DNA of 64,000 bases from an uncultured delta proteobacterium (GTDB lineage Bacteria > Desulfobacterota > Binatia > Binatales > Binataceae). Within the stretch, counting starts at the first letter, position 1. Every line of letters starts with the position of its first letter. Of the stretch, positions 1 through 64,000 are shown in pieces. The notes beneath the pieces are model-generated. The model made no database searches, was not told where the DNA came from, and was given only the letters and a program-made list of their open reading frames with translations. A program made the translations under genes and the position numbers. Location of the stretch: positions 38,628 to 102,627 of the forward strand of contig CAWCDG010000008.1 of assembly GCA_963794325.1 (NCBI GenBank). The letters run 5' to 3'.

Positions 1-33
1 CGAAAGCGGCGTAGGCCGAGCAGGAGCATCGCA

Positions 34-783
34 GTGCCAGAAAAGACGCAAGTCTTGCGAATCAAGCGCCAGGAAACGCCGAACTCGGAGCCGTATTACG
101 AGGAGTTCGAAATTCCGTACTTGCCGAATCACAACGTCATCTCGATGCTGATGGAGATTCGCCGCAATCCCGTCACGCGCCAGGGCAAGCGCGTCGCGCC
201 GGTGGTCTTCGACGCCAACTGTCTCGAGGAAGTTTGCGGCTCGTGCACGATGGTGATCAACGGCCGCGTGCGCCAGGCATGCTCGCAGTTGGCTGAAGGT
301 CTCAACGGTCCCGCGACGATCGAGCCGATGACGAAGTTTCCGGTGGTCCGCGATCTGTGGGTCGATCGATCAAAAATGTTCGACGCTCTGAAAAAGGCGC
401 ACGCGTGGGTTCCAATTGACGGGACCTACGACCTCGGACCTGGTCCGCGAATCGCGCCGAGCGTACAGGAGTTCGCGTACCTGTTCTCGCGATGCATGAC
501 TTGCGGATGCTGCCTCGAGGCGTGCCCGCAGGTGAATTCTCATTCGAAGTTCATGGGCGCCGCCGTCATCGGGCAGGTCTACCTGATGAGCCAGCATCCA
601 ACCGCGAAGATGAATCTCGACGAAAGGCTGGACGCGATGATGTCGGAGGGCGGCGTCGCGGATTGCGGCAATGCGCAAAACTGCGTCGAGGTCTGCCCCA
701 AGGAAATTCCGCTCACAACCGCAATCGGCGCAGTCGGTCGCCAGACATCTATCAAATGGCTCCGCGACCTCTTCATGAAGTAG
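34..783 (+). CDS. sdhB: Succinate dehydrogenase/fumarate reductase iron-sulfur subunit
   Basis: Cys clusters CLEEVCGSC..C, CMTCGCCLEACP and CGNAQNCVEVCP; immediately upstream of sucCD. Confidence 0.93.
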   Translation: MPEKTQVLRIKRQETPNSEPYYEEFEIPYLPNHNVISMLMEIRRNPVTRQGKRVAPVVFDANCLEEVCGSCTMVINGRVRQACSQLAEGLNGPATIEPMTKFPVVRDLWVDRSKMFDALKKAHAWVPIDGTYDLGPGPRIAPSVQEFAYLFSRCMTCGCCLEACPQVNSHSKFMGAAVIGQVYLMSQHPTAKMNLDERLDAMMSEGGVADCGNAQNCVEVCPKEIPLTTAIGAVGRQTSIKWLRDLFMK

Positions 784-800
784 TGCTCGCAGGTAACTGA

Positions 801-1964
801 ATGAACATCCACGAATATCAAGCCAAGCAGATTCTCGGGCGCTTCGGCGTTCCCGTTCCCAAGGGGCAGTTCGCGACGACGCCCGACGAAGCGGCGGCTG
901 CCTTCACGGCGCTTGGGCAGCCGAAGGCCGTCGTCAAAGCGCAGATCCATGCGGGCGGCCGCGGCAAGGCGGGCGGTGTCAAGCTGCTGACTGCGGCGCC
1001 CGAGGTGCGCGACTTCGGCGCCAAGCTGCTCGGCAAACCGCTCGTGACGCATCAGACGGGCCCCGAAGGCCGCGTCGTGCGCCGCGTTTACATCGAGGAG
1101 GCGAGCGACGTTGCTCGCGAGCTGTATCTTGGCATGCTCGTCGATCGGAAGGCGGGCACGGTTTCTGTGATCGCCAGCACCGAAGGCGGGATGGATATCG
1201 AGGAAGTCGCATCCAAAACGCCGGAAAAAATTCTCACTGAGCAGATCAGTCCGCTGCTCGGCGTGTCAGGCTTCCAGGCGCGCAAAATCGCTTTTTCATT
1301 GGGCCTCAAGGACAAGCAGGTCGGCCAGTTCGCGACCTTGCTCGCGTCGCTCTATCGCGCGTTCCTCGAAACCGACGCGTCGCTCATCGAGATCAATCCG
1401 CTGGTCGTCACGAAAGATGGGCGCGTCATCTGCCTGGACGCGAAAATGTCGTTCGACGACAACGCGCTCTTCCGCCATCCGGATATCCGCGAGTTGCGCG
1501 ACCCCAACGAGGAAGATCCCGCCGAGACCGAGGCGGCGAAGTACGACCTCAGCTACGTGCATCTCGACGGCAACATCGGATGCATGGTGAACGGCGCGGG
1601 CCTGGCGATGGCGACGATGGATATCGTCAAGATTTACGGCGCCGAGCCGGCCAACTTCCTCGACGTCGGCGGCGGCGCGAGCACCGAGAAAGTCGCCGCG
1701 GCGTTTCGCATCCTGCTCGCGGACAAGCGCGTCAAAGGCGTGCTCATCAACATCTTCGGCGGCATCATGCGATGCGACGTGCTGGCGCAGGGCGTCGTCG
1801 AGGCGGCCAAGCAGGTCAAGCTCAATGTGCCGCTGGTGGTCAGGATGGAAGGCACCAACGTCGTCGAGGGCAAAAAGATTCTCGCCGAATCCGGCATCAA
1901 GGTGATCACCGCCGCCGACATGGCCGACGCCGCCAAGCGCATCGTGAAAGAAATCGGAGCTTAG
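801..1964 (+). CDS. sucC: Succinyl-CoA ligase beta subunit
   Basis: MNIHEYQAK start, [49 protein letters not shown]. Confidence 0.98.
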
Positions 1965-1973
1965 GATTCGCAG

Positions 1974-2852
1974 ATGAGCATTCTAGTCGACAAGAACACC
2001 CGCGTGCTGACGCAGGGAATCACCGGCGCGGTGGGCCAGCTCCACACGCGCGCGTGCAAAGAGTACGGCACGAAGATGGTCGGCGGCGTCGTGCCCGGCA
2101 AGGGCGGCACCGACTTCGAGGGCATCCCGATTTTCGACACCGTCGAGCAGGCGCGCAAAGCGACCGGCTGCAATGCGACAGTGATCTACGTCCCGCCGGC
2201 ATTTGCGGCAGACGCGATGCTCGAGGCCATCGCGGCCGGCATCGAGCTGGTCATCTGCATCACCGAAGGCGTGCCCGTCCTCGACATGGTCAAGGTGAAG
2301 GCGTACATGGCGGGCAGCAAGTCGCGCTTGATAGGCCCCAACTGCCCGGGAATCATCACGCCCGGCGAGTGCAAAATCGGCATCATGCCGGGATACATCC
2401 ACAAGGCCGGCGACATCGGCGTTGTGTCGCGCTCAGGCACTCTCACTTACGAGGCCGTCTATCAACTGACGCAACTCGGAATCGGACAATCGAGCTGCAT
2501 CGGAATCGGCGGCGACCCGATCGTGGGCACCGGGCACATCGATGCGCTGAAGTTGTTCAACGAAGATCCGAAGACGCGCGCGGTGATCATGATCGGCGAG
2601 ATTGGCGGGACGGCTGAAGAAGAGGCCGCCCAATATATAAAGCAATACTTTAAGAAACCGGTGGTCGCGTTTATCGCCGGCCAGACTGCCCCGAAGGGAC
2701 GACGGATGGGCCACGCCGGCGCAATCATCTCCGGTGGACGCGGCACCGCAGCGGATAAAATAGCGGCGCTCAAGGCCGCGGGAATCACGGTCGCCAATAG
2801 CCCTGCCGATCTGGGCTCGACTATGAAATCGGTACTCGAAGGAAAGAAATAA
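1974..2852 (+). CDS. sucD: Succinyl-CoA ligase alpha subunit
   Basis: [28 protein letters not shown] (phospho-His). Confidence 0.98.
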
Positions 2853-2856
2853 TTTA

Positions 2857-3273
2857 ATGGAACGAACCTTCGCAATCGTCAAACCCGACGCGGTTCGGCG
2901 CGGGCTCACCGGCGACATCCTCAAGCGAATCGAGGCGTCGGGCCTGACAATCGTTGCGATGCGCAAGGTTCGACTCTCGCGCGCCGACGCCGAGAAATTT
3001 TACGACGTGCACAAAGCGCGGCCGTTCTTCAGCGGCCTGTGCGACTATATGACCTCCGGCCCGGTCGTGGTCGCCGTGCTACAGGGCGAGGGCGCAATCA
3101 CCAAGTGGCGTCAATTGATGGGCGCGACCGATCCCAAAAAAGCCGACGCCGGCACGATTCGCAAGGACTTCGGACTCGACGTCGAACAAAACGCCACGCA
3201 CGGCTCCGACGCCCCCGAAACCGCCGCGCAGGAAATCAGTTTCTTCTTCGCCGCCCGCGAAATCCTCTCGTAA
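2857..3273 (+). CDS. ndk: Nucleoside-diphosphate kinase
   Basis: [27 protein letters not shown]. Confidence 0.97.
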
Positions 3274-3284
3274 CTTCTTTCATT

Positions 3285-3328
3285 CTGGTTCCCCTTCCCA
3301 CTATGGGAAGGGGTTTGGGGGTTAGGTT
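3285..3328. repeat. REP-like repeat family A copy 1 (CCCCTTCCC-loop-GGGAAGGGG hairpin plus G-rich tail)
   Basis: ctggttCCCCTTCCCActaTGGGAAGGGGtttgggggttaggtt; matches copies at 42148, 43009, 45453 and 63041. Confidence 0.85.
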
Positions 3329-3359
3329 CCTGCCTTCACCCCGCCGTTTCGATTAGAAT

Positions 3360-4442
3360 ATGCACGCCGTGAACGAGAACCGCCAAATCTCCGCCGAAGC
3401 GCCGCCCGTAAGCACCGACTTCCGCGACTTGACCCTCGAAGAAGTCGAGCAACTCGTCTCGAGCATCGGCGAGCGTTCATATCGCGCGCGCCAGATTTTG
3501 CATTGGGTACACGCTCGCGGCGCCGAGTCTTTCGACGAGATGCGCGATCTGCCGGCCACGCTTCGAAATTATCTGAAGCAAAACTTCACGATCGGGCACC
3601 CGGTATCGTCGTTCGTCTCGCGCTCATCCGACGGCACCCGAAAATTGCTGATTCGCCTCGACGATGCCGAAGAAATCGAATCGGTGATAATCCCCACTGA
3701 GAAGCGCGTGACGCTTTGCATGTCGAGCCAGGTCGGATGCGCGATGGCCTGCGAATTCTGCGCGACCGCCCGCATGGGATTGCATCGCAATCTCACCAGC
3801 TCCGAGATGCTCGCACAGATCTTCGCCGCTCGACGCGAGCTGGCCGCGGCCGAGGAGCTAACCAACTACGTCTTCATGGGGATGGGCGAGCCGCTCGCGA
3901 ATTACCCGCGCCTCGTACAGACGCTCGCGATAATGACTTCGGAGTGGGGGATGGGCATCTCGCCGCGCCGCATCACGGTCTCGACCGTCGGGTTGGTCCC
4001 GATGATGGAGCGACTGCTGAGCGAGACTCCAGTCAATCTCGCGGTTTCACTGCACGCGACGACCAACGATCTCCGCGATCGTCTGGCGCCGATCAATAAG
4101 CGCTACCCTCTGGAAGTATTGCTCGACGCATGCCGCAACCTGCCGATCAAGCGGCGCAGCCGAATCACCTTTGAGTATGTGATGCTGGCCGGGGTGAACG
4201 ATTCCCTCGCCGACGCGCGGCGCCTGGTGAAGCTGCTCGCGCCTCTGCGCGGCAAAGTTAATTTGATCTTTTACAATCCTCTCCCTGATTCTCCCCTGCA
4301 GACCAGCTCGCGCGCCGCAGTCGAGGCCTTTCAAGCGATCCTTAAGAACGGTAATTTGACCGCTACAATCCGCGAAAGCCGGGGGCTCGATATTGCGGCG
4401 GCATGCGGTCAGCTTTACGCCGAACAGCACAGCCCGGCCTGA
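3360..4442 (+). CDS. rlmN: Dual-specificity rRNA/tRNA methyltransferase RlmN (radical SAM)
   Basis: SSQVGCAMACEFCATA, FMGMGEP, SLHA, DIAAACGQL. Confidence 0.96.
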   Translation: MHAVNENRQISAEAPPVSTDFRDLTLEEVEQLVSSIGERSYRARQILHWVHARGAESFDEMRDLPATLRNYLKQNFTIGHPVSSFVSRSSDGTRKLLIRLDDAEEIESVIIPTEKRVTLCMSSQVGCAMACEFCATARMGLHRNLTSSEMLAQIFAARRELAAAEELTNYVFMGMGEPLANYPRLVQTLAIMTSEWGMGISPRRITVSTVGLVPMMERLLSETPVNLAVSLHATTNDLRDRLAPINKRYPLEVLLDACRNLPIKRRSRITFEYVMLAGVNDSLADARRLVKLLAPLRGKVNLIFYNPLPDSPLQTSSRAAVEAFQAILKNGNLTATIRESRGLDIAAACGQLYAEQHSPA

Positions 4443-4465
4443 AGGCGTCAACCGAAAAAACAAAA

Positions 4466-5329
4466 ATGTCACAAAACATACTCGGAGTGATTGGGGGCAG
4501 CGGCTTCTACCAGATGAAGGGGCTGGACAAGGTCGAGCTGATGGAGCTCGAAACCCCGTTCGGCCGCCCATCCGATCCGTTCTATCAAGGACGCATCGGC
4601 GACATCGAAGTCGTTTTTCTCGCGCGCCACGGCCGTGGCCACCGACTGCTGCCGTCGGAAATAAATTTTCGCGCCAACGTTTTCGGGATGAAGCAGCTCG
4701 GCGTGACCCATCTCGTTTCGGTATCCACCGCAGGCAGCTTGAAAGAGAAAATTCATCCCGGCGAGCTGGTGGTGCCAAATCAGTTTATCGATCGGACATT
4801 CAAACGCCCCGAGACGTTCTTTGGCGATGGCCTGGTAGTTCACGTCTCGCTGGCTGATCCGGTGTGTGAGAATCTCGCGAAGGATCTGGTCGTTGCAACC
4901 CGTGCGAGTGGCGCGACGGTTCATGACAGTGGCACCTATCTCTGCATGGAAGGACCACAATTCTCGACCCGCGCCGAGTCGCATTTGTATAGAAGCTGGA
5001 ATGCGAGCGTCATCAGCATGACTGCGATGCAGGAAGCGCGGCTCGCTCGCGAGGCCGAGATGTGTTACGCGACGCTGGTGCTGGTGACCGACTACGATTG
5101 CTGGCACGAGTCGGTCGCCGCGGTGGACATCGGCGAAATCCTGCGCGTCATGAAACTCAACGTGGACAAGGCGCAGAGTGCGGTGTCGGCGCTGGCGCAT
5201 ACGCTCGGAAATCGTCCGCGGATCTGCGCGTGCAAGGACGCACTCAAGAACACGATCATCACCGATCGCGCGGCAATTCCGCAGCGCTTGATCGACGACT
5301 TGCGTCCGCTGGTAGGCAAGTATCTTTAG
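4466..5329 (+). CDS. mtnP: S-methyl-5'-thioadenosine phosphorylase
   Basis: GVIGGSG, FLARHG, EGPQFSTRAES, VTDYDCW; start moved to ATG 4466. Confidence 0.9.
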   Translation: MSQNILGVIGGSGFYQMKGLDKVELMELETPFGRPSDPFYQGRIGDIEVVFLARHGRGHRLLPSEINFRANVFGMKQLGVTHLVSVSTAGSLKEKIHPGELVVPNQFIDRTFKRPETFFGDGLVVHVSLADPVCENLAKDLVVATRASGATVHDSGTYLCMEGPQFSTRAESHLYRSWNASVISMTAMQEARLAREAEMCYATLVLVTDYDCWHESVAAVDIGEILRVMKLNVDKAQSAVSALAHTLGNRPRICACKDALKNTIITDRAAIPQRLIDDLRPLVGKYL

Positions 5330-5365
5330 GATCGAAAATCCCGCGATGGTGAAGGTGCAAGATAG

Positions 5366-6289
5366 ATGAGCATTGTGGTGGTTGGGTTCCTGGCCTACGA
5401 CACGGTCGAAACGCCCAATGGCAAAGTCGAGGAAGTGCTCGGCGGCGGCGCCAGCTATTTTGCGATTGCGGCCAGATTTTTTTCGCCGGTCAGCATCGTC
5501 GCGGTGGTCGGTTCGGATTTCAAGGCCGAGGACATGCGGCTGTTCACCGATCGGAATATCGACGTGCGCGGAGTCGCGAAGCGCGAAGGGAAGACCACGC
5601 GGTGGCACGGCCGCTATCACGAAGATATGAACGTACGCGACACGGTCGCGCTCTCGCTGAACGTTCTCGAGAATTTCACCCCAGAACTGCTGCCCGACCA
5701 ATGCCGCGCCGACTATCTGTACCTCGCGCCGAATAATCCCGATCTCCAGGAGCACGTACTCGATCAGGTGCTCAGTCCCAAAGTCGTCGTCGCGGATCTG
5801 TATGACTATTGGATCGAGAACACTCGCCCCGGCCTCGCCAAAATCCTCGAGCGAATCCAGATCCTGCTTTGCAGCGACAACGAGGCGCGCGTGCTCACCG
5901 GTGAGCACAACCTGGTGAAGGCCGGACGCGCGATCCTGAAAATGGGACCAGGCACCGTCCTGATCAAACGCGGCGAATACGGGGTGCTTCAGTTCAGCAA
6001 GGAAGGAATGTTCGCAGTCCCTGCATATCCGCTCGAAGAGGTCGTCGATCCCACCGGTGCAGGCGACACGTTCGCCGGTGCCATGATGGGTTTCCTCGCG
6101 CGGCATGGACGCATCACGGAATCGTCGCTGCGCACGGCAGTCGTGTACGGCAGCGTGTTGGCATCATTCGTCGTCGAGCGATTCTCGCTCGAGCGGCTGT
6201 TGGATCTGAGCTGGGAAGAGATAGAAAATCGCTATCGCGAATTCATTACTCTAATCGATTCTCATCATTCGAGATGGACTACTCAGTAG
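5366..6289 (+). CDS. PfkB-family carbohydrate/nucleoside kinase
   Basis: LGGGASY and DPTGAGDTFAG signatures. Confidence 0.88.
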   Translation: MSIVVVGFLAYDTVETPNGKVEEVLGGGASYFAIAARFFSPVSIVAVVGSDFKAEDMRLFTDRNIDVRGVAKREGKTTRWHGRYHEDMNVRDTVALSLNVLENFTPELLPDQCRADYLYLAPNNPDLQEHVLDQVLSPKVVVADLYDYWIENTRPGLAKILERIQILLCSDNEARVLTGEHNLVKAGRAILKMGPGTVLIKRGEYGVLQFSKEGMFAVPAYPLEEVVDPTGAGDTFAGAMMGFLARHGRITESSLRTAVVYGSVLASFVVERFSLERLLDLSWEEIENRYREFITLIDSHHSRWTTQ

Positions 6290-7212
6290 TCATTCCGCTC
6301 TACAACGAGCGGGATAATCTCGCCCCGCTGCACGCGGAATTGACCCGCGTGATGCAGAGCCTCGGCCGCACCTACGAACTTATTTTTGTGGACGACGGCA
6401 GCACCGACGGCGGCATCGACGCGCTGCGCCAAATTAAATCCGCCGACCAGAACGTTCGCGTGATTTCTCTGGCGCGCAACTCCGGACAGACCGCCGCGCT
6501 GGCGTGCGGTTTCTCGCATGCGGCCGGCGACGTGATAATCGCGATGGACGGCGACGGCCAAAACGATCCCGCCGACATCCCGCGGCTGCTCGCCAAGCTC
6601 GACGAAGGCTACGACCTCGCGAGCGGCTGGCGTACCGAGCGATGGCAAACGGAGCGGTTCACTCGCCGGCTGCCTTCAATGGCGGCAAATTCGCTGATTT
6701 CCGCGATGACCGGCGTGAAGCTTCACGACTATGGCTGCACCTTCAAGGCGTACCGGCGCGATCTCGCGCGCAGCCTGCAGCTCTACGGCGAGATGCATCG
6801 ATTTGTTCCCGCGATCGCAGCGGAGCAGGGCGCGCGAATCGCTGAAGTCGAGATCGGATTCCGGCCGCGTCGCGCCGGCATCTCGAAGTACGGACTATGG
6901 CGCATCGTGCGCACGCTGCTCGATCTGATCACAGTCAAATTTCTTTCCGGCTATTCCACCGCGCCAATACAGGTGTTCGGCTTGATCGGCATCATCCTCG
7001 GCGGACTCGGCAGCCTGTGGACCTTCATCCTCGTGATGGAGAAAATATTGCTGGGACATGAACTGGGTAATCGACCCGCGCTGCTGTTGGCGGTGTTGTT
7101 AGTAGTCGTCGGAGTACAATTCGTAAGTATAGGACTGCTCGGCGAGATGCTCGCGCGGACCTATCACGAGTCGCAGGGCAAGCCGATCTACGTAATCAGG
7201 GAAGAATTCTAG
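6274..7212 (+). CDS. GT2 polyprenol-phosphate glycosyltransferase (ArnC/GtrB-like)
   Basis: VVIPLYNE, VDDGSTD, MDGDGQNDP, two C-terminal TM helices. Confidence 0.88.
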   Translation: MDYSVVIPLYNERDNLAPLHAELTRVMQSLGRTYELIFVDDGSTDGGIDALRQIKSADQNVRVISLARNSGQTAALACGFSHAAGDVIIAMDGDGQNDPADIPRLLAKLDEGYDLASGWRTERWQTERFTRRLPSMAANSLISAMTGVKLHDYGCTFKAYRRDLARSLQLYGEMHRFVPAIAAEQGARIAEVEIGFRPRRAGISKYGLWRIVRTLLDLITVKFLSGYSTAPIQVFGLIGIILGGLGSLWTFILVMEKILLGHELGNRPALLLAVLLVVVGVQFVSIGLLGEMLARTYHESQGKPIYVIREEF

Positions 7213-7221
7213 GGGCTATCG

Positions 7222-8529
7222 ATGAACATCGCAGTCGTGGGGAGCGGATACGTCGGACTGGTGAGCGGTACCTGTTATGCCGAAAGCGGCAACGAAGTAG
7301 TTTGCGTCGATATCGACCAGAAACGGATCGCGCAACTCTGCGAAGGCAAGATCCCGATCTACGAGCCGGGACTCGAAGAGCTAGTGCGGCGCAATTTGAA
7401 GGAAGGCCGGCTTCGTTTCACCACCGACATCGCCGATGCGATCAAGCAATCGATGGTCTCGTACATTGCCGTGGGCACTCCCATGAGCGCGTCGGGCGCC
7501 GCCGACTTGAGTGCTATTCTCCAGGCCGCCGAGGATATCGCGAACGCCATCACGGGCTATCACATCGTTGCGATCAAGAGCACGGTTCCGGTTGGCACCA
7601 ACGATCGTGTGCGCGAGATCGTCAGCCGCGTCGCCAAGCATCGCGCGGACGTATGTTCGGTCCCGGAGTTTCTCAAGGAAGGCTCCGCGATCGAGGATTT
7701 CATGCGACCCGACCGCGTCGTGATCGGAAGTCTCAGCGATCAGGCGACCGCGATCCTTAAAGAAATTCACAACCCATTCGTGCGCACTGACAATCCGATC
7801 CTCGTGATGGACCCGCGCTCGGCCGAGCTGACCAAGTACGCCTCCAACGCGATGCTCGCGATGCGCATCTCGTTCATCAACGAGATGGCGACGTTGTGTG
7901 ACGCCGTCGGCGCCGACATCAACGCCGTCCGCCGCGGGCTCGGCACCGACAAGCGCATCGGCTCGTCCTTCCTGTTCCCCGGCGTCGGGTACGGCGGTTC
8001 ATGCTTCCCCAAGGACGTGCAGGCCGTGATTCATACCGCGAGCGAGCACAATCTCGACTTCGCGCTGCTGCGCGCGGCGGAAGCGGTGAATTCCCGCCAG
8101 AAGCGGCTGATACCCTCGCGCGTCAAGCAGCACTTCGGACAAAATCTGACTGGGCGCACGTTTGCGATTTGGGGGCTTGCATTCAAGCCGCGCACTGACG
8201 ACATGCGCGAGGCCCCGGCGCTGGTCGTGATCGAGGAGCTCCTGCAGGCCGGCGCGCAATGCCGCGTGCACGATCCCGAAGCGCTCGAGAACGCGCGCAA
8301 GATTTTTGGCGATCGCGTCACCTACCACAAAACCAACTACGAGGCGCTCAAGGACGCCGACGCGCTGCTCATTCTGACTGAATGGAACGAGTTTCGGCAC
8401 CCCAACTTCCAGCGCATCAAGGCCGAGTTGAAAGAGCCGGTGATATTCGACGGCCGGAACCTGTATGATCCAGACCTGATGAAGGCGCTCGAACTGCGTT
8501 ACTACTCGGTCGGCCGCCACCCGGTTTAG
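7222..8529 (+). CDS. ugd: UDP-glucose 6-dehydrogenase
   Basis: GSGYVG, KSTVPVGT, PEFLKEG, GYGGSCFPKD, GLAFKPRTDDMRE. Confidence 0.93.
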   Translation: MNIAVVGSGYVGLVSGTCYAESGNEVVCVDIDQKRIAQLCEGKIPIYEPGLEELVRRNLKEGRLRFTTDIADAIKQSMVSYIAVGTPMSASGAADLSAILQAAEDIANAITGYHIVAIKSTVPVGTNDRVREIVSRVAKHRADVCSVPEFLKEGSAIEDFMRPDRVVIGSLSDQATAILKEIHNPFVRTDNPILVMDPRSAELTKYASNAMLAMRISFINEMATLCDAVGADINAVRRGLGTDKRIGSSFLFPGVGYGGSCFPKDVQAVIHTASEHNLDFALLRAAEAVNSRQKRLIPSRVKQHFGQNLTGRTFAIWGLAFKPRTDDMREAPALVVIEELLQAGAQCRVHDPEALENARKIFGDRVTYHKTNYEALKDADALLILTEWNEFRHPNFQRIKAELKEPVIFDGRNLYDPDLMKALELRYYSVGRHPV

Positions 8530-8544
8530 GACAAGGACACTTCT

Positions 8545-9486
8545 ATGAGAATTCTGGTGACCGGCGGCGCCGGCTTTATCGGCTCGCACACGGTGGATGC
8601 GCTAGTGGCCTCCGGTGCCGGCGAAGTGTCAGTGCTGGATAACTTCTCCACCGGCAAGCGCCACCAGGTGAACCCAAAAGCGACGCTATGTCAGACCGAC
8701 CTGCGGGACGCTGCCGCGGTTACAGCCGTCGTCGAAAAAGTGCGGCCCGAGATTATCGTTCACCTTGCCGCTCAGATGGACGTGCGGCGCTCGGTCGCCG
8801 ATCCTGCGTTCGACGCGAATGTGAACGTAGTCGGCTTCCTCAACCTGATCGAATCGTCGCGCAAGCACGGATTGAAGCGCGTAGTTTTTTCCTCGACCGG
8901 CGGTGCGATTTACGGCGAGCAGGACGAGTTCCCGTGCACCGAGGATCATCCGAAACGCCCGGTGAGTCCGTACGGCGTCGCGAAGCTGGCGACCGAAGCC
9001 TATCTGTTCTTTTATAAGGTCGAGTACGGGATCGACTACCTGGCGCTGAGATTTGGCAACGTGTACGGCCCGCGCCAGGACCCGCACGGGGAAGCAGGCG
9101 TCATCTCGATCTTCTGCGGCAAAATTCTCGACGGCCAGTCTGTGACGATCTACGGCGACGGCACGCAAACGCGCGACTATGTTTATGTCGGCGACGTGGT
9201 GAGGGCGGTCGTATCCGCGTCGAAGTCCAACGCTTCGGGAATCGCACTCAACATCGGCACTGGGCTTGAGACCAACGTCAACGACCTCTACTCGACGCTC
9301 GCGAGCATTGCCGATTTTCCGACCAAGGCCACGCATGCGCCGGCGCGTCCCGGCGAGCAAAAGCGATCGGTCATCTCACCGGCGCGCGCGGAAAAGGAAC
9401 TCGGCTGGCGTCCCGAAAAGAAACTCAGCGAAGGACTCGAAGAGACCTTCAAATATTTCAAGCAGCAACGCGACCGTTCGAGTTGA
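8545..9486 (+). CDS. NAD-dependent epimerase/dehydratase (UDP-glucose 4-epimerase-like)
   Basis: [13 protein letters not shown] (YxxxK), NVYGPRQ. Confidence 0.9.
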
Positions 9487-9487
9487 A

Positions 9488-11290
9488 ATGACCGAAGCCT
9501 CCTCGATTCGCAACTTTTCGATCATCGCGCATATCGATCACGGCAAGTCCACGCTCGCCGATCGAATCCTCGAGCGCACCGGTGCGCTCACCATGCGCGA
9601 GTCCAAGGATCAGTTCCTCGACTCGATGGACCTCGAGCGCGAGCGCGGAATCACGATCAAGGCGCGCTCGGTGCGCCTCAACTACACGGCGAAAGACGGC
9701 CGGGGCTACGTCCTCAACTTGATCGATACCCCCGGCCACGTCGATTTCGCGTACGAAGTATCGCGCAGCCTCGCGGCGTGCGAGGGCGCGCTGCTAGTGG
9801 TCGACGCGAGCCAGGGTGTCGAGGCGCAGACGCTCGCCAACGTATATCTCGCGCTCGATCACGGTCTCGAGATTATTCCCGTAATCAACAAGATCGATTT
9901 GCCCGGCGCCGACATCGATCGCACCAAGCAGCAAATCGAAGAGATCATTGGGCTCGATGCCTCCGACGCAATTCTGACCAGCGCGAAAGAGGGCATCGGT
10001 ATCGACGACGTGCTCGAGGCGATCGTCGCGCGAATTCCCGCCCCCAAACCGACTGACGAGGACAGTGTCCGAGCGCTCATCTTCGACAGTTGGTACGACG
10101 TATACGAAGGCGTGATCGGTTTGGTCCGCGTGTTCGGCGGCGAGCTTCGCATCGGCATGAAAGTTCGCCTGATGGGCACCGACAAGCTCGGCGAGGTGAT
10201 GCGCCTGGGACATTTTACGCCGCACGAGCGCCGGGCAGATACGCTCGGCCCCGGCGAGGTCGGATTTATCGTTGCGGGAATCAAGACCGTTGCGGACATG
10301 CGGGTCGGCGACACGATTACCGACGCCGACAATCCCGCGACGGCGCCGCTGCCCGGCTTCAAGGAATTGAAGCCGATGGTCTTCGCAGGCCTCTATCCCA
10401 CCGAGGCGAATCAGTACGGCGCGCTGCGCGATGCGATCGAAAAGCTGCGCCTCAACGACGCGAGCCTCATCTGCGAGCCCGAGACTTCGCAGGCGCTGGG
10501 CTTCGGCTTTCGCGCTGGATTCCTCGGCTTGCTGCATATGGAAATCGCGCAGGAGCGCCTCGAGCGCGAATTCGGCATCAACCTGATCGTCACCGCACCG
10601 ACCGTCGCCTACCAGGTGCGGACCATCTCGGGCCAGCTGACGACCGTCGACAATCCGTCGCGGCTGCCTGACGAGAACACGATCGAGGCGATCGAGGAGC
10701 CGTTCATCCTCACATCTATCCACATGCCTGAGGAATATCTCGGCGCCGTCATGAAACTGTGCGAAGACCGCCGCGGCCTCCAGCGCGATTTGCGCTTCCT
10801 CGGCGAGAAGCGCGTCATCCTGCACTATGAGCTGCCGCTGGCGGAAATCGTTTTCGATTTTTACGACCGGCTGAAATCAGTGAGCCGCGGCTACGCGTCG
10901 CTGGACTACGAGTTTCTGGACTTCCGGGCCGGCCCTCTGGTTAAATTGGATATACGGATCAACGGTGAGGTGGTCGACGCGCTTTCGATAATCGTGCATC
11001 GCGACAAGGCTTACGAACGAGGCCGGGCGTTGTGCGAAAAAATGCGCGAGTTGATCCCGCGCCAAATGTTCGAAGTCGCGATTCAAGCTGGCATCGGCGC
11101 GAAGATTATCGCGCGCGAATCCGTCAAGGCGCTGCGCAAGAACGTTACCGCCAAATGTTACGGCGGCGATATCACGCGAAAACGAAAGCTGCTCGAGAAG
11201 CAAAAGGAAGGCAAGAAGCGGATGAAACAGGTCGGGCGCGTCGAGATTCCGCAAGAGGCCTTCCTGGCCCTGCTAAAGGTCGGGGAGTAG
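9488..11290 (+). CDS. lepA: Elongation factor 4 (LepA)
   Basis: [52 protein letters not shown]; start at ATG 9488. Confidence 0.98.
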
Positions 11291-11296
11291 GCAGCA

Positions 11297-12046
11297 GTGG
11301 CCGAACCAGCTCGCAATATTTCCAAAGTGCAGCCGTTGAACGCCCGCGACAACGATCGTGTGCCCGAGCAGAAATCTGTCGCGCGCGAGTACGCAGAGGC
11401 GATGATCATCGCGCTCTTGCTCGCGGTTTTCATTCGTACGTTTTTCATCCAGGCGTACAAGATTCCGTCGGGCTCGATGGAGCCGACGCTGCTCATCGGC
11501 GATCACATCCTCGTAAACAAAATTATTTTCGGGTTGCGGATGCCCGATTCGATTTTCGGCCTCGAGATTCCCGGGCTCCCGCTCGGTCAGTACGTGTTCC
11601 ATCTCGAACCGGTGCATCGCGGCGACGTCGTTGTCTTCGTATTCCCGCCCGATCGCACCAAGGATTTCATCAAGCGCGTCATCGGAACTGCCGGCGATAC
11701 GATCGCAGTGAAGAACGGGGTCGTATGGCTTAACGGCTCGCCGATGGACGATCCGCACGCGCATCGCGAGGTCGCCGACACCGATCGCTCGCCCGTGTCG
11801 CCGCGTGACAACTTCGGACCCGTGACCGTCCCGCCGGGCAAACTGTTCATGATGGGCGACAATCGCGATCGCAGCTACGACAGCCGCTTTTGGGGTTTCG
11901 TCGATCTCAACGACGTCGAAGGACGCGCCACGATAATTTACCTGCCCTGGAATGAAGAAAAAGCCGACGCGGCATCGACGCTGAGCGAAGTCTTTCTGTG
12001 GTTCGAGTACCTCAGGTGGGATCGGCTCGGGATGATCGTGCACTAG
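11297..12046 (+). CDS. lepB: Signal peptidase I
   Basis: IPSGSMEPTL (Ser), FIKRVIG (Lys), MGDNRDRSYDSRFWG; follows lepA. Confidence 0.96.
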   Translation: MAEPARNISKVQPLNARDNDRVPEQKSVAREYAEAMIIALLLAVFIRTFFIQAYKIPSGSMEPTLLIGDHILVNKIIFGLRMPDSIFGLEIPGLPLGQYVFHLEPVHRGDVVVFVFPPDRTKDFIKRVIGTAGDTIAVKNGVVWLNGSPMDDPHAHREVADTDRSPVSPRDNFGPVTVPPGKLFMMGDNRDRSYDSRFWGFVDLNDVEGRATIIYLPWNEEKADAASTLSEVFLWFEYLRWDRLGMIVH

Positions 12047-12065
12047 CCCGAGCGGGGGATATCAC

Positions 12066-12665
12066 GTGGCGGACGAAGCGGTGAACCGGATTGGCGCGAT
12101 GCTCGAAGAATTGGGCGCGCGATTCGATCTGGTAGTCGAGGCTGTATCAGGATTCGGCGGACGCCTCGATACCTTGCGCGACGAAATCTTCGGCCAGTTC
12201 GCGGAAGTCGGCGGCCAGATTCGCTTTCTGTCCGAGCAGATCGCCGAGAATCGCCGGGGCATTGTCGCCTCGCGCGCCGATCTCGGCGCCGAGATGATCC
12301 GACTGGGCGAGGCGCTGGGCAAGGCGCGCGTCGAGTTCCGCGAGGAATTGTTGGCCGCGCAGACCGGGCTTCGAGGAGAATTCGCCGCGCGAGCGGTTGA
12401 GTTCCGCGATGAAACCGCACGCGCCGTCGCAACCACCGGACAGCAAGCTCTGAATTCAGGCGGCGAAACCGCCAAAGTACTCAAGCGCGAAATCGCATCG
12501 TCGGCCGAAATCGCAGCGAAGAAGCTTAGCGCCGATCTCAAACAGACCAACAAATCGCTGGCCAACCTCGCCCACAAATTTGACCGCTTCGACGATCGAA
12601 TCACGGTCCAGACCCGCGACCAGGATCAGCGCCTGCGCAAACTGGAACGCAAACGCGGCGCGTAA
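12066..12665 (+). CDS. Hypothetical helical/coiled-coil protein
   Basis: 199-aa ORF with amphipathic helical periodicity, in operon orientation; no recognisable motif. Confidence 0.6.
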   Translation: MADEAVNRIGAMLEELGARFDLVVEAVSGFGGRLDTLRDEIFGQFAEVGGQIRFLSEQIAENRRGIVASRADLGAEMIRLGEALGKARVEFREELLAAQTGLRGEFAARAVEFRDETARAVATTGQQALNSGGETAKVLKREIASSAEIAAKKLSADLKQTNKSLANLAHKFDRFDDRITVQTRDQDQRLRKLERKRGA

Positions 12666-12682
12666 CTCGCGCAGCGCGAGAC

Positions 12683-13919
12683 ATGCCTCTCTATGAAGCC
12701 GACCGTCACGAGCGGTTAATCGGCGCCGAGTGGAACGAGGATCGCGCACGCGAGGCGATCGATCGAATCGTCACCGACACGGACCGCAGGTTCGATCCCG
12801 ACGCGCTGTGGCCAATCCATCCGCTCGATCGCTCGCCCGAACGGCCTCCCGATTCCATCAAGTACCTCTACCATGGCGCGGGCGGAGTGATCTGGGCACT
12901 CAACTATCTAAACGAGACGGGTGCCACATCACTTAAGCGCGACTATCTTCCGACCGTGCGCCAACTGATTCCGCGAATTCGCGACGACATCGACAAATAT
13001 CCTGAAATGCGGAAATACATGGGCGCCGAAGTCTCGTCGTACCTCATCGGCGAGGCCGGAATTCTTTTGCTGCATTGGAAGATGGCGCCGTCCGAAGATG
13101 TCGCGCGGCAACTGTATGCCCATCTTGAAGCAAGAATCGGCGATCCGCGTGGGATCGCATGGGGCAGTGCGGGCGCGATGCTCGCGGCGCTCTTCATGGA
13201 CGAGCGCACCGATGACACGCGCTGGAAAGATCTCTTCCTCCGAAGTTTCGAAGCGCTGCACGATGCAGTGGAGCTACTCTGACGAAGCTCGATGCCATCT
13301 TTGGAACTCGAGTCTGTACGGCGTCACAGAAATCCGCATCGGAGCTATTCACGGATTCGCCGCCAATGCATTCGCGATGCTTCGCGGACGCCATTTGCTC
13401 GAGCCAAGTCTTGCAGACGAAACGCTGCGCCGAATCTACGAGGCTGTTCATGCGACCGCGCAGATCGAAGGGCCCCACGCGAATTGGCCCAACAACGTAG
13501 GACCCACATCGAGGCCGGCGGCGCTGCCCATGGTGGTGCAACACTGCAATGGAGCCCCAGGCATCATCAACTGTCTAGCGGAATTTCCGAACGACGCGCG
13601 TTGGTCCATCGATGGTCTGCTGCTTCAAGCCGGCGAACTCGTGTGGGACGCGGGGCCGTCCGTCAAAATGCCCAGCCTGTGTCACGGCGCCGCCGGCACT
13701 GGCTACGCTTTGCTGAAACTGTACGCGCGCACCGGCCACGACAAATGGCTGCATCGCGCGCGCAAGTTTGCGATGCACTCGATCGACCAGTGCGACCGAG
13801 CCCTCACTAAATATGGCCAGCGGAAATTTTCGCTCTGGACCGGAGACCTCGGTCTCGCGATCTATCTGTGGGACTGTGTGAGAGTTATCGCGGAGTTCCC
13901 CACGCTCGACGTCTTCTGA
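12683..13919 (+). CDS. Stand-alone LanC-like (lanthionine synthetase C family) protein; one +1 frameshift near 13262
   Basis: Joins ORFs 12683..13282 and 13098..13919; motifs YHGAGG, QHCNGAPG, SLCHGAAGTGYALLKL, SLWTGDLG; removing 1 nt gives 412 codons. Confidence 0.8.
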
Positions 13920-14112
13920 TACTAGTGTTCACGATCAGCCGGATGGTGCGCATAGTCAAAAATTAGCTGAATGGTGTTCTTCCTGTAACGGAAGACCACT
14001 GGTGTATCGATCGAGGCGGTGTCAGTTTCGAGGAGTTCTGAGCGGAGGACTATGAGCATCAACATGCCGCGCCCGCGGAGCCGGACGCACCGATTGAGCC
14101 CGAAGAACGCCG

Positions 14113-15438
14113 ATGGCTTCTGCCGCGCCGCCTAAGAGGAGTTCGGCGCCTGATCAAGCCGGATCTTCGCCCGGGCTTGGCGACCAGAACGACGCTCCGA
14201 ATGTTCGCCAGCTCGTCACCGCGATTGCGATCGTGTTCGCGTTCAACGGCTTCACGATGTCGATCAACGGCATCGGCTCCCCCTGGATCGCGAAGAGCTT
14301 TCACCTCGGCGAATCTGGAATCGCAACCCTGTTCGCGTGGATTTCATTCTCGGCGATCGGCGCGCTTGGACTCTCGCGGATGATCGATCGGTTAGGACGC
14401 CGCCGAATGCTGCTTGTATGCATGGCTGGCACTTCGGTGAGCGCGCTCGCCGCCGCTCTCTCCACCGGCATCGTCGCATTCGCGCTGTGCGAGATCGCGC
14501 TCTACGCCTTTATCGGGGCGACGGTCTCCGGCGGCGTCGTCATTCTCGCCGAGGAACTCCCCATCGATCTGCGCTCGCGAGGACAAAGCTGGGGCGGGCT
14601 GGGAATGGGTGCCGGCGGCGGCTTGTGTCTCACCATCATGCCGATCGTCACGAGTCATCATTCATGGCGATGGATGCTTGTGCTGGCGTCGGTGATGGGA
14701 GTCGTCGCGCTGTGGAGAGCGTCCCGCGTCATACGGGAAAGTGGGCGATGGCAACGCGCCGCCGCGAGCGGCACGACTTCGGCCAGCAGCTTCTACGACG
14801 TATTCGGAAAACTCTATCGACGGCGCGCGGTCACGATCCTGTTCTGCTCATTGCTGGGCAATATCGCGGGAATCGCAGCCAGCAGTTGGTCATACTTCCA
14901 CCTGGTCTCGGTCGTCGGATTGAACCCGGGCGTCGCCAGCGCACTGATGCTGATCGGCGGCGGCGTCGGGATGCTCGGCTTCCCGCTGGGCGCGCGAACA
15001 TGCGAGCGTTACGGCCGCATCCCGACAATCTTCGTGGCGGGCCTGATTACCGGCCTCGGCGCGCTGGCTTTCTACTGGGGTCCTCCGGCGCACTTGCCTC
15101 TTCGATGGCTCTGGATTGAGGTAACGTATTGCTGTTTCACCGCAGGCTTGAGCGCCGGACAAGTTGGCGGCAACTCGCTCGGAACCGAACTTTTCCCCAC
15201 AGCTATCCGCGGTGCGATGATGGGATGGTATTCGTTGATCGGTGCAGCCGCCGCCATCACCGCCCAAACTTTGATCGCAGTTCTCGCCACGCACCTCGGC
15301 GGCCTGTCAATCGTGGTCGGCTACCTGAGCCTGCTCGCAATCCCCAACGCGATAATCGTCGCACTGTTACTACCGGAAACCCGCGGCCTGTCGCTGGAAG
15401 CCGCCGCAATGGAAGATGCGTTCGAGAAGTCGCAGTAG
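14113..15438 (+). CDS. MFS transporter
   Basis: About 12 hydrophobic segments, motif A DRLGRRR, ELFPTAIRG, LPETRG; start uncertain. Confidence 0.88.
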   Translation: MASAAPPKRSSAPDQAGSSPGLGDQNDAPNVRQLVTAIAIVFAFNGFTMSINGIGSPWIAKSFHLGESGIATLFAWISFSAIGALGLSRMIDRLGRRRMLLVCMAGTSVSALAAALSTGIVAFALCEIALYAFIGATVSGGVVILAEELPIDLRSRGQSWGGLGMGAGGGLCLTIMPIVTSHHSWRWMLVLASVMGVVALWRASRVIRESGRWQRAAASGTTSASSFYDVFGKLYRRRAVTILFCSLLGNIAGIAASSWSYFHLVSVVGLNPGVASALMLIGGGVGMLGFPLGARTCERYGRIPTIFVAGLITGLGALAFYWGPPAHLPLRWLWIEVTYCCFTAGLSAGQVGGNSLGTELFPTAIRGAMMGWYSLIGAAAAITAQTLIAVLATHLGGLSIVVGYLSLLAIPNAIIVALLLPETRGLSLEAAAMEDAFEKSQ

Positions 15439-15456
15439 TGTTTCGCATGCGCGGGG

Positions 15457-15485
15457 TTGACCCACATCCAATGCGATCATAAATT
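15457..15485 (+). promoter_or_regulatory. Putative sigma70 promoter of the pyr operon
   Basis: TTGACC (15457-62)-N17-TAAATT (15480-85) in an AT-rich intergenic stretch just 5' of the PyrR hairpin. Confidence 0.55.
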
Positions 15486-15492
15486 CTAGTCA

Positions 15493-15523
15493 CCTTTAAA
15501 ACGCTACTGAGATAGCGAAAAGG
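15493..15523 (+). promoter_or_regulatory. PyrR-binding RNA hairpin (anti-antiterminator)
   Basis: CCTTTAAAA-CGCTA-CTGAGA-TAGCG-AAAAGG: UUUAA element, CNGNGA hexaloop and CCUUU/AAAGG lower stem, upstream of pyrR. Confidence 0.75.
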
Positions 15524-15551
15524 AATGACAATGAAAGTGTATGTTTTCCGA

Positions 15552-15582
15552 CCCGGCTGTTTTTGCAGCCGGGATTTTTTTT
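15552..15582 (+). terminator. Attenuator intrinsic terminator in the pyr leader
   Basis: CCCGGCTG-TTTTTG-CAGCCGGG followed by A and T8, ending 10 nt before the pyrR ATG. Confidence 0.85.
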
Positions 15583-15592
15583 GGGTGTCGCG

Positions 15593-16141
15593 ATGAGCGC
15601 TGCCTCCAACGTCGCTCTCGACTCGGCGCAGGTCGGGCGCTCCGTCAAGCGGATCGCGATGGAAATCGCGGAGCGCAACGGCGGGGCCGACAATGTCGTC
15701 CTCGTCGGAATCGTTCGCCGCGGCGCAACTCTCGCCGAACGAATTGCTGATGAGCTGCGCGTCAATGGCAAGCGCGAGGTTCCCGTCGGCACGCTGGACA
15801 TTTCGTCGTATCGCGATGACGGGAAGGGCGCGCCCGGCGACCCCCGGCTTATTGGCCGCGACATTCCTTTTTCACTGGACAGCAAGCGCGTCGTGCTCGT
15901 TGACGACGTCCTGTACACCGGGCGAACCGTGCGCGCCGCGCTCGACGCGATCTCCGACCTGGGCCGGGCCGAGTCAGTCCAGCTCGCGGTGCTGGTCGAT
16001 CGCGGAGAGCGCGAGCTTCCGATTCGCGCTGATTACGTCGGCAAGAACATCCAGGCCCCGCGCGGCCAGCGCGTATACGTGCGGCTCACTGAAATAGACG
16101 GCGCGGACGCCGTGGTGATTGGCAACGCAAACGGAAAATGA
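15593..16141 (+). CDS. pyrR: Pyrimidine operon attenuation protein/uracil phosphoribosyltransferase PyrR
   Basis: GIVRRG, LDISSYRDD, VLVDDVLYTGRTVRAA, VDRGERELPIRADYVGKN; start at ATG 15593. Confidence 0.94.
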   Translation: MSAASNVALDSAQVGRSVKRIAMEIAERNGGADNVVLVGIVRRGATLAERIADELRVNGKREVPVGTLDISSYRDDGKGAPGDPRLIGRDIPFSLDSKRVVLVDDVLYTGRTVRAALDAISDLGRAESVQLAVLVDRGERELPIRADYVGKNIQAPRGQRVYVRLTEIDGADAVVIGNANGK

Positions 16142-18125
16142 GGTCAAACGCGCGCGCTCGAAGCGCGACGAATATTGAAGTGTCACGCCTGGCAAAATTT
16201 GATGTCGTTTCGATCGAGGATCTCGAGACCTCGGACATCGAACGCATCTTTGCGCTCGCCGACGACTTCGCGGCTCAGCTCGAACGGGGCGAACAGATTA
16301 CGACTGCCGCCGGACTCATCATGGCGACGCTGTTTTACGAGCCTTCGACGCGCACCCGTCTCAGCTTCGAGTCTTCGATGCATCGCCTCGGCGGCGCCGT
16401 GATCAGCTCGGCCGATATGCAGGCGAGTTCCGCCGCCAAGGGCGAGAGCCTGGCCGACACCGTGCGCGTGGTCGCCGGCTATGCCGACCTGATCGTGCTG
16501 CGACATCCTCATGACGGTGCTGCGCGCGTCGCTGCCGAGTACGCGCCGTGCCCGGTGCTGAACGCCGGCGACGGCAGCCGCGAGCATCCCACTCAGACCC
16601 TGTGTGACCTCTACATCCTGCGTAAGAAAAAGGGCCGCCTGAAGGGACTCACTGTCGCGCTATGCGGCGATCTGAAATTTGGCAGAACCGTTCATTCGCT
16701 GATCTATGCGCTCGCGCGTTTCGGCGCGAATATCGTCGCCGTCCCGACTGCCGGCATGGAGGTTCCCGACTACGTCCTCGAACGCCTGGCCGCAGAGCGC
16801 AACTACAGTTTCTCGACTGTCACGATGGACGAGCTGAAGTCCCTGGCGGGCGGCCTCGATGCTCTTTATCTGACGCCCAGCGCGCCACATCAGATGGCGC
16901 TATTCACCGGCGACGACGCGCTGCGAACAATTCCGGCCGCCGAACCTCCAACCAATCTCGATGCGTTCTATGTCACGCGCTTGCAGAAGGAGCGCATGTC
17001 GGGGAAGGAGGCCGGCAGCTGCCGACTACGTCCGCTTCGACGCGCGCGCGCTGCGCACCAGCCGTACCAATGAAGCCGTCGTGATGCATCCGCTTGCCGC
17101 GCACCAACGAACTCGCGTACGAACTCGACACCGATCCGCGCGCGGTTTATTTCGAGCAGGCAGCCGCCGGCGTGCCGGTCCGGATGGCGTTGATCGCATG
17201 GCTGATGGAGAAAGCCGCCGCATCCGCCACTCCGCGCGAGACGAGCGAGGCGATTCGGTTCAAGGCAGAGATGCCCCCGCGGTGCTCGAATCCGAATTGC
17301 GTCACGCGCTTCGAGGGTGCGTATCTCCTGTCGCGATTCACGCTCGGCCGCAGCGCGGATACCGCGGTGCTCGTACTGAAGTGCGGCTTTTGCGAACGCG
17401 ATCTGAAAATCGAATACGTCGGCCATGCACGCTCGCATCGCTACTATCGCTTCGACGAAAACCTGCAAGGTTACGTTCAGCAATGGATCGAAGAAGGCTC
17501 GCTCGCCGTATTCGACAGTGTGAAGCAGGCCGAGGAAGGCGGATACGAGCCGTACAAGCGCGGCCCGCAGCGCGAAATCATGAACGATAAGGAAGTCGTT
17601 CGCGCGATCGAATCGCTCGCCGATCAGGTGATCGCCGACGTTCAGGACATGCCGAGCGTCTCGATTGTCGGTGTCGTCAGTCGTGGTGCGATGCTCGCGC
17701 TACGACTGCGCGATTTGATCGGTTCGAAGACTGGGGTCCTGCCGCGCTGCGCCGCACTCGACGTGTACAAACCCACCGATGCGTTGCAGCCGATCGATGG
17801 CACCGAAAACTTCGACGTTGAAGACCGTACGATAGTTCTGGTCGATGACGTGATTAACAGTGGATGGACCGTGCAGCGCGCGATGGCGACGATCTGGCAG
17901 CGCGGACGCCCGGCATCGGTAAAGCTGGCGGTACTGATCGATCGTGGACATCGCGCAGTTCCAATTCGGCCAAACTACGTCGGCAAGAACATCCCGACCT
18001 CGCGCACCGAGCGCGTGCAAGTGCGGCTCGGCACGGCCGGCAACGATCCGAAATCCAAATCGCACGACCACGTGACTATCTATTCAATCGTCGAACCGAT
18101 GAAAGAACCGGAGGCGGCGCATTGA
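16138..18125 (+). CDS. pyrB: Aspartate carbamoyltransferase fused to a PyrI-type Zn domain and a PyrR-like domain (about 661 aa; two +1 frameshifts near 17012 and 17094)
   Basis: FYEPSTRTRLSFE, KGESLADT, NAGDGSREHPTQ, GDLKFGRTVHSL, TRLQKER; continues in the next frames as DYVRFD..VVMHPL|PRTNEL..YFEQAAAGVPVRMALI; then CSNPNC..CGFC and LVDDVINSGWT..DRGHRAVPIRPNYVGKN. Confidence 0.85.
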
Positions 18126-19474
18126 GTTCGATTCTGCTCAGCGGAGGGCGCGTGATCGATCCCGCCAGCGCGCTCGACGGCGAGTATGAGGTGTTGCTGC
18201 GCGATGGCGAGATCGCGGCGGTGGAACCGGCCGGCACTCGCCTCGGCGATGCGACCTTAGTTGATGTGCGCGGATGCTGGATTGTACCGGGACTGATCGA
18301 TCCGCATGTACATTTGCGCGACCCGGGGTTTCCCGAAAAAGAAACAATCTTGACCGGCTTGCGGGCCGCTGCGGCTGGCGGTTTCACGACAGTGGCTGCG
18401 ATGGCGAACACGTCGCCGGTCAATGACAATCCAGCTATCACGCGCTACATGCTCGAGCGCGCCAGCGACGCCCATTCGGCGCGGCTGGTGCCGGTGTCCG
18501 CGGTCACCCAGGGACTCGGTGGTGTCGAGCCGGTCGACTTCGCCGCGATGCTTGAAGCGGGTGCGCGATTGTTCTCTGACGATGGCATTCCAATCGATGA
18601 TGCGATGATCCTCTCGCGCGCGATGGACGAAACCAGGCGGCTCGGTTATGCAGTCGCGCTCCACGAAGAAGACCGCGAGCTTTCCTGCAATGGAGCGCTG
18701 AACGCCGGCACCGTGTCGAAGCATCTGGGCGTCAGCGGTTATCCGGACTCGGCTGAATCGCAGCGCGTGCGACGCGATCTGGCGCTGGCGATTGGCTCGG
18801 GTGCGGCGGTTCATGTGTGTCACGTGTCGACACCTGAGTCGCTCGAACTTATTCGCGCCGCGCGTCGGCACGGTGCGCAGATCACGTGCGAAGTCACGCC
18901 GCATCATTTCGCACTGGACGAAAGCGCCGCGATGGTTTGGGGAACCAACGCCAAGATGAATCCTCCGCTGCGAAGCCACCACGACGTCGAGCAACTGCTC
19001 GCCGCGATTCGCGACGGCACTATCGACATGATCGCGACCGACCACGCGCCGCACGATCCCGATTCCAAGCGGATCGCGCAGGTTGGCGCCGTCTTCGGCC
19101 CGGGACATCCGGCGCCGCATCTTGACCACGCGGGCGCAGAGGAATTCGCGCATGCGGCGAACGGCGTCGTCGGCCTCGAAACCGCGCTCGGCCTCGCGCT
19201 TCAGTTAGTGCATCGATCGTTGATCGAGCCGGCGCGATTGATTGAAATGATGTCGGTCAATCCGGCGGCGTTGCTGAGGCTGCAAGCGGGAACGCTGGCG
19301 ATTGGCACGACTGCCGATATCACGGTGATCGATCCCAATCTCGAATGGACCGTTGCGCCGGAAAAGTTTCTGTCAAAGAGCCGCAACACTCCATTCGCAG
19401 GGATGCGGCTGAAGGGCACGGCCATTCTGACTATTGTCGGCGGCGAAATCGTTTACGACGGGAGGAAGGCGTAA
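18122..19474 (+). CDS. pyrC: Dihydroorotase
   Basis: PGLIDPHVHLRDPG, KMNPPLR, IATDHAPH, SKSRNTPF; TTG start overlapping the pyrB-fusion stop. Confidence 0.93.
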   Translation: MSSILLSGGRVIDPASALDGEYEVLLRDGEIAAVEPAGTRLGDATLVDVRGCWIVPGLIDPHVHLRDPGFPEKETILTGLRAAAAGGFTTVAAMANTSPVNDNPAITRYMLERASDAHSARLVPVSAVTQGLGGVEPVDFAAMLEAGARLFSDDGIPIDDAMILSRAMDETRRLGYAVALHEEDRELSCNGALNAGTVSKHLGVSGYPDSAESQRVRRDLALAIGSGAAVHVCHVSTPESLELIRAARRHGAQITCEVTPHHFALDESAAMVWGTNAKMNPPLRSHHDVEQLLAAIRDGTIDMIATDHAPHDPDSKRIAQVGAVFGPGHPAPHLDHAGAEEFAHAANGVVGLETALGLALQLVHRSLIEPARLIEMMSVNPAALLRLQAGTLAIGTTADITVIDPNLEWTVAPEKFLSKSRNTPFAGMRLKGTAILTIVGGEIVYDGRKA

Positions 19475-19481
19475 CGGAGCG

Positions 19482-20675
19482 ATGAGTAAAGGGCGCGAAG
19501 CGATTCTGGCACTGGCCGACGGAAGAATTTTCCGCGGGCGCGCATTTGGCGCGGTCGGCGAGGCCGTCGGCGAAGTGGTCTTCAACACCGCCATGACCGG
19601 TTACCAGGAAGTGCTGACCGACCCGTCGTACAAGGGCCAGCTGGTCTGCATGACGTATCCGGAGATCGGCAACGTCGGGATCAACGCCGAAGACGCGGAG
19701 TCGCGCCGCCTGTACGTCGAGGGATTCATCGTCAAGGAATACTGGGAGCGTCCGTCGAACTGGCGCTCGGAGATGCCGCTGGGAAAGTACCTGGAGGATG
19801 CCGGAGTGGTCGGTATCGAGGGAATCGACACGCGCGCCCTGGTTCGACATCTCCGCACGCGCGGTGCTCAGGAAGCGGTGATATCGAGCATCGACCTGGA
19901 TGCCGACTCGCTGGTGCGCAAGGCGAAGGCGTCGCCCGGATTGGTCGGCCGGGATCTCGTCAAAGAGGTTACCTCTGCCGAGGCTTACGATTGGGACTTC
20001 GGTGATTGGAAATTGGGGAGCGGGCACGTCAGGATGAGTCGCGAAGCGACGCGCGATGCGCCGACGATCGTCGCGCTCGATTACGGAATCAAGCTGAACA
20101 TTCTGCGCCGGCTGGTTGCGACCGGATTTCGCGTTAAAGTGATTCCTGCCACGTCCAGTGCCGAGCAGATACTCGCGCACAATCCCGATGGAGTGTTTCT
20201 GTCGAATGGACCCGGCGATCCTGCAGCGCTGCCGTACGCTTACAGAGCCATCGCGGGCGTCCTGGGAAAAAAGCCGGTGTTCGGCATTTGTCTGGGACAT
20301 CAACTGCTGGGGCTGGCACTCGGCGGCAAGACCTACAAACTCGATTTCGGGCATCATGGCGCAAATCACCCGGTGATGGATCTGCGCACTCGGCGGGTCG
20401 AGATCACGTCGCAGAATCACGGCTTCGCGGTCAACGATGAATCGTTAAAAGGCCGCGCTAAACTTTCGCATCTGAATCTCAACGACAACACCGTCGAAGG
20501 ACTGCAAGGAACCGGGGTGCCGTTCTTTTCCGTGCAGTATCATCCGGAGGCGTCGCCGGGGCCGCATGATTCGAGCTACCTGTTCGCGCGATTTCGAAAA
20601 CTGGTTGAAATGTTTCCACGCTACGGCGCGGAAGCGCTGGAGAGAATAATTGCGGCTGAGGCGTCGGCTCAATGA
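19482..20675 (+). CDS. carA: Carbamoyl-phosphate synthase small subunit
   Basis: GEVVFNTAMTGYQE, SNGPGDP, GICLGHQ, QYHPEASPGP. Confidence 0.97.
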   Translation: MSKGREAILALADGRIFRGRAFGAVGEAVGEVVFNTAMTGYQEVLTDPSYKGQLVCMTYPEIGNVGINAEDAESRRLYVEGFIVKEYWERPSNWRSEMPLGKYLEDAGVVGIEGIDTRALVRHLRTRGAQEAVISSIDLDADSLVRKAKASPGLVGRDLVKEVTSAEAYDWDFGDWKLGSGHVRMSREATRDAPTIVALDYGIKLNILRRLVATGFRVKVIPATSSAEQILAHNPDGVFLSNGPGDPAALPYAYRAIAGVLGKKPVFGICLGHQLLGLALGGKTYKLDFGHHGANHPVMDLRTRRVEITSQNHGFAVNDESLKGRAKLSHLNLNDNTVEGLQGTGVPFFSVQYHPEASPGPHDSSYLFARFRKLVEMFPRYGAEALERIIAAEASAQ

Positions 20676-20696
20676 CATGGCTTTAGGATTATCAAA

Positions 20697-23600
20697 TTGC
20701 CGCTTCGTAAAGATCTGAAATCGGTTTTGCTGATTGGCTCGGGTCCGATCGTTATCGGCCAAGCGTGCGAGTTCGATTACTCGGGCACGCAAGCCGTAAA
20801 GGCGTTGCGCGAGGAAGGGCTGCGGCTGATTCTGGTTAATTCGAATCCCGCAACGATAATGACCGATCCGGAACTCGCCGATCGCACATATATCGAGCCG
20901 ATGACCGTCGCGGTGCTGACGAAGATTATCGAGCGCGAGCGTCCAGACGCGCTGCTGCCGACGGTTGGCGGGCAGACTGCGCTTAACCTCGCAATCGAGC
21001 TGGCGGAGGCGGGCGTACTCGATCGATTCAAGTGTGAGCTGATCGGGGCGAAGCTTGAGGCGATCAAAAAGGCTGAGGATCGCGAGCTGTTCAAGAATGC
21101 GATGCTGAAAATCGGCCTCGAGGTGCCGCGTTCTGCGATTGCGCGTTCACGCCAGGATGCCGAAAGAGTACTGGACGAGCTTGGCTTGCCGGTGATTATC
21201 AGGCCGTCGCGAACGCTCGGCGGGACCGGCGGTTCGATCGCGCGGGAGTTGAGCGACTATCACATCAAGGTCGCTTACGGACTCGAACAGTCCCCGAATC
21301 ACGAAGTGCTGATCGAGCAGTCGGTCGAAGGGTGGAAGGAATTCGAGCTCGAGGTGATGCGCGACACGGCGGACAACGTCGTCATCATTTGCTCGATCGA
21401 GAACCTCGATCCAATGGGGGTGCACACCGGAGATTCGATAACGGTCGCACCTGCGCAGACTCTGACCGACAAGGAATACCAGCTGATGCGCGACGCGGCG
21501 ATTCGGATCATCCGCGAAATCGGCGTCGACACCGGGGGGTCGAACATCCAGTTTGCGATCGAGCCGACTACCGGGCGGATGGTCGTGATCGAGATGAACC
21601 CGCGGGTGTCGCGGAGCTCGGCGCTGGCTTCGAAGGCGACCGGATTTCCGATCGCCAAGATCGCGGCGCGGCTGGCGGTCGGTTACCGGCTCGACGAGAT
21701 TCCCAACGACATCACGCGCATGACGCCGTCGTGCTTCGAGCCGACCATCGACTATGTCGTGACCAAAATCCCGCGCTTCACGTTCGAGAAGTTTCGCGGC
21801 GCAGCCGACGAGCTGGGGCCACAGATGAAGTCGGTCGGCGAGGCGATGGCGATAGGGCGGACCTTCAAGGAGTCGCTGCAAAAGGCGCTTCGCTCGCTCG
21901 AAATTGGATCGCATGGGCTGGAGAGCGGGGGGCTTCCAGAGCCGCCGAGCGCTCAGGCGCTGGCGCAACTTCGGGCTCAAGTCGCGATGCCGAGCAGCCA
22001 TCGCCTGTACCATCTGGCTGACGCGCTGCGGTTTGGGATCACACGCGCGGAAGTTTTCGAACTGAGCAAGATCGATCCCTGGTTTATCGATGCTGTCGCC
22101 GAACTGGTCGCGGAGGAAAAGCGCGTCGCGCGCGAGCCGTTGGGGGAGGCGTACTTCCGCGAGTTCAAGCCGATGGGATTTTCAGATCGCCGAATCGCGG
22201 ATCTGCGAGGCGTTGACGAAGCTGCCGTTGCGTCCGCACGGCGCAGCGCTGGAGTGATGCCGGTTTACAAATCGGTGGATACCTGTGGCGCTGAATTCGA
22301 AGCGTTCACGCCATACCTCTATTCGACCTACGAAGGCGAAGATGAGGCACCGCCGACCGCGCGCAAGAAAGTGATCATCTTGGGCGGCGGACCGAACCGG
22401 ATAGGGCAGGGGATCGAGTTCGACTACTGCTGCGTGCACGCGAGCATGGCGCTCAAGGACGCCGGTTTCGAAACCATCATGGTGAATTGTAATCCCGAGA
22501 CGGTCTCGACCGATTACGACATTTCGGATCGCCTCTACTTTGAGCCGCTGACCTTCGAGGACGTGATGGCGATTGCCGAGCGGGAGCGTCCGGTCGGAGT
22601 GATCGTGCAGTTCGGGGGACAGACGCCGCTCAAGCTCGCAGTGCCGCTGGCGCGTGCGGGAGTGCCGATTTTGGGAACAACACCCGACGCGATCGATCGC
22701 GCGGAGGATCGTGAGCGCTTCAATGAGATGGTCGCGCGGCTCGGACTTAGACAACCGGATGGAGTGCTGGCGCGCGGGCTCGACGAGGCGGTCGCAGGCG
22801 CGTCGAAGGTCGGCTACCCGGTCCTGATCCGGCCGTCGTACGTGTTGGGCGGGCGCGCGATGGAAGTGATTCCCAACGAAGAGGAGCTGTGTCGGTACGT
22901 CACGCAGGCTCTGCAAGCCTCCGAGCGCCATCCGTTGTTAATCGATCGTTACCTGCAAGGCGCGATCGAAGTCGATGTCGATGCTATTTCGGACGGCGAG
23001 ACCGTGGTTGTCGGCGGAATAATGGAGCACGTCGAGCATGCGGGGATCCATTCGGGCGATAGCGCGTGCGCACTGCCTCCGACGACCTTGAGCGCCGCGA
23101 TGCAGAAAGAATTAATCGCGCAGACGAAAATGCTGGCGCGCGAACTCGGTGTGATCGGGTTGATCAATATCCAGTATGCGATTTACGGCGGCGAGGTTTA
23201 TATTCTCGAAGTCAATCCGCGCGCATCGCGCACGGTTCCGTTTGTAAGCAAAGCGATCGGTGCTCCGTTGGCGAAGTACGCCGCGCTGGTGATGGCCGGG
23301 AAGAAGCTCAGCGAAATCGGATTCACCACCGAACGGGTTCCAAAGCATGTCGCGGTCAAGGAATCGGTGTTTCCCTTCGGTCGGTTCCCCGGCGTCGATA
23401 CAATCCTCGGGCCGGAGATGAAATCGACTGGCGAAGTGATGGGAATCGACAAGACGTTTGCGATGGCGTTCGCGAAGGCGTCGCTGGCGGCTTCGTCGAA
23501 TCTACCGGATAGTGGGCTGGTATTTATCAGCGTTCGCGACGAAGACAAACGCTACCTCGAACCGATAGCGCGCGGACTGGATGCGATGGGATTCGATCTA

Positions 23601-23906
23601 CTCGCGACGCGCGGGACCGCGAATCATATTCGAGATCTCGGGCTCAAATGCGAAACCGTCAACAAGGTGCTCGATGGCAGCCCGCATATAGTGGATGCGA
23701 TGAAAGAAGGGCGGGTCGCGATGGTCGTCAATACGCCCGACGCGAGCGGCGCAAAAGATTCGTTCTCGATTCGCCGCACGGCGCTGGAACTTCGACTGCC
23801 GTATTTCACAACGATGGCCGGAGCGAAGGCCGCGGTTGAAGGAATCTATGCGTTGAAGCATGAGCCGTTCGAAGTGCGCGCGCTGCAGGACTATCATCAG
23901 GATTGA
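20697..23906 (+). CDS. carB: Carbamoyl-phosphate synthase large subunit
   Basis: [51 protein letters not shown]-terminal MGS domain. Confidence 0.98.
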
Positions 23907-23963
23907 GAGGGCGAGGTAAACTAAATCACGACGCGCGTCCGCGCGGCTGTTTTCGCAACGCGC

Positions 23964-26108
23964 ATGAGCCCAGAACCCTCACCTAATCTATTTCATAAAG
24001 TAACCAGCGAGAGATCAGAGAGCAGCGGGCTTCGGATTGATAGTCCGGTTGCGGGGATGCCCGGGATTGGCCCTAAGCGCGCGGCGGCTCTGGAAGCTCG
24101 CGGGATCGTTACCGCAGGCGACCTCGTCTTCCATTTGCCGGTGCGTTACCAGGACTGGCGCGAGCGCTCGTTTCCTAAAGATCTGCGCGCTGGAAATACA
24201 GTCGTCATCGAAGGTGACCTCGGAAAGATTTTTGAGCGGCCGATGCGCGGCTCGCGGTGGCGACGGTTGGCGTCGGGATCGCTCAACGTTGGCGGTCGCC
24301 AGATTCGAGTCGTGTGGTTTAATTTGCCCGCTTACATGCGCGGCTATTTGCCGGGTGGCGAGCGCGTTTTGGTACGTGGACGAGTCGCGACGGACGCGGA
24401 CGGCGGGATCGAAATAGTCCAGCCTGAGTTGCATCGGCTATCGGACGGCGAGCCGAAGGGGATCCGCGCAGTTTATCGCTTGCCGTCGATTGTTGGCCAG
24501 CGGCTGTTCGCGAATCTGGTGTCGCGCGCTCTGCTCGAGGCAGGCGATTCGATCTGTGGAGCGATCCCGGATCAAATGCGCGACAACATACCGACAGTTC
24601 GCGACGCCCTGAGCTATCTCCACGATCCGCCGCCCGATGCCGACTTTGACGCGCTCGCCAACGGCGCGTCGCCGGGGCATCTGGCGCTCGCGTTCGATGA
24701 ACTGTTCGCATTCGAGATCGCGCTTTCGATAGAACGCCTTCGCGGCGCGCGCCGTGTTGGAATCGCGCTCGACGGCTCCCGAAGCTCCAGTGCGAGGATG
24801 ATAGATGAGCTGCCCTTTGCGCTGACCGGATCGCAATCGCGCGCGATCCAAGAACTTGGCGACGACCTTGCGCGGCCGAATCAGATGAGCCGGATGCTTA
24901 TGGGCGACGTCGGTAGCGGCAAGACGATCGTCGCATTCTGGGCGATGATTCGCGCGATCGAGTGTGGGCATCAGGCGGCGATGATGGCGCCGACCGAACT
25001 ACTCGCCGAGCAGCACTGGCGCGGATTCGCGCGGGTTGGCGATAAGCTGGGTATAAGGCACGCGCTGCTCACCGGGAGCGTGACGGGTGCGGCGCGCAAC
25101 CAGATTCTGCGGGGGCTCGCGAGCGGCGAGATCGCGGCCGTGTTCGGGACGCACGCGCTTATACAGGAACGGGTGCGGATGAAGGGACTGGCGCTCGGCG
25201 TGATCGACGAGCAGCATCGATTCGGCGTCTTCGATCGCGCAAAGCTGAAAGCATTGGGGCCGAAAGCGAATGTGTTGATGATGACGGCGACGCCGATTCC
25301 GCGAAGCCTTGCGATGAGCCTGTTCGCGAACCTGGACGTCTCATTTCTCGATGAGTTGCCCGCCGGACGGACCCCGATCTCTACCGAAGTTTGCGCTGAA
25401 GGAGATCTCGCGCGAGTGGATGCTAGCTTGCGCGCCGAGATCAAAAGCGGCGGGCGCGCATACTATATCGTGCCGCTTATCGAGGGCGATTACGACGAGG
25501 CCAAGTCGGTTTCTGCCACGGCGGCCCGCTTGAAGAAGGGAACGCTGCGGGACGCCAGAATCGGCACGATGCACGGCAGGATGAGTCCCGCGGAAAAAGA
25601 TTGCGCGATGCGAGAATTTCGCGACGGCGCGCTCGACATCCTCGTCTGCACCACGGTGGTCGAAGTGGGGATTGACGTGCCGGAGGCGACGACAATTGTG
25701 ATAGTCGCGGCGGAGCGCTACGGCCTCGCACAATTGCATCAGTTGCGCGGCAGGGTGGGCCGCGGCGAGAAGGCGTCGCGATGCTTCCTCGTGGCATCGA
25801 GCGACGCCGACGAGGCGGCTCTGAATCGCCTCACTACCCTGCGCGAATGCACGACCGGCGTAGCGGTGGCCGAAGCCGATTTGCGGTTGCGAGGACCCGG
25901 CGATTTGCTCGGCGCGCGCCAGGCCGGCGCGCTGCCGCTGAAGTTCGTCCATCTGATTCGCGACCATCGCACGATCGAACGTGCACGCAAGCTGGCCGAC
26001 GAGTGGATCGCGCGCGACCCGACGTTGGCCAGCCGCGAGTCGGAAGGTGCACGCGCGGCGGTCAGAAAAATGCTGGCGCTCGGTTTCAGTCTGGGCGACG
26101 TCGGGTAG
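23964..26108 (+). CDS. recG: ATP-dependent DNA helicase RecG
   Basis: GDVGSGKT, DEQHRFG, TATPIPRS, LHQLRGRVGRG, DLRLRGPGD; N-terminal wedge/OB region. Confidence 0.95.
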   Translation: MSPEPSPNLFHKVTSERSESSGLRIDSPVAGMPGIGPKRAAALEARGIVTAGDLVFHLPVRYQDWRERSFPKDLRAGNTVVIEGDLGKIFERPMRGSRWRRLASGSLNVGGRQIRVVWFNLPAYMRGYLPGGERVLVRGRVATDADGGIEIVQPELHRLSDGEPKGIRAVYRLPSIVGQRLFANLVSRALLEAGDSICGAIPDQMRDNIPTVRDALSYLHDPPPDADFDALANGASPGHLALAFDELFAFEIALSIERLRGARRVGIALDGSRSSSARMIDELPFALTGSQSRAIQELGDDLARPNQMSRMLMGDVGSGKTIVAFWAMIRAIECGHQAAMMAPTELLAEQHWRGFARVGDKLGIRHALLTGSVTGAARNQILRGLASGEIAAVFGTHALIQERVRMKGLALGVIDEQHRFGVFDRAKLKALGPKANVLMMTATPIPRSLAMSLFANLDVSFLDELPAGRTPISTEVCAEGDLARVDASLRAEIKSGGRAYYIVPLIEGDYDEAKSVSATAARLKKGTLRDARIGTMHGRMSPAEKDCAMREFRDGALDILVCTTVVEVGIDVPEATTIVIVAAERYGLAQLHQLRGRVGRGEKASRCFLVASSDADEAALNRLTTLRECTTGVAVAEADLRLRGPGDLLGARQAGALPLKFVHLIRDHRTIERARKLADEWIARDPTLASRESEGARAAVRKMLALGFSLGDVG

Positions 26109-26116
26109 GGCGCCGT

Positions 26117-27456
26117 CTACTGGAGTAGCGAGTTTGCGGACGGCTGGATGCGCGCGGTAACCCCGCCAATATCGATCGCGCTCGCGTTCCAAATGGCCGG
26201 CGCGAGCGTATCGAAGTAATCCGCGCCCTGGCCAATCACGACCAGCACCACATTCGATCGAGTATCGATGCGATGCGGGGTGGAGTCGCCGAGCAAACGA
26301 TCGAGCAGCGTCTCGTAGACGACGGCGAAGTGGCTGGCGGTGTGAGCGTCCTCGAACGCGAGCATCCATATCACGTTCACGCCGCGGCTCTGCTGCAGGA
26401 TGATCATGCGGTCGGCGCTCCATCGCGTGGCGAGCCCGAGTTCGCTGGACTGCTTGCCGAGATTGCGCTCGAGGATCACGCGCAGCAGCAGCTCGCCGCA
26501 TGTGTCGTCATCGACTTTTTTCCATCCGCTCATGATTTGCTCGTAGCCGGCAAGCTCAATTTGCGGCGTCGGCGAATTGCTGTCGAAGTAGAGCGAAGGA
26601 TGCAGAATCTGATGAGTGGATTGTGGAGGTTTGCGGTAAAGCGCGTCAACCGCGGGCCATCCACCGCGCCGATAAGCCTCGTCTACGAAGTGCGTGCCTT
26701 CAGAATACTGGAACAGCAGCGGGGCGCTGAGGCCTTCTGGAGTATTGGGGACTTCGGCTGCCAGAGCCACCGAGAGCTGTTTGAGATTGTTCGCGAGCAC
26801 ATCGGCGGTGCGTTGTCCATTCGTCCAGCGGCGTAGGCGAAGCCCGCGATGGTCGCATCACCCTCCGCCACCGACTTGAGCGCGAGCGTACGATCGTCGT
26901 TGTCCTTCACCTTGTCGAGATTCGCTCCGAGATCGAAATTCTGATCCTGCAGGGCGTGCGTCAGCTCGTGCGCGAGCAGCATCTCGCCGACCACGTCCCG
27001 CTGAATCATAAACTGAGCCGCACTGTTCCAGATGCCAATATCGTCGCCGCCTTCGACCAGTACCATTTCTTTGCCATGCGGATCGTAGAAGCCCGCGACC
27101 TGACTCTTCAGGAGCTTGAGCGATGCGGCTTTCAGATCGAGACCTGCGGGATAGAGCCCCGTGAGCGCGCCGGCGACAGCGTCGGCCTTGAGCCGGTTGT
27201 CGGTGGTGTCGCGCATCATGTCCGTTTCCATCATTGATTCAGCTTCGGTGGGCGTTTTGACGATGATTGGGACCGGCTGCTTGAACCGAAGCTGGCGAAG
27301 ATCCTGTATGCCGGCTTCGGTAGTTGCAACCTGCTTTGAATTGACCCGGTCGCCATCGAGCAGCGCGTAGGCGCATCCACGCAGAAACATCAGCCCCGCG
27401 AGAGCGCACATCGGCCACCAGAGCCGTCGTGCGAAGTAAATAACCCTGCTCGTCAT
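26117..27456 (-). CDS. Exported zincin-like (HExxH) hypothetical protein; one -1 frameshift near 26811
   Basis: Joins ORFs 26683..27456 and 26117..26800; signal/lipobox-like LRGC, AHELTHALQDQ..EGDA; adding 1 nt gives 447 codons. Confidence 0.7.
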
Positions 27457-28151
27457 TCGGTGATGATTACAACTGGAAATCCAAATCGCGCTGAGCCGGT
27501 CGCGCGCGCCTCGGCTGCCGATCGAGTCGCAAACGCACCCATGCGTACACGGTAGTAGCGGCGATGCTCGGCATCAAGAACGTCAATTACGCGGACATCG
27601 GTGTAAGATTCGATCAACTTGCTGCGGACCTGCTCCGCGTTCTGTCGATCCGAAAATGAACCCACTTGAACCCAGTACCGCAACGGCGCGCCGACGTCGC
27701 GAGTCCCGGCCGGCTTGCTGATGAGCGCGATACGAACGCGCGCGGTCCCTTTGTCGAGCATACCGATCATGCGCGCCGCTTTGTGCGACAGATCGATCTT
27801 GCGGCCCTTCAGAAACGGCCCGCGGTCGGTGATCGTTACTTCGACGGAACGGCCATTGTCCAGATTCGTGACCATCACGCGACTGCCCAACGGAAACTCA
27901 ATCGAAGCCGCAGTGAGATCCTCCTGGTCGTAGATTCCGCCAGCTGCGCCCTGGTGGCCGTGAAATCCCGGACCGTACCACGACGCCATGCCGACTACCT
28001 GCGGTGCCGGCGTTGGCTGAGGTATCGCAACGACCGGAGGTGGCGGCACGATCGGTGCCGGACGGCTCGACGCACATGCGCCGAAAAGCCCGCTCAGCAC
28101 GAGCGCCGACGCAATCCGCAATGGCGCTCTGTCGATTCGAATCGTACCCAC
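27453..28151 (-). CDS. rlpA: Septal ring lytic transglycosylase RlpA (DPBB + SPOR lipoprotein)
   Basis: Lipobox FGAC, GMASWYG, VTNLDNGRSV, DRGPF..IDLS, SPOR VQVGSFS..YRVRMG. Confidence 0.9.
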   Translation of the reverse strand: MGTIRIDRAPLRIASALVLSGLFGACASSRPAPIVPPPPVVAIPQPTPAPQVVGMASWYGPGFHGHQGAAGGIYDQEDLTAASIEFPLGSRVMVTNLDNGRSVEVTITDRGPFLKGRKIDLSHKAARMIGMLDKGTARVRIALISKPAGTRDVGAPLRYWVQVGSFSDRQNAEQVRSKLIESYTDVRVIDVLDAEHRRYYRVRMGAFATRSAAEARATGSARFGFPVVIITE

Positions 28152-28286
28152 CTCGGCTAACCGGGCCTAAATTACAGGAACGCATCCTTCGCCGCACATC
28201 GCCGCACATGCCGCATGTTGATTGACGTCGAGCGCACCGCTTCGGGGGGCGTCCGCGGCGTGGTAGCATCTCGGGTGTTGAACTCG

Positions 28287-29447
28287 ATGCTGCGGACGAG
28301 GCAGGAGCTGGAAAATATCGAGGCGCGCACGCTGGCGCCGTATGCGATGGCGTCGCGGGCCAGTCGCGGGCGCCGCTTTCCCGAGCCCGAGCATCCCATG
28401 CGCACGGTCTTCGCGCGCGATCGAGATCGCGTCATTCACTCGGCTGCCTTTCGACGACTCGAATACAAGACCCAGGTTTTCGTCAATCACGAGGGCGACT
28501 ACTACCGCACGCGCCTGACCCATACGCTCGAAGCCGCGCAGATCGCGCGCACCGTCGCGCGGGCGCTCGGCCTCAACGAAGAGCTTGCCGAGGCGGTCGC
28601 ACTCGCCCACGACCTGGGACATACGCCGTTCGGACACGCGGGCGAGAAAGTGCTCAACGAGCTGATGACGCCGTACGGCGGCTTCGATCATAACGCGCAG
28701 AGCTTGCGCACCGTCGATTGGATCGAGATTCGCTATCCGAATTTTCGCGGGCTCAATCTCAGCTTCGAAGTGCGCGAGGGAATCGTCAAGCATTCGCATT
28801 TCCAGGATCGTCCCGCCGCGCAGGAGTTCGACGTGAGTACCTATCCGTGCCTCGAAGCGCAGATCGTCGATCTCGCGGACGAGATCGCGTATCTGGCGCA
28901 CGATGTCGACGACGGCCTCAAGGCGCAGATGCTCAGCGTCGAAGAGCTCAATGCGTCTGCGCTGTTCAGAGAGTCCGCGGCGGCGGCGCAGGATGCATCT
29001 CCGTCGGCCGAGATGCGCGTGCTTCGCTACCAGACCGTCATCAGAATGATCGACGCGATGTCCACCGACCTGATGAGCAATCTCGCCGGCGAACTGGAGC
29101 GCAACAAAATCCGCAGCGTCGAGGACGTGCGCAAAGCGGGCCGGGTACTCGTATCGTTCGGTTCAGAGATGGGCGTGAAGGTCGAGGAAATCAAAAACGT
29201 CATGCGCGATCGCTTGTATAGGCACTATCGCGTCAGCCGGATGACTGAAAAGGCGGGCAGGGTGCTCGCCGCCCTTTTCGAAACCTACATGACCGAGCCG
29301 CGTCAGATGCCGGAGCACGTCGTCGCGCGCGCGGAAAAATACGGCGAGCCGATTTCGCGCGCCGTGGCCGATTACATCGCGGGGATGACCGATCGCTTCG
29401 CACTCGACGAGTATCGCAAACTGTTCGATCCCAATGAGCGCGTCTGA
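28287..29447 (+). CDS. dgt: Deoxyguanosinetriphosphate triphosphohydrolase (HD family)
   Basis: RDRDRVIHSAAFRRLEYKTQVF, RTRLTHTLE, HDLGHTPFGHAGE, DYIAGMTDRFA; start at ATG 28287. Confidence 0.93.
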   Translation: MLRTRQELENIEARTLAPYAMASRASRGRRFPEPEHPMRTVFARDRDRVIHSAAFRRLEYKTQVFVNHEGDYYRTRLTHTLEAAQIARTVARALGLNEELAEAVALAHDLGHTPFGHAGEKVLNELMTPYGGFDHNAQSLRTVDWIEIRYPNFRGLNLSFEVREGIVKHSHFQDRPAAQEFDVSTYPCLEAQIVDLADEIAYLAHDVDDGLKAQMLSVEELNASALFRESAAAAQDASPSAEMRVLRYQTVIRMIDAMSTDLMSNLAGELERNKIRSVEDVRKAGRVLVSFGSEMGVKVEEIKNVMRDRLYRHYRVSRMTEKAGRVLAALFETYMTEPRQMPEHVVARAEKYGEPISRAVADYIAGMTDRFALDEYRKLFDPNERV

Positions 29448-30075
29448 CAAGCTGCCGCCATCGCGAAAATCACGCGCGCGCCGCTCGCTCGTGATCCGGC
29501 GAGTCGATCACGTTGGCGATCCCGTGGGCCTCGCATTTCTCGAGTCGCCCGAAACCAACGGCGACGCGGTGCTCGATCGCATCCGCGAATATCTCGGCGA
29601 CAAGCTGAGGCTGGTCAAGGCCGAAGTCTCGCACACTGAGATCACGGTGGAAGTCGAATCGCGTGGATGGGCCGAGGAGGGCACCCGGATGGCCTCCGTC
29701 GCGCGCGACCTGTACGAGAAGGGAGCCAGGCGCTCGGCGCTATCGATGTATCGCGACGCGCTCGACCTCGATCCGATGAACGCGGAGGCGATGCTGAGAC
29801 TTGGCCTCGCTTTTGCTCAGCAGGAAAAATTCGCGGATGCGCTGACCGCGCTCAAGCACGCTCGCGAGTTCGGCGCTGTCGGCGTCGAGATATTGGTCGC
29901 GATGGGTCGAAGCGCGGCCGGCCTGGATCGAGTCGCAAGCGCGATCGGGTATTACGAAGAGGCGTTGAAACTCGAGCCGCGAAACTTCATCGCGCGGCGA
30001 GCGCTGGGCGCGCTCGGGCACAAACCGCCGACGCCGACCAAGGAATCAGGCGCTGTACGGAGCCGCCGCGATTAG
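29434..30075 (+). CDS. Tetratricopeptide-repeat protein
   Basis: TPR patterns (YRDALDLDPMNAEAMLRLG, YEEALKLEPRN). Confidence 0.8.
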   Translation: MSASDKLPPSRKSRARRSLVIRRVDHVGDPVGLAFLESPETNGDAVLDRIREYLGDKLRLVKAEVSHTEITVEVESRGWAEEGTRMASVARDLYEKGARRSALSMYRDALDLDPMNAEAMLRLGLAFAQQEKFADALTALKHAREFGAVGVEILVAMGRSAAGLDRVASAIGYYEEALKLEPRNFIARRALGALGHKPPTPTKESGAVRSRRD

Positions 30076-30210
30076 CTAGAACTGTGCGGAATTCGTATTC
30101 GTTGTCGGCCTGGGCCTCCAATCCACGCCGGACACAATCAACTTTTGAAACGAGGAGCGTCAGGGCACTCAATGATTTCAGGCTTTTCTCGGTTTCCAGG
30201 TATCTCGGCT

Positions 30211-30238
30211 AGTTTACATAATACTTCTTATGCGAAGT
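30211..30238 (-). other. dif: dif-like XerC/XerD recombination site (28 bp)
   Basis: Minus strand reads ACTTCGCATAA-GAAGTA-TTATGTAAACT, an 11+6+11 layout; AT-rich, intergenic, at the gene-orientation switch. Confidence 0.85.
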
Positions 30239-30249
30239 TCCTTGTGGCG

Positions 30250-31188
30250 ATGAAGATGCGTCGCGTCGGTGCAATCGTCGTTCTTTTCACGATGATTTCG
30301 ATTGGCTGCCGCAGCGCTGCTTTCGCTCAGAATGCCTCGGGAGCCTCCCCTGCCGGCGCCGCCGCGGTCGCGACCGATCCTGCCAAAGATGCGGCGTTGA
30401 AGACCTATCTACAGAAGCACTTCAAGATCCCGAGTCCCGACCTGATCAAGATGGGGCCTGCCTTCAAAACGCCCATCGACGGACTCCTTGCCCGCCAGCT
30501 CGTCGTCGGCAATGAACAGGGACAGAGCGTCTCGACCACCCTGTTCTTCAACCAAAATGAGAGCAAGGCAATCGTCGGCCAGTTTCTCGACACGAGCATC
30601 GACGCGTGGGGACGGGTCAACATGAGCACTGTGAACCTGGACGATCACCCGACCCAGGGACCTGCGGACGCGCCGGTTACGATCGTCGAGTTCGCCGACT
30701 TTGAATGTCCATTCTGCGCGCATGCGTTCAGCGTGATCGAGACGCTCGTCAACACGACCTACAAGGGCAAGGTCAAAGTGATTTTCAAAGCCTATCCGCT
30801 GAACGTGCATCCGTGGGCGATCAAAGCCGCGGCGGCTGCTGAATGCGCACGCTTGCAGAACCCGGCGGCCTTCTGGGATTTCGCGCGCTACTTCTACACC
30901 AACCAGGGATCGATCAACGTCAAAAATATTCAGGACAACGTCGACAAGGTCGCGAAGGCGCAGAAGCTCGACGGACCCGCGCTCAAGGCGTGCATGGACA
31001 GCGCGCAGACCGCGGCGCGCATCAAGCAGGATCAGACGGACGGAGATACGATTCATGTCTCGTCGACGCCGACCTTCTTCGTCAACGGAATTCCGGTCGT
31101 AGGATTGCCCGACGGCAAGGTTCTGGATTTCGTGATCAATTCGGAGCTCGCAGGAAAAGGTCCCTCCGCGTCTGCGACGAACGAATAA
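30250..31188 (+). CDS. DsbA-family thioredoxin-fold protein (exported)
   Basis: Signal peptide, GPADAPVTIVEFADFECPFC, cis-Pro loop STPTFFVNG; start 30250 or slightly later. Confidence 0.88.
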   Translation: MKMRRVGAIVVLFTMISIGCRSAAFAQNASGASPAGAAAVATDPAKDAALKTYLQKHFKIPSPDLIKMGPAFKTPIDGLLARQLVVGNEQGQSVSTTLFFNQNESKAIVGQFLDTSIDAWGRVNMSTVNLDDHPTQGPADAPVTIVEFADFECPFCAHAFSVIETLVNTTYKGKVKVIFKAYPLNVHPWAIKAAAAAECARLQNPAAFWDFARYFYTNQGSINVKNIQDNVDKVAKAQKLDGPALKACMDSAQTAARIKQDQTDGDTIHVSSTPTFFVNGIPVVGLPDGKVLDFVINSELAGKGPSASATNE

Positions 31189-31240
31189 GCGCTGGGCGCG
31201 GGCCGGCGCCCTCCCCTGACGCCGGCGGATTCTCCGATGC

Positions 31241-32044
31241 TCAGCGGTATTGACGTTGCGGCGTGCAGGAATGCGCGAACGCTGGTGGCTCTTCCTCGGG
31301 ATGCGCCCGGATGCCCTTCTGCAGCAGGCGAAGTGCCGTAGCCGGATCGTCGGCGAAACTGAACAGTTTGAGATCCTCGGGACTGATCGTGCCGTGCCGC
31401 ACCAGCGCGTCGAAGTTGATGATCTCTTTCCAGTATTGCGATCCGTAGAGCAACACCGTGATCGGTCGATCCAGCTTTCGCGTTTGCTCCAGCGTCAGTA
31501 TCTCCATCATTTCGTCGAGGGTGCCGAAGCCTCCGGGAAAGACCACCACCGCCCGAGCAAGATGCGCGAACCACAGCTTGCGCATGAAAAAATAGTGAAA
31601 CTGGAAAGACAGCCCGCGCGTGATGTACGGATTGGGCCGCTGCTCATGCGGCAATCCGATGTTCAACCCAATCGTCCTTCCGCCCGCCTCCGACGCGCCG
31701 CGATTCGCCGCCTCCATGATGCCGGAGCCACCGCCCGAGCAGACCACGTAGCGGTGACCGTCGGACCGAAGACCCTTCGACCAGCTCGTGATCAGTTTCG
31801 CCAGCTCGCGCGCATCCTCGTAGTAGCGCCCCAGCGGGCCGTCGGGAGTTATCCTCGCCGATCCGAAAAACACGATTGTCTCGTGTATCTGCATGCGGCA
31901 AAAAACCCGAAGCGGCTCGAGATATTCCGCAAGAATCCGGATTGGCCGCGCTTCTTCGCTATCGAGAAACTTCTCGTCCTTGTAAGCGAGCGATGGATTG
32001 GTCGGCGGTGGAGTTGTCGATGAGTCCGATTTGCGCAGCTTCAT
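31241..32044 (-). CDS. LOG family nucleotide phosphoribohydrolase (TIGR00730-like, long type)
   Basis: FFGSAR, SGGGSGIMEAANRGA, FFMRK, PGGFGTLDE. Confidence 0.9.
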   Translation of the reverse strand: MKLRKSDSSTTPPPTNPSLAYKDEKFLDSEEARPIRILAEYLEPLRVFCRMQIHETIVFFGSARITPDGPLGRYYEDARELAKLITSWSKGLRSDGHRYVVCSGGGSGIMEAANRGASEAGGRTIGLNIGLPHEQRPNPYITRGLSFQFHYFFMRKLWFAHLARAVVVFPGGFGTLDEMMEILTLEQTRKLDRPITVLLYGSQYWKEIINFDALVRHGTISPEDLKLFSFADDPATALRLLQKGIRAHPEEEPPAFAHSCTPQRQYR

Positions 32045-33537
32045 AATTTTCGGATCCCCGCGAAATCAACGAAGCCGCGCTCCACATCGGTACTTACCAG
32101 CTCGACCATGACGTGGTCTCCGACGTCAAAGCCCTTGTAGCGTCGCATAACTCTTCCCTCCGCCGCGGGATGGTCTATGCGCACCCAGGTCCCTTTCTCA
32201 GATGCTCCGGTCACGATCCCGTCGAACCGATCGCCGACCCGCGATTCGAGCAAAAGCGCGGCCGCAGACTTCCGCACCTGCCGCTCCACCTTACTCGCGT
32301 TGTCTTCCTGGTCGGTGCAGTGCCCAGCTAAATCGTTAAGCTCGTCGGAGCTGTACGGGCTTGGCGTTCCCGAAAGCGCAGCCTTCAACAACCGATGTGT
32401 GATCAGATCCGGGTAGCGCCGATTCGGCGCGGTCGAATGAGTATAGTCGTTCACCGCGAGTCCGAAGTGCCCGGCTACCGGCTGCCCGGGAAAATCGACC
32501 ACGTATTCGCCGCGCCCCAGCAGTTTGACCACTGACAGCGACAGGTCTGGAAAGTGCGTGGGATCAGCTTGTCGCCGCTCCTCGAGGAACTCCTGAAGCG
32601 CCCGGCAATCCGGACGCGGCGGAAGACGCCCGCCCTCGTCCTTCGCCAGCTCGACGATTCTCGCCCAGCGCTCGGGCGATCGCAGAACTCGGCGCAGCGC
32701 CGGAAAACCTTTCCGCTCGAGGTATCGCGCCGTCACCCCGTTCGCCCCGATCATGAAATCTTCGATCAGCTCTGTCGCGCGATTCTTTCGGTCTGCCTGC
32801 AGATCGCTCAGCGAATCGCCCTCGAACACCGGACGTGGCTCGATAGTCTCGAGCGACAACGCACCATTCTGATGCCGCCGCGCTTTCATCGCTTGCGCCA
32901 CGTGATCCTGTAATCGGAGATTATCGTCGAGGCCGGGAACCTTTGTTATGGGCGCGGGTGCGGGCGCAGTTCCATCCAGCCATGCCGCGACGCTGTTGTA
33001 CGCGAGCTTCGCGCGATTCACCACCACCGCCCGGTAGATGTCGGACCCGCCCACCGCCCCGTCAGCGCCAACTTCCATCTCGATCACGATAGCCAGCCGT
33101 TCTTTACCGTCGGCCAGCGACGTGAGGTCGGTCGAGAGTTTCTCCGGGAGCATCGGAAAAATTTCCGCAGCGGTATAAACCGAAGTGGTGTTGGTCTGCG
33201 CGTGGCCATCGATGGCCGAGCTTTTTTTTACGATCGCATCGACATCTGCAATCGCAACGAGAATCTTTACCCCGCCATCCGGCAGTTGCTCCGCAACCGA
33301 GAGCTGATCGAGGTCGAGCGAATCATCGTTATCGATCGACGCCCACAGGAGACCCCGAAGGTCTTTCAAAGATGGATCAGATGCGGCAGCTGCTTTTGTA
33401 ATAGAGCTGGTCTCCGCCACAACTTCGGCGGAGAAGTCCGGCAACAGCCCTCGTTGAAGCATCGCCCGTCGCGCGATGCTCTTGAGCTGGTTTCGACAGG
33501 GCGCAGTGGCTTGATTCATCGGCGCATCATAGCCCAC
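32041..33537 (-). CDS. RNB-domain 3'-5' exoribonuclease (RNase II/R family, lacking N-terminal CSDs)
   Basis: SIDNDDSLDLDQ catalytic Asp motif, LIEDFMIGAN, HFGLA..YTHSTAPNRRYPDL, C-terminal S1-like domain. Confidence 0.9.
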   Translation of the reverse strand: MGYDAPMNQATAPCRNQLKSIARRAMLQRGLLPDFSAEVVAETSSITKAAAASDPSLKDLRGLLWASIDNDDSLDLDQLSVAEQLPDGGVKILVAIADVDAIVKKSSAIDGHAQTNTTSVYTAAEIFPMLPEKLSTDLTSLADGKERLAIVIEMEVGADGAVGGSDIYRAVVVNRAKLAYNSVAAWLDGTAPAPAPITKVPGLDDNLRLQDHVAQAMKARRHQNGALSLETIEPRPVFEGDSLSDLQADRKNRATELIEDFMIGANGVTARYLERKGFPALRRVLRSPERWARIVELAKDEGGRLPPRPDCRALQEFLEERRQADPTHFPDLSLSVVKLLGRGEYVVDFPGQPVAGHFGLAVNDYTHSTAPNRRYPDLITHRLLKAALSGTPSPYSSDELNDLAGHCTDQEDNASKVERQVRKSAAALLLESRVGDRFDGIVTGASEKGTWVRIDHPAAEGRVMRRYKGFDVGDHVMVELVSTDVERGFVDFAGIRKL

Positions 33538-33568
33538 CGAACGCCCGAATAGTCAAAACTATGATTTG

Positions 33569-36211
33569 TCACGGACTGTTCTGAAAGGTGAACCCGAGCA
33601 CGCGATAGTTTTCCGTGTCGGTGATATAAACATCGCCGCTGGGATCAACTGTCACACCAACCGGCTGGCATAGTGTCATCGCTTTCACGGTGGAGTCATC
33701 GTTGCCATTGCAGGCGCCGGAAGTGAAACTGCCTTGCTGCCCGTATACCACGTCGGCGGTGGTATCGCCGGGACTGCCGGGTGTTCCCAGGGTTCCGCCA
33801 GTTGTGGCAGTGGGATTCAGGTATTCCAATACGCGATTAAGATCTACGGCGTACAAATTTTTCTGTGAGTCTACCCAGAGTTGTTCGGGCGCACACAGTT
33901 GGTCGGCGGTCGTGTCGCAATTGCTCAGCGTAAAGCTGCCACCGGCATCGAATGCACGATCCGCGGTAACGTCGCCGGCGCTGCCCGGGATTCCCGGGGT
34001 TCCCGGCGTCATCGAGAGAGGATTGTTGTACTCGAGGAGCCGACCGTTGGCAGAATCGGATACGTAAACATTGTTGTCGGAGGCGACCGCGACACCTTCC
34101 GGGAAGCAAAGGGAGTCCGCGCTGGGGTTCGGATTGGAGGGATTGTAGAGATTGCATTGGCGCGAGTCGAAGTGGGCACCGCTTGGACCCTGTCCAATGA
34201 CCAACTGCGCATTGAGCGGAATAATTTGCGTACCATGTGCCGGTCGGGTTTTGGCAGAGACGTTCAAACCGCTGACCAGCACGACCCGCGAATTGGAATA
34301 ATCCGCTATCCACAAGTTGCCGCCATGGTCGATTGCAATCTGCCTGGGTGAGCAGAGAGTATCGGCGCTTGGCTTGCGGCAATCGAACGCATCACTTTTG
34401 CCGTCGATGATAAACGTCGGGGAAGCGCCGACGCAGGGGAATTTTCCCGCGCATGCGTCAAAAGGATTTGCGAAGTTCATCACGCGGTTGTTGTCGGAAT
34501 CAGAGACGAACAGGTTTCCTGCGTCATCAACCGCGAGGCCCAGGGGCGAGCACATCAACGGCGAACTCCGGTTCGGTTTCGGGGTGTGCTTTTTCTTCAC
34601 GCAAGTTACGGCTGCGCTACATGGCGGAGGTCCAAGGAGATGACAGCTCGTCGAGTAGAAGTCGGGCTGTCCGAGTACAAGATCAGCCGGCTGGCCGTTG
34701 ACGAATCCTTGGGCGCTCGCCCAGCCCAGCACTCGACTTTGATCGGCGACGTACAGATGCCCGCCGGGGTCAGCGACGGTCGCGGACGGGTAGGAAAAGC
34801 TTCGGCGGCCGGGAAAGTTCGCGTCGCCATGAGAAAAATCGATCTGCCCAAGTTCGCGGGTGGCAACGCTCGAGACTAGCGGAGTGTCATAACTGAGGAG
34901 CCGGTTATGACCCCAATCAGGCACGAATAATCGCCCTGCTCCGTCCACTGCGGGGAGCAACGCGGTGCACAGAGAATCGGCAGTGGGAAGTCCGCAATTG
35001 TACGAGCTGAAGGTTTTCTGGCCATAGACGCGCCGCGCAATCTGCGGACCACTCAAACCAGGACGATCGAACTCGACTACGCGGTTCGCATCCGAGATGT
35101 ACACGTTACCGATCGAATCGACTGCGACCCCTTGCGGTTCGCACATCACGCTCGCGCTTTCGCGCCGCTTTTTTGTACATTGCGCCGCCGAGGAGAAGCC
35201 GTTTTGACCGATCACCAGGTCAGCGACCGTATCACCGGCGCCAGGCTCACCGCTGTTGGGATTCAGCGGCGTGTCGTACTTGAGAACCCTCGCGTTATAC
35301 ACGTCCGCGACGAACAGATCGCCCACCGAATCCACCGCAAGTCCGCCGATCCATGAATCCGGGATGCACAGACTCGACGCCGTAGTGGGCTGCGGAGTCG
35401 TCGTGCAGGGCATGAAGCGAGTGAAGCTGTCTTTCTGACCAAAGACCAGATCGGCGGTGGTATCGCCCGCGGAACCGGGAACGCCGGGAGTACCTCCGCC
35501 CGGGGCTTTCGGGTTCAGATACAACAGAACCCGGTTGTAGCCGGAATCAGTGACGAACAGGTTCCCCTGAGCATCGAAGGCCACCCCGGTAGGGTCGCAA
35601 AGGTTGTCGGGACTTGGCGTCGGCTGCCCTATCATGCATCCCGAGGAGTTGTTAACCGAACTTGTGCTCCCGAAGGTGATGCTCGCAGGCTCTCCCGCGG
35701 TGTATCCGCTGGCGAATGGCGCGTCGTATTCCACCACGCGGTTATCGCCGTAATCGCTGACGTAAAGATTGCCCTGGGGATCGGTTGCCGCCGCGATCGG
35801 CTGGTTCAACGAACTCGGCGTGACAGTAGGATATCCCGATCGATCGCTGTAGAAATCCGGCTGGCCAATCACCAGGTTCGCGCTGGCGCCATTTACAAAC
35901 GAGGCGGCGCTGCTGAAGCCAAGAACCCGATTGTTCCCTTGGTCAACCACGTAGAGATTCCCGTGACTGTCCACTGCCGCGCCTGACGGACCATCGAGCG
36001 CGCTGGGGCCGCCGAAATTCAAGGTGTTTTGGGTCAGACCTATCTGTCCGAGGACTCGATCCGCAGTTTGATCGGAGGTCGACGCGAATGCGGTTGTAAG
36101 AGTCGCCACCGTGATTATGATCACGGCGAATCGCGCGATTGAGCTGTTCACGGAAAGCACCCCCAGGACGCACTTATCACCGGCCCGGTCGGCTACGATA
36201 CTCCTGTTCAC
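33569..36211 (-). CDS. Secreted Cys-rich NHL-repeat (beta-propeller) protein
   Basis: Repeated P.G.A.D..G.L.V.D..N.RV and AD.V.GQ units; N-terminal signal-like segment; start uncertain. Confidence 0.85.
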   Translation of the reverse strand: MNRSIVADRAGDKCVLGVLSVNSSIARFAVIIITVATLTTAFASTSDQTADRVLGQIGLTQNTLNFGGPSALDGPSGAAVDSHGNLYVVDQGNNRVLGFSSAASFVNGASANLVIGQPDFYSDRSGYPTVTPSSLNQPIAAATDPQGNLYVSDYGDNRVVEYDAPFASGYTAGEPASITFGSTSSVNNSSGCMIGQPTPSPDNLCDPTGVAFDAQGNLFVTDSGYNRVLLYLNPKAPGGGTPGVPGSAGDTTADLVFGQKDSFTRFMPCTTTPQPTTASSLCIPDSWIGGLAVDSVGDLFVADVYNARVLKYDTPLNPNSGEPGAGDTVADLVIGQNGFSSAAQCTKKRRESASVMCEPQGVAVDSIGNVYISDANRVVEFDRPGLSGPQIARRVYGQKTFSSYNCGLPTADSLCTALLPAVDGAGRLFVPDWGHNRLLSYDTPLVSSVATRELGQIDFSHGDANFPGRRSFSYPSATVADPGGHLYVADQSRVLGWASAQGFVNGQPADLVLGQPDFYSTSCHLLGPPPCSAAVTCVKKKHTPKPNRSSPLMCSPLGLAVDDAGNLFVSDSDNNRVMNFANPFDACAGKFPCVGASPTFIIDGKSDAFDCRKPSADTLCSPRQIAIDHGGNLWIADYSNSRVVLVSGLNVSAKTRPAHGTQIIPLNAQLVIGQGPSGAHFDSRQCNLYNPSNPNPSADSLCFPEGVAVASDNNVYVSDSANGRLLEYNNPLSMTPGTPGIPGSAGDVTADRAFDAGGSFTLSNCDTTADQLCAPEQLWVDSQKNLYAVDLNRVLEYLNPTATTGGTLGTPGSPGDTTADVVYGQQGSFTSGACNGNDDSTVKAMTLCQPVGVTVDPSGDVYITDTENYRVLGFTFQNSP

Positions 36212-36330
36212 CGCTCGTCAACAGCGGGCAGCGCCACTGTGACTCCGGCCGTCGGACTGGCCGACAGCAAGATGATGGATTTTGTGGTGGATTCCCAGCC
36301 AGCGAAAACAATCGCTGTCGGCTTGATCTA

Positions 36331-37065
36331 CTAATGAATCAGAACTTGCTGCGGGCTGGCGCCCGGAGCCGACGGCGGCGCGATTTCGGCGGGTGCCCCG
36401 AGCAGCGCCAGCGATTCCATTACGTCCTGCCGCTGCTGTGCAAACGGATGGGCGTTGAGGAACGCGCGGTACGCCGCGATCGCGCCCTGCTTGTCGCCCG
36501 CCTTCGCGAGCATCCGCGCCACCCCGAGCTCCGCCCTCACCTGCTCCGGCCCCGGATCGGCGGCTGCCTGCTGATAAGCGCCGGCCGCTTTTTTCCAGTC
36601 CGCCATCCGCTCGTAAACCACCGCGAGGTTGGTCAGCGCGAGACTGCGGAACATCGGATCGCGCTCCTCAGCGAGAAACGCGACCAGCGCATCGCGCGCG
36701 TTCGGAAGATCGCCGTCGGCGAGATATGCGTTCGCCAGGTAGAAGCGCGAGAGACGGCCGAGCCGGCGCCCCGGCTCTTGATCGGCGAGCTGCTTGAACT
36801 TTGTCTCGGCGTCTTTGTTCTGGCCGGCATTGAGCGCGGTGATCGCATCGTAGAATTGCCCTGATGCGAGCGTGTCGCGATGGCGTTCATAGTAGTACAC
36901 GCCAATCACGATCGCGCCGACCGCGACGACGACCGCGGCCGAGACAATCACCTGGGTGAGGTTGTTGACGAAAAAGTCGCGCGCGCTATCGATCAGCGTC
37001 GTGAACTCGTCCGGCGCGCGGAGTTCTTTTTGAGTTAGTTTACGGCGATGGGTAGTCGGCGGCAT
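36331..37065 (-). CDS. Membrane-anchored TPR protein (YfgM-like)
   Basis: KELRAPDEF motif, single N-terminal TM helix, TPR-like helices. Confidence 0.75.
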   Translation of the reverse strand: MPPTTHRRKLTQKELRAPDEFTTLIDSARDFFVNNLTQVIVSAAVVVAVGAIVIGVYYYERHRDTLASGQFYDAITALNAGQNKDAETKFKQLADQEPGRRLGRLSRFYLANAYLADGDLPNARDALVAFLAEERDPMFRSLALTNLAVVYERMADWKKAAGAYQQAAADPGPEQVRAELGVARMLAKAGDKQGAIAAYRAFLNAHPFAQQRQDVMESLALLGAPAEIAPPSAPGASPQQVLIH

Positions 37066-37124
37066 CGAATGCTCCAGCGGGCGCCGCCCGGCAGAGGACC
37101 AGAGGAGTTAGCGCGCACGCGCAG

Positions 37125-37658
37125 TTACATCTTGTATTTGAAATCCTCGGGCGACATCCGCTCGAGGATCTCGGACCATTTGTCGCGCGAGACGCCGGCG
37201 AGGTTCTGATCGGAAGTCTGCGGTTCGCCCTGGGATTCGTGGAGCTCGCTGGAGGCCTCGAGCACTTTCTTGGCGACATAAATCGGCGACTTGGTGCGCA
37301 GCGCCAGCGCGATCGCGTCGCTCGGCCGCGAATCAATTTCGAGCGCCTTGCCGTCGCGGGTCTTCACCTGGATTCGCGCGAAGTACGTGTTCTCGCGCAG
37401 CTCGGTAATTTCCGCGGACTCGACCACCGCGCCGAACTCGGTCATCAGGTTGCGCAGCAGGTCGTGAGTCATCGGGCGCTGCGGCTTGATCCCTTCCAGC
37501 TCGGTCGCCATCGCAGTCGCCTCGAGCGGACCGATCCAGATGTGCAGATTGAGTTTGTTGTCGGGATCTTTCAGAACGACAATCGGCATCTTGGTCGAGG
37601 GATCGAGCGTGATCCCGCCGACAATCATCAAGATAAAATCTTCCCTGTGACCAGCCAT
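37125..37658 (-). CDS. Bifunctional nuclease family protein (DUF151)
   Basis: IWIGPLEA, RPMTHDL, IDSRPSDAIALALR, C-terminal FKYKM; start at ATG 37658. Confidence 0.9.
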   Translation of the reverse strand: MAGHREDFILMIVGGITLDPSTKMPIVVLKDPDNKLNLHIWIGPLEATAMATELEGIKPQRPMTHDLLRNLMTEFGAVVESAEITELRENTYFARIQVKTRDGKALEIDSRPSDAIALALRTKSPIYVAKKVLEASSELHESQGEPQTSDQNLAGVSRDKWSEILERMSPEDFKYKM

Positions 37659-37798
37659 AAACGGGCTCTTCAATCTTTTTTCTTCAAGCGCGCGCGGATT
37701 CGAGTGGAATTTCCGCTCATCACCCGGAGAAATTATCTTGGCCCAAACTCGCCGTGTGGTCAACCGAACAAGCTGCGCAACCGCCAGAATCCAGTCTG

Positions 37799-39211
37799 TC
37801 AGCTTGCGACCAGGCGATCGACCACGCGGTAAAGCTGGTTGAGATTGCGGCACTCTTCCACCAGATCGCAGTGCGGGGCGTAGCGATCCATCTCGCTGTC
37901 GCCGAAGCCCCACGTGTTGCGGCTTTCAGGATTAAGCCAGATCACTCTTTTCGCGCGCTGGCGGATTTCACGCAAGCACCAATCATGCGGAAGGTTGTAG
38001 TTGTTGCGCGCGTCGCCAAGCACGATCACAGTAGTGCGCTTGTTGACCGCGCCAAGATGATCGGTGACGAAATTGCGGAACGCGTAGCCGAAATTCGAAT
38101 GGGCATACACGTTGATGATATCGCCCTTGAGCGCGACGTCGAGAGCTTCCTTGGCGTCGTTGTTGCGAAAGCATTCGGTCACTTCGCCGATGTCGGCGAC
38201 GAAAATAAAACTGCGCACGCGCGAGTAGAGATCCTGCAATGAGTACACGAACTGCAGCATGAACCGCGACGCGTTGCGGACGGAATCGGAAACATCGCAC
38301 AGGATGACGACCTGCGGCTTCTCCCGCTTGCGCTTCTCGAATCGCAGCTTGAACGGCACCCCGCCGTACGCGAGGTTCTGGCGCAGCGTGCGCTTGATAT
38401 CGAAGCGTCCCTTCTTGGCGCGCTTGCGCCGCACCGTGATTACGTTCTTCAAGCGCTGCGCGAGGCGCGTCACCGCCTCATTCATTTTTTTCAGTTCTTC
38501 TTCAGTCAGGTAATAGAAACTCTTCTCGCCGATTTGATTGAGCCGCTGATCTTCCTTCTGCTTGATGTCGCGCTTCTCGCGCTCCATCCGGACGTAGCGC
38601 CGGATAATATCGTCGAGCGCCTTGAGCCGCCGCTCGAGGTACTCTTCCATCTTGGCTTTCAGTTCCGATCCGATATCCATCTTCTCGAGCTGCTCGCGTA
38701 GCTCCTTGATCTCGGCTTCGATCTTGTCGAGCCCGAGCTGGCGCGCGAGCGCGCGCGCGAAATAATTCTCCTCGATAGTGCGCTCGATGCCCTGGAGCTT
38801 GACGGCGCGCGAGGCCTCGCGGATTTTCCGCTCCATCTCGCCCGAGTTGTTTTGCAAAAGCTGCTTGGCGAGCTCCGAAAGATTCTTGCCCTCTTTTTTG
38901 AGCATCTTCTCGACTTCGTCCAGGAACTTTTGAAATTCCTGATCGGACATCGAGAGCGCGTTCTGGACGGCCTGGCTCGCCTGCTTGATGATCTCGCCCA
39001 AGCCGGAGAAGTAGATATCGAACAGTTCTTCGAAGACGGGCAATTCGCTGGCCCGCTTGACCATCGTGGCCCGCAGCGCAGCGCGGAACGCGTCGCGCTC
39101 GTTGAGTCCTGTGACTTCCGACGCGCTGAAGGCGTCGAGCGTCTCCGCCAGCGAGACGCGCACGCCGTTCTCGCGCAGCAGATTCGCAAATTCTACGAGC
39201 TTTTCTTGCAT
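37799..39211 (-). CDS. CoxE-like VWA domain protein
   Basis: FANLLRENGVRVS N-terminus, MIDAS-like CDVSDS, LGDARNN, WLNPE, ECRNL. Confidence 0.88.
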   Translation of the reverse strand: MQEKLVEFANLLRENGVRVSLAETLDAFSASEVTGLNERDAFRAALRATMVKRASELPVFEELFDIYFSGLGEIIKQASQAVQNALSMSDQEFQKFLDEVEKMLKKEGKNLSELAKQLLQNNSGEMERKIREASRAVKLQGIERTIEENYFARALARQLGLDKIEAEIKELREQLEKMDIGSELKAKMEEYLERRLKALDDIIRRYVRMEREKRDIKQKEDQRLNQIGEKSFYYLTEEELKKMNEAVTRLAQRLKNVITVRRKRAKKGRFDIKRTLRQNLAYGGVPFKLRFEKRKREKPQVVILCDVSDSVRNASRFMLQFVYSLQDLYSRVRSFIFVADIGEVTECFRNNDAKEALDVALKGDIINVYAHSNFGYAFRNFVTDHLGAVNKRTTVIVLGDARNNYNLPHDWCLREIRQRAKRVIWLNPESRNTWGFGDSEMDRYAPHCDLVEECRNLNQLYRVVDRLVAS

Positions 39212-39262
39212 GATGCGGTCGCGCCCTGCCCTATTCTACCAAACGCCCGAACTGGCGCATCG

Positions 39263-40222
39263 TCAATTGAGAAGATCCTTGTCGCTGCCGGCTTCCGTGC
39301 CGCGACGCGCGCGCACGCGGCGCACGTAATCCTTCAGTTCTTCCTGCGCCTTGCGCACGTCGCCTTCGTACTTGACGATCGTGTCGAGCGTCTCCGTGAC
39401 GAGTTCCTGGTCGAGGCTGTTCACGTTGAGCAGCGTCAGCGCCTTGACCCAATCGAGCGTCTCGCTGATGCCCGGCGTTTTCTTGAGATCCAGCTTGCGC
39501 AATGATTGCACGACGGTGACGACTTCCTCGGCGAGCTTGATTGCGGCCTCGGGCACCTTGAGCTTGACGATCGCGAGTTCCTGCGCGCGATCGGGAAAAT
39601 CGATGTATAGATGCAAGCATCGACGCTTCAGCGCGTCGGACATTTCTCGCGCGTTGTTCGAGGTCAGCACGACCAGCGGAATGTGCTTGGCCTTGAGCGT
39701 TCCCAACTCAGGCACCGTCACCTGGAAGTCGGAGAGCAGCTCCAGTAGAAACGCTTCGAACTCGGCGTCGGCTTTGTCGATCTCGTCGATCAAAAGGACC
39801 GACGGCTGTTCGCTCGAAATCGCCTTTAGCAACGGGCGCGGCAGCACGAAGCGCTCGGAGAAAAATACTTCGTCCTGCGCCGCGATTCGATCGACCGCCT
39901 CGGTCAGGCCCTTCGCTCCGACCAGCACCTCGCTGATTTTGTCCTTGAGAATTTGCGTATAGAGGAGCTGCTTGGCGTACTCCCATTCGTAGAGCGCCTT
40001 GCCCTCGTCGAGGCCCTCGTAACACTGGAGGCGGATCATGTCGAAGCCGAGCGACGTGGACAGCACCTTGGCCAAGTCGGTCTTGCCGACGCCGGCCGGC
40101 CCTTCGACCAGGATCGGCTTGCGCATCTCGCTCGCCAGGTAGATGACGGTCGCGATTCGCCGGCTGGCGATATAATTGTTCTTGGCGAATCGCTCGATTA
40201 CGTCGTCGATCGATGAAAACAT
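39263..40222 (-). CDS. MoxR-family AAA+ ATPase (CoxD-like)
   Basis: EGPAGVGKT, RLQCYEGLD..ALYEWEY, LIDEIDK, SDALKRRC; start at ATG 40222. Confidence 0.92.
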   Translation of the reverse strand: MFSSIDDVIERFAKNNYIASRRIATVIYLASEMRKPILVEGPAGVGKTDLAKVLSTSLGFDMIRLQCYEGLDEGKALYEWEYAKQLLYTQILKDKISEVLVGAKGLTEAVDRIAAQDEVFFSERFVLPRPLLKAISSEQPSVLLIDEIDKADAEFEAFLLELLSDFQVTVPELGTLKAKHIPLVVLTSNNAREMSDALKRRCLHLYIDFPDRAQELAIVKLKVPEAAIKLAEEVVTVVQSLRKLDLKKTPGISETLDWVKALTLLNVNSLDQELVTETLDTIVKYEGDVRKAQEELKDYVRRVRARRGTEAGSDKDLLN

Positions 40223-40325
40223 CAATACTCCTCTGCTGCGGAACCGAAGGGGCAAGCCCCGCGCGGAATAGATTAAATAACATGCGGAGTTGAGGCGAGG
40301 AAACCCACCTTAACGGTCGGTATGT

Positions 40326-41549
40326 TCAAATGTGCAGCTCCTCCCAGACTTGCTCGCCGCGATCGAAGCGGTCCCGCGACAGTGCGGAGGCGTCGAAGCT
40401 TCCGTATTTTCCGTTCGCGATTAGGTCGGCTAGCGCCTGCCCCGCGCCGTAGGATTGCATCACGCCGCGGCCGCTGAACGAATGCGCCTCGAAAATGCGT
40501 CTGGCTGGATCGGCGCGGCCGACGATTGCGCTGCGGTCGGGACTCACTTCGTACAGCCCGGCCCATCCGGTGACGTGGCGCAGGCGTTCCATCGAGGACA
40601 TCCGCGCGAACATCCGCGGCCAGATTTCGTTCACGAAGAACGGCTCGCCGTCGTAGTTGAAATGATAACCGGGTGGCTCGTCGGGCGGCGAGTATCCCGC
40701 CAGGATGTGCACTCCCTCGTTGTGGAAATACACGCCCGACGTATCGACGATCATCCCGTAGTCCGCGAGGTTCGTCTCGCGATTGTCCACGATGCAGACC
40801 TGGCGGCGAATCGGCTGCGTCCAGTTGCGCAGCCCCAGCAGCTTCATCGCGGTCGGCGACCATGCTCCGCCCGCGACGACGGCCGAATCGCAGGTTAGTT
40901 CGAAGACGCGACCGGTCTCGGCTTCGCCAGGTCCATCTTGAGTCATCATGCGAATGAGGCCTTCGTCGGTGTGCTGGACGTCGGACTGCCAGCATTGCAG
41001 GCGCACCTCAGATGCGCCCGCGTCGATCGCGATGACGTAGGTGCGATCGAGAAACTGCGCGCCGAGCTTCAGCGCGCGCGCCCGGTAGTGTTCCTTGAGC
41101 AGGTTCGGGTTGATGAGCCCGTCGGCGGGCGAGAACGTCGCGCCCGCAATCCCGTCGAGCTTGTCGATTTCGGGCACGCGACGGTTGACGTCGGCGGGCG
41201 TCAACGCCTCGATCTGATGGCCGAGCTCGCGCTGCAGCGGAATATGCTCGAGTGCACCTGCAAACGTGTCCTTGTCGTAGAGCCAGAGATAGCCCTTCTG
41301 GCGAAAGCCGACCTCGTCGCGCACCCGCTGGTAGTACTCGATCGACGCGCGGCATAGCGCGATGTTCACGCGCTGCCACCATGTGGCGCGCACCCCACCC
41401 GCATTCTTTTCACTCGAGCTGAGGCGTCCGCTGAGATCGATATCGACGGCCAGCGCTTTGAGGCCGCGCTCGGCGAGTCCCATCGTGACCGAACTGCCGA
41501 CGACCCCCGCGCCGATCACAATCACCTCGAATCGCTCTCCGGCAATCAC
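40326..41549 (-). CDS. FAD-dependent oxidoreductase (DAO/sarcosine oxidase beta-like)
   Basis: IGAGVVG, SSEKNAGGVR, WAGLYEVSPD, FSGRGVM. Confidence 0.88.
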   Translation of the reverse strand: MIAGERFEVIVIGAGVVGSSVTMGLAERGLKALAVDIDLSGRLSSSEKNAGGVRATWWQRVNIALCRASIEYYQRVRDEVGFRQKGYLWLYDKDTFAGALEHIPLQRELGHQIEALTPADVNRRVPEIDKLDGIAGATFSPADGLINPNLLKEHYRARALKLGAQFLDRTYVIAIDAGASEVRLQCWQSDVQHTDEGLIRMMTQDGPGEAETGRVFELTCDSAVVAGGAWSPTAMKLLGLRNWTQPIRRQVCIVDNRETNLADYGMIVDTSGVYFHNEGVHILAGYSPPDEPPGYHFNYDGEPFFVNEIWPRMFARMSSMERLRHVTGWAGLYEVSPDRSAIVGRADPARRIFEAHSFSGRGVMQSYGAGQALADLIANGKYGSFDASALSRDRFDRGEQVWEELHI

Positions 41550-41583
41550 GGCATCGATTCTATCAAAGTAGTGTCGTTGAGAG

Positions 41584-41868
41584 TCAGAACTTCTCGGGCC
41601 ATTTTCGAGCGGCGTGGAATACTCGCAGGATCTCGACGGTATTGGTGCGCACCCGATACGGGACGATGTATGGCGTCCCGGTTATCACGAGTTCGCGGGT
41701 GCCGGGGACGCGGCCGATCCGACCGGACGCTGGCTGATTGCCGAGCCGAACTACGCCGGCTGCGATTCGTTCCACAATTCGCGCGGCGGCTTTGGGATTG
41801 TCGCGTGCGATGTACTCGGCTTCCTCGTCGAGATTTCTGAGCGCGCGCTTAAGCCATCGGACGCGCAC
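41584..41868 (-). CDS. RelE/ParE-family toxin
   Basis: VRWLKRALRNL..YIARDNPKAA, GRIGRVPGTRELV, YIVPYRV, ILRVFHAAR. Confidence 0.9.
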   Translation of the reverse strand: MRVRWLKRALRNLDEEAEYIARDNPKAAARIVERIAAGVVRLGNQPASGRIGRVPGTRELVITGTPYIVPYRVRTNTVEILRVFHAARKWPEKF

Positions 41869-42100
41869 GTCGGCTCCACTTCTTCATCACCGCCTGGACT
41901 TCTTCTTCACTCGCGAAGTCGCCGGAGTCGGCCTCCTTCAGCGCAACTCTGATTTCGGTGATTTGCCATTCGTTCAGCTCGACGTACGAGCGGATCGCTT
42001 CGGCAGCGACGTAGGATTTGGTGCGTTCCATCGCCTTGGCCAGTTTCTCGAGGCGGGTTTTGGTTTTGCGATCAACGCGGATCGTCATTACATCGGACAT
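41849..42100 (-). CDS. CopG/RHH-family antitoxin
   Basis: MTIRVD..RLEKLAKAMERTKSYVAAEAI..W Q, EADSGDFASEEEV; overlaps the toxin start. Confidence 0.88.
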   Translation of the reverse strand: MSDVMTIRVDRKTKTRLEKLAKAMERTKSYVAAEAIRSYVELNEWQITEIRVALKEADSGDFASEEEVQAVMKKWSRRARPMA

Positions 42101-42147
42101 AGGTGTAGTGTGCTGTATACATTGGCATTCGGCAAGGGATCCGAGGC

Positions 42148-42189
42148 AACCTAACTCCTGCCCCCTTCCTTCGGGGGAAGGGGAACCAG
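42148..42189. repeat. REP-like repeat family A copy 2
   Basis: aacctaactcctgcCCCCTTCCttcgggGGAAGGGGaaccag (reverse orientation relative to copy 1). Confidence 0.75.
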
Positions 42190-42245
42190 TCGTTGGACGA
42201 ATAGGGGCTTGTGCGGATACCTCGCGGGCTGCCAATTTTGTATCG

Positions 42246-43022
42246 ATGTGCACCCTGGCCATCTACTTTCAGTCCACCGGCGATTATCCGGTTGTGATTG
42301 CGGCTAATCGCGATGAGTTTCTCGAGCGGCCTGCGGCGGACCCCACTACCCTGCTCGAACATCCGCATGTGATCGGCGGGAAGGATCTCAAAGCCGGCGG
42401 GACCTGGCTCGGGATCAGTCAGAATGGAATCGTTGCGGGGTTGCTGAATCGGCGGGCCGAGAATGGCGGAAACCCGAATGCGCGATCGCGCGGGCTGCTC
42501 TGCCTCGACGCGCTCCGGCGCAGCACTGCGCGCGAGGCCGCTGAGTTCGCATCGCGGGAGCGCGGCTCGGATTACAATCCGTTCAATTTGTTGATCGTGT
42601 CGCGCACCGAGGCGTTCGTTGCTTACAATCGCGGCGCGTCGATCGAAGTGGTCGAGATCAAGCCGGGGCTGCATCTGCTGTCCAATCTCGATTTGAATGA
42701 TTTCGAGTGTCCGAAGATCAGCGCCTCGTACGGGAAGTTTGCGGCACTAGGGAATCGCGAGGATTTTCAGCGCGATCCAGTCGGCAATAGGTCTGCGCTC
42801 GGGGCGTTGCTGGCCGACCACAATACGCAGCTCGATTCGCGCACTGGACGGCCTAACGCCTTGTGTCTGCATCTCGATAATTATGGGACGCGGTCGTCCA
42901 GCTTGATTTTCCTGGCCGCGGACTCCACGGAGATTGCCCACTACTTTGCGCCGGGGCCGCCGTGTGTGACCGCGTATGGTCCAGCGATGGTCCCGCGACG
43001 CGAGAAGGAACCTAACCCCTAA
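42246..43022 (+). CDS. NRDE/TANGO2-family protein
   Basis: MCTL start, AANRDEF, DLKAGGTWLG, SRGLL, YGTRSS. Confidence 0.92.
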   Translation: MCTLAIYFQSTGDYPVVIAANRDEFLERPAADPTTLLEHPHVIGGKDLKAGGTWLGISQNGIVAGLLNRRAENGGNPNARSRGLLCLDALRRSTAREAAEFASRERGSDYNPFNLLIVSRTEAFVAYNRGASIEVVEIKPGLHLLSNLDLNDFECPKISASYGKFAALGNREDFQRDPVGNRSALGALLADHNTQLDSRTGRPNALCLHLDNYGTRSSSLIFLAADSTEIAHYFAPGPPCVTAYGPAMVPRREKEPNP

Positions 43023-43047
43023 CCCCTTCCCTCGAGGGAAGGGGAAC
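43009..43047. repeat. REP-like repeat family A copy 3 (supplies the NRDE stop codon)
   Basis: aacctaacccctaaCCCCTTCCCtcgaGGGAAGGGGaac. Confidence 0.88.
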
Positions 43048-43071
43048 AATCGCGCAGAGGTTAGGCGCGGA

Positions 43072-43257
43072 CTATGTGGTGAAGTAGGCGGCGATGCCGG
43101 TGAGGATGAAGCATCCGATGGCGATTGAGGCGGAGGCCAGGAAAATCGAGGCGAGGAACGGCGGCTCGATCACGAAGAACAGGATGAAGCCGGCCACCAG
43201 CGCGACGACGCTCGCCATTATCGCGAAGACCATACTCACGTTGCGCAATTGCACCAT
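43072..43257 (-). CDS. Small two-TM membrane protein
   Basis: 61-aa very hydrophobic ORF (MVQLRNVSMVFAIM...) with GGAG 5' of the ATG. Confidence 0.6.
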   Translation of the reverse strand: MVQLRNVSMVFAIMASVVALVAGFILFFVIEPPFLASIFLASASIAIGCFILTGIAAYFTT

Positions 43258-43359
43258 CGCGGCTCTCCAAATCGCCTTGACGCCAAGGTGCAGCTGAGTA
43301 TACGCCGTGAGTTGATCGAACGCGGCGTGGGACGCGGACCGATTGGGGGTTTTGAATTG

Positions 43360-44418
43360 ATGCGCATTAGCCGAAAGCCGATTGCATTCCTGATTCTCGC
43401 GATTGCTGTAGCAGTTGCAACCGCGTACCCGGTCCGCGCGCAGTTGGGGCAGTCGGGACTTAGCTGGCAGCAACGCTTCCTCGGGATCATTCCGCTGGTC
43501 AAGCCCGACCCGAAAGACCCGGTGGTGGTCATGGTCAACGGCGCGCCGATTACTGCGGCCGAAATCGCCGACTACGCGAAGACCGAAGCGAATATAATCG
43601 GCGCGACCAGCACCGAGGAAAACAAAGCGGTGTTTCGCGACGCGAGCGAGAATTTAATCAATCGGCAGTTGCTGATGCAGGAAGCGGCGAAACGCAAGAT
43701 CACGGTAACCGACGGCGAAGTGGCGAATCGCGCGCGCGAGTTCCAGATTGGAGGCGCCGGCGGACAGACCGCGCCGCAGACCGGCGCCCCCGATGCGCAA
43801 CTGATGGCCGCGGTGCGCGGGTCGATGATGATCGAGAAGATGCTCGACGACGAGTTCCGCGCGCATCATGTGCAACCCACCGATGCGCAGATTCAGAATT
43901 ACTACGAGGAGCATCGCGATCTGTTCGTCAAGGATCCCGGCGAGGTCGAGCTCGCGCATATTGCGGTCAAGCTTCCACCCAACGCGACCGAGGCGCAGAA
44001 GAAAGCGGCGGCGGAAAAAATAATCGGAATTTACAACGAGGCGAAGAAGACCAAAGACTTCGCCGCCCTCGCGAAAAAGGACTCGGAAGACACCGAGTCG
44101 GCGGCAAAGGGCGGCGACCTCGGCTACTTTCGGCCCGGGCAGTTGCCGCCGGTTGTGGACAAGGTGGTGTTTGCGACGCCGGTCGGACAACTGACGCAAA
44201 TCGTCGAATCGAATCTCGGTTTCAGCTTCATCAAGGTCGTCGCGCGGCGCGGGGAAACCATCTCGCCGCTGTCGGAGGTGAAAGCGAAAATCGCGATGTT
44301 CATCCTCGATGAGAATGAAGATGCGGTAGTGAAGGCGCTTATCAAGAAGATCGCGAAAGGCGCGAAGATCGAATTCAAGACCCCGCCGGGTGGGGAAGGC
44401 GCAGCAAAAGGAACTTGA
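43360..44418 (+). CDS. SurA/PrsA-like parvulin peptidyl-prolyl isomerase
   Basis: Signal peptide, VNGAPIT, AHIAVK, DFAALAKKDSED..KGGDLGYF. Confidence 0.88.
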   Translation: MRISRKPIAFLILAIAVAVATAYPVRAQLGQSGLSWQQRFLGIIPLVKPDPKDPVVVMVNGAPITAAEIADYAKTEANIIGATSTEENKAVFRDASENLINRQLLMQEAAKRKITVTDGEVANRAREFQIGGAGGQTAPQTGAPDAQLMAAVRGSMMIEKMLDDEFRAHHVQPTDAQIQNYYEEHRDLFVKDPGEVELAHIAVKLPPNATEAQKKAAAEKIIGIYNEAKKTKDFAALAKKDSEDTESAAKGGDLGYFRPGQLPPVVDKVVFATPVGQLTQIVESNLGFSFIKVVARRGETISPLSEVKAKIAMFILDENEDAVVKALIKKIAKGAKIEFKTPPGGEGAAKGT

Positions 44419-44421
44419 TTG

Positions 44422-44535
44422 AATGTGAAACCCGCGGTGGGTTTCACGCTTCCTTCGGCAGGGCTAAGCCCTGCACCTTAGTATTAGGAGAAGATGCGGG
44501 ACTTCGTCCCTATTAAAAGGTTGGGGGGCGGAGGC
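44422..44535 (-). repeat. Three-hairpin repeat family B copy 1
   Basis: Hairpins GTGAAACCC/GGGTTTCAC, GCAGGGC/GCCCTGC and GGGAC/GTCCC; reverse complement aligns with 63090-63205 and 58575-58640. Confidence 0.88.
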
Positions 44536-44549
44536 CCCGGTCCTTCTTG

Positions 44550-44613
44550 CCTCGCCCGTTATTTTACGGGAGAGGTGGCCGGCGGGCGCAGCCGCCGGTA
44601 GGTGAGGGTTCTG
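44550..44613. repeat. 64-bp repeat family C copy 1
   Basis: 63/64 identical to 53359-53422 by manual alignment. Confidence 0.9.
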
Positions 44614-44676
44614 CGTTCAAGATTGAAGCATGACACGTCAACGCCTGCTCTTTTGCATACTCAGAGAGTACCGCCG

Positions 44677-45408
44677 CTATACAAGGAGGCGGCCGCCTTC
44701 CAGCGGCAATACAACGCCGGTGGCGAAGTCGGTTTCGCAGAAGAAGACTACGGCGCGGGCTACGTCATCAGGCGTTCCCATTTTTCTTGTCAGCGTGCGA
44801 TTTACCAGGCGCTCAATTTCTTCCTTGGTGTAACCCTCGGGAGGAATCACCATCCCCAGTGCTATGCAATTGACCTGGACTGTTGGGGCTAGTTCTTTGG
44901 CTAGCGCTCTTGTGAGGCCTATCATCGCGCTCTTTGATACCGAGTATGGCAGGTAGTCTTTGTAGGGACGGATACCGGCCCAGTCGCCGATGTTTATGAT
45001 TTTTCCGGCGCCCTGCTTGCGCATCGCAGCTCCAGCGAACTTCGACAGGAAGAATGGCGCCTTCAGGTTGGTGTCGAGGTTCTCGTCCCAGTCTTGCTCG
45101 GTGATGGTTTCGAGAGGCGTTGGTCCAAAGACTGACGCTGAGTTGACGAGGATGTCGATCCGGCCGAAGGCTTCAACGATCTTTGCGATCAATTGCTCGA
45201 TTTCGGCGACGTGCTCGAGGTCGGCGCAAAAGGCTTGCGCTTTGCCGCCGTTACTTGTGATCTCGGAGACTACTGCGTCAGCTTCGGATTGCGAGTTGCG
45301 ATAGTGCGCGGCGACGCTAGCGCCGTGCGCAGCGAGATCCAGCGCGATTGCGCGCCCGACGCGCCGTCCGGCCCCGGTTACGAGTGCTACTTTGTTTTTC
45401 AGCTCCAC
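44677..45408 (-). CDS. SDR-family oxidoreductase (pteridine reductase-like)
   Basis: TGAGRRVG, VNSAS, YSVSK (YxxxK). Confidence 0.88.
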   Translation of the reverse strand: MELKNKVALVTGAGRRVGRAIALDLAAHGASVAAHYRNSQSEADAVVSEITSNGGKAQAFCADLEHVAEIEQLIAKIVEAFGRIDILVNSASVFGPTPLETITEQDWDENLDTNLKAPFFLSKFAGAAMRKQGAGKIINIGDWAGIRPYKDYLPYSVSKSAMIGLTRALAKELAPTVQVNCIALGMVIPPEGYTKEEIERLVNRTLTRKMGTPDDVARAVVFFCETDFATGVVLPLEGGRLLV

Positions 45409-45452
45409 CGTGAGATGCGGACGAAAGCAAAATTCTGCCGCCCTTTTTAAAT

Positions 45453-45495
45453 CCGGTTCCCCTTCCCTCGAGGGAAGGGGTTAGGGGTTGGGTTC
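45453..45495. repeat. REP-like repeat family A copy 4
   Basis: ccggttCCCCTTCCCtcgaGGGAAGGGGttaggggttgggttc. Confidence 0.88.
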
Positions 45496-45511
45496 TTAAG
45501 GCGCGGATTTG

Positions 45512-46786
45512 TTAAGAGATGGCCGCGTGGATAGCCTTTACCAGAGCCAAGTTGTCGGAGTGGCCGGTCTTCGATGCGGTTACGTGCGCTTGCAGAGGAC
45601 GCCCTAGCAGGTACAGATCGCCGATCAGGTCGAGGACTTTGTGGCGCGCGAATTCGTCGCGAAAGCGCAGCGTCGTATTCACCACTTTTTCATCGTCCAC
45701 CAGGATCGCGTTGTCAATGCGGGCGCCGCTGCCGAGGCCTAACTGCGCGAGCTTGCGAAATTCCCAGACGAAGCCGAAAGTTCGTGCCGGCGCTATCTCG
45801 CGCGTGTAGGCGTCCGCAGAAGTCAGCTCGAAATGCAACTGCTGAACGCCAATCGGCTTTGGATAGTCGAGCGTATAGTCGATGATCAGGTGATCAGCAG
45901 GTTCGACCTTGATGAACTCCAGGCCCTCGCCTTCCTCACCGATGATGATCTTGTCCTTGATTCGAATCGGCTCGACGGTCGCGTCCTGATCGGTCAATCC
46001 GGCTTCCGCCAGCTGTTTGCAGAATTCGATAGCCGATCCGTCGAGCGCCGGAACTTCGTCGTCAGTCTTAACCAGCAAGTTAGTGATCCCGAACGCGTGC
46101 AGTGCCGACAGCAAATGTTCGACGGTGCGCACCGAACGGCTGCCGCTGGTAAGGGTGGTGTTGTATCCGGTGTCGGTCACGTTCTCGAAGCAGACCGGAA
46201 TCGCGGTCTCGTCGGCCAGCGAAGTGAACACGATTCCAAATCCCGCGGGCGCCGGATGCAGTATGACGCCGGTCTTGAGCCCCGTGTGAAGCCCCTGCCC
46301 TCCCATCACGATCGAACGCCCGACAGTTCGTTGAGGAGTCGCCCCGGCCCGAATCGCCTCGCGGCCGGCGGCGCGAACTTCGGCGCTCATCCCGCGCACG
46401 TTTGATGGATCCGGACCGGCGGAGTCGCCTTCGAGCGCGCGCGCGATCGACGCGAGCAATCCACTGACCGAGAATGGCTTTTGAATGAAGTCGGCGGCGC
46501 CGAGCTTGGTCGCCGCAACCGCGCTCTGGATGTTGGCATGGCCGGAAATCATGATCACCGGCACTCGCGGCTGCTCGGATTTGATTCGGCGCAGCAACTC
46601 GATGCCGTCCATGTCAGGCATCCAAACGTCAAGCAGAACGATTGCGGGACTTTCCCGCGCAATCAAATCCATCACGCCCGGCGCGTTGCCTGTATCGACC
46701 ACGCGAAAGCCTTCGTCGCTTAAAATTCCACGCAAAGACGACCGAATCCGCTCCTCATCATCAACCACCAGCACGGTCTCGTTCAC
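45512..46786 (-). CDS. lpxC: Receiver (REC) domain fused to UDP-3-O-acyl-N-acetylglucosamine deacetylase LpxC
   Basis: N-terminal VLVVDDE, LLDVWMPDMDG, MISGH, FIQKPF; C-terminal QRTV, GLHTG, TVEHLLSAL, PALDGSA, ARTFGF, RHKVLDLIGDL, GH. Confidence 0.92.
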   Translation of the reverse strand: MNETVLVVDDEERIRSSLRGILSDEGFRVVDTGNAPGVMDLIARESPAIVLLDVWMPDMDGIELLRRIKSEQPRVPVIMISGHANIQSAVAATKLGAADFIQKPFSVSGLLASIARALEGDSAGPDPSNVRGMSAEVRAAGREAIRAGATPQRTVGRSIVMGGQGLHTGLKTGVILHPAPAGFGIVFTSLADETAIPVCFENVTDTGYNTTLTSGSRSVRTVEHLLSALHAFGITNLLVKTDDEVPALDGSAIEFCKQLAEAGLTDQDATVEPIRIKDKIIIGEEGEGLEFIKVEPADHLIIDYTLDYPKPIGVQQLHFELTSADAYTREIAPARTFGFVWEFRKLAQLGLGSGARIDNAILVDDEKVVNTTLRFRDEFARHKVLDLIGDLYLLGRPLQAHVTASKTGHSDNLALVKAIHAAIS

Positions 46787-46837
46787 GTCAGATTTTCTCC
46801 GGGAGGCGCGCTACGTCGCAGCGCGGTAAGGGTCGCA

Positions 46838-49066
46838 TCAGCCGGTCGCCTTTGCGAATTGCTGTAGCTTAACAGGGAATTCCAGCACAAATCTACTTCC
46901 GCGCGGCCGGTTATCGGTCACACGGACGAATCCGTGATGGTCCGTGACCACCGCGGAAACGATCGCAAGGCCGAGACCGGTGCCGCCCTTTTTGCCCGAA
47001 TAGTACGGCTCGAAAATGCGCGTGCGCAGCCGCGGATCGATTCCGGGGCCGTTGTCCGCGACCTCGAGAGTTACCAGCGAGTTGTCTGAAAGCCGGCTGC
47101 TGCGCACTTCGATCTTCGGACCGGCGCCGTTGTGATTGATCGCGGTCACCGCGGCGACGGCGTTGTCGAGCAGGTTGACCAGCGCGCGCTTCATCGCGTC
47201 GCGATCGATCGGGATAAGCGGAATCGCCGGATCGAGCGCAAGCGCGAACTCGACGTTGGGATTCGCCTCACGGAAATTCGCGACCGTCTCGCTGGCCAGC
47301 GCGTTGATGTCGCCGGGAACCGGATTCAAATGCGGCATTCGCGCGAACGCCGAGAACTCATTGACCAGGCGTTTCAGATCTTCGACTTCGCCGATAATCG
47401 TTTTCGTGCATTCTTCAACCAGCGTCGATTCGATTCCCGGGCGCGCGCCGAGCTGACGCCGGAGCCGTTCGGCCGAGAGCTGGATTGGTGTCAACGGATT
47501 CTTGATCTCGTGCGCGATTCGGCGGGCGACTTCGCGCCACGCTTCGATCCGTTCGACCTTCGCAATCTGGCTGACGTCTTCGAAAAACAGCACCGTGCCC
47601 GAGGGCTCGTCGGGCGCGTCGCCCAGCGGACTGGCGGTCATCATCAATTCGGTCTCTGCGCCACTGACTTCGAGCTTGACCGTCGAGCGCGCCTCGCGCG
47701 GCCGCGTCGCGAACGCGAACACGTCGTCAAGCGCGCGCGCCAGCGCGACCGGGAACGCGCCCTGGTAATTACGGCCGATTACGTCGGCAGCGCTAAGATC
47801 GAGCAGCCGCTCGGCGCATGGATTGATCGTCGTGACGACGCCGTCGTGATCGAGGCCGACCACGCCCGCCGACACGTTGCGCAGCAGTGTCTCGGTGTAC
47901 TGGCGGCGGCGCTCGAGCTCCGCGGCTGAGGAGCGCAAATCGGCCGTCATCTGGTTGAACGAATCGACCAGGTGCCCGATTTCGTCGTCCCCCACCGCGG
48001 GAATTCGGAAATTGAGATCGCCGGCCGCGATCGCCTGCGTCCCGCGCGCGAGCAGTTTGATCGGTCCGGTGATTCCGCGCGACAGAAAAATTCCAAACCA
48101 GCTCGCCAGCGTCACCACCACCAGTCCGATCAGCACCAGCGTGATCAGGTAGCTGTTCATGATCGGCTGACGAAGGATTCGCAATTGAAAATAATCCTCC
48201 GACACGCGCGAGATGTTGGTCGCCCGCGTCGCGAGGCTCTGCGGCAGGTAATAATCGACCAGCACTGCGCCGAGCACATTGTCAGTCTCACTCGACACGT
48301 AAATAGGCGCCGATCCGCGGATCACGTCCGCATCACCGAGACGATCGGTGCGCGTGAGCGCCTGTCCTTTCAGCGTCTGCGAGATAATCGGCGAATCGGG
48401 CGATGCGCCGACCCCCGTCGGTGTTTTCGGGCTAAGGTCGATGAGCAGTAGTTTGCGATCGGCGGAGAAGACCTCGATCGTGCCGAGGTTGTACTCCTGC
48501 TGCCGCTTGGCGATGAACTTTTTGAGCTCGTCGCGCTTGCCGGGCGCGAGCAGGCCTTGCGCCGCGATCTCTTCCGCCAGCACGCGCGCGAAATGCGACG
48601 CGTTGTTGGCCGAGTTGAGATAGTAGGTCTTCGCGATCTCGAGCGAGTCGTTGAGAATCTGCTCGTACTCGGGATTGAACCAGCTGTTGATGTCGGCATG
48701 GAGGAAGACGCCCGACACGTAGAGCAAGAACGCGCTCGGAATCAGCGCGACCGCGATGAAGCCCGCGACCAGCCGCACCTGGAATTTTGATCCGATCAAT
48801 CCGCGGCGGCGCTCGAAGATGACCTTGGCGAGATTGCGTCCCACCAGGAACAGCATCAAGGCCAGCAGCAGGAAGCTCAGGTTGAAGAGCGAGATGACGG
48901 CGAGGTTCGAGACCAGCGACGTATGCCGAGTGAGCGGTGGCAACTCGGTCTGCGCGAGCACGAATGCGATCAGCGTCACGCCCGCCACGCCGACCGCGAT
49001 CAGCTCGCGACGACGCCGCTTGCGCTCTGCGAGCCGATGGGGGCTTACGGGTTTCTCAGCGGCCAA
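46838..49066 (-). CDS. NtrY-like HAMP-PAS sensor histidine kinase
   Basis: Three N-terminal TMs, periplasmic domain, HAMP, PAS, AWREVARRIAHEIKNPLTPIQLSAERL, NLLDNA, DNGPG, GTGLGL. Confidence 0.92.
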   Translation of the reverse strand: MAAEKPVSPHRLAERKRRRRELIAVGVAGVTLIAFVLAQTELPPLTRHTSLVSNLAVISLFNLSFLLLALMLFLVGRNLAKVIFERRRGLIGSKFQVRLVAGFIAVALIPSAFLLYVSGVFLHADINSWFNPEYEQILNDSLEIAKTYYLNSANNASHFARVLAEEIAAQGLLAPGKRDELKKFIAKRQQEYNLGTIEVFSADRKLLLIDLSPKTPTGVGASPDSPIISQTLKGQALTRTDRLGDADVIRGSAPIYVSSETDNVLGAVLVDYYLPQSLATRATNISRVSEDYFQLRILRQPIMNSYLITLVLIGLVVVTLASWFGIFLSRGITGPIKLLARGTQAIAAGDLNFRIPAVGDDEIGHLVDSFNQMTADLRSSAAELERRRQYTETLLRNVSAGVVGLDHDGVVTTINPCAERLLDLSAADVIGRNYQGAFPVALARALDDVFAFATRPREARSTVKLEVSGAETELMMTASPLGDAPDEPSGTVLFFEDVSQIAKVERIEAWREVARRIAHEIKNPLTPIQLSAERLRRQLGARPGIESTLVEECTKTIIGEVEDLKRLVNEFSAFARMPHLNPVPGDINALASETVANFREANPNVEFALALDPAIPLIPIDRDAMKRALVNLLDNAVAAVTAINHNGAGPKIEVRSSRLSDNSLVTLEVADNGPGIDPRLRTRIFEPYYSGKKGGTGLGLAIVSAVVTDHHGFVRVTDNRPRGSRFVLEFPVKLQQFAKATG

Positions 49067-49070
49067 TTCG

Positions 49071-49283
49071 TCAACGCCTCACCAGCGAAAGAAATATTGT
49101 CGCAACGATGCTGATTAGAATGCATGTGACGATGGGAAAATAGAAAGTGAAGTTGCCGCGACGGACGTAGATGTCGCCGGGCAGTTTTCCGATAAGTGGT
49201 ACCGACGAGAATCCCCACAGCAGTAGTCCCACGGCGACTATCGCGATTCCGGCGAAGACCAGGTTTTTTCCTATCGGCGCCAT
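49071..49283 (-). CDS. DUF2905-like small membrane protein
   Basis: GKLPGDIYV..NFTFYFPIVTCILISI signature. Confidence 0.85.
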   Translation of the reverse strand: MAPIGKNLVFAGIAIVAVGLLLWGFSSVPLIGKLPGDIYVRRGNFTFYFPIVTCILISIVATIFLSLVRR

Positions 49284-49360
49284 CGCACAGCTGCCTCTGG
49301 CCCGATTGTACAAGACGCGCGGCCCTTACAATACAAGGGCAGACGGCCTGATCGACGGCT

Positions 49361-51478
49361 TTATGCGTGCGCGTGGGCGTGCGATTTGGCCCCGGCGGCC
49401 TCGCGCGCCGCATGCGTTTCCTTGACTATCTTTTCCGCGACCGGAGCCGGAGCCTCCTCATAGTGCGAAAAGTGCTGCTCGAACGATCCCCGCCCCGACG
49501 TGATCGATCGCAGGTCGGGCGCGTATTTCAGCACCTCCGACATCGGCACCTGCGCCTTGATCACCTGGCCGTTACCCTTGCTGTCCATGCCGAGGACCTT
49601 GCCGCGACGCGAGTTCAGATCGCCAATCACGTCGCCCATGCATTCGTCGGGACACGCCACTTCGATCGCGACGATCGGTTCGAGGATGATCGGCCGCGCT
49701 TTTTCCAGCGCCGCCTTGAATCCCATCGAGGCCGCAATCTGAAACGCCATGTCCGACGAGTCCACATCATGATAGCTGCCGTCGAACACGGTGACGCGCA
49801 CGTCCACCATCGGATACCCGGCCAGGAATCCCTCGGGCAGCGTATTGCGCACGCCCTTCTCGACCGACGGAATAAAGTTGCGCGGGATCACGCCACCGAC
49901 GATGTTGTCGACGAACTCGAAGCCTTTGCCGCGCGGATTCGGCTCGATCTTCAACCAGCAATCGCCGTATTGCCCGCGTCCGCCTGACTGCCTCTTGTAC
50001 TTGCCCTGCGCCTCGGCGCGTCCCTTGATCGTTTCCTTGTATGGCACCTTGGGCGCTTGCAGCTCGACGTCGACATTGAATTTCCGGCGCAGCTTCTCGA
50101 CCGTGATTTCGATATGCATCTGGCCGGTGCCCGACAATATGATGTCGTGGGTCTGCGGATCGCGATGCATCTCCAGCGAGAGGTCCTCCTCTATCAGCTT
50201 CTGCAGCGCGGCCGACGACTTCTCCTCGTCGCTTTTCGTCTTGGGATGAATCGCAAAAGAGATGACGCCACTCGGACGCGTCAGCGGCGGCATGATTAGC
50301 ACCGGCGCCTTCTCATCGCACAGCGTGTCTCCGGTCGTCGTGTCCTTCAACTTCGCGACGGCGACGATCTCGCCCGCGATCGCGCTGGCAATCGGCGATT
50401 GCTTCTTGCCTTCAAGCCGCAGCAATTGACCGAAGCGCTCCTTCGTTTCGCGGGTCGAATTGAGCACCGACCCATCGCTTTGCGCGTGTCCTGAAATAAT
50501 CCGGAAGATCGACAGCTTGCCCGCAAACGGATCGATAATCGTCTTGAACACCAGCGCGGCGAACGGCGCTGCCGGATCTGCAGGACGACTCACGGGCTCG
50601 CCGGTCGTAGGATTTTGGCATTCGACCGGCGGTCGCTCGTTGGGCGCGGGCAGATAGGTCGTCACCGCATCGAGCAGCGGCGCGATTCCGATATTTTTGG
50701 CGCCGGATCCGCAGAACACCGGCGTGATTTTCCGCTCGACGACGGCCGCATGCAGCGCCGCGCGAACTTCAGCGTCGTCGAGAGTGCCCTTGTCGAGATA
50801 TTTTTCGAGCAGCGCGTCGTCAGTCTCTGCCACCGCCTCGAACAGCGCGGTGCGCGCCGCTTCCGCCTGTGTCTTCAGCTCCGCGGACAGTTCCTCTTCC
50901 TTGAATTTGCCGCTGGTGTCGGCATAGGTCAGCGCTTTCATCGCGAGCACGTCCACCACGCCCTTGAAGCCGAGCTCCTCGCCAACGGGAATCGTCAGCG
51001 CGACGGCGCGCGCGCCGAGCACCTTCTCGAGGTCCTTCATCGCGGCCTCGAAGCTGGTGCGCTCTCGATCGAGCCGCGACACGAACGCGATTCGCGGCAG
51101 CTTGAGCTCTTCGGTCGCGGCCCAGATTTTTTCCGATTCGATCTTGGTGTCCGCGCCCGGACTTATCAGAATCACGACCCCGTCCACTGCGCGCAACGTC
51201 GTGAGCGTCTCGGGCAGAAACGCGGTGTAGCCGGGCGTATCGGCGAAAACTACTTCAGTTTTTTTCCAGTTGAGATGATTGAACGAGGAACTAATCGAAA
51301 TATGATGCTTGGTCTCCTCGGGCTCGAAGTCCATCGCGGCCGATCCGTCGTCAGGCCGTCCGAGTCGTGGCGCCGCACCCGCCGTAAAGAGCATCGCATC
51401 CGCGGCCTGCGTCTTGCCGGTCCCGCCCTGGCCCACGATTGCGATTGTCCGAAGCCTGTTGATTTCCTCCACAGCCAT
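49361..51478 (-). CDS. Elongation factor G paralog (EF-G2-like)
   Basis: GQGGTGKT, DTPGY, GQMHIEI, KRQSGGRGQYG, DGSYHDVDSSDMAF, GDLNSRRG; GAGG RBS before ATG 51478. Confidence 0.9.
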   Translation of the reverse strand: MAVEEINRLRTIAIVGQGGTGKTQAADAMLFTAGAAPRLGRPDDGSAAMDFEPEETKHHISISSSFNHLNWKKTEVVFADTPGYTAFLPETLTTLRAVDGVVILISPGADTKIESEKIWAATEELKLPRIAFVSRLDRERTSFEAAMKDLEKVLGARAVALTIPVGEELGFKGVVDVLAMKALTYADTSGKFKEEELSAELKTQAEAARTALFEAVAETDDALLEKYLDKGTLDDAEVRAALHAAVVERKITPVFCGSGAKNIGIAPLLDAVTTYLPAPNERPPVECQNPTTGEPVSRPADPAAPFAALVFKTIIDPFAGKLSIFRIISGHAQSDGSVLNSTRETKERFGQLLRLEGKKQSPIASAIAGEIVAVAKLKDTTTGDTLCDEKAPVLIMPPLTRPSGVISFAIHPKTKSDEEKSSAALQKLIEEDLSLEMHRDPQTHDIILSGTGQMHIEITVEKLRRKFNVDVELQAPKVPYKETIKGRAEAQGKYKRQSGGRGQYGDCWLKIEPNPRGKGFEFVDNIVGGVIPRNFIPSVEKGVRNTLPEGFLAGYPMVDVRVTVFDGSYHDVDSSDMAFQIAASMGFKAALEKARPIILEPIVAIEVACPDECMGDVIGDLNSRRGKVLGMDSKGNGQVIKAQVPMSEVLKYAPDLRSITSGRGSFEQHFSHYEEAPAPVAEKIVKETHAAREAAGAKSHAHAHA

Positions 51479-51571
51479 GGAGTTCACCTCTCAGCTTGCC
51501 CGCCGGGACCAGCGCCGATTTCAGAGCGCCGCGCCCCGATCGATGCAGTTATTTCGCCGTCCTTACATATT

Positions 51572-52370
51572 CTACTCGTACGCCCCCTCCACGCTTACCT
51601 CGCCCGCGACCACCCGCTCGACGCGGTCTCCGATGTCTAGCAGCAGTGCACCTGTCCCGTCGATTCCTTTGACGACTCCCGATTGACGCCGGTCGCCGTC
51701 CACAATCGCGATACGCCTGCCGGTCAGCGCCGAGAAGCGCTCCCACGCGGGGCGGACCGCATCGAAACCGCGCGTCAGGGTTTCCATATAGCGAACGTCG
51801 AGCAGATTAAAAAGCGAGTCGGCGATCGCAATCCGGTCGCATGGGTGCCCGGTCGCGATCCGCATCGAGGTCGCCTTGTCGCGCAGTTCGACTGGGATGT
51901 CGTCGGCGGCGAGATTGATATTAAGACCGATCCCAAGCAGCACGCAGTCGAGATTCTGTCGCGCGTCGGTGACCGCCTCGGCGATAATGCCGCCGGCTTT
52001 CCGTCCTCGGAGCCACACGTCGTTGGGCCATTTGAGCGCGACGATACCGGGCGCTTGACGTTCGAGCGCCTCAGCCGCCGCGATACCGGCCACCAGGCTC
52101 ATCCGCGGCACATCGGCGAGCGGAATCGGCGGTCGCAGAATTATCGTCGTGTACAGATTGACGCCTGAAGGCGAATGCCAGGTGCGGCCCATCCTGCCCC
52201 GCCCCGCATGTCTGCCGCTCTGCGATAACCAGCGTGCCCTGATCGGCGCCGCTCGCAGCCAGCTCGCGCGCGGCTTCCTGGGTTGAATCGATCTCGTCGA
52301 AATAATGGATTCGCCAGCCCACTCGGCCGGGCGCGCCTCGTTCGATTGACAGGTAAGGATTCTGAGGCAT
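51572..52370 (-). CDS. birA: Biotin-[acetyl-CoA carboxylase] ligase (no HTH); one +1 frameshift near 52208
   Basis: EIDSTQ..IAERQT|AGRGRMGRTWHSP, KWPNDV..RKAGGI, GIGLN; removing 1 nt gives 266 codons. Confidence 0.9.
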
Positions 52371-52421
52371 TACTTTAAGTTCTCGCCGCGGCCGTTCGCG
52401 TCGGGCGCGCATGGCGCCCGC

Positions 52422-53273
52422 CTATGAGACTCCGTCAATTCTCATGCTGATATCGAGAAACCGCGCCGAATGGGTCAGCGCACCGACCGAGATCAGATCG
52501 ACGCCCGCCTCCGCAATCGCGCGAACGCTATCGAGCGAAACGCCGCCGGAAACTTCGAGCAGAACTTTCGCTCCCGCCAGCGCGCGCGCCTTGCGGATAT
52601 TGTCGAGCGTCATGTTGTCGAGCAGGATCGCATCGGCGCCGGCTTTAAGTGCTTCTTCAACTTGCGCAAGCGTCTCGCATTCAATTTCGATTTTAAGCGT
52701 ATGTGGCGCGACCCGGCGGGCCCTCTCGATCGCTTTCGTCACCGTCCCCGCCGCCGCGATATGGTTCTCCTTGATCAGCACGCCGCTATCCAGCCCCAGC
52801 CGATGATTCCGCCCCCCACCGACGCGAACCGCATATTTCTCGACAACCCGCAGCCCCGGATGGGTCTTGCGCGTATCGATAATCTTCGCGCGCGTCCCCG
52901 CAACCGCATCGACAAACGCGCGCGTCGTCGTCGCGATCCCCGAAAGCAACTGCACGAAGTTGAGCGCCGTGCGTTCTCCGATCAATAATCCCGCGAGCTT
53001 ACCCTCGATCTCGGCCAGCACGTCGCCCGCCTTCAGATCCGCACCTTCAGTCTTAAGCGAAACAATACGCGGCTCAGCGCCGGCCTGCCGCATCACAGGC
53101 TCGATCAATATTCCGCCCGCAAGAATCATCCGCGGTTCTTTGACAGTGATCCTCGCCCGCCCCTTCGCCCCCGGCGCGACAGTCGCCGCAGTCGTGATAT
53201 CGCCCTGCCCCACATCTTCAGCAAGCGCTCGCCTGATGAGTTCAGTAGGATCAAATTGCTTGAACAATTCCAT
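52422..53273 (-). CDS. nadC: Nicotinate-nucleotide pyrophosphorylase (carboxylating)
   Basis: EDVGQGDITT, ERTALN, DTRKTHPGLR, NHRLGL, LLDNM, SVGALTHS. Confidence 0.96.
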   Translation of the reverse strand: MELFKQFDPTELIRRALAEDVGQGDITTAATVAPGAKGRARITVKEPRMILAGGILIEPVMRQAGAEPRIVSLKTEGADLKAGDVLAEIEGKLAGLLIGERTALNFVQLLSGIATTTRAFVDAVAGTRAKIIDTRKTHPGLRVVEKYAVRVGGGRNHRLGLDSGVLIKENHIAAAGTVTKAIERARRVAPHTLKIEIECETLAQVEEALKAGADAILLDNMTLDNIRKARALAGAKVLLEVSGGVSLDSVRAIAEAGVDLISVGALTHSARFLDISMRIDGVS

Positions 53274-53309
53274 CAGCTCGCCGCCACCGCAGCATCCCCT
53301 CCCCCTTTC

Positions 53310-53705
53310 CCGGTGTCATTCAGAGAGTCTGTGAAGTGATTGAGCGCAGCGAATCTTACCTCGCCCGTTATTTTACGGGAGAGGCGGCCGGCGGGCGCAG
53401 CCGCCGGTAGGTGAGGGTTCTGGGCCACATCACAAACGCCGGGCAGCTCACTTTTTGTGTCATTCAGAGCGCAGCGAAGAATCCCGGATCCTTCTTCCCC
53501 TCTCTCTGTCAGGGAGAGGATCAAGGTGAGGGTCCGTGTACAGCGCGCTTCCTTCGGCGCGCGATGCAAGATACCGCTCCCATCCTTAAAAGGTTGTCGA
53601 CCCTGCCCGGCGTTGAACCTCACCCGCGCTCGCCGCGTTCCGCGCTCCCGCGACCTCTCCTCGGACAATGAGAGGTTAATACCTTCGCTGCGCTCAGAAC
53701 GGCAG
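53310..53705. repeat. Mosaic of REP-like palindromic elements in the nadC-valS spacer (includes family C copy 2 at 53359-53422)
   Basis: GTCATTCAGAGCGCAGCGAAG (53459) versus CTTCGCTGCGCTCAGAACGGC (53683) inverted pair; CCCTCTCTCT/AGGGAGAGG..GGTGAGGG (about 53498-53532); degenerate inverted family C unit at about 53616-53675. Confidence 0.8.
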
Positions 53706-53712
53706 GAAGAAC

Positions 53713-56358
53713 TCATACGCGCTCTTCCAACTGCCGCAATTGCTCGCTCAGCAGCTTTCGCTGCGCTTGCAAGCCTTCGAATCTTTGCGCAACTTCGACT
53801 CGCGTTTCTGGATCGGCTTTGGTCATGAAGCGCTCGTCGTTCAGCCGCGCTTCATGCTGCGCGGCATGCTTGCCGACCTCGTCAAGCTGCTTCTGTAACT
53901 TCTGACGCGCGACCTGAAAATCGTAACCGTCAGGCGCATCGACGCCAACGTCTGCCCATCCAAGATGCGCGAACACCGCGCGATCTCCCGACGCATCGAC
54001 ATTCAACGCCTCGAGTTTCGCTAGCGTCGCCGCGTAACGCACCCATGTCTCCAGCCCTTTGGCATCAGCCGCTTTGATCACAGCGGTCACCCGCTGCCCT
54101 GGATGCCATCCGAGCAACGACCGTAGCGAGTTGATCGCCTCAGTCGCCTCGATGCAATGATTCATCGCGACGTCTTCTTCCGCCGACAACGGATTCGTCG
54201 CCGACGGCTCAGGATACTTCGCGATCGGCAGATGCGCCGCGAGATTCTCCTCATCAATGTACGGCCGAATCACCTGCCAGATCTCTTCCGACACAAACGG
54301 CATGAACGGATGCAGCAATCGCAGCATCTTGTCGAATACGTTGATCAGCACCCATCGCGCGCTGGCCTGCCGCTCGCCGCCGGCCTTCAACGGTTCCTTC
54401 GACAGCTCGATATACCAATCACAGAACTCATGCCAGATGAACTGATACAGCTTCATCGCCGCGACATTGAATTCGTACGCATCGATCGAGCCGCTCACCT
54501 CGCGAATCGCATCGTCGAGCCGCGACAGAATCCAACGATCGGCGAGACTCAGCTGCTCCTGCCGTGGACGCGGCAGCGGCTGAGGCGCCCCTTCGAGATT
54601 CATCATCACGAAACGCGCGGCGTTCCAGATTTTATTTGCGAATGCGCGCGACGCGGCAAATCTGTCGTGCGACAGGATTACGTCGCGCCCCTGTGCAGCC
54701 AATTGCGCCAGCGTGAATCGCACGGCGTCAGCGCCATACTGTTCCATCAAGTCGAGCGGGTCAACGACGTTGCCCTTCGTCTTGCTCATCTTCTTGCCCT
54801 GCGCGTCGCGCACCAGCGGCGTGATGTACACGTCCTTGAACGGCACCTCGTCGGTGAACTCGAGCCCGAACATCATCATCCGCGCGACCCAGAAAAAAAT
54901 TATGTCGAAGCCCGTGAGCAGCAGGCTGGTCGGATAGTAGCGCGCGAAGTCCGCGGTTTCCTCGGGCCATCCGAGCGTGGACATCGGCCACAGGCCCGAG
55001 CTGAACCACGTGTCGAGCACGTCGTCGTCCTGGACGATGTCGGAGCCGTCGCATTCGGGGCATCGCGACGGCCGCTCGGCGGCGACGATCAGATGGTTGC
55101 AGCGCACGCATCGATATGCCGGAATCCGATGGCCCCACCACAGTTGCCGCGAGATACACCAGTCGTGGATATTCTCGAGCCAGTTGAAAAACACGTTCTC
55201 CCATCGCTTCGGATGGAACGTCGTGTCGCCTTTGCGCACCGCCTCGATTGCGCGATCGGCCATCGCGCGCATCGCCAGGAACCATTGCTCGGAAAGCATC
55301 GGCTCCACGATCGTATCGCATCGCGAGCACGTGCCGACTGCATGCTTGTGCGGCTCGATCTTCTCGAGGAGCCCCGCGACTTCGAGATCCTTGACGATTT
55401 GCTTGCGCGCGTCCTCCCGCGACATCCCCCGATACTGGCCGCCGTCTTCGTTGATATGCGCAATGTTGTCGAAGATCGAGATCTGCTCGAGGCCGTGCCG
55501 CTTGCCCAGTTCGAAGTCCACCGGGTCGTGCGCAGGCGTGACTTTTAGAGCGCCGGTCCCGAATTCGCGATCGATAACGGCGTCGGCAATGATCGGTATC
55601 TCGCGCCCTATCAGCGGCAGCAAAACCGTCTTGCCGACGTACGACTTGTAGCGCTCGTCGTCGGGATTCACCGCGACCGCCGTATCACCGAGCATCGTCT
55701 CGGGCCGCGTCGTGGCGATCGTGATCGACTCGCTACCACCGCTGAGCGGGTAGCGGATGTACCAAAGGCTGCCCTGCACATCCTGGTGTTCGACTTCGAG
55801 ATCGGACAGCGCCGTTTCGCATCGCGGGCACCAGTTGATCAGCCGCTTGGCTCGATAGATGAGTTTTTTGTTGTAGAGATCGACGAAGACTTTGGTCACC
55901 GCTTGCGACAAGCCTGCGTCCAGCGTGAAGCGCTCGCGGCTCCAGTCGCACGACGCGCCGAGCCGCCGCAACTGGTTCAGGATTCGATGACCGTAATTGT
56001 CGCGCCACTCCCATACCCGATCGACAAACGCGTCGCGGCCCAGTTGATGCCGGTCCTTGCCTTCCTTCGCGAGATCCTTTTCGACCGCGTTCTGCGTGGC
56101 GATTCCCGCGTGATCGGTGCCCGGCAGCCACAGCGTGTTGTAACCCTGCATCCGGCGCGTGCGCACGATGATGTCCTGCAGCGAGACGTTGAGCGCATGC
56201 CCGAGATGGAGCTGGCCGGTGACGTTGGGCGGCGGGATTACCACCGAAAAGACTTTGCCGGGGCGCTCCGGATCGGCCTTGAAGTAGCCAAGGTCGATCC
56301 ACAGTTGAAACCATCGCTCTTCAGCAGACTTCGAATCGAATGTTTTGGGCAAATCCAC
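53713..56358 (-). CDS. valS: Valine-tRNA ligase
   Basis: PPPNVTGQLHLGH, DHAGIATQ, ATTRPET, DWCISRQLWWGH, KMSKT, C-terminal coiled coil. Confidence 0.98.
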   Translation of the reverse strand: MDLPKTFDSKSAEERWFQLWIDLGYFKADPERPGKVFSVVIPPPNVTGQLHLGHALNVSLQDIIVRTRRMQGYNTLWLPGTDHAGIATQNAVEKDLAKEGKDRHQLGRDAFVDRVWEWRDNYGHRILNQLRRLGASCDWSRERFTLDAGLSQAVTKVFVDLYNKKLIYRAKRLINWCPRCETALSDLEVEHQDVQGSLWYIRYPLSGGSESITIATTRPETMLGDTAVAVNPDDERYKSYVGKTVLLPLIGREIPIIADAVIDREFGTGALKVTPAHDPVDFELGKRHGLEQISIFDNIAHINEDGGQYRGMSREDARKQIVKDLEVAGLLEKIEPHKHAVGTCSRCDTIVEPMLSEQWFLAMRAMADRAIEAVRKGDTTFHPKRWENVFFNWLENIHDWCISRQLWWGHRIPAYRCVRCNHLIVAAERPSRCPECDGSDIVQDDDVLDTWFSSGLWPMSTLGWPEETADFARYYPTSLLLTGFDIIFFWVARMMMFGLEFTDEVPFKDVYITPLVRDAQGKKMSKTKGNVVDPLDLMEQYGADAVRFTLAQLAAQGRDVILSHDRFAASRAFANKIWNAARFVMMNLEGAPQPLPRPRQEQLSLADRWILSRLDDAIREVSGSIDAYEFNVAAMKLYQFIWHEFCDWYIELSKEPLKAGGERQASARWVLINVFDKMLRLLHPFMPFVSEEIWQVIRPYIDEENLAAHLPIAKYPEPSATNPLSAEEDVAMNHCIEATEAINSLRSLLGWHPGQRVTAVIKAADAKGLETWVRYAATLAKLEALNVDASGDRAVFAHLGWADVGVDAPDGYDFQVARQKLQKQLDEVGKHAAQHEARLNDERFMTKADPETRVEVAQRFEGLQAQRKLLSEQLRQLEERV

Positions 56359-56537
56359 CGGTACGCTCCGTCGAAAAAAGGTCGCAGGGGCTCAAATCAT
56401 ATTGCCCCGCCAGTCACCTCTCAAGCGCGATCCGCCTCCGCTCAATTTACAGCTTGTAAAAACCGATCGGTTAATAATATCGTGCCCATGCTTGGATTTG
56501 GGGAACGGGTTGTACTCGAATGCGGAGGGAAAACTTC

Positions 56538-56792
56538 ATGGCTGACCTGCTTCGTAGACTAGGTATTGCGGCCGCGCTTGGAACGTTGATTGTCGCGGGC
56601 GTGTCGGGTTGCAGTTCGATGTCCACCGACCACGTCGATTGCAACGTCGTGAAGTTGCAGCAGCAGTCGGGTCGCTCCGACGCGGAAATCGCGACGGCGG
56701 TCGGCGGCAGCGAGGCGGATGTCGCGAAGTGCCACGGCGCGGAGCATACCGGCAACAAGGATTCGCAAAGCGCGGTGCCGGCGCCATATTGA
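56538..56792 (+). CDS. Small lipoprotein
   Basis: GGAGG RBS, signal peptide with lipobox VSGC, two further Cys. Confidence 0.7.
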   Translation: MADLLRRLGIAAALGTLIVAGVSGCSSMSTDHVDCNVVKLQQQSGRSDAEIATAVGGSEADVAKCHGAEHTGNKDSQSAVPAPY

Positions 56793-56824
56793 GCGCGCGC
56801 GATCGCGGCGCGACTCTATTGGAT

Positions 56825-56910
56825 TGGTGCGAGAGAGGGGACTTGAACCCCTACGAGCTTGCGCTCACAAGGTCCTGAGCCTTGCGCGTCTGCCATTCCG
56901 CCACTCTCGC
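56825..56910 (-). tRNA. tRNA-Leu(CAG)
   Basis: GCGAGAG acceptor stem, CAAGG-CTCAGGA-CCTTG anticodon arm, long variable arm, GGTTCAAGTCC T-arm, encoded CCA. Confidence 0.96.
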
Positions 56911-57028
56911 GGGCGAAGTCAGGAGTATACGGTTTAACCGGCTGATGATTCCAATTCAAGACGGGTTTCGATTGTTCGCGCGGACGTCTTGAGCGCGCGA
57001 TGCTGGTGCAACACAATCTGCGGTTACG

Positions 57029-57724
57029 ATGAGTGAACGGGTTCGCGGCGCTATAGCGCTTGCGCCGGCGCCGGGGGCGTCATCGCTCGCGCTGGACCTG
57101 AGCGCCGGCGACGGCCTTTCGAGCCGGCTCCTTGCCGATCGCGGATGGCGCGTCGTATCCACCGAGTATCGTACCCGCAAGCCCGGCTGGATCGCGGTCA
57201 ACCTCGACAACGATCTCCCGTTCAGCACCGCGAGCTTCGATTTGGTCATGATGCTCGAAGTGATCGAGCATCTCGCCGACATCCCGCACATGCTCGGAGA
57301 GATCGCGCGCGTGATGAAGCCCGGCGCGCTCGCGATCGTCACCACGCCGAATCGCCTGAACGTCAGCTCGCGGATACATTACCTGCTGAGCGGCTACTAC
57401 AAGGGACGGCGCGCGCCGCTGGCGTATAAATACCGCGTTGCGGACGGGCGCAACTGGCACGTGATGGGTCTCAACGACCTGCATTGGATCGCATGGGGCG
57501 CGGGACTTCGAATGGACGCGATCGGCCGCAGCCGCCGCAAGATGCGATCGCGAATCCTCGCGCCGATCCTGTGGCCGTTCATCGCGGGGTTCTCGTGGAT
57601 GCTCTATGGTCGCGTGAAAGATCCAGCGCAGCGCAAAATCAATCGTGAGCTGCTCGGCTTCATGACCAGCGCGAGCCTGCTGATGGACGAAAATATCATC
57701 ATGCGATTTCGCAAAGCAGATTAG
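57029..57724 (+). CDS. Class I SAM-dependent methyltransferase
   Basis: LDLSAGDG, LPFSTASFDLV..EVIEHL, RVMKPG, TTPN. Confidence 0.85.
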   Translation: MSERVRGAIALAPAPGASSLALDLSAGDGLSSRLLADRGWRVVSTEYRTRKPGWIAVNLDNDLPFSTASFDLVMMLEVIEHLADIPHMLGEIARVMKPGALAIVTTPNRLNVSSRIHYLLSGYYKGRRAPLAYKYRVADGRNWHVMGLNDLHWIAWGAGLRMDAIGRSRRKMRSRILAPILWPFIAGFSWMLYGRVKDPAQRKINRELLGFMTSASLLMDENIIMRFRKAD

Positions 57725-57726
57725 CG

Positions 57727-58572
57727 TTGAAGACCTCGGTTATAATCGCGACGCACAATCGCCCCGACTCGCTTCCGCAATTGATCGCGAGCCTCGCGCC
57801 CGAACTCGCGACTGGCACCCGCGAAATCATCATCGCTGAAAACGGCACGCCGGCTCCGACGCATCTCGCGCTCGAAGGCCTGCCCCTCAAGCATCTGCAC
57901 GAACCGCGCGCCGGAAAGTGCCGCATCCAGAATCGTGCTATCGCGCAAGCCACCGGCGAAATTCTGGTATTTCTCGACGACGACCTGGTCGTCGCGCCGG
58001 GCTACCTCGAGGCCGTCGAGCAGTTCTTCGACACGCATCGCGAGTTCGCCGCGATGAAGGGCCGCATCCTTCCCGCCGAAGATCCCGAAAAGAAAGTCGG
58101 CCCGATGGCGGTTTACCTGGACCTGCCGATCGCCGATCACGGCGACGAAGTTATTGAAGTGCGCGGCGTGCTCGGCGCGAACATGGCGTTCCGTGCGGAT
58201 GCGATTAAGCAAGTGGGCTCCTTCGACGAACGTCTCGGTCCCGGCGCGGGTGGGCATGAAGAAGAAACCGAGATGTCGCAGCGGCTCCGGCGCGTGGGCT
58301 TTCGAATCGGCTACGCGCCCACGGCGCTCGTCTATCACGAAGTTGATCCGTCGCGCGCGAATCGCGATCGCTTCATCAGAATTGCGCGCGAGCGCGGCCG
58401 ATGCCGGATGCTGCACGAGAAGCATTCCGCCGCTGACGTGATTCTGAAAAACGCAATCGCGATGACCCGGCTGCGAGTCGCTCAGTTGACCGGCGCGGAT
58501 CTCGCGAGAATCGCGCGCGAGGAACGCCGCCTCGCAATCGCCCGCGGAATGTTCGACGGCCTCGGCAACTAA
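57727..58572 (+). CDS. GT2 glycosyltransferase
   Basis: SVIIATHNR, FLDDD, GANMAFR, FDERLG. Confidence 0.88.
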   Translation: MKTSVIIATHNRPDSLPQLIASLAPELATGTREIIIAENGTPAPTHLALEGLPLKHLHEPRAGKCRIQNRAIAQATGEILVFLDDDLVVAPGYLEAVEQFFDTHREFAAMKGRILPAEDPEKKVGPMAVYLDLPIADHGDEVIEVRGVLGANMAFRADAIKQVGSFDERLGPGAGGHEEETEMSQRLRRVGFRIGYAPTALVYHEVDPSRANRDRFIRIARERGRCRMLHEKHSAADVILKNAIAMTRLRVAQLTGADLARIAREERRLAIARGMFDGLGN

Positions 58573-58574
58573 CA

Positions 58575-58646
58575 TCACTGGGTGCAGGGGTCACCCCTGC
58601 CGAAGGAAGCGTGAAACCCACCGCGGGTTTCACATTGAATAAAGTG
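58575..58646 (+). repeat. Repeat family B copy 2 (two hairpins)
   Basis: tcactgggtGCAGGGGtcaCCCCTGCcgaaggaagcGTGAAACCCaccgcGGGTTTCACattgaataaagtg. Confidence 0.88.
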
Positions 58647-58693
58647 ATTTCCCCTTCCTTCAACCCAGTGGGAACCAGGTGATTTGCCCTTCC

Positions 58694-59809
58694 CTACTCG
58701 ATCAGCGCATTCACCTCCCTGGCGTACCGCGCCCACGTGAATTTCTCGGCGGTCGCTCTTGCCTCGGCGGCGAGACTTGCGGGCGCGTCGAACAAGGCGC
58801 CGAGGCGGAGCGCAACCTCGCCCACGTCGTCGGGATTGTCGACGCGGAACCCGCGCATCGATGGCGGAATCAACTCCCCGACGCCCGAGAATGCGCTGGT
58901 CATCACCGGCAGTCCGCTGGCCATCGCTTCCATCACAACGTTGCCGAACGGCTCGAACAGCGACGGCATCGCGAATGCGTCCGCCGCATGGAAGATCGCC
59001 GCGACGTTCGCTTGTCGACCGGCGAAGATTACTCGTGCGCTCACGTTGAGGTCGCGCGCGCGGCGCTCGAATTTATCGGTCTGTCGATCGCTCCCCACCA
59101 CGAGCAGGAATGCGCCGCCGGCGACCAGCGGCCACGCTTCGATGAGGAATCCCAAACCCTTGCGCGCGAACCCGTTGCCCACGAACGCGACCACGCGACC
59201 GCTGGCCGGAACCACAAACTTCTGGCGGACCGTCGCGCGCTCCGACGGATCCTCGGTAGGACGGAAGCGCTCGAGATCGACGCCGTTGTAAATCGTAACT
59301 GTCTTTTCGGACGGAAGGTTGAACTCCCGGATCAGATCGTCGCGGACGAAATTAGACACCGCGATTACGCGCTTCAGCCCGCGATGCTGGAACGCCCGGC
59401 GTTCGACGATCATCTGCGCCTGGTGATACGGGCTGAGCCGCATCGCAGTCGCACCGAACTCGCCGCGCCACTTTCGCGCCGCGCGGAGATAGCTGGAATG
59501 AGCGCCGCCGCCGGATCGTATGATGTCCGCGCCGACGCATCGCGCGAAGCTGATCACCAGGTCGGTACCGGCGCGCCGCGCCGCGGGAGCCGCCGTCCAT
59601 GCGAATCGCAGGAGCGACAGCGCGCGCCCGAGCCTCGGCCCTCTGCCGACTCGACGAACGTCCCAATCGCCGGTTGCGCCGCGTATCTCGTCGGCGAAAA
59701 TCGTAACCTGATGCCGGCTCGCGCGCAGGAAGTTCGCGGTGACGATCAAGTCGCGCTCAGTGCCGCCGCCGGCGCTATCGAAACGGCGCGTCAACAGCGC
59801 TATTCGCAT
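58694..59809 (-). CDS. GT4 glycosyltransferase (WaaG-like, LPS core)
   Basis: GGGTER, IAVS, IYNGVD, GNGFARKG, PSLFEPFGNVVMEAMASGLP; start at ATG 59809. Confidence 0.88.
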   Translation of the reverse strand: MRIALLTRRFDSAGGGTERDLIVTANFLRASRHQVTIFADEIRGATGDWDVRRVGRGPRLGRALSLLRFAWTAAPAARRAGTDLVISFARCVGADIIRSGGGAHSSYLRAARKWRGEFGATAMRLSPYHQAQMIVERRAFQHRGLKRVIAVSNFVRDDLIREFNLPSEKTVTIYNGVDLERFRPTEDPSERATVRQKFVVPASGRVVAFVGNGFARKGLGFLIEAWPLVAGGAFLLVVGSDRQTDKFERRARDLNVSARVIFAGRQANVAAIFHAADAFAMPSLFEPFGNVVMEAMASGLPVMTSAFSGVGELIPPSMRGFRVDNPDDVGEVALRLGALFDAPASLAAEARATAEKFTWARYAREVNALIE

Positions 59810-59880
59810 CGTGCGACGCTCCGCGGATGCGCGACCGTTTGCCGTATGATAATTTTCTGCGCGGGATGCGAGGTGGGGAG

Positions 59881-61203
59881 ATGATCGAAATTCAATGCAC
59901 CAGTTGCCACACCCGTTATCGAATTGACGAGCGGGTCCTGCCCGACGATACACCAACCTTCAAGTGCTCGCGATGCGGCCACGTATTCAACGCCGACCCC
60001 GTATCCGCGAAAGTGCGCAAACCCGTTCCTCAAGCGCCCGAGAGTGAATCGCAGGCGCCGCGCACGATTCGTCCCGCGCGCCCCCGCCCGAGCGGACTCA
60101 AGTCCCCCGTAGAAAGCGACGTCGTCAAGCGTGCCGAGTCCCGATCGACCGTTACGCCCAGGCCGGAAGTTCGCGCCCAACCATCGGAGCCCGAGCAGCA
60201 AAAGCCGGTCGAGCGCCCGACTCCAGTGGCAGCGCCCGATCAGCCCGAGAGTCGAAACGAGAAAATCCGGCAGGAACCGCAATCCGACGATCCGCTCAAT
60301 CGCAGCTTCGGAGACCGCGAACCGAAAGCCGATACCGGAGAAAATCTGAGATTCGATTTCAGCGACGAGCGCAGTGAAGTCGCGGACGCGCCGCCGGATC
60401 ACGAAATCGATCGCCCCGATTCTCACGACGGTGGATGGCAGGTGGGCGAGTCCCCTGACGACGACTTCGATCGCCCGCTTGGCCGCCAAGCCCCGACCAT
60501 GATGGATGACGCTGAGCCGGCCCCGCGCCCGACCCGCACCCAGGTGCGTCGCATGGCTGCTCCTCTCGAAGCCGAAGCCCCTCGATACGCACCGGCGCCC
60601 GCGCAAGAGAAATCCAGCGGGTTCCATCTCGGCCTCGCAGACGACGAGGACCGCGCCGAATCGGAGTTTACCGGAGCGACTCATGCGTCGGGGGCTTTTC
60701 TCGCGCTGTTCCTCTTTGTGGCGATCGCTTTCCTCGGCGCAAGCGCACTCATTTGCGACGAGCCCGCCGCCAGCGCGCGCGTTCTCAGCGGGGCTCCGCA
60801 AATCGGTGATTACTTCGCGCGGCCAATTGTACCCGCGATGCTGGTGACGCTGCATGATGTGCGTTCTGAGTATTACACGCTCAAGGGCGGGCATGTCGCG
60901 CTCGTGATCACCGGAAATGCGCAGAATGTCGGCGCGCGCCCGCTGCACCTGGTGGGAATCGGTGCGGATTTGCTCGGAGCGAGCCCCCATCCCGTCGCCA
61001 GCCAAAGCGTGTATTGCGGCAATGAGCTTTCGCCCCAGATGCTCGGTGAGATGACGCCGCGCGAGATCGAATTTTCTCAGGCGCTCAGTCCGCCCAGGAA
61101 CTTTGCGATGGACCCCGACGCATCGGCTCCGTTCCTGATGGTGTTCATCGATCCGCCCACCGGCGTCGGCAAGATCAGACTCTCGGTATCAAAGGCCGCT
61201 TGA
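59881..61203 (+). CDS. MJ0042-type zinc-ribbon protein with disordered linker, TM helix and DUF3426-like C-terminal domain
   Basis: CTSCHTRYRID..FKCSRCGHVF, Pro/Glu/Asp-rich linker, one TM segment, VITGNAQN beta-rich domain. Confidence 0.8.
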   Translation: MIEIQCTSCHTRYRIDERVLPDDTPTFKCSRCGHVFNADPVSAKVRKPVPQAPESESQAPRTIRPARPRPSGLKSPVESDVVKRAESRSTVTPRPEVRAQPSEPEQQKPVERPTPVAAPDQPESRNEKIRQEPQSDDPLNRSFGDREPKADTGENLRFDFSDERSEVADAPPDHEIDRPDSHDGGWQVGESPDDDFDRPLGRQAPTMMDDAEPAPRPTRTQVRRMAAPLEAEAPRYAPAPAQEKSSGFHLGLADDEDRAESEFTGATHASGAFLALFLFVAIAFLGASALICDEPAASARVLSGAPQIGDYFARPIVPAMLVTLHDVRSEYYTLKGGHVALVITGNAQNVGARPLHLVGIGADLLGASPHPVASQSVYCGNELSPQMLGEMTPREIEFSQALSPPRNFAMDPDASAPFLMVFIDPPTGVGKIRLSVSKAA

Positions 61204-61238
61204 GCTCGGGCTGCCGGCCTGAATCGTCGTCGCCGCGG

Positions 61239-61628
61239 CTATTCCTTCTCGCGCGCGAGCAGTTCGGTGTATTCGTCGGCGTCCATCAGATCTTCGAGAT
61301 CGGTCATGTCGGTAATCTTCACCTTGATCAGCCATCCGTCGCCGTATGGATCCTCGTTGACGGTCTCGGGGCTCTCGGGTAGGTCCTCGTTGATCTCGAT
61401 CACGGTGCCGGTGACTGGCGCGTAGATATCCGACACCGCTTTGACCGACTCGACGACGCCGAACGGATCGTCCTTGCTGACCTTGTCGCCGACTGCGGGC
61501 AATTCGATATAGACAATCTCGCCCAACTGGTCTTGCGCATGATCGGTGATTCCAATGGTCGCAACCGTATCTTCAGTCGCGACCCATTCATGCTCTTTCG
61601 AATATTTGAGTCCCTGCGGGATCTCCAT
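61239..61628 (-). CDS. gcvH: Glycine cleavage system H protein (lipoyl carrier)
   Basis: YSKEHEW, GITDHAQDQLG, VESVKAVSD (lipoyl-Lys), NEDPYGDGW; GGAGG RBS before ATG 61628. Confidence 0.95.
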   Translation of the reverse strand: MEIPQGLKYSKEHEWVATEDTVATIGITDHAQDQLGEIVYIELPAVGDKVSKDDPFGVVESVKAVSDIYAPVTGTVIEINEDLPESPETVNEDPYGDGWLIKVKITDMTDLEDLMDADEYTELLAREKE

Positions 61629-61881
61629 GATTCCTCCGTAGATCGCGAGCGGCGCGCATTTCAGGTCCGGCGCGCGCCCCGTTCGAATCGCGATCCATCC
61701 AAGCTTCATGAAGCGCAGCGGCGCGAGTTTTGTCAAGTTCCGATTCGCACCCCGCCGCGGATCGTTCACACCGATGACTCTTGACTGTCGCGCGTCGATG
61801 GCGTTAGTGCGTTCAGCCGCCGCGATTGCCAGCGCCTGACCCCGCACCGTATCGTCGATGCGGGCGGAGGAACTATTGAGC

Positions 61882-62988
61882 ATGAATGTCGGCATCCCCA
61901 CCGAAATTAAATCCGACGAGCAGCGCGTATCGCTTACTCCGGCCGGAGTCGCCGCGTTGCGCACTCACGGCCATCGCGTGTCGGTGCAGGCAGGCGCGGG
62001 TGTCGGCAGCGGATTTGCCGACAGCGATTATCGCAAAGCGGGGGCATCGATCGTGAACGGCGCGAGCGGCGTGTGGTTCCGCGCCGACATGATTTTAAAA
62101 GTTAAAGAGCCGCAGCCGCCGGAATACCCGCTGATGCGGCCCGGGCAGATACTTTTCACCTATCTGCATCTCGCCGCGGACCCTCGTCTGTCGCGCGAGT
62201 TGCTGCGACGCCGCGTGACGGCAGTCGGTTACGAAACGATCCAGCTCGAAGACTCGAGCCTGCCGCTGCTCGCGCCGATGAGCGAAGTTGCGGGACGCCT
62301 CGCGATCCAGGCCGGCTCATGGTGCCTGCAGGCGCGCAGCGGCGGACGCGGCGTGCTGCTCAGCGGAGCGTCCGGTGTCCGTCCCGGCAAAGTTGTCGTG
62401 CTCGGCGGTGGAATCTCGGGATTGAACGCATGCCGCGTCGCTGCCGGAGTCGGCGCCGAAGTGACAATCATGGATATCAACCCGACCCGTCTGCGATACC
62501 TTGGCGACCTGCTCGGCGGGCGCGTAACGACGGTCATGTCGAATCGCGCGACGCTCGAAGAAGAAGTTACCAACTGCGATCTCGTGATCGGTGCGGTGTT
62601 GGTGCCGGGCGCACGCGCTCCGCGGCTGCTGAGCGCGAAGATGGTCTCGCGGATGCGTCCTGGCGCGGCGATCGTGGATCTATCGATCGATCAAGGTGGA
62701 ATCGCGGAAACTTCCGCGCCGACCACGCACGCGCGCCCAACCTTCATTCGCAACGGCGTCGTGCACTACTGCGTCACCAACATGCCCGCGATGGTCCCGC
62801 ATACTTCGACTTACGCGCTCACCAACGCAACCCTGACCTACGCCCTGGAGATCGCAGATCAAGGCATCCTCGAAGCCGGCCTGCTAAATGCAGCCATCCG
62901 CCACGGCGTCAACACCTACGACGGCCATGTGGTACATCCCGCCGTCGCGCAAGCGCTAAAGATGAAACCGCTTTCCCCTTGGTCATAG
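61882..62988 (+). CDS. ald: Alanine dehydrogenase
   Basis: GIPTEIK..EQRV, KVKEP, FTYLHLA, LAPMSEVAG, IDQGG, HYCVTNMP. Confidence 0.95.
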   Translation: MNVGIPTEIKSDEQRVSLTPAGVAALRTHGHRVSVQAGAGVGSGFADSDYRKAGASIVNGASGVWFRADMILKVKEPQPPEYPLMRPGQILFTYLHLAADPRLSRELLRRRVTAVGYETIQLEDSSLPLLAPMSEVAGRLAIQAGSWCLQARSGGRGVLLSGASGVRPGKVVVLGGGISGLNACRVAAGVGAEVTIMDINPTRLRYLGDLLGGRVTTVMSNRATLEEEVTNCDLVIGAVLVPGARAPRLLSAKMVSRMRPGAAIVDLSIDQGGIAETSAPTTHARPTFIRNGVVHYCVTNMPAMVPHTSTYALTNATLTYALEIADQGILEAGLLNAAIRHGVNTYDGHVVHPAVAQALKMKPLSPWS

Positions 62989-63040
62989 ATCCCATTGCAT
63001 CGCGACCTTTGCCAGCAACCCTTCGTTGCTCAGGCAGGCT

Positions 63041-63080
63041 CTAACCCCTAACCCCTTCCCGAACGGGAAGGGGAACCGGA
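63041..63080. repeat. REP-like repeat family A copy 5
   Basis: ctaacccctaaCCCCTTCCCgaacGGGAAGGGGaaccgga. Confidence 0.88.
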
Positions 63081-63089
63081 CGCGAAGAA

Positions 63090-63209
63090 GCCTCCGCCTC
63101 ACTAAATTCTAACAGGGACGAAGTCCCGCATGTTTCTTTTCACTGGGTGCAGGGGTCACCCCTGCCGCGGAAGCGTGAAACCCGCGAAGGGTTTCACATT
63201 AAATAAGTG
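63090..63209 (+). repeat. Repeat family B copy 3 (three hairpins)
   Basis: GGGACgaaGTCCC, GCAGGGGtcaCCCCTGC, GTGAAACCCgcgaaGGGTTTCAC. Confidence 0.88.
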
Positions 63210-63220
63210 CTCTCCCCCTT

Positions 63221-64000
63221 CTAATAGATCCCGTTCGGCCCGGTATTGTACCGCTGCTGCCCCGACTTGAGTTCGCCGTAGGTACCGGTTTCGAAGCGCT
63301 TGACGTTTGCCGACAGATTGAGATCGCCGTGAAGATCAGCCACCGCTTCCTTCACTCCTTCCTGCGCGATCTCGTGCGCGCGCACCCAACGTCCGGAGCG
63401 TTGCACGAAATTGGCGAGGTCGAAAAGATTCTGGCTTAGCGCCGCCTGCGATTTCGCAAACTTCGCCGTCCACACGATTTGCTTGCTCTTCAGATCGACG
63501 AACTTCAACGAGAACGACACCGACGCCGGGCTCGCCGCCGAGTAATCCATCCCGACCCGTTCCTGGTATCTTTCGACCGAGCCGTAGAGTACTCCGTCGG
63601 CCGACACGTCATGGCCGAGTTTGAGCGCGTTGTCATCGAGATTGCCAAGGTTGGTCGGCGGCAATTTCTGCATCGCGTCCGTGACGTCCTGTTCGGGAAT
63701 CGGATCCCATCCACCGGCTACTGCGACCTGGCTGTAGATCTCGGCGCTAATCGCCTCGGCGGCTCCTGGAGCCAGCGGCTCGCCGCTGCCAGGATTGTCC
63801 ACCAGCGGCATCACGGCGACCCGATTGATTGTGATCGTTTTGATCGAGCGCACCGCATGCGCCTTCACGTCGCGCTGATTGATCGCGTCGCTCACCGCAC
63901 CGGTCGTCGAATTAACCGCGTCGTCCGTGATCGTGGTGCATCCGCACGCCAGCCACATCGATGCGGCTACGAGCGCCAACTTGGCCGCCCAGCGGGAATT
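63221..64000 (-). CDS. Putative lipoprotein (CsgG/TolB-N-like alpha/beta fold); true start probably at or beyond the window edge
   Basis: Lipobox-like ACGC, RVAVMP, ADGVLYGSV..Y, LKFVDLKSKQIVW. Confidence 0.65.
   Translation of the reverse strand, partial: NSRWAAKLALVAASMWLACGCTTITDDAVNSTTGAVSDAINQRDVKAHAVRSIKTITINRVAVMPLVDNPGSGEPLAPGAAEAISAEIYSQVAVAGGWDPIPEQDVTDAMQKLPPTNLGNLDDNALKLGHDVSADGVLYGSVERYQERVGMDYSAASPASVSFSLKFVDLKSKQIVWTAKFAKSQAALSQNLFDLANFVQRSGRWVRAHEIAQEGVKEAVADLHGDLNLSANVKRFETGTYGELKSGQQRYNTGPNGIY

Follow-up and report, generated by a model that had tools for sequence, protein, structure and literature searches.

The receiver-LpxC locus

The window, i. e. the whole stretch of 64,000 nucleotides analysed here, belongs to the metagenome-assembled draft genome (10 contigs, 85% complete) of an uncultured soil bacterium of the class Binatia. 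On its reverse strand it carries an uninterrupted ORF of 424 aa with a GTG start (45512..46786, (-)). This ORF consists of a receiver (REC) domain (residues 1-120; 46427..46786, (-); Pfam PF00072), a flexible linker of low conservation and low pLDDT (residues 121-150; 46337..46426, (-)) and an LpxC domain (residues 151-424 plus the stop codon; 45512..46336, (-)), which is supported by Pfam, NCBIfam and alignment to solved structures. ORF and Pfam matches agree with the single frame of REC, a linker of about 30 aa and LpxC described in the earlier note.

Directly upstream lies a gene for a sensor histidine kinase of 742 aa (46838..49066, (-)). As claimed before, it is of the NtrY type: Pfam matched NtrY_N (29.1 bits, cut-off 23.2), HAMP, PAS, HisKA and HATPase_c, and this is the only NtrY_N match of the genome. 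Hydropathy segments at residues 19-42, 49-85, 95-124 and 300-333 suggest about three N-terminal spans, a periplasmic loop of ~175 aa (~125-300) and a fourth span. The kinase stop codon and the start of the fusion are separated by 51 nt (46787..46837, (-)). This gap contains a GGAG motif about 10 nt 5' of the start codon, a ribosome-binding motif, and no terminator-like site; the two genes are probably co-transcribed. A scan of positions 44500-49600 for sigma-70 promoters and terminators gave nothing above shuffled sequence. The NtrX output had been reported missing from the window, and this holds for the contig, on which no NtrX/NtrC-type gene was found besides the fusion's own REC.

A palindromic repeat of ~40 nt, one of five copies in the window, is located just 3' of the fusion stop codon (45446..45495, no strand assigned) and could be where the transcription unit ends. 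In soil runs this repeat had a very high summed contig depth and many loose ends at its borders.

Reality of the fusion

In a draft metagenome assembly of 10 contigs and 85% completeness, two genes could be joined by misassembly or by a frameshift, or a free LpxC could be translated from a methionine in the linker. Misassembly can be excluded because the best 120 database relatives of the fusion all keep both domains (120/120) and because contigs obtained in other studies run across the junction (e. g. record 27 of run X6, 46287-46576). In addition, 26 of 201 sampled genomes match the fusion across both domains. Separate translation of LpxC, the alternative start considered in the earlier note, is unlikely since the linker methionine is retained in just 13 of 118 relatives. 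We therefore regard an artefact of any of these kinds as hardly credible.

Standalone LpxC also occurs: a contig search returned, among the matches listed, at least 79 loci with LpxC on its own and one (L046) with the fusion. Apparent kinase-REC-LpxC hybrids in frames of 1007-1423 aa from three high-GC relatives were rejected, as the kinase reads in a different frame.

The LpxC domain

The assignment of the C-terminal domain is clear. Pfam LpxC (PF03331) matches residues 152-420 over profile positions 1-267 of 268 (E 1e-82, 278.1 bits, cut-off 27), and the NCBIfam equivalog lpxC (TIGR00325) scores 248.9 bits (cut-off 187.25). The AF2 model superimposes on the PDB structure of A. aeolicus LpxC with a TM score of 0.95 and an rmsd of 1.6-1.8 A. 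E223, H224, H382, K383, D386, D390 and H409 are invariant in an alignment of 43 family sequences and line up with the motifs of P. aeruginosa LpxC chains; the set without H224 was also tallied in the fused domains and was present in 42/42. We take the EH, HKxxD, D and GH motifs to provide the zinc ligands and catalytic residues and TF to be part of the substrate site. Hence the zinc and catalytic motifs (EH, HKxxD, GH) are intact, as noted previously.

No LpxC match other than the fusion was found in this 85%-complete genome, which settles for the available sequence whether a second lpxC exists, and LpxB is encoded as well. One LpxC per genome is also the rule in the class: in 59 of 61 sampled Binatia genomes a single complete LpxC match lies in a frame of 411 aa or more; of the remaining two, one has its match truncated by the end of a contig and the other has a frameshifted locus. 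The domain is thus predicted to be an active UDP-3-O-acyl-GlcNAc deacetylase, for which the sole LpxC and the presence of LpxB are indirect support.

The receiver domain and its origin

Pfam Response_reg matches residues 5-114 (E 1e-30, 106.7 bits, cut-off 30.2). The full set of phosphorylation residues reported before is indeed there: the acidic pair D9/D10, the phospho-acceptor D53 in LLDVW (predicted Asp53 codon computed from the ORF start, 46628..46630, (-)), S81 in MISGH and K103 in KPF. Among 118 close-family sequences D9, D10, D53 and S81 are present in all and K103 in 117. D53 is also found in 36 of 38 divergent representatives, namely in 22/23 forms with a short and 14/15 with a long spacing between the domains; changes are confined to single representatives (D53 in one short and one long form, K103 in one of the 15 long forms). 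In the 118 close-family sequences the identity of REC to its relatives is 0.83-0.97, equal to the level of LpxC. Judged by these identities, purifying selection acts on REC no less strongly than on LpxC.

The solved structures nearest to REC were 4d6x and 5m7n, which we take to be Brucella NtrX, the search output giving molecule names only. By sequence, REC is closest to that of the regulators encoded in operons with ntrY (see below). REC scored 96-122 bits against five such operon regulator RECs and 44-67 bits against eight NtrC-type paralogues of its own genome. In the reverse direction, with the operon regulator RECs as queries, REC-LpxC was the best genome-wide match in 5/5 fusion genomes (114-125 bits; runner-up 84-105 bits). 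By these scores, the REC of the fusion descends from an NtrY-partnered regulator.

Association with the kinase differs between lineages. The kinase gene is adjacent to the fusion in all six Binatia genomes of the phylum sample (hand cross-tabulation). Outside the class it is adjacent in one of 20 short-form genomes and in six of 22 long or medium candidates (hand tabulation). Where short-form genomes have the kinase elsewhere, ntrY was without a neighbouring regulator in 6/6 cases examined.

Linker and predicted structure

The linker is far less conserved than REC, with an identity to relatives of 0.35-0.59 versus 0.83-0.97. In the AF2 model (mean pLDDT 88.5) its residues 121-145 have a pLDDT below 50. 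Alignments of pairs of proteins place at this position an AAA+ module and/or a Fis-type HTH in relatives, and in the long forms ~330 residues separate REC from LpxC. Given a disordered, variable linker and this spacing, there is no conserved fixed geometry. Despite the disordered linker, the pTM is 0.86 for the window protein and 0.88 for an orthologue with 47% identity, and by our own arithmetic a freely placed REC would limit the pTM to ~0.66. This would point indirectly to a defined packing of REC and LpxC, a reading that comes from pTM values rather than from coordinates or PAE. Complex prediction with REC (1-122) and LpxC (146-424) as separate chains, each supplied with the same alignment, scored 0.02 (mark 0.32), which is neutral on docking.

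These features bear on how REC could act on LpxC. Possibly, REC phosphorylation sets the abundance or location of LpxC, by degron exposure or membrane recruitment, and not its catalysis, and so replaces the FtsH/LapB/YejM route. A variable disordered linker would be as compatible with such tethering of a regulatory domain as with allostery. Proteolytic control of LpxC is known in E. coli and in certain other proteobacteria, according to the accessible part of a review (PMC12444477). The fused LpxC, which stops 4 residues past the Pfam domain, lacks a C-terminal tail resembling the E. coli degron. Proteolysis by FtsH/LapB/YejM in E. coli is a different means of control from the fusion. Searches of the 85%-complete genome yielded neither a LapB zinc ribbon (PF18073) nor a YejM N-terminal domain (PF11893), which is weak evidence because of this completeness and because the PF18073 control also responds in Gram-positive genomes. 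However, nothing indicates a protease or adaptor, no gene for either is seen conserved beside the fusion locus, and the pTM values hint at direct packing of REC on LpxC. Control of abundance or location is therefore the less probable mode, albeit one to be taken seriously.

Evolutionary history

Relatives with a standalone lpxC point to the origin of the fusion. In 5/5 of those examined, lpxC forms an operon with ntrY and a regulator, in the order lpxC-ntrY-regulator. All five regulators are intact sigma-54 activators with GAFTGA and the Walker B DE pair, and in 4/5 of the operons a sigma-54-type site lies 31-69 nt upstream of lpxC. These arrangements suggest that the ancestral circuit targeted lpxC.

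In other lineages the whole regulator is fused to LpxC in proteins of 650-736 aa. GAFTGA loop and Walker B DE pair are gone in 15/15 of these long forms. Several independent deletions removed the AAA+ module, in some cases together with the HTH, and REC and LpxC were kept each time, as the pair alignments show. Monophyly of the short forms is rejected (p-AU 6e-36). The fused LpxC domains form one clade against 10 standalone rows with a support of 100/97.9; this clade of 44 rows comprises 42 fused domains and two LpxC proteins without REC (P0191 and P0209) nested among them, which may be fragments or a sign that REC is dispensable. An unrooted REC+AAA tree of 15 long forms, five operon regulators and eight own-genome paralogues gave three groups with the fused forms on longer branches and is silent on orthology.

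A quick tree placed short forms at the base of the fused clade. We nevertheless take long before short as the simpler reading, and short forms as probably not ancestral, since the AAA+ of the long forms is decayed and remnants of the HTH survive in closely related long/short pairs. The comparison thus suggests a series from a separate sigma-54 activator via an activator-LpxC with decayed AAA+ and a REC-HTH-LpxC to REC-LpxC. Along this route the entire regulator would have joined LpxC, followed by decay and deletion of AAA+ and HTH. The earlier note had proposed that deletion of the NtrX output from an ntrY-ntrX-lpxC operon created the fusion. This is partly right. The order of the ancestral operon has to be revised to lpxC-ntrY-regulator, and the ancestor was a sigma-54 activator with GAFTGA and not an NtrX of the alphaproteobacterial type, which lacks this motif.

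One fused clade, decay of AAA+ and repeated deletions that spared REC and LpxC argue for coupling of REC to LpxC as the selected function. The same record could be read differently, with REC as a leftover that serves as a phosphate sink or as an aid to co-expression, and with LpxC constitutive and little regulated. AAA+ decayed after the fusion, so parts of the fusion can turn functionless; the two REC-less proteins nest in the fused clade; and outside the class the kinase of most genomes with a short form lies at another locus. Yet a functionless REC fits poorly with purifying selection as strong as that on LpxC and with the survival of REC through several independent deletions of everything between it and LpxC. 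Moreover, the kinase has no other neighbouring partner in the fusion genomes examined, which leaves a phosphate sink without a competitor. We consider a leftover REC unlikely.

Comparison with known systems

A circuit of similar logic is known from Desulfovibrio. There, lpxC is the only apparent target of a kinase/sigma-54 regulator pair (DVU2931/DVU2934 in D. vulgaris, Dde_3000/Dde_3003 in D. alaskensis G20) and has a sigma-54 site, as far as the accessible parts of the two reports go (PMC3333781; PMC4045070). On this account the pair resembles the lpxC-ntrY-regulator operons of the phylum in the logic of its circuit; these parts of the reports give no domain description of the kinase DVU2931. 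Control in Desulfovibrio is transcriptional and exerted by a separate DNA-binding regulator, whereas here REC is fused to the enzyme and AAA+ and HTH are gone.

The window kinase has the same architecture, NtrY_N-HAMP-PAS-HisKA-HATPase, as alphaproteobacterial NtrY of Brucella, Rhodobacter sphaeroides and Caulobacter. Alphaproteobacterial NtrX, however, is a transcription factor of REC-AAA+-HTH architecture that controls dozens of genes, and the window protein has neither AAA+ nor HTH. In Pfam searches the sigma-54 activator AAA+ (Walker A/B, GAFTGA) was absent from it, and the NtrX equivalog NF051870 reached 124.7 bits (cut-off 600) with the REC part only. By its profile matches and domains, the window protein is thus a derivative of an NtrY-partnered regulator, not NtrX. 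An influence of NtrYX on the envelope and on the lpxC transcript level is reported in the accessible parts of PMC7240162 and the review PMC12444477; in an R. sphaeroides ntrYX mutant the lpxC transcript was 8.8-fold up (PMC7240162).

With respect to architecture, the fusion resembles the receiver-enzyme regulators CheB, PleD and RpfG, in which a flexible linker likewise joins REC at the N-terminus to a catalytic domain at the C-terminus; this is analogy, not kinship. In CheB the active site is covered by the unphosphorylated REC. The output domain of CheB is unrelated to LpxC, and occlusion of the active site in the fusion would be an analogous mode at most. The other catalogued LpxC fusion, LpxC-FabZ (NCBIfam NF009667), carries a C-terminal pathway enzyme instead of an N-terminal signaling domain, and this model matches the window protein with 204 bits, below its cut-off of 465. 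Our literature searches found no published description of LpxC as the output of a response regulator. In the accessible part of a 2025 review on lipid A regulation (PMC12444477) the words fused, fusion, receiver and response regulator do not occur.

Proposed mechanism and significance

The interpretation we favour is that the 424-aa protein acts as the response regulator of the adjoining NtrY-type kinase, with LpxC as its output. The ~175-residue, probably periplasmic loop of the kinase would sense an envelope or redox cue, the kinase would pass phosphate to Asp53 of the receiver, and the phosphorylated receiver would alter the amount of lipid A precursor made by LpxC. The likely means would be that REC docks on the catalytic domain or is released from it, in the manner of CheB, and/or that REC drives dimerisation. 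As the ancestral circuit activated lpxC through sigma-54, our guess is that phosphorylation raises LpxC output. That the enzyme itself is the output had been proposed in the earlier note, and the comparative data fit this, with REC conserved like LpxC and AAA+ and HTH lost repeatedly. On the sequence comparisons and the structural models, we lean, by a small degree, towards direct control of LpxC through phosphorylation of REC by the kinase.

The architecture as such leaves the direction of information unfixed. Occupancy of LpxC by substrate or product could alter phosphorylation or dephosphorylation of REC, and kinase and REC would then read lipid A flux on behalf of another target. No second regulator or other output domain lies beside the kinase, though, and in the ancestral circuit the regulator acted on lpxC and not vice versa, so that a reversed flow seems very improbable.

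For control of LpxC by the kinase, the history would then be that of a kinase/sigma-54-activator pair for lpxC transcription which became joined to the very enzyme under its control. Its ATPase and its contact to sigma-54 would have gone first and its AAA+ and HTH parts next, with REC-LpxC remaining. More tentatively, and rather as a working idea than as the expected outcome, the activator pair may have been short-circuited onto LpxC to give a homeostat in Binatia, in which the periplasmic domain of NtrY reads the status of the outer membrane or LPS and adjusts LpxC activity through phosphorylation, with no need of FtsH/LapB/YejM.

The series of forms documents a natural change from transcriptional to post-translational control with unusual completeness, and it offers ready-made constructs for probing the effect of the receiver on LpxC. 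If the proposed mechanism is true, LpxC would be a new enzymatic output in the repertoire of response regulators, and a membrane sensor would control the lipid flux to the outer membrane directly via phosphorylation.

Anatomy of the fusion and its surroundings

The window carries on its minus strand an uninterrupted ORF of 424 aa (45512-46786), which has a GTG start with a GGAG motif about 10 nt 5' of it. Pfam assigns residues 5-114 to a receiver domain (REC) and residues 152-420 to a complete LpxC domain (profile positions 1-267 of 268). The protein passed the NCBIfam lpxC equivalog with 248.9 bits (cut-off 187). Its top receiver model was NtrX; the score of 124.7 bits is far under the whole-protein cut-off of 600 because REC alone matches the model. 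Solved LpxC chains from P. aeruginosa, E. coli and A. aeolicus align to the LpxC part with E-values of about 1e-45 to 1e-50, and the motifs EH, TFGF, HKxLD, GD and GH are identical in the alignment. The AF2 model (mean pLDDT 88.5) superimposes on A. aeolicus LpxC with a TM score of 0.95. The linker (residues 121-150) shows low conservation and is predicted to be disordered (pLDDT <50 at 121-145). The REC-LpxC anatomy described in the earlier note is confirmed. The fusion is the sole LpxC match in its genome (4.45 Mb, 10 contigs, 85% complete), in which LpxB was also found.

No lipid A gene other than lpxC adjoins the fusion locus. Downstream lie an SDR gene (44677-45408, minus strand) and, about 1.1 kb from the fusion on the opposite strand, a gene for a SurA-like periplasmic chaperone/PPIase with SurA_N and Rotamase domains (43249-44418, plus strand), the only other envelope-biogenesis gene nearby. 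Directly upstream of the kinase gene is an EF-G paralogue with all five EF-G domains (49361-51487, minus strand), which ends in a short His/Ala-rich tail. Genes for a BirA-like ligase, quinolinate phosphoribosyltransferase, a class I tRNA synthetase and a GT4 glycosyltransferase are also close by.

Five copies of a palindromic element (about 40 nt, hairpin core CCCCTTCCC ... GGGAAGGGG) occur between genes of the window (3278-3319, 42143-42187, 43004-43047, 45446-45495 and 63033-63080); the copy at 45446-45495 directly follows the fusion stop. In soil-run contigs its summed depth is 50-200x that of its flanks and many loose ends lie at its borders, which marks it as REP-like and present in many copies in these bacteria. 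Further intergenic repeats are a direct pair of 69 nt (44545-44613 and 53354-53422, 97% identity), an inverted pair of 65 nt (44413-44477 and 58581-58645, 92%) and a direct pair of 28 nt (58575-58602 and 63140-63167, 100%). Several of these gather at 44.4-44.6 kb, in the gap between the SurA-like and SDR genes.

Occurrence of the fusion

A database search with the fusion gave 7848 hits. The best 120 relatives (73-96% identity, about 425 aa) all contain the REC and LpxC Pfam domains, and those with source names carry the labels Candidatus Binatus or Binataceae. Contigs from other soil studies span the LpxC-linker-REC junction (for example run X6, record 27, at 46287-46576; run X5, record 18, at 46295-46445). 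These findings contradict a misassembly or an absence from close relatives. Separate translation of LpxC from the linker Met is unlikely, as this Met is retained in just 13 of 118 close sequences.

In a sample of the class (61 genomes, 17 families) LpxC was present throughout, in 59 genomes as a single full-length match within an open frame that spans 411 aa or more. The two exceptions are G240, where the match is cut by a contig end, and G232 (78% complete), where the sole LpxC match (C5:524273-525078) runs over several frames because of either a frameshift in the gene or errors in the assembly.

In 201 genomes of the GTDB phylum, covering at least 84 families, the query matched across both domains in 26, the window genome included. 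In a further 22, a similar LpxC (41-52% identity) lies within frames of 450-837 aa. Eight of these were inspected: six encode REC, a sigma-54-type AAA+ domain, an AAA lid and LpxC (stop-to-stop frames of 694-837 aa), and two REC, a long linker and LpxC (465 and 488 aa). The remaining 14 are presumed to belong here from their frame length.

From 1.84 billion cluster representatives, searched exhaustively, 150 proteins were listed as matches; 47 of these, picked by rank and length, were scanned with Pfam. REC-LpxC (short form, 412-505 aa) accounted for 22 and REC-AAA+-LpxC (long form, 650-736 aa) for 15, one of the latter with an HTH_8 hit at the strict threshold. Six were AAA+/lid-LpxC proteins without REC, at least two of them N-terminally cut, and four were unrelated multi-REC proteins. 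Source names of the long forms are Nitrospina sp., Nitrospinota and 'Deltaproteobacteria bacterium' MAGs; some carry the JGI label 'NtrX'. Among the 17 REC+LpxC clusters listed in the ESM Atlas, the commonest phyla are Candidatus Binatota and Myxococcota; in a long-form cluster with 381 members it is Nitrospinota.

Conservation of the receiver

D9, D10, D53 and S81 are invariant in the 118 close sequences, and K103 is present in 117. Identity per 20-residue block is 0.83-0.97 in REC and 0.65-0.94 in LpxC, so conservation of REC is at least as high as that of LpxC. The divergent representatives comprise 23 short and 15 long forms; D53 is retained by 22 and 14 of these, respectively, S/T81 by all 38 and K103 by 37. 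From these residues, the receiver of the window looks functional. That the receiver fusion is a functionless relic ranks as the next rival after control of LpxC stability or localisation, and this conservation speaks against it.

Substitutions of D10 (by N), D53 (by S) and K103 (by Q) each occur in exactly one of the 15 long forms. If all three substitutions sit in one protein, this would be a degenerate pseudo-receiver.

The kinase and the origin of the receiver

The NtrY-type kinase gene (46838-49066, minus strand) lies 51 nt upstream of the fusion and encodes 742 aa with NtrY_N, HAMP, PAS, HisKA and HATPase_c domains. By a hydropathy scan, about three spans lie at its N-terminus; a fourth span, ahead of HAMP, follows a loop of some 175 residues that is probably periplasmic. 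The genome encodes no second NtrY_N kinase. Across the phylum sample, 155 of 201 genomes have NtrY_N, with a single match per genome among those listed. Cross-tabulating the LpxC and NtrY_N search results by hand placed the kinase directly upstream of the fusion in all six genomes of the class within the phylum sample, in one of 20 other short-form genomes (G162) and in six of the 22 long or medium candidates. In line with the earlier note, no NtrX-type output partner accompanies the kinase: in a model search no protein of the genome reached the NtrX cut-off, and the NtrC-type regulators, ten or more, are all on other contigs.

Matched to the RECs of five regulators that are partnered with NtrY in other classes, the window REC scored 96-122 bits; eight NtrC-type paralogues from its own genome gave just 44-67 bits. 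With an operon-regulator REC as the query, REC-LpxC was the genome-wide top match in all five fusion genomes searched (114-125 bits versus 84-105 for the runners-up). Judged by similarity in both directions, the REC of the fusion derives from the regulator of the NtrY kinase.

In at least 26 genomes with standalone LpxC, lpxC lies directly 5' of ntrY on the same strand. The five such operons that were read all have the order lpxC-ntrY-regulator, the regulator being a REC-AAA+-HTH protein of 453-470 aa with intact Walker A, GAFTGA and Walker B motifs (5/5). In these (L033-L037) a gap of 320-940 nt separates lpxC and ntrY. In four of these five operons lpxC is preceded, at a distance of 31-69 nt, by a sigma-54-type -24/-12 match (pattern TGG[CT]A[CT]-N5-[TC]TGC[AT]). 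Whole-locus counts on both strands were 1, 1, 2, 0 and 1, and the pattern had no match in the 64-kb window. In all six short-form genomes examined with the kinase elsewhere, ntrY stands alone, with neither regulator nor lpxC adjoining. G034 (L020, L043) and G199 (L044) have a standalone lpxC directly upstream of ntrY, no downstream regulator gene, and a REC-LpxC fusion elsewhere; they may be snapshots of a transition, or have two LpxCs under different control.

The earlier note had proposed that the fusion arose by deletion of the NtrX output from an ancestral ntrY-ntrX-lpxC operon. Derivation from the regulator of the kinase holds, but the order in relatives is different and their regulators carry GAFTGA. 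Our guess is that a tandem duplication of lpxC-ntrY-regulator would have brought a regulator gene beside lpxC, from which the fusion could then have formed.

One origin and repeated deletion

A quick tree of the LpxC domain comprised 108 rows, in which the fusion of the window was joined by 22 short forms, 15 long forms, 4 N-truncated proteins and 66 further LpxCs from the exhaustive search (fragments <262 aa excluded). All fused domains fell into one group (SH-aLRT 99). A careful tree of 54 rows split 44 (42 fused, two REC-less) from ten hand-picked standalone LpxCs with support of 100/97.9. Short and long forms are intermixed; forcing the 23 short forms together, a group set by architecture though after the quick tree had been seen, cost 554 log-likelihood units (p-AU 6e-36). 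On the evidence of these trees the history of the fused LpxCs is one of a single origin and several deletions.

What separates P0141 (491 aa) and P0144 (505 aa) from their sisters of 735-736 aa is precisely the missing AAA+ module, while their Fis-type HTH segment is retained; P0143 (454 aa) has lost both AAA+ and HTH relative to a close long form. The AAA+ modules of the long forms sit on long branches, and the GAFTGA loop and the Walker B DE pair are each present in none of 15. The lost motifs, the long branches and the deletions in close pairs indicate decay and loss rather than insertion, with the caveat that the basal branches of the quick tree are short forms and the root within the fused clade is not fixed.

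Two LpxCs without REC, P0191 (290 aa) and P0209 (283 aa), are nested in the fused clade beside the short forms P0154 and P0149, and may reflect either a secondary loss of REC or gene calls that are truncated.

Possible control of LpxC

In published work, the regulator DVU2934 of D. vulgaris has one mapped target, lpxC, and the orthologous operon of S. fumaroxidans has lpxC directly 5' (PMC3333781). For D. alaskensis G20, lpxC is given as the sole strongly changed gene in a mutant of the kinase Dde_3000, Dde_3003 as a predicted sigma-54 activator, and a sigma-54 site is placed at lpxC (PMC4045070). R. sphaeroides without NtrYX is described with 8.8-fold higher lpxC transcript and increased LPS, an NtrX site being absent at lpxC (PMC7240162). 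In a 2025 review of how lipid A is regulated, NtrYX figures solely as a pleiotropic influence on transcription, and 'fused', 'fusion', 'receiver' and 'response regulator' do not occur (PMC12444477). Our search of the literature outside subscription journals did not turn up a receiver-LpxC or NtrX-LpxC fusion. Response regulators with enzymatic output are already known; as far as we have seen, the REC-LpxC version is unstudied.

A conserved and apparently phosphorylatable receiver is covalently joined to LpxC. Very probably the two-component output is the enzyme itself, the part of the earlier proposal that stands once its origin is corrected. The NtrY-type kinase would phosphorylate D53 of REC, and this would alter LpxC output. 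We lean slightly towards direct phospho-control of LpxC by the receiver; the main rival is that REC controls the stability or localisation of LpxC. AF2 gave pTM values of 0.86 and 0.88 for two orthologues that are 47% identical, despite the disordered linker. By our own arithmetic a freely placed REC would limit pTM to about 0.66, so the models hint at a fixed packing of REC on LpxC, which would fit a CheB-like autoinhibition. Since the ancestral regulator activated lpxC, our guess is that phosphorylation raises LpxC output.
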